A DNA stretch of 64,000 bases from Takakia lepidozioides (lineage: Eukaryota; Plantae; Bryophyta): the NCBI GenBank assembly GCA_030704615.1, contig CM060731.1, positions 53,196,001-53,260,000 on the forward strand, read 5' to 3'. The notes beneath the pieces are model-generated. The model did not search any database, was not told where the DNA came from, and worked only from the letters and a program-made list of their open reading frames with translations. Position numbers and translations under genes: made by a program. Within the stretch, counting starts at the first letter, position 1; every line of letters starts with the position of its first letter. Positions 1 to 64,000 of this stretch are shown here, in pieces.

Positions 1-2466
1 CCAAAAAATGAGCCAAGATCCACTGTGGAAATTGTGAGATTATAGCGTTGGCCCAGACCTCAAATATCAGGTCCCAAAGAAAAAGTGAGAAAGAAATTGG
101 TTTGACCAAATCAAAACCTAGCTTTATCCAATTTTGCTTGCCCCAAGACCCACTATTTCCAAATCAATAGTGGAGTGGCTATGACCCCACTAAATTGCAG
201 GTCCAACTGATTTTTTCACCTATGCTTGCTATGCATGCAATTACATGGGGGTTGAAATCTCAAAATTGACAAGAGAAAATGTGCCTCCAAATGAAGTACT
301 TTTTTTTCTACAAATTTTTTGAAAGCCAATGGTGGATGTGTGTATGTAATGCTCACACACTAGATGGTGAAGTGCATAGCTGCTACCTGCTATCTAGTCA
401 ATAGAATGTTTATTTTCTATAAAGCCCCACATGACCTAACTCTTTAACATGGCCTTTGGAGTGCAATCTGTTTTGGGCTTGTTTTACTGCCACGTCAGCG
501 GTCAACAAGCCCTTTTCAGGCCCAATACGTAAAAATGAGATCTAAGATATTTTTTGTAGGTCGCAGCTTTTGTTTTTTTTTAGTTTTGTTTTTTGCATCA
601 TACTCAAGACAAATCCCTTGTCATTAAAGCTTCAGGAGTGGGCCCCATCAGATTAGATCTGCAAAAATTAGGTCGAACCTCAAATTCAAAGTGACCCGAT
701 TCAGGTCGCTTGGGAACTTAAGGGTTAACGAGAAGCTCAGGTTATAGAGTCATAGCAACAATTCATCGCATCATAAGAAATGTAACCAATAAAACAAAAT
801 CGGATCGTGACATTGTGTACATAATTTCAAGTTTTGCGGCATCTACTACGTAGATAGCTGTCCCACAACTTCGAGAACTTAACTTGACGATTGCTCTAGA
901 AATCTCACTGTGAGTGCCTGATCCGATTAAGCTTGTTATAAACACTTAAAAAAAATGTTTCCCAACTCGAGCCTTCTTGGCTTGCCTTGCAGTTTTCATC
1001 ACAGTGTCACCATCGACTTGCAGCTTCAGTTCAGTAAGCATCGACGCTCTAGAAGGTTATTGTAACCTCACATCCTTATTTCAAGTAAGGAGATGTTTAT
1101 GCAGAATCTCGCTCTGCTGGACTACACTCATGTCTTGTTTAAACTCGGGGTTTTTGTGGGTTGACTAGTGGTTGATTTCCTTACAGAGATGATTTCTAGA
1201 TTCTTAGCCCTTGCAGAAGCACTCTGTGATGGAAAGGTAGGTGGTCTCTGGCTAATCGAACTTGGCTGCTGGGATGGTTGTGGGGAGGTTTGCAGGCGGT
1301 TGGCAATGCGGTAGAATCGGCAAGTAGGGAGGGCCTGATGCGCCGGGTATTGTCATGCCCGAGACAGGTGCTTGTGAGCGTATTGCGCTCTGTGGAATCA
1401 CGGAATTCAGGTTGCCCTGTCTCCCGCCTTTCTGCTGCCTCCAATTTGTGCATAGGTCTATGGCTAGAAGGTGATGGCAAGCAGTGTTGGTAAGTACACC
1501 TCTCTGGCTCTGTGCGGGTCACAGCATTCATCAGTGTTTCGATCGTTTTAAGCAATCTGACACAGATCCCCCTTGCAGGTGACACACGCGTATTTGATTG
1601 CACCGGCAGTCACACCATGCTTAAGAGAGAGAGAGATAGGGCTTGTCTTGTCATGACATGTAAGGATCTGTCAAGACTTGACCAGGTCAGAAAGTTTTTT
1701 TTAAAAAACCAAAGACAAAAACAGCCTTGAACTGCAAGGCACCATCACCCTTCTCCTAAACCACAGGCTTGCTCCTGATTTGTTTCACACTTCTGGGTGA
1801 TCGGGGTGGGTGGTGGGGTTTGTTAGAAACCCTTCAAAACCCCCCCACCTTTCTTCATAGTGACAGACATCATACTGAAATTTGTATTCACTGTACTGTC
1901 ACACTGGGATTTCCAGGAAGCCGAAATTCGTGCTTTTTAGCATGTCATAATTCGGTTTCATCGAAGTAGCGCCAAAACGAATACTTCTCTGAAAATCACA
2001 CGTCTCAAAACTGAGACAAAACCAAGTCTTCCACCATAGCCCAAAACGGGTGTACTTCCATGTCTTAAAACAAAGCTAGCACAGTATTCAAAATGAAACC
2101 ACTCAGCTGGGCTGTAGACTGAGAGTGATCCAAGTCAAGACAGGTCTTCAGAACTTTCTGGTAACAGATCCCAAGGGCAGATTACTTCTGTAAAATACTT
2201 CCCTCAAGGAAACCTGAGGCTGTCGTCAAGCACTGTACCATTCTTCTTGGGCAGTGGCTGCCTCATGCGACAGGTGATTTCCATCATCTATGCAGTGTAC
2301 TCTGTAGCAAAACTTACACATACAGCTTAGAAATCCATGAACAGTGAAGGACCCTCACCTGCGCCCGTCCCAAAAACCACCACATCCAACAGAATGCGTG
2401 TTAGTGAGGATGCGCGAGGTGAGTAGCAAAATCACTTTATCTCACCTGAAATATTCTACCCAAGAT

Positions 2467-2494
2467 GAGAGAGAGAGAGAGAGAGAGACAGAGA
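2467..2494. repeat. (GA)n microsatellite
   Basis: Run of GA dinucleotides with one interruption. Confidence 0.85.
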
Positions 2495-2781
2495 GTTTTA
2501 CACTACTGTAGCCTTCCTCCTTACTCGATAAAGAGCTGCAGAAGATGTGCCCTTAAAGTGACTGAGGTAATTGGAACTTGGCAGAGCTCTCATCTTTGTG
2601 CTTTTCTTGCAGGCAGGTCAAGCAAAGAGCGAACAACGACTCTGGCAGGAGTTCCTCTCACATCCTTCACAATTGTGGAACAATGGGTTTGATGAGGTGA
2701 GGCTATCTTCATCTTCATTTATAATTTTGAAATAGGTTGTCAAGGGGGGCGTGCAACTGAAGCCTGCGCCTATGCAAGGTT

Positions 2782-5700
2782 GTGTTCTCACCTACCCATT
2801 GGTGGTTTTCACACAGAAGTTCAAGATCATGGGAGATCGGACAAAAAGTCACAATTGAGGCCCTTTGGATTGGGGGATTGTCAAGTACTCCTGGGGTGAA
2901 AGCAGTGCTAGTTGCCATGATGGAAGGTCAAGCACAATCCGTTGATGGATTAAACAAGAAGTCATTTGGCTCTTCTGGGGATGTGCTGACACTACGGAAG
3001 GGAGGACAACTGAAGGAGGCCTTGCACGTTTTGACTAACCAAGGATTTTCGCCAGACTCCAATACCTATGTGTGCCTATTGTCGGAGTGCATCAAAAGTG
3101 GAAACCTTGCATGTGCATGCCCACATTATCCAAAGTGGATTCAAGCCAAACATCTTTCTACTCAACACCCTTGTAAACATGTATGCCAAGTGCGGAAATG
3201 TGTTGGATGCACGCCTAGTGTTTGACAACATGGTGAAACGAGATGGGGTTACATGGACCAAAATGATCGCAGGATATGCTCGGCATGGGTGTGGCAGGGA
3301 GGCTTTCGAGATCTATCAGCAGATGCTACAGGAAGGGGTGATGCCAAACAACATCACATTCATTTGCATTCTCAAGGCCTGTGCCAGTCTAGGAGCTCTG
3401 GAAAAGGGCAAAGTGGTCCATGCCCACGTTACCCAAACGGGATTCAAGCCAAACATCTTTCTACTCAACACCCGAATCAATATGTATGTTAAGTGCGGAA
3501 ATTTGGTGGATGCACGCCTGGTGTTTGACACAATTCTTGAACGAGATGTGTTTACATGGACTATAATGATGGCAGGATATGCCAAGCATGGGTTTGGGAA
3601 GATGGCCATAGAGATTTATGACCAAATGAAATGGGAAGGGGTGACACCCAACAGGGTCACGTTCATTTCAGTTCTCAAGGCATGTGCCAGCCTGGCTGCA
3701 CTAGAAAGGGGCGTGGAGGTCCATGCTGACATCATCAAAGCTGGAATTGCACCAGATGTCATTTTGGAGACTGCCCTTGTTAACATGTATGCCAAATGCG
3801 GGAATATGAAAGATGCACGTCAGGTGTTCGACAATATGGCTATGCGAAATGTCATCTCTTGGAGTGCGATGACTGCAGGATATGCTGAGCATGGGTGTGG
3901 TAGGGAGGCTTTAGAGATCTATGAGCAAATGATCCAGGAAAGGGTGACCCCTGACAGGGTCACGTTCATTTGTGCTCTCAATGCGTGTGCCAGCCTGGCG
4001 ACCCTGGAAAATGGCATGGAGGTTCATGGTGACATCATCAAAGCTGGAATTGCACCAGATGTCGTTCTGGAGACCGCCCTTGTCAACATGTATGCCAGAT
4101 GTGGGAGCACAAAGGATGCACGTGAAGTGTTCGACAAAATGGCGGAGCGGAATGTGGTCTCATGGAATGTGATGACCACAGGATATGCCCAACAAGGGTG
4201 TGGTTTGGAGGCTTTGGAGATATATGAGCAAATGGTCCGGGAAGGGGTGACACCTGATAAGGTCACGTTCACTTGTGTTCTCAAGGCATGTGCCAGCCTG
4301 ACAGCCCTGGAAAAGGGCATTAAGGTCCATGGTGATATCATCAAAGCTGGAATTGCTCCAGATCTCATTCTGGAGAATACGCTTGTTGACATGTATGCCA
4401 AATGCGGGAGTATACAGGATGCCCGTCATGTTTTCAACAAGATGGCAGAGCGAAATGTGGTCTCATGGAACGCAATGTGCGGAGGATATGCTCAGCATGG
4501 GTGTGGTAGAGAAGCTTTTGAGATGTACGAGCAAATGATACAGGATGGGATGACACCCAACAAAGTCACGTTCATTTGCATTCTCAATGCGTGTGCCAGT
4601 GTGGCAGCTCTTGGAAAGGGCAGAGAGGTCCATGCTGACATCATCAAAGCTGGAATTGTGCCAGATGTCATTCTGGAGACTGCCCTTGTTAACATGTATG
4701 CCAAGTGCGGCAGCATAAAAGAGGCTCGTCAAGTGTTTGACAAAATGGTTGAACGAAATGTGGTCTCATGGAATGCGATGAGCACAGGATATGTTCAGCA
4801 AGGGTGTGCGAGGGAGGCTTTGGAGATGTACGAGCAGATGATACAAGAAAAGGTCACACCTGATAAAGTGACATTCATTTGTGTTCTAAGTGCATGTGCC
4901 AGCCTGGCAGCCCTGGAAAAGGGCATAGAGGTCCATGCTGACATCATCAAAGCTGGAATTGTGGCATATATAAATTTGGAGAATACCCTTCTCAACATGT
5001 ATGCCAAATGCGGGAACATAAAGGATGCACGTCAAGTGTTCAACAGTATGGCCGAACGAAATGTAGTGTCTTGGAATGCAATGATTGCTGGTTATGCCCA
5101 GCATGGGTGCGGAATGGAAGGCTTGCCTCTTTTTGAACAGATGCAACAGGAAGGGGTAAAGCCGAATGGTATCACCTTTGTTTGTGTGCTCTCCGCGTGT
5201 AGCCATGTTGGCCTGGTGGATGAAGGTTGTCACTACTTCGATTCCATGGATCGAGACCACAGCCTCACCCCCACAATGGAGCATTTTGGCTGCATGGTGG
5301 ACCTTCTTGGCCGTGCTGGCCAATTGCACAAGGCAGAGGATTTGATTAACAAAATGCCAGTTGAACCAGGTGCTGGCGTCTGGGGAGCCTTGCTTGGTGC
5401 CTGCAGAATTCATGGAAATGTGGAGCTGGCAGAGCGTGCGGCGAAATTCCTTCTCAGGTGGGATCCACAGGATGCTGCAACTTATGTGCTACTTTCAAAT
5501 ATCTATGCTGCGGCTGGCAGGTGGGATGATACTGCAAAGGTGAGAAAAATGATGCAGGACAGAGGTGTCAGAGGGGCACCAGGGCACTCCTGTGTTGAGG
5601 TGGACAACCAGGTGCATACGTTCATTGTAGATGACAAAGCACATCATCAAATTGAAGAAATCCATGGTGAGCTAAAGAGATTGTCTGGGCAGATGAAGGA

Positions 5701-5986
5701 GGCTGGGTATGTGCCTGACACCCGATATGTATTGCATGATGTGATGGAGGAGCAAAAACAAACTTCTCTTTGCTACCACAGTGAGAGACTGGCCATTGCT
5801 TTTGGGCTCATCAGCACGCCCCCTGGGACTCCTCTCCGTGTCATCAAGAATCTTCGGGTTTGTGGTGACTGTCACATGGCCACCAGGTTCATCTCCAAGA
5901 TTGTTGGGCGAGCAATTGTTGTGCGGGATGCCAACCGCTTTCACCACTTCCAATATGGGGTTTGTTCTTGTGGGGACTATTGGTAA
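2782..5986 (+). CDS. PLS-class PPR protein with E1-E2-DYW cytidine deaminase domain (C-to-U editing factor); 5' frameshift near 3110, possibly a young pseudogene
   Basis: ORF 3068-5986 holds about 22 P/L/S motifs in 101-aa (303-bp) triplets, then P2-L2-S2, E1, E2, a PG box (PGHSCVEV), HSERLA, CGDC and terminal SCGDYW. The N-terminal part (GQLKEAL...PDSNTYVCLLSECIKSGNLA) is in ORF 2782-3225, a different frame. First in-frame ATG after the shift is at 3179. Confidence 0.93.
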
Positions 5987-6134
5987 AACCGACAACATGC
6001 ATTATGCTCACCACTGCAGTAAAGAGTTTTTTCTTTTTTCATCCGGCAGTCAGCTCCCCCTTAATTACAGCGGGAGGAGAAAATAACCTCTTTCAAAGTA
6101 ACCTCGCCATGAGGCAGATACCACGGATTATGAT

Positions 6135-7325
6135 ATGATGGAGACTGCCCTTGTCAGCATGTATGCCAAATGCGGGAGCATGAAGGATGCTGCTTCAAGT
6201 GTTTCACAATATGGCCCACAAGAATGTGGTTTCATGGAGTGCGATGATTGCAGGATACACTGAGCAGGGGTATTGTAGGGTGGCTTTTGGGATGTATGAG
6301 CAGATGATAAGGGAAGGGGTGCTACCGAACAAAGTCACCTTCATCTGCGTTCTCAAGGCCTGTGCCAAACTCAGAAGCCCTGGTAAAAGGCCAAGAGGTC
6401 CATGGTGACATCATCAAAATTGGGATTGCAACAGACATCATGCTGGAGACTACTCTTGTTGACATGTATGCCAAATGTGGGAGCATGAGGGATGCATGCC
6501 AAGTGTTTGACAATGTGGCTCAGCGAAATGTGGTCTCATGGAGTGCGATGATTGCAGGATATGTTCAGCATGGTTGTGGTACGGAGGCCCTACAACTATT
6601 TGAACAAATTCAACAGGAAGGCTTGAAACCAAATGTTATCACCTTACATGTGTTCTGTATGCATGCAGTCATGTGGGTCTTGTGGATGAAGGGCGCCATT
6701 GTTTTCATTCCATGAGGAGATCATGACCTCACTCCTACAGTGGAGCATTTTGTCTGCATGGTGGACCTTCTTGGCCGTTCAGGGCAATTGGATAGGTAGA
6801 GGACTTCATACCCAGAATGCCACTCCAACCCGATTCAGCGGTGTGGGGGGCTTGGCTTAGTGCCTGCAGAATTCATGGTAATGTAGATGTAGCCGAACGT
6901 GTGGCAAAATGCCTTCTCAAGTGGTATCCATAGGACACTGCTACTTACGCATCTATGCTGCTGCCGGCAGATGGGGGGATACAGCAAGGATGAGAAAAAT
7001 GATGCAGGAGAGAGGTGTAAGAAATGAGCCAGGTGCGGCTGCATCGAGGTTGATAACCGGATGCATTGTTGTAGATGACAAAATTGCATCTACAAACTGA
7101 GAAAGTCCTCGCTGAACTGAAGAGATTTTCTGGTTGGATGGAGGAGGCCGGGCACATGCCTGACATATGTTCAGCATTGCATGATGTGGAGGAAGAGAAA
7201 TGTGTGGTGACTGCCACACTGCCAGCAAGGTCATCTCAAAGATTGATGGAAGAGCAAATGTTGTGCGGGATGCCAGCTGCTTTCATCACTTCCAAGATGG
7301 GTTGTTGTTGTAGGACTGCTGGTGA
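6135..7325 (+). pseudogene. Tandem PLS-E-DYW PPR pseudogene (5'-truncated)
   Basis: Motifs [51 protein letters not shown] and VRDA..FHHF are scattered across frames with several frameshifts and stops. The HxE segment between LHDVEEEK and CGDCH is deleted. Confidence 0.9.
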
Positions 7326-8232
7326 AACAAGCAACATGCACAAAAGAAAGGGTGCTGCCTGATACACGAGGGCGGCAAGGTGGTAGCAAGTCATTACTTT
7401 CGTCAGCAGAGAGTGAAGTTGGAAGAAACAGTGTGTGATCGAATGCAGCCGTCAGTGCTACATGCTGTGTTACCCACGGTAAGTCATGGAGACCCTTATT
7501 CCAGAGCAGTGTGATGGAGTGCAGGATAAAGAAAACTGCTCTGCACGGATCTTTAGTCAACCTGCCGTTCGACAACCAACAGTTGTAGGAAACATTGCCA
7601 TGATCTCACAGGCTCACTGAAGTCATTTTTCATGATGGGTTGAGAATAATTTCTTAGGAAGGGTTTGTCTAGTGACAAGTCTTCTTTAAAGGTGGAGCAT
7701 GTCAGAAGTAGACGCAACAAATTAAGGGCTTCCTTGTCTAAACAGGGTTGTGTTTTTTTGGAAAACGCAGGTGGACTGCTGGTGGCGCAACCACCCACTG
7801 TGGACCTTTGAGAAAGCAGCCCCAGGAGCAATGTTTGGCTATCTAGACATGGTTTTGACCTTGGTTTCCAATCTCAGCAGGGTAGAAACTACATGCGCAG
7901 GTATAGTACCTACACTGAGAGTCAGAAGCAATTGCCATCATGGAGGGTGAAGTGAAGAAGGCACAGCACCAGTGACAAAGACCATGAAACTAACAAAGTA
8001 TATGCAAAGTGCACACAATGCATGGCGCGCTGAACTAGGGTTAGCTTAACCAAACTGCAGTGAAGATTTTTCAGGAAACATCACCTTGGCACTTGCAGTC
8101 CAAGTACCCATGTTCACCAACGACTCCTTTGGGAAACCATGGTTAAGATCTGGTTACCCTGGTTACAACACTATGAATAAAACCAACTAATGGCCATCAA
8201 TTGGTTAACTATATGGTTACCCTCCGTACAAG

Positions 8233-8541
8233 CTAATAACACATATGATCCCCACATATGATATAGGGCTTAGGCCTACTCAATGTGGGGGCACTTGTGG
8301 GGTATGGGTTGGCCTTGGTACCCAGTCCAACCCCCTTGACATGCATGTATTTCTTGGGAAGCTTCCAGGTCTTGAAGTCATCATGATATGTTGTATCCCC
8401 ATCAAACTTGGCACCAGTTTGGCCCAAGCTGCATCCATGCTTGACCACCACATTCTTTGGCTGAGGCCCTCTGTTTATGAAGTCCATTGTGTAAGTTGTG
8501 TCTCCACAGAAGGGCCCCCCTCCGTGATGGGTTTGATGCTG
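8233..8541 (-). CDS. Putative terminal exon (or remnant) of a SAXO/FAM154-like microtubule inner protein
   Basis: Two copies of F.GDTTY..DF (PFCGDTTYTMDF; KFDGDTTYHDDFKTWKLP) resembling SAXO/Mn motifs. A splice acceptor (ttgatttttcag) lies just upstream on the minus strand. No upstream exons were confidently found. Confidence 0.55.
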   Translation of the reverse strand, partial: QHQTHHGGGPFCGDTTYTMDFINRGPQPKNVVVKHGCSLGQTGAKFDGDTTYHDDFKTWKLPKKYMHVKGVGLGTKANPYPTSAPTLSRPKPYIICGDHMCY

Positions 8542-8826
8542 AAAAATCAATTTGTAAAGGCACGGTGAAGTTCATGTATATTACATTTAAAGTTCTACTT
8601 GTGGATGATTATGCATGACCCTCTACACTAGACATTTTAAGGCTATCATGCGGACTTGTCTTGGTGGGGCTGGTTGGAGTAAAACGATAGTCATGTCACA
8701 CTAAAGGTAGATGCTGCCAATATACTAGACATTTATTCAGCAACACACGATTATCCGTCATATCCGAATGTTACTATGTCCATCAGGAAAATGTCCTTTC
8801 GTAAGGGCTTTGGCGTCTAACGCTCG

Positions 8827-8978
8827 ACAATGACATGCCTGGTGATATAATTAAGGCTGCTGGCATGACCACAATGACGTGCCTGGTGGTACACTTTAGG
8901 CTGCTGGACTGTACTCGCATGACCACAATGACATGCCTGGTGATATACTTTAGGCTGTTGGACTCTACGGGCATGACC
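8827..8978. repeat. Tandem repeat, 54-bp unit x3 (one copy 44 bp)
   Basis: Units ACAATGACRTGCCTGGTG...GCATGACC start at 8827, 8871 and 8925. Confidence 0.9.
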
Positions 8979-11221
8979 CAACTGTTGTGAATCACCGTGG
9001 AAGTTCCACCATGCCCAATTGGCTTGATATATAGGAGAGCGTAAACTTTCAGTGACTGTGGATATTGTCATCAAGCAGATAGTGTTCGAAGACCAATTCC
9101 ATGGTATTGTCACATGAGAAGTTTTGTACTTCAGAGGAAGTCTTAATAGATCCAGCTGAGCCGTATCTTATAACAAGTTTCACATTAAAGTTGTTCTCTA
9201 ATCAGAAAGGATTAGAGACGGCTGCATCAGAAGAGAGGTTCAAGTCCAGCTTCGCATAGAACCTATTTCAATCTCTCTCAAGATGAGGCAAAACGAGTAC
9301 CCCCGCCCTTGCGAGCAGTTCGAACTCTGAATAGTAGAAGTGCAAGTAGGATATCACGTCAAATTAGAGGAGCCGGATCATACACATGATTGGGGGTCAC
9401 AAGCAGGACTTTGTGCTCTTGGCAACGGATCTCCTTTAACTTGCGCCATAGAATTAACAGGCTAGATAACCTTGTGCGAGGTTCTGCACTGTTTATATAA
9501 ATTTGGGTACTAATTGATTAGTAGCTAGTAGCTCAATGCGAGCCTGACAACGAGTTGTAAAAATCAACAACTTCTGATCAATATGGGGTCTTTTCAGTGG
9601 TGAGATCACTCTACTGCAGTGCAACAAAGACATGCTCTCTATAAGCTGCAAGTAGCAAAATATAGTCCGCAAGAGAGATGTCAAAGTTGAGAGCTACTGT
9701 GCTCGAGACGTCTATGCTCTCTCTTCTAGCTCTAGTCTCTCTACAATGCAGCGAGTGATTTCGAAACAGTGAGAGTGACTCTTGCTCTCCAAACAGGCAA
9801 GTCCAACGATGCCCACTAAAATCTCTCCGGAGCACTCCCAAGGGTAAGCATCTCACGGATTCTCGTATTGTCCCCTGGTCGCTGTTCAAACACTCCGTGT
9901 AATTATTCCCTCAGATAATTTGACGTAAGACTTTAACTGGATTATATAGCTTCATATTTCACAGATAACGAATACTAGGTATATAGTTTTAAATTTTAGA
10001 ATAATTGTTTTTGATAAATGTCTCCAGTGCAAGATTTGAAAATGTACACCGACACAAAAAGGCCAATGATAATTACGAAGAGATATTGGTCCTTGCATGG
10101 ACCAAAAAAAAAGTAAAGTAAAGTATGACACCCCCCCCCCCCCCCCCCCCAAGAACGGACACAATGTATCTGTGGGGTATCGACTTGAGAATCTATCATT
10201 TGATACCATAAGATTTCGTATTTTGATGCGGTTCTGGTACCGAACATACTAGGGTTTATCATCTGTATGGACGAATGAAATTGTGAATCTGGACTGATTT
10301 GGTCTTTTCCTATGGGAATATAGCATCCAAAATGTGAACTTTTACTTAACCGCTAGAAACTTGACACGTGGCCTCCGATGTGGCTTCGTTGGGCACACTC
10401 AAATTTGAGTTTCCGTATTATATTATTATTAATCTTTTCATATATTAATATTTTATTAATTTTGGCGATGAAGCAAGGAAAACTTAAATTATTTTGGGCT
10501 CCCTCCCTTCAAGTCTTCTCACAAATTATTACCTGATTGTGGGAGAGAAAAATGAATCAAAATGAAGAAAGAGAAACAAGAAACAAAAACATTGGGTAAA
10601 TTGTAAATTCCTATTTCAAGTATGTGTTGGTATCTGTATTTGTATTTGTCGTAGTATTTGTAGTAGTATTCGTATCCATCATCATATTGGGGTGAGCATC
10701 GTGTGTGCAGTTGATTCTCGAGGTTTTTCTGACTGCAAAGCCTGTTTGCTGAAGATGAACACCAAGAACCTGCGGATGCCATGGTGATGGGGTTCGTCTT
10801 CTTCTTGTCCTGATGCAGACCTCTCATCGCGTGTTCTCTCCATGATTCCTACATTATTTTAACTTTCTGATAAGATTTCATAGCCGTCGTCTCCGTGTGT
10901 CCGATTGTCTCTCGTCACTACAGAAGTCTTCTTCTGGTTATTTCCCTGGTGAATTCATCGGTGTGGATAGTCTTTGTGATTTTCTTTTCCATGTCTGGCG
11001 TGTTTTGGTTGCAGCTTCTTATGAGAGTACGGGGATGTAGGCGATCGGATAAAAGGCTGAGTGTTTGATTGCAGTTTTGAGCTTTATTTTCAATTGTTTA
11101 TTTCCATTTCAGTCTTGGGAAACACCGCCGGAGACTTTGTAGACAAGAAGCACCCTGTAGACACGCCAAGGAGGAAAACATTCTGCACCTTGTCCTTGAT
11201 CAATCAAACACACAGACAAGG

Positions 11222-14200
11222 ATGGTGAGAGTAAGTGGGACAGGGGGTTCATGTATGCGGCAAGCATGGCAATTCATTCCGGCCGTGGGGAAAGCTACAC
11301 CAATGAGCCTATCTGTTGCAGTACCGACGCGCGCATCCTTGAACCATTTCACTACCCCTGTCTCTAGTATGCAAGTCTCGCTTTCATTGCCTTCAAAAAA
11401 CAAGCAGTTTTCACCCTCCAAGTTTTTTGAAAAGATTGCTACAAGATTTGGATCCAAGGAGCCAGCGGCTCCCAAGAAAGATGACAATCTAACGGAGACT
11501 CTGGAGGGAAGCTCTAAGGAAATTGAGGACGGGGTCTTTTGCGATCCTCAGATGCGAGAGAACATTATTGGCACACTCCAAGAGGAGACAATCAGAGCTG
11601 GTATTGTGATTCCGCAGACGATTGCGGAGGGCGAGGAAATTGCATCAGTCACAGAAGATGACAGAGACTCGTCAATTCTTTGGGAACAGAGAGAGAAGGA
11701 CGTGAAGGCGGAGAGAGAGAGGCGCGTATTTACCAGCCCAGGCTTCAGCTTTTCAGCGGCAGGCTTGCTGTTCCCCTACCATTTGGGCGTCTGCCAATGC
11801 CTCTTTGATAATGACTACATTACGGTATGTCCTTCATCTTCATGTGCTACAAGCGATCCTGAATGCAGTATTTGATCGAATTTTCCACATTTCTCTCGCG
11901 AAAGTGGCCGACCTTGTACTGAAACTCTTGGGAACTTCCATTTCGAGTAAGAATGTACTTCGGTGCAGCAAGAATCAACATCCAGATTGCATCTAGGTTA
12001 GTTGAGCAGATAAAGTTAACCTTTGGGGACTGGTTTGCCTAGGACTCAGTGATTTTGTATCCCATAGTAGTCTCTTTTCTAAGGAAGGAGAGACTGGATA
12101 AGAAAACTAGACTTGCGACATTTGTCATAGATGGGCAATTGCTCTGTATCCATTCCCTTGATCCTCGTCCCTGGAGCTTTGCCAAGCTGGTGACAATTAA
12201 CAGGTTTATGTTGTATATTCTTGGAATGATAGTACATGCAATGGCAGAAGTCAGAGTGTAGGAGAGTCTTCCAGGATGGGAATATGAGGCACTCTGCTGG
12301 AACAAGTCTTTTTCCAAGATTAGAGGAATACAAAACCTTAGACCAAAGCAGAGAATGCAAAAATTGAATGATGTAATAGAATGTAGAATAATATCACCCA
12401 TGGAGTTGTAAGGAGTCTGCATGTCAATTGAAGTGAAAGCCAAGATGTCTATCTCGTGTGCAGATAACTGGTATCTGAGATGTAATACCAGCACCCCCTT
12501 GGGGAGTAGAAGGAGCTCCTGCGAGTCAAAGTGACTCAACATAGCTGCAGGTTTCGCTGTCAAATGAGATCATATGCCCAAAACCCAAGATGGTTACCAC
12601 ATGTGGTTGTTGAACATTTCGCATTGGACATGAACAGACGGTCTTTCTGCATAGGTTTAGTTATCACTGTGACATTGGGGATGGTGGTCGACTTATATGA
12701 AGAAATTTTAAAATTTTGAGGATGAGAAAGCAGGCCGGGTGGGCAAAAGGGGCCCATTCAGCATGCGTGTCAGAGAGTTGGATCAGGCAGATGCTTTGAT
12801 GGTAGTGGTTTGTGAGTTGTGTTCGGGTTGAGTTTGTACAAAAAGAGTGAGTCCAGGAAGGTGTGGGACTACACAGGAGGATACACCACTGGCTGGGTCA
12901 TCAGCTGGGGCCCTTGTGTGCGCAATTGTTGGGGGAGGCGTCAACATGTATGAAGCTCTTCAGGCTACAAAAGAGCTGGCCCATGACTGCCGCGCAAACG
13001 GCACTGCTTTTCGTCTTGGGGTAGGGCTCTTCTCCATACTAACACTTCCTGCCCTTTTCATGTTTGAGGTTCTCCACTTCTTCTGAATGCTTCTTTCCAT
13101 TGTTGATGCTATCTTTACCAGGGTAGATCTCAGTGAGGGAGAGACACAGGTTTTCAGTACTACAACCCTAGGTTACCCTCATATAGTGTCAGTTCACTCT
13201 GGGTAGGTAGATCCTCACAATCTATATTGTGTCATGACTATCCAATTTTCGATGAATGGAGTGGTCTCTGCGTGATTGGGACGTCTGGTGAGCTCAGTGT
13301 CAACCTTCTAAGTTGTTGGAACTTTCTACGTATATGCACATCACAGCAGACAATTAGCATTGGATGCTTTCTTTTGTCGTATGGATTTTCTGTTCAAGAG
13401 GACCTTGTAGCCAACAGGCTCTTAACTGGGCATTCTGTGGCGGTTCTTAAAAGGGTAAGGAACAAATAAAGAGGCACAAAGTGGAAACTGCAGGTCACGA
13501 GACCAGTAACCACTGGGGATACTTCTTGACAAGCAGAGAGTAAGGCCATGTGCTCTGAACCATATCCTTTCTGTTATAGAGGTGAGATGCTTCATGTTCC
13601 CAGCCACAGTTATGATTGTTTGTTAGGAGTGAATACTGAAGTTAGTGCTTTGTACGTTACATGCAGGCTGTGTTGAGACTTTTCCTTCAGAAGTTTCTGC
13701 CCGATGATGTACATGAAAAAGTGAATGGCAGGATTCGGGGTAAACACTCCATCGTAACTTTCCCATCTCTTGTTTCTTCTAGGAGTGCAATTTGGGCAGA
13801 GTTGTCGCCTTGGAGAAACACTTTGGCTTCCCTTTGTGTAGGAGTAAACCATTTAACAGCAGAGTCCAAGGATGCTTTCCAGGTACACTTATTTCGCTGC
13901 ATTGCCAGATAAGTTCAGGCTTACTGGAAGATTTCACGGGCAAGCCCCTGTACTGTTACTCACCAAAGTAGCCAGTGGCCTAAATACGCTTAGATAGGTG
14001 GCATCATGTGGAATGACAACCTGAATGCACCTATGGATACTAGGATTTGGTATGGATACAGTAATTTTTGAACCAGACCCCTGTAACTACCCAGATTGCC
14101 GGGTATGAAGGCAGAGGGGTTTCAGAGAGAAAAGCAACCTTCTCATTGATGTAAGGAGAGATTAGCCACACGCAAGGGGAGCCCGACATGGTCAATTTCC

Positions 14201-16142
14201 TCGCCAATTGGGCACCTAGGGGCATAGGAGAACAGTCAGTTGGCAGGTGACTGTTAACAAGTGTCTCCTTCAAACATGAGGCAGTAGCCACAGCTGGTCA
14301 CAGATGCACTGAAAGCCTGTGTTATTCTTCTTGTTCAAGGAGGGACGTTGGCCGTGCTGACAAATTAGAGAACCCACAGCAGAAACGATCTGTGGCTTAC
14401 TGTAAGTATGTAAAACTTTTTGTGATTGTTGGGTGCAGTTGGGATTACACAAGTATTCCGGCAGCCAAGGGGGCTCTTAGTGGATTCCTTTGACTCAAAA
14501 GAGGACCTCATTAATGCACTTCATACATCGTGTTTCATACCTGGGTATGGTCTTTCTGAACAACCAGATTTGGTCACACAATTACATTTCCAATCTTCAA
14601 ATTGTTTTATGAAATGTTTTTAGTTATCATTTTTCTTTCCTTGATATTCTGTACTTGATCAGTCTACTGTTTGTGGGCTACTTTTGTCTTGTAAGCCTGT
14701 CTTATTTCTTGCATCAAAGAATTCTAGTGGAATATTTAGCAATTACAAGAGAAGATATACCCTTGCAGCTGTATACCATTTGGCACAGACTTGGCCAATG
14801 AGACTACCATTAGAGTTCAAATCTGTCATAGCTCTCGCAGAGCCAGGGGCGAATTGTAGTTGTACTCTAGCGTGTAGAATCCAGGGCCTTCTATAAAAGA
14901 GAAGCTCATTGTCAAGAGAAAAGATCTTTACTACTTTGGACAAGTGTTTTTCATACCCACCAATTGACCTGCTGGGCAATCCCACATGCATAGGAACACA
15001 TGTCTCCTGGCCCCATATGGGTCAAATCTACCTTCATCTCTTGAGTACAGGTGCCAAGGGGGCTAGGATTGGATGTCTAGGTACTTTGCACCAAGGCCGG
15101 TGACTGTATTTCGGGATCGCGTGTGCATTGATGGAGGTGTAACAATGTTCATGCCACCTACGGCTGCTGACGAAACAGTATGTGCCCATGTTCACCTGTA
15201 AATTTCTCTTTTTCATGAGAATACCAGTACATGGAACAGCTGGTTGAAGGTTAACTTGTCAGTGCTTGGCCTTGTGTCTAAAAATTCTCGGGACCCAGAC
15301 ATGGTATTCCTGACCCTACTTTCATATGAGTTGAAGTCAGTACTACTTTTGACTAAGCTGTTGTTTCTAACTGTAGGTGTGGGTGTGTGCCTTCCCTTCA
15401 TTCTTGAGAGGCACAGGTATCAGTCCTGATTGCAATCCATCAGAAGGTCGTGCCAATACCAGACAGGTTTGTGCATTATTGGTTACCTTGTTATTTTTGA
15501 AGTGCTATAGTGTGTGTTTCTCCTTCAGCAGGCTCAAAAGCTAAGAATTCATTACTCGGTGGCTTCATGCCAAAGTTCACAAATCCACTCCAGCTTGGCA
15601 TTTGGTTCCAAGGATGATTCAGAATAACAGAAGGCATCACAGTTCCTGCGTCAGATGAGCCATCCTCCCCCCCCCCCCCAACACTGAGTTACACCCCATT
15701 CTTCAGAGTCTCTTGCTTTAAAAGATTGGGGGTACATGTGACCCTGTTAAAATCCATGTGTCAAAAGGTGATGATCCAGATTGCTGGAATTTGTCATGCT
15801 GAGATTGGGAAGGTTTTGTGAACACCAACACTTTCTACAGTATTAAGTGGCAGTTCTGAATTTAAAGTGGGTGGGCTGGACCATAGATGCAGAGAACATG
15901 GTTACAGACTTGAAAGTTGTATTGAAGTACGCACTCAGGTAAAGCTGAAGGGTTCTAATAACGTTTTGATTTTGTGGCAGCTCTTCAATTGGGCCCTGGA
16001 ACCGGCACAAGATGATATTCTGGACGATCTTTTTGCCTTAGGCTACCAAGATGCGCTGGTGTGGGTCAAACAGAACTCTTCTACTCGAAGGCAAAATGGA
16101 GAGCCTCTTTCTCAAAGTCTGAACATGGCTCCTCCCTCGTAA
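11222..16142 (+). CDS. Patatin-like (ATGL/PNPLA-like) lipase, 7 coding exons, long N-terminal extension (probable organellar transit peptide)
   Basis: Exons 11222-11824, 12877-13020, 13667-13739, 14439-14544, 15081-15177, 15377-15466 and 15981-16142 join in phase at GT-AG sites. Motifs FSAAGLLFPYHLGV, GSSAG (GxSxG nucleophile), SCFIPGY and CIDGG. Confidence 0.92.
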
Positions 16143-19100
16143 GGTCCAAAGTTGGACATTGAATTCTGAGGCTGAACCTGCAAGGTCAATACTGTCTATA
16201 ATAGTTTACATTTAGTAGTGTAACAGACTGTAGCTGATTGACGAATGCTTGGAAAACCTTGGCTTGTCTGACCAAAGGCATTGGGGTTAACCCTCCATGT
16301 CATCAGCTGACAATTGGCATGAGCTGGAGGGCAGCCCAGACAGGCAGGCAGCCATGCGCCCGTCATGCATCCCATTCATGATTGCATTCTGGGCCAGAAA
16401 CATTGGCAAAATAGACCATATAGTGTATTATAGCTAGGTTGGAAGCAGTTGAAAGACACTAGGTTGAGATCTGGTCCAAAACAAAAGAACAATATTTCCG
16501 TTTGCTCTATCTCATGGTATTCTTTCAAAAAGTATACAGCAGTTCTGGAACATCAGCTTTTTGGTTTTTATGTTCTTGTGTTCGTGAAGACTGTTCATTT
16601 GTAGAGGGTTGTTGGCCCTGCCTTCAGCAGGTAGCCTACCCATTCAGTTGCATGGAAGGACCTTAAGACCTGATATCTTTGAGAGGGTCCCCGCTAGGCA
16701 GAGGTTCCTTTTGTTCTTTATGTGTTCCATTTATGGCTGAATGTGGATACTAGGAGATCAACTTAGTAGATGAATCTCCAATGCATCCCACATCAACAGA
16801 GGAAGGAGAATCTCTAGTGAAGCAGGGCCTACGTTTATGTCACGCCTTGTTACAGTTACCAACATACAAAGCGCCAGCTAGGGTTTAGGGTGTATAAGGT
16901 GGGAGTCTAGAAAGCCACCCTCAAGGCAAGTTGATATGGAAATGAAGGTGATACAATGTGATCCCCATACTTGGCTGACTGGACTCCCAGCAGAAAAGGA
17001 AACCTGGGCTTGGTGTGTACTGCCCTCTCTGTATACAGGAAGTGCAAAGGGTAAGAAACTCGGCCGAGCTGCATGCAAAGTGGAGCTCTCTCAGCTAAAC
17101 GAAGTATTACAGATGAGAACAGTAAAAGAAAGAAGCATAGAGCTTCAGTCAGTTCATGGTAGCGTCGATGCTTACTGTACAGACGCTGTCAATGGATGGT
17201 GGCACTCCTGTAGCAGGAAAGCAGAGATCACTCGCTCAGATGACTGCAAGGAGATGAGATGAAACAGAGGTAAATTTGACATGTAGTGAGAAGTGCAGTG
17301 GCAAGGGTGCGAGAGCGGGCAGCCTCTCATTTTGGTGACGTTTGGGGGACGGGAGGAGAGAGAGATGATGTGTCCTTGGAAAGGACTGAAGGAAAGAGAC
17401 GTACAAAATGCGACAGCAAATGATAGTTCAGTCCTGTGTGCGATCCTTGAAGCTGGATGATCGTTTGCCATGTATAGAGGAGCTTGTTGCTTCTGTCTCT
17501 TTCTCAGTCACCGGCGAGAATGGCAGCTTCTTCCGGCGTTCGCCTGCCCACTCCAAACACAAGGCCCTGTCCTCTCGCTTCGGTCATGCGAGAGCTCTTG
17601 CGTCATGCAGCGGATTAAAGAGCTGGGCTGTGGAGCTGAAAGTGGCATCCCACTTGGCAATGCGCAGAAGACGGAGTCCCTTGCATGTGGTAACTGGGGC
17701 GCCTTCAGGGGAGTCATTCAAACTAGGTGAGAACAAGAAACACTTGCCCGTTTCCTTTTCGGGGGTTCGCTGTGTTGTATGCGCCTTAGGATGCACGCGT
17801 GAAATTGTCTTCTACGCAATTTAGCAGAAACGAATGTACTCTGGGCAATGAAGCAAGAAAGTGCCCGGGATAGTTACACAAGGCCGATAACTTGATATAT
17901 CTGACGCGTAGGTCAACGCTGGAGCATGGAACAGCGCTGGCAGGAGTTTCTTAAAGATCCTTCACAATGGTACAGTAGCGTTGACAAGGTGGGTTTTCTT
18001 CATGGAGGATGTGAAGGAATCTGAGGGAGTTTGACTGAACTCTGGTATGATCATACTGTGTGGACTGGATTGTACCCCTAGTTGTTGAGTGAAGTTAGAA
18101 TCTCGCTTTGCTCTGCAAAAATTGATTTTACAGTCCTTATGGTAGGTCGTTCTTCCTGAGGGCATGAAAGTAGGATGCGCAAGGTCTATTCACTGGAGCT
18201 TGCAAGGTACTTGGGAGGGTTGAGACTGACACTGCTCAGCTGCTCTCTGGTCGTTTTCACGGACCGCTCCCAAATGTCCAGCCTACAGAGACATAAGCTT
18301 GTTGTTGAAAGCTCACTAGCACTCCACAAAGAAACTTGTCGAAATGTTGATGCTGTTGGATGTTTGGGCACGAAGGTCTACTGCGGAGCATGGAGCAGTG
18401 CTGGCATAATTTTCTTAAAGGTCCTTCACAATGGTGGAACAACTGCAATTGTAAGGTGTGGCTTTTTTAATGTACGATGTGAAGAAGTTTGTCCATTTTG
18501 CAAATGTGGGCTCTTCCAGTCAGTATCATGACTTGCTGTCTTTCCTGTTTACAAGGTACTTGGGAGGGTCAGCTTGGTTTTAGGAGGCTGTATTTAAATC
18601 TATGGCTGCTCAGCTGCACCATGTTGGATCTCACAGACAAGTCCGAGATCACCCGACTACAGACGCAAGCAGCACACACAGGAGGTCCTTTGGGGTTGAT
18701 GGTGGGTTGAATTCCCTGTGGGTGAAAGAAAAGCTAGCTGCTTTCATGACACCAGGTCAAGGACAATGTGGTGAGGGCACCTTCTTCTGCATTGCACCTG
18801 TTTTGCACTCTTATCAGAGTTGTCCCTAATTTTCATGTTGAATTCTGCAAGCTCGTTGGGTGGATTTATGGTGGTTGGGAGTGATTTTTCTTAACTGCAT
18901 GTGGCAACAGGAAATTATCCAAAAACAGATAGCAGAGACGAGGTGAAGCTTTGGAATGAATATTCTTTGGACCCAAGTCAATGGTGGGACAATCGAGGCG
19001 AAAAGGTGAATGCCTGTTAGGTTATGGAGAGAAGCAGACAACAAGATGGATTGCAAAGAATTCTTGGCCCGGCACATTTTTAAAGTCTTGGGAGCAATTC

Positions 19101-19208
19101 AGCTAGTGTGTGATAAGTACGGTCGAGGTGTTTGCTAGAACAATTTTATGCTGTCATTGTCAGCTGGCAAGGCAAGGATGTGTACATTATTGGGATCTGA
19201 AGGAGCAG

Positions 19209-22134
19209 GGATGGAGTGTGGGTCCAGAATCATCCAAGAGGGCTGGATTTCAAGCACAAGATTACCTATGATTTCCTGTGGATCAGTAGCTACAAGAAAC
19301 CTGCATGGGTAGATAGTCAACTGGGAGCAGCAGCACAGTTGATACAATCAGGCACCTCCACCATGACCAGAGTGTCCGAAAGAGGACCAAGAGAGGGAGT
19401 CCAGAATCCCTCTTCCGGTACTTGTGGGCATGTGAGGACGCTATGTGAGGCAGGGCGACTGAAAGAGGCTCTACAGACTCTAAACCAAGGAGGAATTTCA
19501 GCAGATTCAGATACCTATGTTCGACTCTTGCACAAGTGCATCAAGATGAATGGCCTGGAAGCTGGAAAGCAGGTGCACTCTCACATTATCAAAAGTGGAT
19601 TCAAGCCAAATGTCTTTCTACACAACACCCTTGTCAACATGTATGTTAAGTGCGGCAGCATTGTGGATGCACACCAAATGTTCAGCAAAATGCCTCAACG
19701 TGATCTGATCACATGGAATATAATGATGGCAGGATTTACCAAGCATGGGTGTGGTGAGAAAACCTTGGAGACATATGAGGAATTGATTCGGGAAGGTGTG
19801 AAGCCTGACCAAATCACGTTTGTTTGCCTTTGCAATGCATTGACGAGCCTGGCAGATCTGGAAAGGGGCATAGAGGTCCATGGTGACATTGTTAAAGCCG
19901 GAATTGTACCAGATGTCATTCTCAACACTGCCCTGATGAAAATGTATGCCAAATGTGGGAGCATCAAGGATGCGAAGGGAGTGTTTGACAAAATGGCTGA
20001 ACGAGATGTGGTGTCATGGAATGCAATGATCACAGGATATGCCCAGGATGGGTCCAGGATGGAGGCTTTGGAGACCTATGAGCAAATGATGCGGGAAGGG
20101 GTGAAGCCCGACGGGGTCACGTTTGTTTGTGTTTGCAATGTATGTGCGAGCCTGGCAGCCCTGGAGAAGGGCAAAGAGGTCCATGGTGACATGATCAAAG
20201 CTGGAATTGTACCGAGTGTCATTCTGAACACTGCCCTGGTGGACATGTATGCCAAATGCGGCAGCATCAAAGATGCAGAGGGAGTGTTCGACAATATGGT
20301 TGAACGAAATGTGGTGTCTTGGAATGCGATGGTCGCAGGATATGCACAGCAGGGGTATGGGAAGAAGGCTTTGGAGACCTATGAGCAAATGATGCGGGAA
20401 GGGGTGAACCCGGACCAGGTTACATTCATTTGTGTTTGCAATGCGTGTGCAAGCCTGTCAGCCCTGGAAAAGGGCAAAGAGGTCCATGGTTACATCATGA
20501 AATTGGGAATTGTTCCAGATCTTATTCTGAACAATACCCTCATGGACATGTATGCCAAATGTGGCAGCATCGATGCTGCAAAGGGAGTGTTTGACAATAT
20601 GGCTGAACGAGATGTGGTGTCCTGGAATGCGATGATTGCAGGATATGCCCAGCATGGGTGCGGGATGGAGGCTTTGAAGACCTATGAGCAAATGATGCAT
20701 GAAGGGGTGAAGCCGGACCAGGTCACATTCATTTGTGTTTGCAATGCATGTGTGAGCCTGTCAGCCCTGGAAAAGGGTCAAGAGGTCCATGGTGACATTG
20801 TCAAAGCTGGAATTGTGCCAGATGTCATTCTGAACACTTCCCTTATGAAAATGTATGCCAAATGTGGGAGCATCGAGGATGCGAAGGGAGTGTTTGACAA
20901 TATGGCCGGACGTGATGTGGTGTCATGGAATGTGATGATCGCAGGATATGCACAGCAGGGGTGCGGGATGAAGGCTTTGGAGGCATATGAGCAAATGATG
21001 GGGGAAGGGGTGAAGCCCAACAATGTCACATTTGTTTGCATTTGCAATGCGTGTGCAAGGCTGGCAGCCCTGGAAAACGGCAAAGAGGTCCATGGTGACA
21101 TCATCAAAGCTGGAATTGTACCAGATGTCATTCTGAACACTGCCCTGATGAACATGTATGCCAAATGTGGGAGCATCAAGGATGCGAAGGGAGTGTTTGA
21201 CAATATGGCTGAACGCAATGTGGTGTCCTGGACCTCGATGATTGCAGGATATGTGCAGCATGGGTGCGGGATGGAAGCTTTGGAGACCTATGAGCAAATG
21301 ATGCAGGAAGGGGTGAAGCCGGACCAGGTCACGTTCATTTGTGTTTGCAACGCGTGTGCGAACCTGTCAGCCCTGGAAAAGGGCAAAGAGGTCCATGGTG
21401 ACATCATCAAAGCGGGAATTGTACCAGATGTCACTCTGAGCAGTGCCCTGGTGGACATGTATGCCAAATGCGGCAGCATCGAAGATGCAGAGGGGGTGTT
21501 CGACAATATGGCCGAACGAAATGTGGTGTCCTGCAACGCGATGATTGCAGGATATGCACAGCATGGTTATGATATGGAGGCCCTGCAACTATTGGAAGAA
21601 ATGCAAGTGGAAGGCTTGAAGCTTGACAGTATCACTTTTCTATGTGTTCTCTCTGCATGCAGCCATGCTGGCCTAGTGGATGAAGGCAAATACTACTTTG
21701 ACTCCCTCAGTCAAGATCATGGCATCACTCCGGCAGTGCAGCACTTTGTCTCCATGGTGGACCTTCTTGGCCGTGCGGGTCGATTGAATGAGGCAGAGGA
21801 TTTCATTAACAGAATGCCTATCAAACCCAATGCTGTGGTATGGATGGCCTTGCTGGGTGCCTGCAGAATGCACGGCAATGTGGAGATGGCTGAACGTGCA
21901 GCAACATCTATTCTCAAGTGGAATGAACAGGACGCTGCAACTTATGTGTTGCTATCAAACATCTACGCTGCAGCTGGCAGGTGGGATGATAGTGCAAAGG
22001 TGAGAAAAATGATGAAGGTCAGAGGGGTTAGAAATGAGCCAGGTCGCTGCTGCACGGAGGTCAGCAACAGGGTGCACACCTTTGTTGTAGATGAGAAATT
22101 GCATCCAAAAATTGTGGAAATGCAGCTGAGATGA
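19209..22134 (+). CDS. PLS-class PPR protein ending shortly after the PG box (E+-type); main exon, first ATG at 19363
   Basis: Uninterrupted ORF of about 2.9 kb with 23 L/S/P motifs, E1, E2 and PGRCCTEV...HPK, then TGA at 22132 where the paralogue at 5678 has AGA. Acceptor-like gcag at 19205-19208. Confidence 0.92.
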
Positions 22135-22451
22135 TTGTCTGGGCAGATGTTGAATTCAAAGTGTCAGTTGATGACAGTCACGTAAACAGGGTATGTGCCT
22201 ATTGCATGATGAGGGGAGGAGCAGAAGAGATTTTCTCTTTCCCACCACAGTGACAGGCTGGCCATTGGTTTTGGGCTGATCAGCATGTACCTAGGATGCC
22301 TCGCTGTCATCATGAATCTCAGGTATGTGGTGACTGACACACCTCCACCAAGTTCATCTCAAAGATTGCTGGCTGAGGAATTGTTGTATGGGATGCCAAC
22401 CAGTTTCACCACTTCGAAGATGGGGTTTGTTATTGTGGCGATTACTGGTGA
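22135..22451 (+). pseudogene. Decayed DYW domain remnant downstream of the PPR stop codon
   Basis: LSGQM, GYVP, LHD, HSDRLAIGFGLIS, CGD*H, KFISKIAG* and FHHFEDGVCYCGDYW* are recognisable but broken by indels and stops. Confidence 0.9.
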
Positions 22452-23074
22452 AAAGATGTTTTCCTGGAAAGGTGCAAGTGTCTTGCTTCATTCATGATCT
22501 GCGTAGCTTCTTCTTCCATACACCATCAATCCTGGAATATTGGCTATGACGGACTGCTGAGGCATTTCCTCTGGCATATCAACCTTCCAAGAGTCCATTG
22601 AAGGGTCTACCCAGCATAGGTGGAATGTCAGCCCATAAAGGACTTGAGCAGGTAATGAGGAAAGGGGGTATTTTATGCTAGAGCATTAACCAAAATGGGC
22701 AGGAGATGAACCGCTCCACGTCCGTTCTTTCTCAGACATCAAGAATTAACAACATAAACTGTGGTGATGGTTCAGAATATGAAACCACTTTCCTCCACCT
22801 TATACAGATGTTCTTCATGAAATACTTGAGATACTGGAAAGTTGCAAGGTCTATGCCTACAAAGTTGCTCTGGTACGCAACAAATCAGAAATATGGGGGT
22901 TGTATTTGCATCCATTATTCACCCTGTACTGCATATGTATTGGCCCTCTAGGTGGAAACTCTGAAAATTCATAACCAATTCAAAAGAAGTCCATTGAGTT
23001 TGGCTTTGAATGCACTAGTCTATTACTGAAAATTATAAACAAACTTGTTTTTTGATACCCTAACCCATTTTTTT

Positions 23075-24017
23075 CTTTGGAAATAGGCCGGGGACAACCT
23101 GGATTGTCCAGTGTGTCGGATTGTCCAGAGTGTAATAACGGCCTGGAAACAATTGAGCACTGCTTAATCCTATGTCCTAAAGCTCGTAGGATCTGGACTA
23201 AAGTATGCCAACTTTACTCTGCCTGGACCTCCCTCCCTGCCTCGCCGGACCCCTCGTTCTTCCTACTCAACCACAGGGGTGATCTCGATAAAATGCCGGG
23301 TGTGGGCCTGCCTTAGAGCACACACACTTTGGCTTATCTGGAAAGCAAGATGCTCTTGGGTTTATGAGGGGAAACCCCCCAGCGGCAGATCCATATTTTA
23401 AAAATCTATTGGGATCTGATGACTGAGGGGAGGAAAGCTTGGATGTCTTTGTGTGCAGCTCTTCCCAGAGCTTCGGACCAACGGAGGAGGAAATTTCATT
23501 GTAACTTTGACCTCACCTGGGGTAAGGGCAGCTTGCTTGGCTCCCGTCTTTCCGACCCGCACTTCCATTGGCCCGCCATCCCCACGCAATAGGAAGTCCC
23601 TGGTGATGGGGAGGAGGGTGACTGCAACTGGCACCACCGCCGTGCTCGCGACCCCAAGCTCAAGACATAGCTTCAATTCTACTTTCTAGCTTCTTGGTTA
23701 TGAAACTCTTCTCCGTGTCCAGCATTTTTCTCGTGCTCCCTCATCAGCCCCCGTCTTTTCCTGCCTTTTCCCACCTTCGCCACAGAACTCTGATTTCTGC
23801 TTATGTGGGACCTTCGCCGGTTTCATCCTGTTCTCTTGTTCTCGGGACTTGATATTCACTTCATTCTCTTTTGCTAGATTGCAAGGTTCCAGGGAGGGGT
23901 CCCCACTGTAAGCCTTCACGGCCTCAATGGTGGTTATTTTTTCCACCATCTAATTTCGAGGGCTTCCATCCCCTCTTCTATAAAAAAGAAAATTAAGAAA
24001 AAATTAAAACACAAAAA
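23075..24017 (+). mobile_element. 5'-truncated non-LTR retrotransposon (LINE) 3' fragment
   Basis: CPECNNGLETIEHCLILCPKARRIW is the zf-RVT-type CCHC motif of LINE ORF2. It is followed by LWLIWKARCSWVYEG in a shifted frame and an A-rich tail at about 23980-24017. No target-site duplication was found. Confidence 0.75.
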
Positions 24018-24494
24018 GGCCCCCCCTTCCCTCGGAGGTGATCAATGCATGTTCTCCTATCATGTCCAGCGACTCCTAGGAATGGTTGAAGCCTTTTCAA
24101 TGCAATTTGATAGTTGCTGCAAGTGCTCCCTCAGATCCTGTTGCTGCTCGAATGCAGGCTCTGCTCAAGTATCAGAATCACTTTTAGGTCCAAAATCGCT
24201 TTGTTACATAGCAAATCAGAGTCAAAGCCTTCATCTGTTTGCAAGTTTCTACTGAAGAACCTAGAGAACAACATAGAGTGGCAATGGAGGCCAGAGGGAG
24301 ACAACAAGGGGGGCAGAGAACAAAATTGGCAGGATAAGCTGGCCCTAGCCCTAACTTCGGACAGAATGTGGACAGGCGGTTAAGTGGGTGGTTATTTTGG
24401 GTCTGAACCAAATTTATTGTTTAGTATTACAAATTGCTGAAAATCTAAAGACGTAGCTAGCTACCTTCGCAGTAGCTACAACGTGAACCTTGCC

Positions 24495-27182
24495 TTACCA
24501 ATAGTCCCCACAAGAGCAAACGCCTCCTTCAAAGTGGTGGAAGCGATTGGCATCCCGTACAACAATTGCTCGTCCAACTATCTTTGAGATAAACTTGGTG
24601 GCAGTGTGGCAGTCACCACACACCCGAAGGTTCTTGATGACACACAGAGGTGTCCCAGCGGACGTGCTGATGAGCCCAAAAGCAATAGCCAGCTTCTCAC
24701 TGTGGTGTGAAAGTGAAAATACCTTATGCTCCTCCGCCACATTACGCAAAACAAAGCTTGTGTCAGGCATGTACCCGGCCTCCCTCATTTGGCCTGACAA
24801 AATCTCCAGCTTAGCATGGATTTCCTCAATTTGTGGATGAAATTTGTCATCTGCAACGAATGTATGCACGCAGTTGTTGACCTCAATGCTGCACTGACCT
24901 GGCGCCTTTCTGACGCCTCTGTCCTTCATCATTTTTCTCACCTTGGCAGAATCGTCCCACCTCCCAGCTGCGGCATAGATGTTTGATAATAGGGCGTAAG
25001 TGGCAGCATCCTGTGGATCCCACTTGAGAACCCATTTTGCTGCGTGTTCTGCCACCTCCACATTGCCATGAGTTCGGCAGGCACCAAGTAAGGCCCCCCA
25101 CACCGCAGCACCTGGTTCAATTGGCATATTGCCTATGAAGTCGTTTGCCTCATCCAACCGCCCTGCACGGCCAAGAAGGTCCACCATGCAGCCAAAATGC
25201 TGCAATGCAGGAGAGAGGCCATGATTTTGACTCATGGAATTGAAGTAGTGACAGCCTTCATCCACTAACCCCACATGGCTACATGCAGAGAGAACACATG
25301 TAAAGGTGATCCCATTTGGCTTCAAGTCTGCCTGTTTCATTTCTTCAAATAGTTGCAGGGCCTCCAGACCGTGTCCATGCTGTGCATATCCGGCAATCAT
25401 TGCACTCCATGAGATCACATTTTGTTCACCCATATTGTCAAAAACTTGACGTGCATCCTTCATGCTCCCACATTTGGCATACATGTCAGCAAGGGCAGTC
25501 TCAAGAGTGATATCTGACCCAATTCCAGATTTGACAATATCCGCATGGACCTCTTTGCCCTTTCCCAGAGCTGCCAGGCTGGCACATGCATTCAGAACGC
25601 AAATAAATGTGACCTTGTTTGGCATTATCCCTTCTCTTATCATATTCTCATACATCTCAAAAGTCTCCCTACCAGAACCATGCTGAGCATATCCTGCAAT
25701 CATAGTAGTCCACGAGACCACATCCGGCTTCAAGCCTTTCTGTTGCATTTGTTCAAATAGTTGCAGGGCCTCCCTACCACACCCATGCTGAACATATCCT
25801 GCGATCATCACATTCCATGAGACCACATTTCGCTGACTCATGTTATCAAACATTTGACGTGCATCTTTCATGCTACCGCATTTGGCATACATGTCAATAA
25901 GGGTATTGTCCAAATTAATATATGATGCAATTCCAGCTTTGATAATGTCAGCATGGATCTCTTTGCCCTTTTCCAGGACTGCCAGGCTGGCACATGCCTT
26001 GAGAATGCAGATGAATGTGACCCTGTCGGGCGTCACTCCTTCATGTACCATTTGCTCATAGATCTTGAAAGTGTCCCTGCCACACCCATGCTGAGCATAT
26101 GCTGCGATCATGGAGTTCCATGACACCATGTTCGGTTTCAAGCCTTCCTGTTGCATTTGTTGGAATAGTTGCAAGCCATCCCTGCCATATCCATGCTGAG
26201 CATATCCTGTGACCATCGAACTCCATGAGACCTCGTCTCGTTCAGCCATGTTGTCAAAGACTTGACGTGCATCCGTTATGCTCCCACATTTGGCATACAT
26301 GTCGATAAGTGTATTGTCCAAATTTATATATGAGGCAATTCCAGCTTTGATGATGTCAGCATGGACCTCTTTGCCTTTTTTGAGGGCTCCCAGGTTGGCA
26401 CACGCATTGAGAACACAAATGAATGTAACCTTGTTGGGTGTCAATCCTTCCCATAACATATGCTCATACATCTCCAAAGCCTCCCTACCATACCCATGCT
26501 GAGCATATCCTGCAATCATGGTGCTCCAGGACACCACATTTCGTTTAACCATACCGTTGAACAATCGAGAGGCATCCTTTATGCTCCCTGATTTGGCGTA
26601 CATGTTGATAAGGGCAGTCTCCAGAATGATGTCCAGTGCAATTCTAGCTTTGACCATGTCAGCATGGACCTCTTTACCCTTTTCGATAGCTCCCATCCTG
26701 GCACATGCATTGAGGACGCTAATAAACGTAACCTTGTTGGCTATCACTCCTTCCCATTTCATCTGTTCATAGATCTTGAAGGCCTCACTACCACAACCAT
26801 GTTTGACATACCCTGCCATAATTGTATTCCACGTAGACACGTCACGATTATACATATTGTCAAAAACTAGGCGTGCAGCCATGACACTTCCACACTTTGC
26901 GTACATGTTCATGAGAATGTTGAGTAGAAAGATGTCTGGCTTGAATCCACTTTCAATAATGTGGGCATGCACCTGCTTTCCCTCTGCTAGGCCTTTCTTC
27001 TCGATGCATTCCTGAAGGAGACAAGCATAAGTATTTCGGTCTGCCGAAATGCCGTCTTTGTTCAAAAGGTGCAGTGCCTCTTCCAATTGTCCTGCCTTGC
27101 ATAGTCGCTTGACATCCCTGCAGGTGCCAGAAGAGTTCTTGTTGACTCTGTCTCTTCGTCCTCTTTCCAAAGCAGGAGTCAT
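24495..27182 (-). CDS. PLS-class PPR protein with intact array and E1-E2-DYW domain (C-to-U editing factor); main exon, upstream exons likely
   Basis: ORF of about 2.7 kb with 19 PPR motifs, PGQCSIEV, HSEKLA, CGDC and terminal SCGDYW. ATG in ccaccATG context at 27182. Confidence 0.95.
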   Translation of the reverse strand: MTPALERGRRDRVNKNSSGTCRDVKRLCKAGQLEEALHLLNKDGISADRNTYACLLQECIEKKGLAEGKQVHAHIIESGFKPDIFLLNILMNMYAKCGSVMAARLVFDNMYNRDVSTWNTIMAGYVKHGCGSEAFKIYEQMKWEGVIANKVTFISVLNACARMGAIEKGKEVHADMVKARIALDIILETALINMYAKSGSIKDASRLFNGMVKRNVVSWSTMIAGYAQHGYGREALEMYEHMLWEGLTPNKVTFICVLNACANLGALKKGKEVHADIIKAGIASYINLDNTLIDMYAKCGSITDARQVFDNMAERDEVSWSSMVTGYAQHGYGRDGLQLFQQMQQEGLKPNMVSWNSMIAAYAQHGCGRDTFKIYEQMVHEGVTPDRVTFICILKACASLAVLEKGKEIHADIIKAGIASYINLDNTLIDMYAKCGSMKDARQMFDNMSQRNVVSWNVMIAGYVQHGCGREALQLFEQMQQKGLKPDVVSWTTMIAGYAQHGSGRETFEMYENMIREGIMPNKVTFICVLNACASLAALGKGKEVHADIVKSGIGSDITLETALADMYAKCGSMKDARQVFDNMGEQNVISWSAMIAGYAQHGHGLEALQLFEEMKQADLKPNGITFTCVLSACSHVGLVDEGCHYFNSMSQNHGLSPALQHFGCMVDLLGRAGRLDEANDFIGNMPIEPGAAVWGALLGACRTHGNVEVAEHAAKWVLKWDPQDAATYALLSNIYAAAGRWDDSAKVRKMMKDRGVRKAPGQCSIEVNNCVHTFVADDKFHPQIEEIHAKLEILSGQMREAGYMPDTSFVLRNVAEEHKVFSLSHHSEKLAIAFGLISTSAGTPLCVIKNLRVCGDCHTATKFISKIVGRAIVVRDANRFHHFEGGVCSCGDYW

Positions 27183-29746
27183 GGTGGAGGTTCCTGCTTC
27201 ACACAACTGTCCCTGATCCCATCCTGTGACCCTGCATCAAATAAAACAATTTCATGACAACAGAATCTTTGATAAATAAGGGGTCTTTGCATTGGTTAGA
27301 CCCTACAATCACAGGGTACATATACCAACTCGGACACCAGCTGGAAAAACACTTCTGACCACTGCCTTTACCTTCAAGCGGAAAACTCATAACATTCAAT
27401 ATCTATGTTAAACTGTTAAACTTCCCCGTTCGGTAACGTCCTGTGCACCCATTGATACATGACTTTTCTACTTCATCTCTAGCAGAACACCCATGCCACT
27501 AGCAGAGAAATCAGAAAAATCATGAGGTCTGCATCTGTACAAGAGGAACTGTCATACTGGAAGGGCCCGGCAATCCCCTCCACCAGGGCTTGCCACGGAC
27601 CTCAGCCTAGCTGCTTCCAGCTTCTCCAGTTGAACATTTTCCAAGGGATGATTCTTTGAATCTTTGAATCCACAGTGCCTCGTTGGTACTCTTGCACCTG
27701 GAATATGGTGTTCTGGGATTGATCTGCAACCATAATCCATCCCTGCCTCAACAACAGTAATTCATGCAGACTACCTGACAGAGGTGACACGTTACTGTGG
27801 TTGCACTTTAGTCACAACGTTGAGGTGAAAGGGCCTGCAAAAAATGTACCCACAAGAGGGTGGATGGCGTAGCCTTGTAGCCTTGTGAGAGAGAGAGAGC
27901 TTGTCAATGCATCATCTTGTCGCCCTTCAACTCCAACTGCCTTGACAACAAAAATGCATAGATCCTCTGCACTGCTTGACGTAGCGGACAAGGACACATC
28001 ACCCCTTCCTGACACTAGTTCATATGCTAATTCTTCGACAGACTAGAAAAATGCGTGTGTGTGTATCTCTGTGAAAGAGAAAGAGAGAATCTTATTGTGC
28101 GGTTTCAAACCGCCAGGACCTGGGAAAGCAGGGTGAAATTGTAGTAAACAACGTTACATATAAGCACTGCTACATTACCATCCACAATAGGTATGACGGA
28201 AGTGGTTGTGGCCGCACTGTCAGGAGAATTCACAGGAAATTTTTCCCATTCCATCTTGTTGTGTGGTTATGGTATAACACCACGCACCTTACTTCCCTCG
28301 AATGTCCCTCCATCGACTGGGTTTTGAAAACTTTGCCTCCTCCTCGTCCGATGTTGGCTTCCTGCATTTTTGCTGGTGTTAGCAAGTCCCTCACTGAATG
28401 TGACCATGGGCGGCCGTGGCCTCACCAGCTGGCCTCGTTGCTCATTTCCCCGTCTATAAACTTCTCCTTCTACTTCTCCATTCATCCATTGCCCTGCAAT
28501 TGGGTTGAAACTTTCGAAACAAATCTCAATCCCATGCGGTTTGGAAAGGTTAGAGGACCGTACAGACTGTGCAACCCATATGAAAATTCCAGACCAAAAT
28601 CGGGCTTGTGAAGAGCGTAGCCCCAGCAAGACTCATCAGAGCACTCGACGATGAGTGATGAAGGTGTGGAGAAGGCAGACATTCCCGGATACGACGCCAT
28701 GGCTGCTGCTCCATCTCTCGTGCAGATGAATAGATGAATAAGGGGGGCCGCGTGCAGTTTTCCAGAAGAAATCGTCTACTTAGCGATGAATAAACCCCTT
28801 CATCCATCGATCTGCCCTCAGCATGAAGACACTTGAATGATCGACCTTGCCGTCAGCAGAGAGCAACTCTCAATTTGGAGGTGGAGCAAGCGAATGTGGC
28901 TGTATTGAAGGGGTATCATTTTGAAGGGAAGAAGGAAGAGGTGGGTGTACAAAACATTCTTTGAAGGTGAGTGCTTTCTTCGAATTTGATTTGGCTGCAA
29001 TTCGCGTGCGGGTGCCGCCCTGTGGATTGGAAGAATGTGGATTTGTCTTTTCCGGAGCAGATTTCAACTTTCCTGGGAGGAAAAATAGTAGCTGATAGGC
29101 AGTGAGCGTGGAAATGGACCTGCTTCTCCAATCATGAATTCAGATATGGTGCATCTGATGGATAATTGCAGTAGTTCATGGTTTTCGTGCTTCATGGGTT
29201 CAGTTATGCATAAGGAAACCAAGGAAGAAGTTATCGGGCATACTTAGCTTGTCTTGGGAGAATCCTTAGGATCTGCTCTCCAGTGCCAAAAGCTTAACTT
29301 TTTGAGGTAAGGACACAAAAATGGAGAGTGTGTGTGCAAACTTGAGGTATACTGCGGCTCTTCAAAGACAGTGAGATGGGTGGCACTTAAAATTGGTTCT
29401 GATTGGCAGTCCGGGCATGACCAGGTCAATCTGTCTAGGGCTGGTCAGCGTTGTGCAAAGGAAAGGTCAGGTAGTAGAGGGCCTTCAGCGGTCCACGATT
29501 GAACAGTCACTTCTTGTTCTTGGGAAAATGCTCTGTGCTCTGTTCCCTTTACAATAGGCTTCGGGAGGGTCAGCAATATGACCTCAAGAAATGCTACGAA
29601 ATAAAATGGTATAATTGAGGACTATTCAGCATATGGAGGTTCTCCAGTACATACCATATTGAAGTTCAGGATAGTTTCGAGGTGTGCTTCACAGCTCTCA
29701 AACTCAAATGTTGTTGCATAAAGCAGAGCTGTTACTCTTTGGCGGC

Positions 29747-32700
29747 ATGGAAGGAGGTGGTGAAGAGTCCATCAAGCAGGTAGGCCTTCTCACATGTCTG
29801 GTTTCAGTGCCCTGCTTTGATGTCTGAATTGTGCAGCTGAATGAAATCTGCAGTTACAGCACATCAGTTAGCTGAGAATTGTCAAAGGAGTCAACTGTTG
29901 GAAGTTCATCAATCGTCAGATTATTCCCTTGTGTCCATCATATGAGGCAGCCTCCAGCCACACCTATTTGTGTGGGTAAGTGTATACAGCAAATCCACTT
30001 ATCCCCCAGACTTGGGTGGAACCCACCCTCCACAAAGAGACAATTCAACCCTAATAGAGTGGAATATTTGGATGTCAGTCAGAACAGCTCAGTGAACTAT
30101 TTGAGAACTATCTGGCTTCATTTCGGACTTAACTGGCCAGAGTTTTTCTATCTGACTTCTAGTGTTGCTGTAGCAATTCTTTGTTATATGAACCTTGTGT
30201 GGGTTGAGTAGTGCTTGTTATTCTGCTAGAGCATAAGTAAGGGTAGTTGTAGTTGATAAGCTCAGGTCTAATTCTTTATGCACTGGAGAAATAGTGCAAT
30301 TTGCCATCCAGTTGGTTATCAATGGATGTCATAAGAATTCTCTTACAGGCTATGACTTTATGTTCTTTCCCGTGACAGCAGGAGATATTCACCACTTCCG
30401 TTTCAGAGGACACCCCGGAAAATCTCTTCTTCAGAGGGTCTATTCCAGATGCCATTGTTGGCGCACAAACCGGAAAGAAGGTTCTGATTGTCTTTGTTGC
30501 AGGTACAAGATGGAGTCCCTTTTTCCCCCTTATCACCAACCTCCTGTAAGTTAGAATGTATGACATCTAATTGAGGTGCTTGTTCCTCATCCAGCAAGCA
30601 GTTGCTCTAGTTTGAATTGGAAGGTCACATATGGGTAGGTTCCAGTTAAACAATGGGGATTGTTTTTTGAACAGGTACAGACGAGGAATCTGTGAAGTTG
30701 GAACAAAGCACTTGGCAGGATTCACAGGCAGGTTACTGATACTCTGTTAATAATCACTTCTATTTATCTCAGCTCACCTCTTTCACACCATCCTGGTGCA
30801 GGGATTGGCAGACCTATTTCTTATGGTATGTTGCTACCTTCTTTGAGGTTTTCTTATACAAGCTGCCCATAGTCCACTTGTATTGTGGTCCGCTTAGTGA
30901 TTGATGTCCACAGAATGATCCTTGGAACTAGTTGTCTCTAGGTGACACGTGGAAGAATTTTTGAATGCAGGTTGTGAAAGAGGTGCAGCAGCAATGCCTG
31001 GTGCTTCGGTTGGAGCATGGAAGCACTGATGCGGCAAACTTTGCAGCCCTCTGTATCCTTTCTGAAATTTGAATGTTTCAGATCCGAGAGCATTGGAAGA
31101 GACTAAATCTCTACTACTACTGTTGTTTGTTGAAATATGGTTCTTTTGTCCAAATTTCATGATAAAACTGAGAAAGCATATTATGGCAACCAATGGGGAA
31201 CGGTAGCCCCCCGAGTTTGAAAGAACCCAGAATCCATGGTTGCTAACATCTACTGTACTCCACTTGAATTCGCTGTTGGCCTACTCTGCAGTTTTGGTAT
31301 TCTCCAAGCATATCACCTGATGCACAGAGAGACGCGAGGAAGGAAACAGAGAGGGGCAATGACAGTTTGGATTATGGATTTATGAGTGCCCTCCGATTTA
31401 CTATTCTGTACCTAGCTATCAAATTTGGTGGAACGAACAAGGCGTACCATTTGCATCTACAGTGTCCTTTGCAACATAATTGATTTTGTGCCTTCCGTCC
31501 ATGATGTCCCCCAAACATGGTGCATTGTTTGGAGTGACGGGATGTCACAGTAAAGTGTACAATTCACGGATTTGTCAGTGTTCGCTTGACTTAGAATGAA
31601 ACAAGATCCTGTTCGGCATGTACCAACCATCATGTTGCTTGGGCTCAAGGGGTCTGTGCTCCATCAGCTGGGTATGACCACATGACCCCTAAATCTTATT
31701 GGTTCCCCCCCCATTCAATTTTTACCTCAAAACCCTTGTGCACTCTTCGGGTAGTCTTTCAGGATATGCTTTTGCGATGCACTGCCGTTGTCTTGACCAT
31801 TGTTAATGTAACCTTTAGTTGTCACTATGCAACCCAGTGGTTCTACCTGTTGTATGTTCCTAACAAAGTGGGGGAATGTTTTCATCAATTAAGGTGCTTT
31901 CTAGTTGCAAGAGACAGTTCACTAGAAGTGTTCCTTTTAGTGAAGGTGGGTTACCACATGTCATGGAACAGAGGGCTACAAAAGTGCTGAGGAGTTTTTA
32001 GGCCCTCTTCAGGAGGCAGTGGGCACCTTCAATGATCAGGTTTACTTCCAGCCAGCTTGTTGCCTCTGTTATCTTGCTTGGGTCTGCATGTATTCTGTGG
32101 AAGTGCACACTGTCCCCTATTTCTACTTTCAGCAAGGGGTCATTCTCATGAGTTTTTCCAGTGAATGTTCTTGGCATGTTGGACAGTAACTCATCTTTTG
32201 TAAGGTTGGGTACATCCAGATTTGAGATATGAGTCCAACTGAGATCTCATAGGTATTTTCAAATACATGTCTTAAAGGCAGTCAAAATGCAGGGTTTGTC
32301 TACAGTTACCTGTGAACATCAAATATTAATTATATTCCCCACAACTGTGCATCCACTAACTGATATCTGCCAGTACAAACTAGAGGTGGCTGGTGTTTCT
32401 GCCCTTGCACTTTTAGTTTGATGCTGAAAAGATTACTATGTACTTCTGCTACTTGAATGCATTGTGCAGAAGCAGTTGCAGAGTGCAGCTGATGCAAGTG
32501 CCATGTTTGCACTGATCTCTGGTAGCAACATGTCTGCCACAAGCTCTGTTACTCCATCTGGAATGCCCAGGCGACCATCTCCAGGTTTGGTTGCATGATA
32601 ACACTTCTCTTAGTCACTTTTCATTAGTCATCAACTCGAGAAGATTAGAAGAACATCATAGCATTTCCTTTTGTATTGCTTTCTAGGTGATGTGGGACCT

Positions 32701-34552
32701 GACACAAATTGCATATGTTTCTTCTGGGACAGGATGGGAAATTTGATGGTTTGAAGCTAAAGTGCATTAGCTTCTATCTCTGGATGATTTGTAAGACACC
32801 ATAGAAAATGGGGCCACGTTTGGCACCAATGATTTATCCTTAAAGGGGTGTTGTGTATGTCTTTACATGCTTCCTCCTAAACATTTTTCTAGGAGATCCA
32901 ACTCATCCAAGTGTGACAGGTGAATCAAGTGGTTCTGCACAAAGGCAGCCCCCTGCCTCTAAAGACCCAGAAGATGCCACAACTACAGCAAATGTAACAG
33001 ATCAAGTAGTCGATACACCAAAGGGAGATACTCCACATGTGGCTGCATCGGCAGTCTTGGGCAGGACCGTCAGCTCCGTACTCATCCCACATTCACACCC
33101 TGACACTGCAAGAGCAACCTTAGATATTCATCAAGGGGAAGTCAGTGAGAAGCCTGAAGCAAGGAAGGACACTTCTGGTGTCTCAGAGTCTGCAAGTTTA
33201 AATATGGAACAGGGAGATTTACACTGCCAAGAGGGCAATGCCCATAGCCAGGCCACAGCAGAGGCCAGCTCTGGTGTTGAAAAGAAGAATACTTCCGGTG
33301 TTCAAATTCCAGTGGAGAAGCCATCAGGGAGGAAGATGGGTCCTTTTTTATTGCAGATAAAATTGACAAATGGTGAGACCATACGGGGTACATTTGAATC
33401 TTCCAATGTCCTTCGAGCTGTCAAAGAGTTTGTGGATGAGAACCGCACGGACGGGAGAAGCAGCTACCATCTTGCAGTCCCATTTCCTCGGAAGATGCTT
33501 TCTGATGAAGGTGCCTCTCTAACAAGTATCCATATCCGATCACAAAAATGCACATTCTTTTCTGTATAAGTCTATGTTAATTGTTTGCATTTCAGTCCTT
33601 GAGTAGTGCCATGATGGTGCAGATTTTGGGAAAACTCTTCTGGAGCTGGAGCTTGGCCCCCGCTCTGCATTGATATTGGTGCCTTCCAATTCCACAACAG
33701 TGCCTTTGCTGCGCCCTGCCCTTTCTGTCAATCAGCCCACTGCCAGCATTTCACAGAGAGACGCACCAATGTCTGGCTCTCTCATTGGAAAGCTCCTATC
33801 GTACTTCAATCCATTTGCATACTTTGGTGGTGGTGCGGTTGCTGCGGACAGGCAAGATTCGCCAAGTGGGTCTACATGGCAATACAGTAAGTCTATACAT
33901 TCTCTGTACTTCGGTTCTATAAGAACCTATTGGACTTTGTTACTGAGGTTTGGTCAATTTACTTCACACTGAGTGAATCAACATGACAAATGATCCTTTA
34001 TACTGGACAGGTTCATAAGTCGTGCTTACCTGCCCACTGGACAAAACCTTTGGTTTCTTGATCACCTCTGAACGGGTGCCTGACATTTCATGTCCTTTGG
34101 GTGTCTAATCCCAAATCTGTTGACATGGGCTACCTTATGCTTACACAACACTGTCTGCTCCTTCAATCACATGCAGAAAGCCGCTTTGGCAGCTGCAGAT
34201 TGTAGATAGTAACAGTGCAGAACACTGTAAAAGTATGTAGTACTGAAGGAAATTGTATGCATGTGCAGATAGCAATCCAGCCTTGGGAAGGACCTTGCGG
34301 GAGGGTTTACAGCCACCACTATCTGGTTCTAACCAACCCCTCTCTCCATTTGCATCTCCAAACAATTCTGGAGGGGCCCAAAGGGGAGAGGGTTCGGGAG
34401 CTGGGCACTTAACCCAAAGGAAAGGGTGGGGGTTGGGTGGCAATGTACATACGCTCCAGCATGACGAAGACGACTATCCCCCTCGTGGCAATACATACTG
34501 GAATGGGAACTCGACACAGTTTGGTGGAGATGATGAGTCTAAACAAGACTGA
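29747..34552 (+). CDS. PUX11: UBX-domain CDC48/p97 adaptor, PUX11/UBXN4-like, 10 coding exons
   Basis: Exons 29747-29779, 30379-30502, 30675-30727, 30971-31052, 31606-31671, 31972-32039, 32470-32584, 32893-33510, 33623-33886 and 34269-34552. N-terminal FRGSIPDAI..AQTGKKVLIVFV...ANFAALYP..VP, UBX domain (LQIKLTNGETIRGTF...VPFPRK...LLELELGPRSALIL), C-terminal YWNGNSTQF. Confidence 0.88.
31053..31605 (+). other. U12-type (minor spliceosome) GT-AG intron in the UBX gene
   Basis: 5' site GTATCCTTT, branch-like TTCGCTTGAC ending 15 nt before the intron end, no polypyrimidine tract. Splicing restores ...ALYPV.... Confidence 0.8.
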
Positions 34553-35555
34553 GCTTGGAGACCTTCAATTGAGCGCTAATGTGACCCACTATCCTAATAT
34601 CTGTCTCATAAAATTTTGCGCTGTTGATAGTATGTTACAACTCTTTTACATCTCCTGAAGAGATCAAGATCAGTGTATAATACATATTACTGTGCATACT
34701 TCTTCATCTCCATTTAGTCCTCATAGTGATGTGACATTTTCCTTTTCCCATATTTCAGAACAGCTTAGGCTTCTTCTGCCACCTAGCTGGGACAGCTATA
34801 TACTGACTGGGTCTTTGGCCTCACAAAGCCAAAGCACACTATTTGCTAATATGTAATTCTCAAGGCGTGACCACTCAAACAGTGGTAATTTCAATGACCG
34901 ACTGCGAAAATGGTATGGCTGGGTCTCACACATTAATGGGGACATTTTTTTGTGATTGGTGATTCTATCCCAATCTTTTTTGAAGTCCTCATTTCTGCAA
35001 GTGGACCCTCCACACTGGGCCGAGTTGACCCTCTAGAGTGAACTTAGGGTGGGTGACTTACAATGGACCCTCTAGTGTGGACCTAGGGGCAGGTGCCCCT
35101 GTTTCTTGATAACAGATCATTCCAGGAAGAACCTACTTATAAGACGCCGTTAATCTTAATTGAGTGTTTCCAGATATCCTCTAAAAAGCCCAAGCATCGA
35201 CTTGCTGTGTGTGAGCTGCCCAGCAATTAGACCCCAACAGGGCCTGTAAGATATCAACATAGAGGCAGTGAGGTGCTGTATAAGGGAGCGTGTCCACAAT
35301 AATCATACCATTCTTCTTTTCCCCCCTTCGGAGACGAGCATCTTCTTCACGAAACAAAACGAGAAATGAATGAACGAATCGCCAGTTTTGGACGATCATC
35401 GACCCACAGTTTTGGACGCTCGTTGACCCACAGACTCGGATTTAGTTTGGGAAAGTGTGCGTGGGATTATTAAGTTGGGTGGGATCTGCATCGCAAGGGG
35501 AGGACTCTTGACTTGGAATGCAACAATCTGAGCTCGACAGGAGCAGGAGCTGGCC

Positions 35556-38726
<3,171 letters not shown>

Positions 38727-39807
38727 AGATCCCTTATTTACTACTGAGGAATGAAGTTGTGGATAGTCAGTATGTTTGTTCAGGTTAGGAAACTTCATGT
38801 GACCGTCTCTTTGTTTTACTGGAAAGAGGCATGCATGGCTGTTGTAGAGAATGTGGAGTCAAAGATACATGCTTTGCACCAAGAAACTATCTTGCAGTGG
38901 TGTTATGGAAATGGAACCTGTGGTAAGTAGTGAAGAATGTGTTACCTTGGCTTAGCTTTGTGGCAAGAGGATGGGTGATGAACAGTCGACATCCACTACC
39001 ATATCCTAAGCCTTAACTGCCTGCAAGAGAAATTCTGCCTACCTCCTGCCACCCAGAGTGCCATGATTGGGCTGATTCAGATGTGTAGCAGTGAACCATT
39101 GCATTTGTTGAGCACCTTTGCAAGTCCAATTTGGGGAAGGCTTGCAGAGTGTGCACTACATCGTCTTGCGAATGGGTGAAAACAGAAAACTGACCTAAAG
39201 GTGATTCTGAGTAAAACTTGCATTGTGAACCTTAGGCCCGGGCTGCACAGAACATTACAACAAGCAATACTAAAGGCAAATGCTGATTTAGACTTCAACA
39301 CTTCAAAACTCGTACCGGTTGCTCTGGATGAATTTTCTCCATGTGCAATATACCAGTACTTTACAGCTTCAGTCAGAACAGGAACAAAACCCTGTCATGT
39401 AAGGGAAGCGAAAACCTACTTATTATAACAGCTTTGAAGTTGGCAGATTGACCTCACTTCAGGCCTTACAACAGTAAATACAACTGGACAAACTCTTCAA
39501 AGGTCTCAGAGTAGCAAATTGCCTGACAAAGCCACAACAAACTAAAACTCAAAGCCTTCATCATCCACAGACTTTAACCATAAGGCTTTTATGATGCAAG
39601 GATTGTGTGTCGTTGGTTTGACGCACCCTGATTCTAAATACCATCCACAGATAAGTCTTTGCCCCACCATAAGTTGTGGCAGAACATGACTAGTGATGCA
39701 CACAACAAGAGGGACACAAAATGCTAGTTTCATCCGGATCTGGATGTGCAGTCTACCACAAGATTCAACACCAGGCCTCAACTAGCTTGCTCAGCCCTAC
39801 CTCCTCT

Positions 39808-45979
<6,172 letters not shown>

Positions 45980-46367
45980 CGCTCCGCAATCCCGCGACAC
46001 TCACAAATCCTCACAAGTCGGTCCACAACAGCGAGCGAGAGCCGAGCAGCTCTGCGCAGGAATGTGAGCGACAACCAGACTGCGCGCTTGTTCCCCTCTC
46101 TGTATAACTCCCCGGGGCAGCCGCGCTACTAGTTTCGCCAGGTTTTGCCTTTTGTTTTCGCTAAGTCAATGTCCGCGGATTCGAATATCGATCTCAATAT
46201 TGATGGTGGTATATCGTTCTCTGGTAGTCCATCCAGTACAGTACCGTCCTCGAAATAATTACCAAATTTATTTGTTGAATATATGGCGAAGCTAGGCCCG
46301 AAGACCTAGGCCCGGCGACATCGGACTTGTTCCGTTTCAGTCTCACATCGCTGTTATGAGCTCGCAC

Positions 46368-46660
46368 TTGCAGGTTTGATTGGCTTCCATTTGATTCACA
46401 GGCTTCATTTCCAGTTTGAATAGGGCTTGATCGAGTTCAGAGGGCTCTCGTGGGCTTGTGACCAGCTTGCGTTTCCGGTATGAACAGGGCATTATCAACT
46501 TCAATCTCAGATTCTCACAAGGATTGTGATCAGCTTGCATTCCTGTTTTAGCAGGTCTTAATCACCTTCCATGTCAGGAATTGCAGGGCTTGATCCGCTT
46601 GCATTTCGAGTTGTAACAGGAATTTTAGAAATTTTCAGTTCTTGATCGACTTGCATTCAA
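46368..46660. repeat. Degenerate ~33-bp minisatellite
   Basis: Core GGGCTTGATCNGCTTGCATT variants near 46421, 46452, 46486, 46520, 46553, 46586 and 46638. Confidence 0.6.
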
Positions 46661-47187
46661 CTTTTAACAGACAGTAACTGAAACTTGGACCTCTATTCCC
46701 TTTCCCGTGACTTCTTGACAGCGATTGTCTTCGATTTTCTCTAGGCGGACTGGAAGTGTTCTTGGCCAGCGAGGATCCTGTTTCCAAACTAATGTACGTA
46801 CGTCATCTGAGCCACTACAATGGCATATGATAGCAACTACTATAGGGGGAAAAAATTGTATAAGTCGAAATCGCCAGGCGGAAAAGAAGGAACCACTTGG
46901 CCATGCTTCGTGATTGGAAAGAACGAGCTCCGTATTATCAGATTGTTTGAGAGCTTGTGGGCAACTGAATTTGCCGCTAGAGTGGAAATAGTCATGTGCA
47001 AGTGTGCAAGCGGTGGAGTTGTGGTCTTTTAAAACGGAAATATTGGAAGAGAAACGGTTGATGAGTGTTGCGACTTTTGTGTGCAGGAACTTGTACAGAA
47101 GCAAGCTGCAATTGGCCTTGTGTGCCGTAAGCGATTCGCACCTGGCCTCAACTCGACGCCGCTTCTAGGTTCAACGAAATCTTGCCA

Positions 47188-48630
47188 ATGGCAGATGCTA
47201 ACGGCAGTCTAGATATATTCATCCTGTCGGGACAGAGCAACATGTCGGGGAGAGGTGGCAATCAGGTCAAAATAGCAGCAGACGGAAGCACGTACAAGGT
47301 GTGGGACGGAGTTGTACCTGCTGAGTGTGATGCAGACAAGGGCTCCATTCTTAGATTAGCAGCAAGTCTGGAGTGGGAGGAAGCTCATGAGCCCCTACAT
47401 ATTGACATTGATAAAGGTGTTACTTCTTCTTCTTCTTTTTCCCTTCATGAACCCCTACCCTTTGACATTCATCTGTACATTATGATTTATATCTTTGAAG
47501 GAACTGCAGCACCATACATGGCAACTATACATGAAGTTAATCCATCCTGGTTGACACTTGTATTGGATCAAATTCTTCCACTAACAAATGCAATGTTGTC
47601 ACATCTTATCAAGCAACACTGATGAATTTGGTTTTTCAAGCTTAGTGCAACTGACTAGTAGAGTCTCTGACTCTTGGACTTGTGCCTAAGATTGAAGGTT
47701 AGACTTGAATCACTGCATCCCAATGTGTCAGTATCTTGAACCATAGGGATTGGGCTGTGAAGCGGGGACCCTTTCACTGAATTCAGCTATGTTGCAAGTC
47801 TGGCAGGTACTTGTGGTGTGGGGCCAGGCCTGGTATTTGCAGCATCAGTGATTCGGTCTCGCAAGGCCAAGGGTAAGAAGCTAACAATTCCAGCTATTGG
47901 TCTGGTGCCATGTGCTGATGGTGGGACGAGCATGGCAGATTGGAAGAAAGGAGGGTTTCTTTACAACAGAATGATAGAGAGAACTAAGGCAGCCACTGAC
48001 AACGGCGGCACCCTACGAGCCTTGTTGTGGTACCAAGGGGAGAGTGATACCACAAGTGCAGAAGCAGGGGAAAAATTTCAGCAAAGACTTGAGACATTTT
48101 TGGATGACGTGCGTTTGGATTTGATGTCTCAGGACCTGCCCATCATCCAGGTGACTGATCTACATTCAAAGTCATTGAGCCAACTGTATGTTTGGTTTCA
48201 ATTTTGCAACCTGTACAAGATTAGTAGGAATTGGGCCATCACTACAAGCTGTTGGTACCTTCTCTCAGCTGCCTGGTAGCCCACATCATTACCTATTATC
48301 TCAGTTGTTGAGCAATACACAAGATTATTTTCTTCAAGCACATTCAAGTTGAGGCACATTTATATCATGCATTGGGCCTCATTTTGCCAAGTGACTGACT
48401 TTGTCTCTGTCATGCAGGTTGGCATCACATGGGAGAAGCATGAGCACCCAGAGATATTAGAGCAGGTCCGGCAAGCACAGCGGGCTGTAGCTGATAAGGT
48501 TGATCACGTATATCTTGTAGATGCATATGGCCTCCCTTTACAGTACGACAACGTTCACCTCTCAACAGAGGGACAAACTAAGCTGGGGCAAATGTTGGCA
48601 GAGAAGTATGACATGATAACTGGAAAATGA
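47188..48630 (+). CDS. SGNH-type carbohydrate esterase (CE6/SASA family, At4g34215-like), 3 exons
   Basis: Exons 47188-47416, 47807-48150 and 48418-48630. Motifs IFILSGQSNMSGRG, AHEPLH.DID..TCGVGPG, GLVPCA.GGT, LWYQGESD and DNVH. Confidence 0.93.
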
Positions 48631-48955
48631 CAAAATGACATAATCCAAGTCAAGATCAGCTTGAAGTTCATCACATTGTAAGTTTGAGATGATACTGCCA
48701 CAAGTGCTCTTGAGCTTAAGCTTAGTTGGTGACATTGCCAACTAAAAGTGGTGGTGCACTCTCCTCGTCTCCCATGTGCCCGCCAGCCAGCCTACTTGCT
48801 TGTCAGAGGCGCCTTGCAGCAGCATGCACACCTTATTAGCAGTTAATTCAATTCCCTCCATTCTCCGAAGGTTTTTGTGGTCGATTTGTAAACGTAGAGG
48901 TTTGAAGTTTGAAGCTTCCGTAGAGGAGAGAAATTTGAAAAAATACAAATAGGGG

Positions 48956-48961
48956 AAAAAA
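48956..48961 (-). terminator. Oligo-T Pol III terminator of U3
   Basis: T6 run on the minus strand about 10 nt past the predicted 3' end. Confidence 0.6.
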
Positions 48962-48971
48962 GAGGATAATC

Positions 48972-49188
48972 ACCCGTCAGAACGCTCGCCGCCCATCGCC
49001 ACCCGCGGAATGAGCGGGTGGGACGTTCATCGGGTAGAGGGCACTGACCAAGGCCAGTGCATCCCTGCGGCAGTCGCGCTCAGGGCTGCGAGCCACGGCT
49101 CATCGTCCGGGCTGTGAGTCTTGTCTGCGACGGAACTCTCAGATCAAATGTACGCACTATAGAACAGATCCTGTTCAAGTATAGTCGT
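48972..49188 (-). ncRNA. U3: U3 snoRNA (~217 nt)
   Basis: Minus strand begins ACGACTATACTTGAACAGGATCTGTTCTATAG (boxes A' and A), then box C' (GATGA), box B (GAGCGCGA), box C (GATGA) and box D (CTGA). Terminal stem GCCCG/CGGGT and GC-rich internal hairpins. Confidence 0.93.
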
Positions 49189-49210
49189 AATGTATATCTC
49201 TCGGTTTGTG

Positions 49211-49252
49211 TATTTGTACTTGCCATCATTTTCTGCGCAAACGATAAGGGAC
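49211..49252 (-). promoter_or_regulatory. snRNA-type promoter of U3: USE plus TATA-like box
   Basis: USE-like GTCCCTTATCG (49252-49242; plant consensus RTCCCACATCG) and TACAAATA (49218-49211), 23 nt apart, with the TATA-like box at about -30. Confidence 0.75.
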
Positions 49253-50262
49253 TAAACTTTTGATGGTGTATTTCACAATGCTTGAATAGGCCCCAGTTTC
49301 GCATATATTCAAGCTATACTTTCCCTTTTCTTTTTTACCATTCTTGGAAAGGGGACGGAGGGGGGATAGTGTTGTGCCAAGACTAAAAAAACTTAAACGT
49401 TGATTGTTTGAAAAGGGAAGGAATGATGGTATCAGGCATTTGAAAGATTTTGTTGGTCTGAGAATTTGTGATTGACATCACAATGTAAACTCTTTGTGCC
49501 ACAGTAGCATTACCTATTAACCCCTCCTTCAATGCAATTTAAGGGCGCCTGTTTCCTTCAAAGAGAAAAAAAACGTTCGATGGGGGTTGTTGCCCTGGGA
49601 ATATGCCATACAGAGATGAAGATTGCATTAGGACAATGTGTATTCTGACAAGGTACTGTTCTGATCAAGTGGACTGTCTTTGATCAGATGTATGTGTTTC
49701 TTATTAGGCCGGAGACGAAACCCTCGCCAAGTTTCTTGAGAGGCTCTCCCCTGTTCAAGGGCAGACTTGGTGAGTGATTAACATCACCAGGCATACCTTC
49801 AACAATGATTCAAGCAGTGGAGCCTATGTAAGGGATCTCGAACTCGGATCACATCAAAAGAGTCGTCCCATCATACAGGACTACCCCTTTCAAGAGAGAG
49901 ACACATTATTGGACCGTCATTGTCATTAACCCATAGCCGAGCAATTCCAGTAACATTATGTAGATGAATACTAAGCACATGTCCACTCCGTATAATCCAA
50001 TATTAGAAAATGCAGTATGAGATGCACTTAAAACTTTCACCTGTGACAACAGAAGAGAGGAGGAGATAGGGAACCGCACCAGTACATAGGAAATGGACAG
50101 AAGGACAGAGTCAATAAATAATACCACGGACAAGACTAAGCCTAATCGAATGCCTCCACCTCACCAGCTACCAGAAAGAATCCGTATGGAGAGTATTAGA
50201 AAACTTCACATAGCAGGACCCCTGTGCACTGCCTAGCAGCAGGTGTGTAGAGGTCAGGTCGA

Positions 50263-53200
50263 CTAATCCTTCTTCAATGGATGTGGTGGCAGCAACTGCA
50301 CAAAATAAAAAAGATGTCAATCACATGCTTTCTTGCAAGTACTGCTCTGATTGCAATCAAATCAAGACTTGAAGTGGCAATTTGAATTAGTTATTTTGTA
50401 AATTTCTGCTCCAAGACAGAGATTAGGCAAGCCAGTGTTGTCTTCCATAGCAACTTTCTATTGGGCTGGTTTTAAGCATGCCAACCTTTCTATCGCACAC
50501 CACCATCAAACAGGTCGACTGGAGAAACACCATGGAGTCATTATAGGCTCTTCAATCTGTCATTCTTTTGGAATTTGTCTCATCATTTCAAGCAGATGTA
50601 AAACGAGCAACACTAAAATGGTAGAACAATCAGGAAGATAGTCACACACTTTGGAAGTTACATTTCTATGTACCTGATAGCATGAAATAGCAGATGTAAC
50701 AAAGCCCAGTGCCCCTGTGACACGTGGCGTGATAGTTTTGGGCGCCAACTGGAGCAACCCAGCTCCAACTAGAATGTCCAGAGATGCCTTCACAAGATTT
50801 AATGTCTTCTCCCTCGATATCTTCAGGTTTGCCTTCCGCTGCTCCCTCTGAAATGAGAAGCAACCCACACAGAAAACTGGTACAGAACTGACTAATTCAT
50901 AATTCAGTCTCACATTAAGACAAACTTGGTAAAAATTGCAGTTCAAAAGGACTCCGATATACACAAAAAAATCCAACTGTACTATCATCTCTAGTTATTG
51001 TCCCTCTAAGCTTGCACAAGTCCCATACTAGGAACTTCAAGAATATACGTACTCAAGAGCAACACATTGATCTCAAGCTTGAGTCAAAGGTCAATAAATT
51101 ACACCCTACTTCAGATAACCTGATTCTGTCAATAAAGATACTTGTTCATCTCACAAGGGACTCCGATGCAAACAAAGCTCTCCCACCTGCTCATTGCTAT
51201 TTTCTCGTTGACTTTAACCAGTAGTGCAGCCATTTGGTCTCACAGTGGAACTAACAACAGTGCACTATGCCAAAAACATGTGTATTGAGGACCAGCTGAC
51301 CCCATACCAGCTTCATTTCTTCAATGGAGCCAGTGCCCTTAACTCGCTTCAGTTCCTTCTCCACCTTCTTGCTTGCAGCCACAAGACGCGTCACCTCTGA
51401 TACCTGCAGCCTCATGCCTAGTTGATGAATTATATGATGGAGTTGATGTGCTTGAAATGAGGGACTCTGTCACACCCAAGGGTCCTAAACAGTCTTGAAA
51501 AAATGTTGTTTAGAGAGCTGGCCATGCTAAAAATTGAGGTCTAGTGTCCAGGCCACCATGTACTTGATATGGGACGCTTGGCAGCAAATCATTTTCAGTG
51601 ATTACCATCTTTGTTGTGTCAGCCATCACACATTACATCAACTGTCGCAGTAAGAGGTTTCAACATTCCGAAACCTACGTACGACTGAGATTTTCCTCAC
51701 CTTAGGAGCCCTGAACCCACATAGTCACCAACTTCCCCACCTCATGATACCCAAGAGCAATAAACTATAAAATGATCATGGATTGCAATAAACAAGAAGG
51801 AACTTGACAGACCTCAGCCACAGAGGTACAGGAGCTGCCAGCCATCCAACAGAACAAAGAGATCCTGGATAAGAGGTCCACAAGCTCCTTGTCCTGAAAT
51901 ATCCGCATCCACACAATAAACACCATGCTAGCTCCTAGCTCATGTCTGCTGTCGAAAGCTTTCAACATAATGTGTGCGCATGAGTGAGAGAAGAACGAAA
52001 AAACAACCAATTATTTAGTTTTATGTAATTTTACGAATTATGCATCAGTCCCTAAGCTCTTTGGGAATTTCGTGGACATTATGCACAAAGACCGCCCATT
52101 AAGAAAGCTGCTGAGCATAACAATCTGAAAGTGTCTGCAGTCGCTGAAGAGACAATGTTACCTCCCTCCTACTACACCCAGCAGGAGAAAAAGAGAAGGT
52201 GTTCTGGGCCATTCTCATTCCATCTGTTACATTTCATCCACTTGTCTGGCTGTTAAGCCGACCTTAAAGAGAGAAAGAATATAGGGAGCAAGAGAGCCAG
52301 ACACTCTGGGGTACACATTCATCTTGCTGCATACCTTTATGATGCCAACTCTTCCTGCCCACACAAATTGATCAAGGAACAAAAATGTGCCAACCAGCGC
52401 ATTTTTGGCCTGCCAACCCCCAACAAACAAAAATACTTGTTGTGATTTGCCTTGTATAATATCCAAAAGAAACTATCCTCTTTACAAAAAAGATGCGACA
52501 CCGAAACAACTGCCTCATTTGGTTTTGATGGACATGGTGCACACTAAATGGGCTTCCAGAGCCATGTAGGACATGCAGGGACTAGAATGTTGTTGAACCC
52601 TTACGCCTACTGAAACCCATGACCCCAACCCGGTCAGCACAGCACAGAGATAGTGCTTCTTCTCTTCTCTTTTCCAGAAGTCCAGAACTTCCTTCGATTC
52701 AGCATCCTCCTATGATGAGCTACCATCTCTCCCCATGTACCTCTCTAGCTCTGCACACCTCGAACTTTGGTCCCCTGCTACCTTTTCAGTAAGTGAGCAT
52801 CAGAATTACCTTGCCAAGAAGGACAACTGGTAAGGGAGTGGCCTTAGGTGCTGGTGCAAGCAAGCCTTGAAGCTCATTCACTGTCTGTTATAGCCAACAA
52901 TACCACAATCAAATTTATTTTTGCAAACCCCTCACAAATTTCCAGAAATGCAGTACTCCGATGCATCGATGGATCTATGACTCTTGCTTAACTGTCCAAA
53001 TACACGTGACCTATCCATCTAGCTCGTATTAACTTAAGCTCGACACCTGTGAAGATCATGCAATTGGGGGTGGGGCCAAAGGAAGTCCTACAACAAATCC
53101 TCCTCAAAATTGCATCATTACATTGCCAAAAATACGGTTAGTGTTACGATTGACAGAGAGTTTCTTTCGAATCATTCCATCGTCTACGTCGTCAAATACA

Positions 53201-53504
53201 GTCATGTCCATCATTTGAAGACATGTTCTCTCACCCGATTCTAGTATGGTTCAAATTAAATAAAGCGAGGTCTTTCTTCCTCAAAATAGAACTGAAGGCC
53301 AGCTTCAACCTTCAGGAGACGGAAAACTTTACGAGCCAAGCTGGTGTTCTTATCCACTTGTTGCGCTACGCCAGGCATACCGTTACTCAAGAACTTGGAG
53401 CCATACTGGATGGCCCGGCATATCTTGTCCCTCGTCTCTGCCTTGTTCAGAAACAGCGCCAGGAAGGCAATTTCTGCCCTGGTCACGTCCAACGTCGTCG
53501 TCAT
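50263..53504 (-). CDS. PEX11: Peroxisomal membrane protein PEX11 (PEX11c/d/e clade), multi-exon
   Basis: LNKAETRDKICRAIQYGSKFLS, TSLARKVFRLLK, LPVVLLGK|AKNAL..TFLFLDQFVW.GR.GI, RISLFCWMAGS, LLQLAPKTITPRVTGALGFVTS.ISCYQ and last exon LLPPHPLKKD* (50295-50263). Confidence 0.95.
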
Positions 53505-54034
53505 ATCGCCTCCCTTCTTCTCCAACTCCCCAAAAGCAGCAAACACACCCTCCGCCCTCACCTTCCTCAAATCTGTACCTTCTTTTCGTCAGAATTCCAC
53601 ACAACATGCATTCCCTCCCTTCTCCTCCCTCCTACCGCAATTCACTAACACCGCATCACGCATACAGTTCTGTCCATCACAGCGCACCGCGCTACTTCCT
53701 CGCGATCCAACGGCCCCTACCTACAGATCCCCCAACGGACGGTCCCAATCTGGAGGGAGCGGTCAATCACGAAACATGGAGAACCTGCGGAAAATGCGAA
53801 AGGGATAATGATCGCCAAAGATGTCGGATGCTCTGCAACTTTCTGCAGATTCTTCACAATATCAAAACCAGAAAGCAACAATCGAGGCCGACGATGCTGC
53901 CCCCATTCAATCTTCGCATGCAAATCTGCAATCTACAAATCTGTTGCGAGAGCGCGAGGGTTTGTAGACGCGATGCAGTCTACCCTCACCTCCTTTTGGA
54001 CGACCAGCAGTCCATGGAAGAATCCTTTGGATAG

Positions 54035-54211
54035 AGTCTTACCCAGGTTAGAGGTTAACCACAGTTCCGTGTACGGATGACACATGGATGCCGTCCCGAT
54101 ATGATGTATGATATTCATCCCAGAAAGTCTTACCCAGGTTAGAGATTAACCACAGTTCCGTTTGCGGATGACATATGGATGCCATCCCGATATGATGTAT
54201 GATAATCATCC
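54035..54211. repeat. Direct tandem duplication, 91-bp period x2
   Basis: AGTCTTACCCAGGTTAGAG.TTAACCACAGTTCCGT...GATATGATGTATGATA.TCATCC starts at 54035 and at 54126. Confidence 0.92.
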
Positions 54212-54587
54212 AATCAGGGTCCTCGTCGTCCCTCTGGAGGAAAAGGGTCGCAGTTCCCTCGGAAGCTTGAGCTAAAAGTAGACAGGGATCTATTGAGGGA
54301 GGAGAAGGGCTGATGTTGCTGTGAGATTCTGTGTCTCGTGTGAGTTTCTGGAGATATTACTTGCTGTAATCTTGTTGTTTTTCAAGGTGTTGAAATTTTG
54401 GTGGGTATCTTTTTGTGGCCTCGCTGTCTGCGTTCGGAGGTGTGGAGGGATGTGCGTTCTTAGTTGGTCCCATCCATGCGCAAGCTCTGAGAGGCATGGT
54501 AACAGTGGCACATAGAGGAGAAGGAGGAGGTTGTCAATCACTGAGCTTGTGGTAAGAGAAAAGGAGCTGGAGGGAGGGCTGAGAGAG

Positions 54588-57500
54588 ATGGCTCGCATGA
54601 AGCCAGCCGCCTTGTTGCTGCAAAGCAAGAGGAAGAAGGGTCCAGCGCGGTTGAGTGTAGCCACCATAGTCGCGTGCAATGTTGTTGTCATTTTGTTGAC
54701 TATGACAGGGGTCTTCATCCACAAGCAGAGAGTACGGGGGTAAGGCATTCCTTCTGCAGCTCCAAGGATCTACAGATTAAAACACGATTTGAATCGTTTC
54801 TGTTTATAAAATCTGTCATTTTCTGATAGGCACTTCCACCACATATGCCAAGAGATGTAACCAGGCCATGTTTTTGTGGGTCATCAGTAACCGAGCAGAG
54901 GGCTAGAGTTTCGAAGTGACTACCCTGCATCAACAAATCGCTCGGAAGCTGCCTAATTGTACTCCTCACAACGGGTAGCTGAGGCTCTAATTGAGTTAGT
55001 GTTGGTCATACATGAGTTCCTGCACCCTGCAGATTTGAGAGCCAGCTAGGGCCAAAGATTGGCGCAACTTCTCCTTGCAGAGTACGGAAAATAAAAATTG
55101 GAGGTTTTCTCTGAGATGCACGTAGTTACTTTTCTACTCGGATTAAAAAAATGCAGATGACAGATCGCTCCAAGTGTGAATTAGAACATTTGATGGGTAT
55201 GAATGATCAGGAGTGTGTGTCTGGCAAAACGATAACCCTGTCTCGCTTGTGTGTCTTTTGGGTGAGCTTCAGCGCCATGAATGAGTTCAGCAGCATAGGA
55301 GCTGAGATGGGAGCTGAGATGGATCAGGTGACGTTATTCTCTAGTATCCCGTTTCTCTCTTTCTGCCTATATGTGTTGTTATTTGTCGTTGCTGTTCCCC
55401 TCTTCTGGTTCTCTTGCATAGCCTCCCTCCAATATAGTTTTAGGAGTGCACAGGTTCTGTAGTCACAAATTGAATCTTCACTGATCAGGTTCTAGGACAG
55501 GACTCCCTTGATTATTTGCTGAAATGCTCATGTCATAATCTGCATTGTCTACTTAATGTAGGTTAGTACTTTTCTTTCTCTCTTTCCCTCTCTCTCTATG
55601 AATCAATGCTGTGCTACACAGGCTAGAATCAGCTTCATTTACAGTGGTAAGTATATAAACTGAAAGGAGCCCATAGTGACGGTTTTGACCCCCACTCTTA
55701 TTCCCTGCACACCCCACAACCCCCAGAAACCAACCCTATCCACTCTATGGGGTCCATGTCCTACAGGAACCACCATCCAATCAGTAATGACCTTCGTCCT
55801 TGGGTGACAAAGGGAGGATTCTAGAGTGGGAGACAGATGACTGTTGAGATGCCTCATGGTGTTGGTTAGCTTTGTCACTTGAATATGAAGCTTGATAGGC
55901 TGCAAGGGCATGGTAGTGCTGACCATAGAATGAATATATGTGCTGTTTGCAGGTAGGGGTGGCAAAGGAGGAGCTTACATCCCGTCTAAATGTGGATCAA
56001 TTACCGCGATTTGCAGTGAGCTATTATCTTCTGAACTTTCCTTTTGATAGATGCCCAGCAGTGCTGCGTGTAGTAGTTCTGGGACCAGTGCTTTGAGTTG
56101 GGATGTTTTTCTTTAAAGCTACCTCAACCCCGCTATGTCATAAATACTGGGATGTGGAGGTAACACTTGACTTCCAGAGCCGAATTGTGTCAAGGGAAAG
56201 GAAGATAGCAATAGAGAATGTACTCATAAGACGTTGTTTGCCGTAGCCTTGTGGCCATTGATAGCAATAGAGAGAACGTGACAGACTTGTTAGGAATTTT
56301 TGTCTTAATCTTTTCTACCTCGCATCTGCTTGATTGTATGCCACCCGAAACTATATCAATAGTTGTTCACTTGTGTTAACCGCACCAAACTGAGAAGTTG
56401 GCTGTAAGTGCAGGAAGTGTGCCTCATTGTTAATTCATGCAAAGGTGGTCTTGGGGATGAGTGTTCTCATCTAGTGAGTGTGCGGTGTGCCAGATTTTCA
56501 ATACAACAAAGGGCGTTATTTCGGTGGAGCTCTTTCCAAAAGCTGCACCCAAAACAGTCGAAAACTTTGTGACTCACAGGTATGCCAGGGGCTGTCCATT
56601 ACCCTGCATTTGTAGTACGTCATAATGACCAGAAGGCCATATGGTAGCAATTGGTCAATGAGTAGACTTTTATGTCTCTTTATTCTGCTCTTATAGTTGC
56701 AAAGGATATGGTAAGCACGAGTCTAATCAGCTGCTATTTGTCGAAAGTTGTGAATACCCCAAGTCAAATGCAAGTAGCAAAATACCTGCAGTGCTGGCCT
56801 TAAAATGTTACTGAGAACTCAACATAGCCACCTAAACTGAGGCTGCCTCAAGTGATAATCCAGTGTGATCTGGAGACCACCTTCTCCAAGATGTTTATTG
56901 CAACTTCATAATTTTCTCCCTCTCTGTTTGTATGATCTGTCTTTTACCTCGTCTAGAAGGGGGAGCCCCACTGTTATTGTGTGCTTTTATCACTAGTTTC
57001 TGTCCATGTTCCTCCACAGTTGTACATCCTCTGCTTGTCAATTTGAAGATGTAATGTGCAACAGTCCATGATTGCCACCTTCCTGGATGTTCAACTCGGT
57101 TAAACCCCCTTCAACTTTGTGCCAGACGACACTTGGATGAGTAAGCCTATCCGCGATTAGTAAACCCAGAATCGTCCTCCATCGCACAGTATACTTACAC
57201 ATAGGTTTGGACTTACCCAATCAGGTGTGATATGTTGATTTCCTTTGCAGTAAAAAAGGCTACTACAATGATGTGTCCTTCCATCGTGTCATCAAGGGCT
57301 TCATGATCCAGGCTGGAGACCCCAGGGGAGATGGGACAGGTGGTGAGTCAATATGGGGTGGCTATTTCAAGGACGAATTTGAATCAGGGTTGGACCACTG
57401 ACCGTCTTGCTGCTGCTGCTTCTTTGCTGTCATTGTATGCTTGTCCCAAGATTCACTAGATCAGTGGGCAATGGTAGGACGAATTCATGTTACAGCCACA

Positions 57501-58166
57501 AAGCTGTTAAAAAATTCTACACAATGATGTAGGATGGAACAGAAAACCCAAGTCGTCTGGCAAGGAAGGACTATTTTGTGTATATCTTACCCTCAACAAA
57601 TATTGCTGACCTTGCGGGAGTTTTTCAGGTTGGAACATGAAGCTTTTACGGTATCAATGGCAAACACAGGGAAGCCCAATACAAATGGATCTCAGTTCTT
57701 TATCACTACTGTGGGGACCCCACACTTGAATAATCATCACACAGTCTTTGGACGTGTGGTCAGTGGTCAAGATGTTGTACAGGTAACAGCCTCTTGTAAC
57801 ACCATTCACACCGACCACTTGCAATTAGAGGGTATATATGCATGATGTGATGTGTCATAGGTTAGGCAAATCCGGAGGTTCTCTGCACAACAGTCAAGCC
57901 TGAAAGTTTTTGAAATCATAAATTCCTAATTGGGCAGATCACTCTGCTTTAGATGTTGGCGGGGTCATGCCTCTTGTAAATGCAGTCTTCCATGCGTGCC
58001 ATCCCCAGGTTCTGATGTATTCTGAAGTGCTCTGTCTGAGCTGAAGACTTGATTGCTGTGCTACGCTTGTTTGCAGGAAATTGAGAATGTGGATACTACC
58101 AAGGAAGACCGACCTATTATTCCTGTGTTGATTAGAAACATTTCAGTCACGGATGAGCTGCTATAG
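54588..58166 (+). CDS. Cyclophilin-type PPIase with basic N-terminus and signal anchor (CYP21-3/CYP21-4-like), 7 exons
   Basis: [23 protein letters not shown] plus a hydrophobic helix. Exons 54588-54739, 55622-55646, 55953-56015, 56494-56579, 57251-57388, 57629-57782 and 58077-58166. Motifs [30 protein letters not shown] and [12 protein letters not shown]. Confidence 0.92.
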
Positions 58167-59107
58167 GCAAAGTGGCCCTTTTGTCAGTCCCTTTAGTCAT
58201 AATGAAAATTTTAAGAATTGTGCAGTCTCTTCATGTTTAGCCATTGGCAATGCAGTCCCAGATAAAATGAATTTCTACATGTTGAACCAGGTTTTAGTGT
58301 CACTGTCACTTCGTTGGACCATATGGCCGTCTCTCATGGTCAGTAAGAACTAAGAACGATGGATGCTTTAGTATCGGGAGGCCTCCACTTTTGGTCAGGA
58401 GCCTTGTAGTGATGTCTCCATGTCTCCTACCCATTCTACAATTAAAGGATACTTCTTCTTTGGGCTGATTGACCTTGCACTGCGGTGACTGTTTACTCCA
58501 ATTGCTAGTATTCATTTGCATCTGGATGAGCTGGCCTAGGCATGGCTTAGCTAAGGAAATATGGTGTGGCTGATTGTCAGAGGTGAACAAGTTTTGTGGT
58601 TACAATACCACAGATAAACCACAATAGAATCCCCTCCTCTTGCCTCTTGTAGCCTCCTGTCCTAAAGCAAGCAAGCTATCTTGTGACAACTCAATTGCAA
58701 GGATTACATTTGCGGAGTTGCATGATTGGTGACCCCGCTGAGAATATGAAACTGTCCAATGACTGAGCTGCATGCTGTGAAGGCCCCCCTTTATTTTAAA
58801 CAAGCAGCAGCAGGAGCTAATCGTGACTTGTAGCTCACCCTACCATGGGATTATAAGTGACTAGGTAATGTAACCTCTGGAAAGCCTGGAACCAGCTTCC
58901 AAGATATTAATTGCACTTGTGCGCTTTCTCTCCCATAGGGTACAGAGATTCATCAGACAGCTCAGATTGCTCAATTTGTGACCCCATGCTACCTTTAGAT
59001 TATCTAGAGATGGTGTCAGAAGATTGCAGGACGGTATCAGCTGGAATTCTTGTGATGACTTGGTTGTTCTGAAGAAAAATCCAGGCCTTGGTTACAATGT
59101 CCAAATC

Positions 59108-60354
59108 CTAGGGCGGAGATAGAACAGTGCCTACTAAAGCATACAGTGTCCATGTCATGGTACGCACGGTCTCTGCAGGCCCCCAGGCATCAGCGAACAG
59201 CTTTTGCTGGTCTTCGTTCAGGAGATCATGCCCTTGATCAAGGGCTGTTTGAACTGCTGACCATGACCGCAAATTCAGCAAGTAATCAGCCAATGATGCC
59301 TGCTTGGTGCACTCAAATTCGAAGGGTCCTGTGCCCCTTTCATCATCCACCACGGGGGCAAACGGGAATGGCATGGTCTTGTATCCCGATTCCAAATATT
59401 CAACCTCAGGTGCCCAGTAAGGAAGGGTTTTTTCATAGAAATCATCCACGACTGAATCCACAGCATCAGAAACATATGGTCGAGCTTTGTAGCACCAGGC
59501 TGCAATCACCCCTCCCGGCTTGCGCAGTACGCGCTTCACATGACCGTAGAAGCGATCAATGTCAAACCAGTGCAATGCTTCAGCGGAGATCACCAGGTCC
59601 ACTGCCCCTTCTGGACCCACCACACTAGTCACCTCCTCCAGTGAAAGGGTGGTCGATGTGAGGGCATATGTGATGTTGGGCCTCTGGATTGCGTACTTGA
59701 GCTGCTGGTCTGTGACGTCTGTCGCAATTACATTCTCATATTCCTCGGCTACCTGCAACCACGATTGAATTTGACTTGAATTCACATCATCTAGAGGTCT
59801 CTCTGTGTGCGTAAGCTCTGAAGCTGTAGTTAACCCCTGCCTGCCTACTATTGTGGGCGTAACCTAGTCCGGTGTGACCAAAAAGCCTGGATTACCACTC
59901 CACGCAGATGACCTTTCCCCCTCCAGTACCTTATGCCTGGATTACCCAGCCATGCAAACAGCATCGATCGACTTTTCCACCCTCCACAGTTCACATTCAT
60001 TTGGAACGAGAAGCCAATTCAACAAGCCTCGTATCTGCTCACTCACCTCATCATAAATAATACCCGCATACATGCAAACAGATAGATTCACATCAACCCA
60101 CTTGCAACCATCCTCCTAGAGAAATAAGGCCTGGCGCCAAAAGAAAATGGTGCCAACGAAAGCACTAAGTCGCAAGACCCGATACAGAAGAGTTCGTGCA
60201 GTACCGAAGCGGCAGCTTGGCCATTGCCAGTCCCAACATCCCAGGCCAGCGAGTGTGAAGGGGTCAGGGACGCCAAGAAGGAGAAGAGCGACGCCGGATA
60301 TGTGGGCCTGGCACTCGCATAGACGCTGGCTTGCCTCACAAACAAGTCCGCCAT
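59108..60354 (-). CDS. Class I SAM-dependent methyltransferase (Methyltransf_11 type), 2 exons
   Basis: Exons 60354-60205 and 59752-59108. Motifs [41 protein letters not shown] and LRSWSA. Confidence 0.93.
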
Positions 60355-61612
60355 GACGACCGCCTGATCACCTTCTACCTCTTCCCGAGATTCTCATCTC
60401 TCGCACACAAATCTACCTTGTGATACTTATACATGAATGCGGTGCTGCACGTTGCTTATGTCACTGCTGAGGTGCCTGCGCTCACCCAGACGTCACGTGT
60501 ACACACTACTTATTGCACACATTTTCAACTGTACTCCACTGTTCACAGTCGATACAACCGAGAAGCAACAAAAATTAGCAACAAAGCCTCACATCTTCTC
60601 ACTCACCTTCATCATATACACATCCTTGCGTACAGTAGGATAGATTCCACTTGCAAACATCCGAGAGGGACATCGTGCAGCAAGACGCAAAAGCCAGTGT
60701 GTGCAGTGCCCAATGGCAGCTTCTCGCTCGTCCCTTGTCCGACCCTACCAATTATGGGACTGGTGCTTGTTTGCCGAGGATGCAGGTGTATTCATGACTG
60801 TGTCTGTGCTGGAGTAGGTCCTACGTGGAACAGGAAGTATGCTTGGAGCGCCTGGGAAGCTGTGGATCAGCTTTTTTTTTATGCACTAGATTTCGCCACT
60901 TTTCGATCCAGAAATTGGCCTCACGAAATTTACAAAAGGAATTATGGGTTAAAATATGGCACTGTTTCGCATTACTGCCCTCCCTAATGCCATCGTGTCA
61001 CTGCAATGAAGACGCTGCCTGTCGCACACGGAAAGAGCCACATGCCATTTGGGTTCGTTAGATCTAGATGATCTTGCCTATCAATTTCTAGAAACCCTAC
61101 CTGGCAAGGAGCAAACCCTTGGGTTCAAACTCTTCCCGCTTTCGCCAAGGGGTTGAGCTATGGAGGGTACTCTCATTTAGGTTTCGCTTACCCGCCTAGT
61201 ATCCGTGTCATGCACCTCCATTTAAGCAGACTTGCACGCACATGGGGCTTTGAGCAGAGTTGCTCATCTTGCACAAGATTAGTCATATTTGTCAATGGAT
61301 TGCATCCATGTGACAGAGTTGTGCTAGGCTTTGCAAGATGCAGTGTCGTTGTTACTTAGAAAAATTACCTCCCTTGTCGCTCCCATAAACCGAACACTAC
61401 ATGAGTTGAGTTCGGTTTAGCTATTAAAGTTATTCCTTAAGTCCAGGGGATGCACCGTGAGTTCGGCCAGTTTGGTCAAAAAACAGGGTGAACAGGGTGG
61501 AAGCGGACCCACAAAGTACAAGCGAGATAAAGAGGGGGCCAAACTCAAAATAGCAGGAAAAACAAGCACAAATATATTTGATCCCGTCTTCCTCCGCGGC
61601 TTGTGCTCCTTC

Positions 61613-62618
61613 TTACGACGTTAGAATGTTGAAAACTATTTGAAGGCGATGTTGTGCAACCGAATCAAGAACATGTGTCATAATGGTTGATGAAGATGCC
61701 AGTAGTCGAACATCACTACTAGTGTGAGTAATTGTGATGTGCTTTAGAACAGCACATGTTACTCCTCCAAACCGGAAAGTAGTTGTCAACCGCTCATACT
61801 CATAATGAAAAGAAAGAATGAAGCTCACCTACATGACGTTAAACACAATCCGTATCAATTTCTACTGTTTCAAGGGAAAAACCAGATTCTGAACATGCAG
61901 GTCTGAAAAACATCTAAATGAAATTCAAAAATCTATCATGTTTATGAAACCAAACTTGTATCATTGGGAATCGAAATAAAGCTAAGAACTAAAAATGAAA
62001 CCTTAAAACCACAATGTCAAATCTGCATTTTCAGATCTATCATTTTGTAAAGTCAAAAACATAGGATTAGAACTTACAATCTAGATATCTTTAGGACCAA
62101 TGCCGTCGGCAACTTTCAACTCATACTTGCTGTCAATCTGCCCCCCCCCCCCCACAGATATCACAACCACCGCGAGATTAGAAGTCACAAATTTCTTTCC
62201 GTGGTACAAATTCAGCGATTGATTCTATTGGAAAGTAATAGAGCTCCACAGCAGGAACGAATGGAAGAAACGCCTCAACAGTTGTGGCCGAGCTGATCCT
62301 TATTGTCATCTCGTTATCCCCCTTCTCCCACTTATGTTTAGGGCGCAAGCCAAAGTTCTCAATCCTCAAGGCTGCTCTTTTGACAAAACATTCTTCATGG
62401 TTCTTCACAAGGCTACCACTGATGGTGATTGTGACAGTCTGGATGCCATATTTGTCTATCAGATCAACATGAAGGTAAGAAAATGAAGAAGACTCTATGT
62501 TAGTCTTCTCAAAGTTTCCATACCTACTCAAAATAATACACTCAAAGGTTGCATCTCTTACATTGCAATCAAGATCATCTACAGTCAAAAGATGTCGGTT
62601 GTATCTCACAACCATCAC
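61613..62618 (-). pseudogene. Decayed RPA70/DUF223-like OB-fold gene, possibly Helitron-associated
   Basis: LHVDLIDKYG..TVTITISGSLV...ALRIENFGL...TIRISSATTVE follows the RPA1 OB-fold pattern. The continuation LAVVVISVG...LKVADG is frameshifted, with a further exon at 61828-61613 containing LLASSSTI. AT-rich flanks. Confidence 0.5.
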
Positions 62619-63539
62619 ACTATCCGAAATACAAGATTACCTGAAAACAATGAAAACAATGAAGACAAAGGAAATAAATAATAGCTAAACAATCTGTGCT
62701 TAAGACCTCATCTATTTTATATAGAATAGAGAATGGTTTTGAGTATAGTAATATAAAAATATTTGTATTTTGTATATTTCAATAATCACCAGCAAATGCC
62801 AGTACTGTTGGATGAGAGCTCACTACACTTAATTCATGTTAGCCCTCTCCTGCCCCAAACTGTCTGACTGCCCATTCTTATGGCACTTACACAGATTGTC
62901 TCTCAAGTATCACGAAGCTTTTGTCAATAAAGAAGCCCCGAGTTACCCCGTACATTTGAGAACTTAAGTACTTAGCAGCACAACAAACACAACTGCTAGC
63001 TGATCAGAGAAAATGTTCCGCGTAAGGGGCATTGGCTCCCAATATAACCACCAGGGATTACATGAACGCTATTTCTAATATCACGCAGCTATGGAGGAGG
63101 GATGAGAGAAAGAGGAACAACGGAGGTCGTGATGCTTACTGTGCGTCTTCCTTCGAAGCAAAGACTGAATGGTTGTACTTTATGCATGGAAATGATGCCA
63201 CGACTGATGGCTCCATTCCCCGCAAGCTTCGATCAACCTGAAATGAAAACAGGCTTGCATGCTGGTGCTTTCCGTGAATTGATCCAATGACTTGCCTAGA
63301 CTTTCAAGGGAACCAATTTTAGTCCTCCCATCAGACTACATCCAACTTCCCACATTCAAAATACCATGGCATATATATAGATGATGGGATCTAGCACTCT
63401 GTAGACGCTCACTGGTGGTTACAAGTACTGCGACTCTTTAGGCGCGAGACTGCCCAACTGCATTGTCCCAACCACCCAAGCTGCAGTACATCCCACTGCC
63501 ACTTTGACTTGCTCATTCTTGTCTATTGTTCATCGTCAA

Positions 63540-63853
63540 GCTTCACCCCTTCCCCCATCATTTGCTTTCAGGTCTCCAAAGCCTCATCCCGCGCTCCTGC
63601 TCTGCACACCCTGCAAGCATCGCGTTCCACGACACCACTTCTCGTTTGGCCATGGTGTTGAACACTCCCTTGGCATCCTCAATAAACCCACATTTGGCAT
63701 ACTTGTTCACCAGGGCAGGGTTCAGAATGACATCTGGTACAAATCCAGCTTTGACGATGTCACCATGGACCTCTTTCCCCTTTTCTAGAGATCCTAGCCT
63801 TGCACACGCATTGCAAACACAAACAAACGTGATGTGGTTGGGCTTCACCCTTC
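63540..63853 (-). pseudogene. Isolated single L-S-P PPR triplet fragment
   Basis: ITFVCVCNACARL..LEKGKEVHGDIVKAG.VPDVILN.ALVN.YAKCG..EDAKGVF..MA.R.VVSWNAM with a 1-nt frameshift and no PPR sequence on either side. Confidence 0.9.
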
Positions 63854-64000
63854 GTACAGCAATTGCTCAACAGACTGATTTAATGTAAACTCAGGGCAGG
63901 GATCCTACCTTTGAATAACAAACAGAAGCAGAGAGGAAATGGAGAGTAATTGCAACGAACTCAACTAATCACACTAGTTCCTATGATCAATTGCATTTGC

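Follow-up and report, generated by a model that had tools for sequence, protein, structure and literature searches.

The window (the whole stretch of DNA analysed here, 64 kb long) contains a focal PPR gene, gene B, and two paralogues with intact DYW domains, A and C, which were used as references. The main frame of gene B, on the plus strand, was free of stops from 19201 to 22131 and was closed by a TGA at 22132-22134. Paralogue A (2586-5986, plus strand), identified by Pfam and alignment, contained a PDF module, a PLS array, E motifs and an intact DYW domain; an 11-bp deletion in its first L motif (between 3060 and 3100) cut the N-terminus off a 972-codon ORF at 3068-5986. Paralogue C (24495-27206, minus strand), also identified by Pfam and alignment, was a PLS-E-DYW gene whose main exon was intact; it lay 2 kb from gene B in convergent orientation and bore hints that P2- and P1-type motifs have recombined within it.

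Two further PPR-derived sequences were detected by alignment. Copy D (6100-7300, plus strand) was a short PPR-DYW pseudogene whose array, E motifs and DYW domain were all interrupted by stops and frame changes; its lesions were everywhere, unlike those of gene B, and it offers a picture of an ordinary dead PPR copy in this region. Fragment E (63540-63869, minus strand) was a decayed PLS unit that carried the gene B signature (…CVCNAC…VILN…DAKGVF…) and was 78-82% identical to gene B units. The neighbours of gene B were ordinary host genes (UBX, coproporphyrinogen oxidase, KARI, SASA esterase and methyltransferase). Transposon cargo was considered and rejected: neither terminal inverted repeats nor shared flanks were present, and the sole inverted repeats were those between gene B and paralogue C.

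Architecture of gene B

The ORF listing gave gene B 972 codons (19216-22134), with the first ATG at 19360. The GTG "start" at 19216 was rejected as an artefact of bacterial ORF calling, as the frame was already open from 19201. Frame reading and comparison with related proteins showed that the main exon begins with the second half of a PDF module, PDF-c (19228-19359, plus strand; NHPRGLDFKHK…LWIS…PAWV…), which shares its frame with the PPR array. The order of the remaining motifs, obtained by motif parsing, was P-L-S seven times, followed by P2-L2-S2, E1, E2 and a PG-box stretch of 32 aa. Gene B is a PLS-class gene: its triplets keep a register of 101 aa, in accord with the class pattern of 35 aa for P, 35-36 aa for L and 31-32 aa for S motifs. 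Pfam matched PPR_2 (394 bits), PPR (327 bits) and E_motif (PF20431, 60.9 bits) in the ORF, and a Pfam search of the same ORF gave no match to DYW_deaminase (PF14432).

The seven P1-L1-S1 triplets, the first of which is degenerate, occupied 19402-21522 on the plus strand (Pfam, motif parsing and TRF). TRF described the array as a 303-bp tandem repeat (19765-21566) with 5.9 copies, 85% matches and no indels; the tandem-repeat part corresponded to the last six triplets, 19705-21522. P2-L2-S2, defined by motif parsing and a profile, followed at 21523-21831, and position 4 of P2 was C, where W is usual. The E1 and E2 motifs (21832-22035) matched Pfam E_motif and were free of lesions relative to the paralogues. 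Paralogue alignment placed the PG box at 22036-22134; this "E+" stretch makes up the opening 32 aa of the DYW domain and has a 6-bp deletion at about 22123 within it and the TGA at its end.

Canonical pairs of position 5 and last residue were present in 14 of 14 P1, P2 and S1 motifs, and the pairs varied between units. The P motifs carried ND, ND, ND, ND, NN, TD and ND, and the S1 motifs ND, TD, TN, ND, TD, TN and SN. The 32-aa tail after E2 ended in …HPKIVEMQLR-stop, in agreement with the roughly 30 aa past E2 that are typical of E+ proteins, and gymnosperm and lycophyte E+-like models terminated at the same point. Gene B has E1 and E2 and lacks the in-frame HxE(x)nCxxC and terminal DYW of a complete PPR-DYW protein. 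The initial annotation had described a lesion-free PPR/E1/E2/PG-box ORF of about 2.9 kb, canonical code pairs in 14 motifs and an E+-like end point. The stop-free frame bore out the first of these points, motif parsing (ND, NN, TD, TN, SN) the second, and closure of the ORF after 32 aa of PG box the third.

Upstream of the array, three modules with an OSB-like PDF motif (…SDPSQWWDNR…PDFKHK…LW…P.WV…) were present in small exons. The motif, which is covered by no Pfam family, recurred in related proteins of Diphasiastrum, Sphagnum and Calypogeia (24 of 120). The exons, all on the plus strand, were located by sequence reading and by tblastn, for which N-termini of PDF-bearing PPR proteins served as queries. 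PDF-a is a decayed module whose first half (17926-17988; …WQEFLKDPSQW…) is followed by a GT donor and whose second half (about 18160-18310) is barely recognisable. The first-half exon of PDF-b (18390-18455; …CWHNFLKGPSQWWNN…) ends at an AAG/GT donor at 18455/18456. Its second-half exon (18637-18770) contains a +1 frameshift in a run of G at 18692-18695; in the assembly sequence, the only source for this exon, the ancestral frame ends at a TGA at 18697-18699, and …VDGGLNSLWVKEKLAAF… continues in the next frame. In-frame ATGs occur nearby, at 18602 in the preceding intron and at 18746. The first-half exon of PDF-c (18911-19005; …KLWNEYSLDPSQWWDNRGEK), with an acceptor CAG/G at 18910/18911 and a donor AAG/GTGAAT at 19005/19006, is compatible in phase with exon 18637-18770 (one base plus two). 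Sequence reading suggested a putative intron at 19006-19227 (GT…CCAG), with an in-frame TGA at 19198, that splits PDF-c. The predicted GT-AG model joins PDF-c to the gene B array in frame, and the spacing from the first half of PDF-c to …DFKHK agrees with that in Sphagnum and Diphasiastrum proteins. On this exon reading, the PDF-b frameshift may remove the ancestral N-terminus, including any targeting peptide.

The DYW remnant and read coverage

Behind the stop of gene B lies a DYW deaminase scar (22135-22451, plus strand), recognised by paralogue alignment, Pfam and exact short-read contigs. It was colinear with the DYW domain. Compared with the two DYW-intact paralogues, A (3068-5986) and C (27206-24495 on the minus strand), it carried three nonsense changes, about seven indels and an HSE>HSD change. 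Following the 6-bp deletion at about 22123, gene B has TGA at 22132 where paralogue A has AGA. A rearranged segment at 22141-22205, with a net gain of 16 bp, retained only a recognisable GYVP. It was followed by a 1-bp deletion at about 22214, HSE>HSD (GAG>GAC) at about 22252, and three more small deletions at about 22291 (1 bp), 22304 (2 bp) and 22320 (1 bp). At 22335, TGY>TGA (CGDC>CGD*) turned the second C of CxxC into a stop, and CGA>TGA was present at 22374. The ancestral stop after …CGDYW was kept at 22449-22451, and the final 24 aa of the scar were still matched to DYW_deaminase by Pfam (E = 7.9e-9). Alignment to both paralogues therefore agrees with the decayed DYW domain of the initial annotation, which had at least three stops, indels, an insertion and HSE>HSD. 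Part of the lesions could share an origin in one complex event. Splicing around the lesions was rejected, since they extend across 320 bp and three frames and no further DYW is present downstream on the plus strand.

Exact short-read contigs covered much of the scar. Among the pieces listed, run X1 gave 22066-22284 and 22344-22469, and run X6, from a different sample and study, gave 22085-22285. An intact DYW in the organism, with the lesions being consensus errors, has very little probability. Four indels of 1-2 bp are of a type common in long-read assemblies, and 22286-22343 was not among the contig pieces listed; however, contigs of two samples matched 22066-22285 exactly, those of one run matched 22344-22469, and polishing errors do not typically take the form of three nonsense substitutions, a 6-bp deletion and a 65-bp rearranged segment. 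Because the exact contigs include one from a second sample and study, assembly error, which had been raised as a possible source of the DYW lesions, is unlikely.

When short-read contigs were placed at a likeness of at least 90%, about 60,000 fell on 4 kb, swamped by a huge PPR family. An exact contig in the gene B array (19731-19888) had a depth of 74, compared with 75-84 in the flanks, which corresponds to a single copy. No near-identical donor copy is evident for this part, since the depth is single-copy, like that of the flanks. Two runs were guessed to be RNA. In these, the exon-intron border of gene B was covered unspliced and the flanks were evenly covered, so that the presumed RNA runs may be DNA.

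Selection on the open part

Word-index protein searches detected no close relative of gene B above 54% identity over the whole ORF or above 63% over the P2..PG tail, and exact protein look-ups of gene B, paralogue A and paralogue C gave no match. Because no close relative was found and a branch test was therefore impossible, dN/dS was assessed against the two paralogues in the window and among gene B's own repeat units. Units B2-B6, compared with their own consensus, had pS of 0.162 and pN of 0.059, a ratio of 0.36 (p = 9e-8 against neutrality); the same test on the array of paralogue A gave an equal ratio, 0.38. Pairwise dN/dS among gene B units averaged 0.37. For P2..PG, pairwise dN/dS was 0.18 (A-B) and 0.30 (C-B), with 0.20 for the intact pair A-C, and the value for E1, E2 and the PG box was 0.21-0.26. 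The open part of gene B is thus shown to be under purifying selection as strong as that in a DYW-keeping paralogue.

Changes specific to gene B in P2..PG were distributed over codon positions 1, 2 and 3 as 14/20/31. In the clean part of the scar, they were distributed as 4/12/6, versus 0/2/12 for changes specific to paralogue C, the reference for a constrained DYW. Disabling lesions numbered zero in about 2.9 kb of open frame versus about ten in the next 320 bp; E1-E2-PG alone has 300 bp without a disabling lesion, directly adjoining these ten. At a neutral divergence of 0.05-0.10, 6-12 stops are expected in the ORF and none was observed (P(0) = 2.6e-3 to 6.6e-6). At the rate of the scar, tens of frameshifts would be expected, and none was found. 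A contrast of scar and ORF by substitutions only was not significant and is not counted as support (Fisher p = 0.13).

The initial annotation had proposed that the RNA-binding array was kept after the deaminase died. Array and remnant differed as this proposal predicts: array dN/dS was about 0.36, not near 1, and indels numbered zero in 2.9 kb versus about seven in the 317-bp scar. Retention of the RNA-binding part by selection after the deaminase began decaying is supported, because dN/dS is low and stops and frameshifts are absent where neutral decay predicts many. The case for selection rests mainly on the location of stops and indels. Lesions throughout and dN/dS of about 1, as expected of a pseudogene, were not seen in 19228-22131; such decay was confined to the DYW part and one PDF exon.

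Pfam scores of the gene B array were on par with those of paralogues A and C. Lower scores were found further downstream: 60.9 bits for E_motif, compared with 74.5 (A) and 76.9 (C), and 335 bits for the P2..PG tail profile, compared with 363-372 for A and C. Together with the W>C change in P2, these scores suggest that the open part is mildly eroded.

Candidate explanations and relation to known editing factors

Gene B is a real but not unprecedented case of a decayed deaminase whose RNA-reading part is open and selected. On balance, it is probably a nuclear PLS-class PPR gene of a PDF-PPR-DYW family, whose cis DYW decayed to a scar and whose array and E1-E2-PG were kept by selection thereafter. 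The cytidine deaminase is reduced to a non-coding scar, and the part left open has the E+ architecture: PDF module, seven PLS triplets, P2-L2-S2, E1, E2 and PG box. In this scenario, selection would still have acted on the RNA-reading array and E1-E2-PG once the deaminase was lost, and the product may have been a deaminase-less RNA-binding protein for a substantial time. Its array presumably binds organellar RNA via the PPR code, with a predicted P/S readout of approximately U,U,G,U,A,U,U,U,G,Y,A,G,A,U, and the protein by itself should be incapable of deamination.

That gene B is an ordinary pseudogene dying out appears rather unlikely. The whole gene would now be dead, having lost its DYW earlier and suffered a frameshift at its 5′ end, with the central ORF not yet hit and the selection signature predating death. 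The window itself provides a precedent in frameshifted paralogue A, whose 972-codon ORF is still open, and in the badly decayed copy D and fragment E. Together with the +1 frameshift in PDF-b, these broken copies speak against a working gene B, and the slightly lower E-motif and tail-profile scores and the DNA-like appearance of the presumed RNA runs point the same way. Part of the array pS of 0.16 may also predate DYW loss, as gene B-specific divergence of the scar is about 0.09. However, one shared neutral period could not produce about ten lesions in 320 bp and none in 2.9 kb: the probability of no stop is at most 2.6e-3 at d = 0.05, and, if lesions are independent, that of finding all ten in the last 10% of the gene is about 1e-10, a value that survives a search over thousands of loci. 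Since this contrast excludes a common neutral period, gradual death accounts for the present state of the locus, but not for why the array persisted so long once the DYW had decayed. A patchwork origin, with the centre of an old dead copy overwritten by conversion or recombination from a working paralogue, or a dead DYW tail joined to a live array, would make the clean centre uninformative on selection. Decay on both sides of that centre, a huge family so similar in DNA that ectopic exchange is favoured, the presence of B-type units elsewhere (fragment E) and the recombination signs in paralogue C fit such an origin. It is nevertheless improbable, given the single-copy depth at 19731-19888, the 12-16% divergence between units without indels (which argues against recent homogenisation), B-specific third-position divergence that is not clearly different across the stop, and the 18-22% difference of fragment E, the sole B-like copy within reach.

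A further alternative is that the shortened protein functioned outside editing, as an RNA binder that stabilised, blocked or helped to splice an organellar transcript. The canonical, unit-specific code pairs and purifying selection on the array are compatible with this role, and some E-class PPR proteins of flowering plants function in splicing, not editing. In addition, mosses, whose characterised editors each consist of a single polypeptide, have yielded no demonstrated DYW protein that acts in trans (PMC10482289). A pure binder, however, would be expected to lose E1, E2 and the PG box as well; in gene B these are lesion-free beside a damaged DYW, with the low dN/dS given above, and we assign a function outside editing a small probability. 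E1-E2-PG is dispensable for plain RNA binding and required for editing in known E and E+ factors. Because it was retained, editing with a deaminase from another protein would be the favoured activity of gene B during the period under selection, with pure RNA binding (stabilising or blocking) second.

No DYW donor protein was found within the 64-kb window, neither a target site nor a proven transcript emerged, and the independently evolved split editing system suggested by the initial annotation did not gain support. It seems doubtful that a seed-free, moss-grade lineage independently evolved selected deaminase-less PLS-E+ factors that edit via a borrowed DYW without MORF. If it did, gene B would be a member of a split editosome that arose outside seed plants and without MORF proteins.

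Among flowering-plant E+ factors, CRR4 works with DYW1, and factors of the SLO2/CLB19 type work with DYW2 and NUWA. To our knowledge, there is no DYW1-, DYW2- or MEF8-like donor in the seed-free lineage of gene B. Like gene B, the flowering-plant factors have a PLS array, E1, E2 and an ORF end about 30 aa into the DYW, after the PG box, and no catalytic HxE…CxxC of their own. Unlike them, gene B belongs to a seed-free lineage, and has a readable colinear DYW scar behind its stop and OSB-like PDF modules in front. Editosome compositions of the flowering-plant factors have been tabulated, and MORF partners are restricted to seed plants (PMC13386178). CWM1, in the account of Oldenkott et al. [quoted passage not shown] According to that account, it followed the path proposed for gene B, from a complete PPR-DYW editor to a truncated, helper-dependent factor, but its truncated form is shown to work, on a known target, whereas the evidence for gene B is confined to sequence. 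Moss editors such as Physcomitrium PPR56 are complete single polypeptides (PMC10482289). PPR56 shares PLS-E1-E2 with gene B and represents its ancestral state, which is kept by paralogue C; unlike PPR56, gene B has no working deaminase and cannot act alone.

The novelty of gene B is limited, as DYW-less, C-terminally truncated PLS, E and E+ gene models have already been catalogued in seed-free plants (PMC13386178). These include lycophyte and moss PLS proteins that, like gene B, terminate at the PG box or a little beyond it, and truncated PLS models were also present among our protein matches (Diphasiastrum P0046, P0081 and P0088 and Sphagnum-like P0021). The catalogued models are at the annotation level, without a selection test or a look behind the stop, whereas the present analysis documents both scar and selection contrast for gene B. 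In the accepted picture, one polypeptide reads and edits in mosses, and separation of recognition from the DYW is a trait of the flowering-plant editosome (PMC10482289). With its dead deaminase and selected array and E motifs, gene B is a natural intermediate of this separation in a lineage where it was not expected, and its scar shows how an E+ end originated: through a stop immediately after the PG box rather than through a deletion. If such genes are silent, genome-wide PPR censuses of seed-free plants count slowly dying genes among their "E+", "E" and "PLS" members. If they are expressed, they would provide a direct route to ask whether trans DYW activity exists without MORF-type helpers.

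A DYW-less PPR gene in a cluster

PLS-class PPR genes were clustered in the window, and the remainder consisted of ordinary host genes with introns. The focal gene, B, was listed at 19216-22134 on the + strand; its stop-free frame is open from 19201 and has its first ATG at 19360. Pfam matched PPR families and an E motif, and no DYW domain, in this ORF. Parsed in a 101-aa register, the motif order was P-L-S seven times, P2-L2-S2, E1, E2 and a PG box of 32 aa, and all 14 P1, P2 and S1 motifs carried canonical code pairs (ND, NN, TD, TN or SN), as the initial annotation had stated. This architecture is identical to that of the flowering-plant E+ subgroup. By definition, B does not qualify as a complete PPR-DYW editor. 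TRF reported the array as a tandem repeat with a 303-bp period (5.9 copies, 85% matches, no indels). Its units B2-B6 were 12-16% apart from each other and 21-28% from units of paralogues A and C; therefore, the array arose within its own sublineage by unit amplification or homogenisation. No transposon features were found around B in the window.

Complete DYW domains were present in both paralogues, A (3068-5986, + strand, a 972-codon ORF) and C (27206-24495, - strand, 2 kb from B and in convergent orientation). In 2586-3100 of A, an 11-bp deletion in the first L motif (between 3060 and 3100) leaves the PDF module and first P motif out of frame, and A-only changes in its DYW domain were distributed 6/4/4 by codon position, a relaxed pattern; A is possibly a pseudogene of recent origin, or else a gene shortened at its N-terminus. 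Inside the array of C (- strand, 26234-26025 and 25826-25617), a P2-type motif (…LQLFQQMQQEGLKPN) is directly followed by a P1 motif, suggesting internal unequal recombination. B and C also form a long imperfect inverted repeat (21218-22124 versus 24817-25723; 907 nt, 78% complementary), which could yield double-stranded RNA from read-through transcription. Between them, 23077-23313 (+ strand) matched zf-RVT, a reverse-transcriptase zinc-binding domain (Pfam, 25 bits, under the cut-off), and is probably a non-LTR retroelement remnant. In addition, a decayed PLS unit, fragment E, was detected at 63540-63869 (- strand) and may extend past the window end. It was 78-82% identical to the units of B and had their signature (…CVCNAC…VILN…DAKGVF…); B-type arrays are therefore a subfamily.

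Both ends of the focal gene

Behind the TGA at 22132, colinearity with the DYW domains of both paralogues continues up to the common …CGDYW-stop at 22449-22451. The lesions in and around this scar (22135-22451) included a 6-bp deletion at ~22123, the stop codon at 22132 (TGA in B, AGA in A), 65 bp of rearranged sequence with a net gain of 16 bp, four small deletions (1-2 bp each), HSE>HSD, TGY>TGA in the CxxC motif (22335) and CGA>TGA (22374). Some of them might stem from a single complex event. Exact short-read contigs covered 22066-22284 and 22344-22469 in run X1, and 22085-22285 in run X6, which came from a different sample and study, making an assembly error unlikely; for 22286-22343, there was no exact contig among the matches listed. 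An intact PPR array followed by a decayed DYW domain, as initially annotated, was thus confirmed. In runs X5 and X6, guessed to be RNA, exact contigs lay on the scar and on the 350 bp that follow it. However, one of their contigs crossed the exon-intron border 19005/19006 unspliced at similar depth, so both runs may be DNA.

The gene starts at neither 19216 nor 19360. When upstream exons were searched one at a time, three OSB-like PDF modules, each with an intron, were identified (17926-19359, + strand), the first two decayed and the third well kept. The third, PDF-c (18911-19005 / 19228-…), is predicted to join the array in frame by splicing at GT-AG borders. In PDF-b, a G run of the second exon (18692-18695) carries a +1 frameshift, by which the ancestral upstream frame stops at 18697; in-frame ATGs occur at 18602, 18746 and 19360. 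The PDF motif, which no Pfam family covers, was also present at the head of 24 of 120 related proteins (Diphasiastrum, Sphagnum, Calypogeia), and no such module was found within 3.8 kb upstream of C. In one DNA run, approximately 60,000 short contigs matched 18800-22800 at 90% identity or more, and the PDF-c exon stretches 18934-19067 and 19202-19335 were among the most repeated; thus, PDF exons are conserved across the family at the DNA level as strongly as PPR motifs.

Selection on the open reading frame

About 10 disabling or radical lesions occurred in the 317-bp scar versus none in the 2.9-kb ORF, including the 300 bp of E1-E2-PG adjoining the scar. Copy D, a short, heavily decayed PPR-DYW pseudogene directly behind A (~6100-7300), is a control for ordinary decay: stops and frame changes were found throughout, from the array through the E motifs to the DYW domain. 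In the cleanly aligned scar (22213-22451), B-unique changes were distributed 4/12/6 by codon position, compared to 0/2/12 in the constrained paralogue C. The surplus at the first and second positions points to a neutral phase that spanned about 0.06-0.09 substitutions per site. Given 358 one-step routes to a stop in the ORF, 6-12 stops would be expected at d = 0.05-0.10 (P(0) = 2.6e-3 to 6.6e-6), and tens of frameshifts at the indel rate of the scar. Units B2-B6 compared to their own consensus gave pS 0.162 and pN 0.059 (ratio 0.36, p = 9e-8; 0.38 for units of A), and dN/dS across P2..PG was 0.18 for A-B, 0.30 for C-B and 0.20 for A-C. Part of the synonymous divergence of the array may be older than DYW loss. 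With substitutions only, the contrast between scar and ORF was not significant (Fisher p = 0.13), and E-motif and tail-profile scores of B were somewhat below those of A and C.

A common neutral history of array and scar is excluded, being contradicted by lesion distribution, expected stops and frameshifts, and dN/dS. If gene conversion by a live paralogue had produced the clean centre, the position of this centre between two decayed ends would be accounted for; however, an exact array contig (19731-19888) had single-copy depth (74 versus 75-84 in the flanks), and the units lack recent homogenisation. B may still have died recently, given the frameshift in PDF-b. Selection maintained a DYW-less PLS-E1-E2-PG reading frame in B, which bears out the initial proposal that the RNA-binding array was kept after deaminase death.

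Putative function

The product of B would bind organellar RNA via its array and would be unable to deaminate. In known E/E+ factors, E1, E2 and the PG box are needed for editing and dispensable for binding. Because these elements are intact beside a ruined DYW domain, we favour by analogy a specificity factor that would rely on the deaminase of another protein; a purely RNA-binding role would be the second choice. Such split editing is a hypothesis; no DYW donor for B was found within the 64-kb window, and neither a target nor a partner came to light.

A documented path from a complete DYW protein to a truncated helper-dependent factor is CWM1, as cited in PMC10482289. The editors characterised in mosses to date each consist of one polypeptide (PMC10482289). 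An end at the PG box or shortly past it is seen in Diphasiastrum, Sphagnum-like, Ginkgo and Cryptomeria models among the matches listed. In a 2026 census (PMC13386178), truncated PLS and E proteins were numerous in lycophytes, E+ proteins were enriched in hornworts, and Takakia had 2,016 PPR and 750 DYW genes. The change seen in B is real, well documented and of a known type; what is unusual is the lineage.
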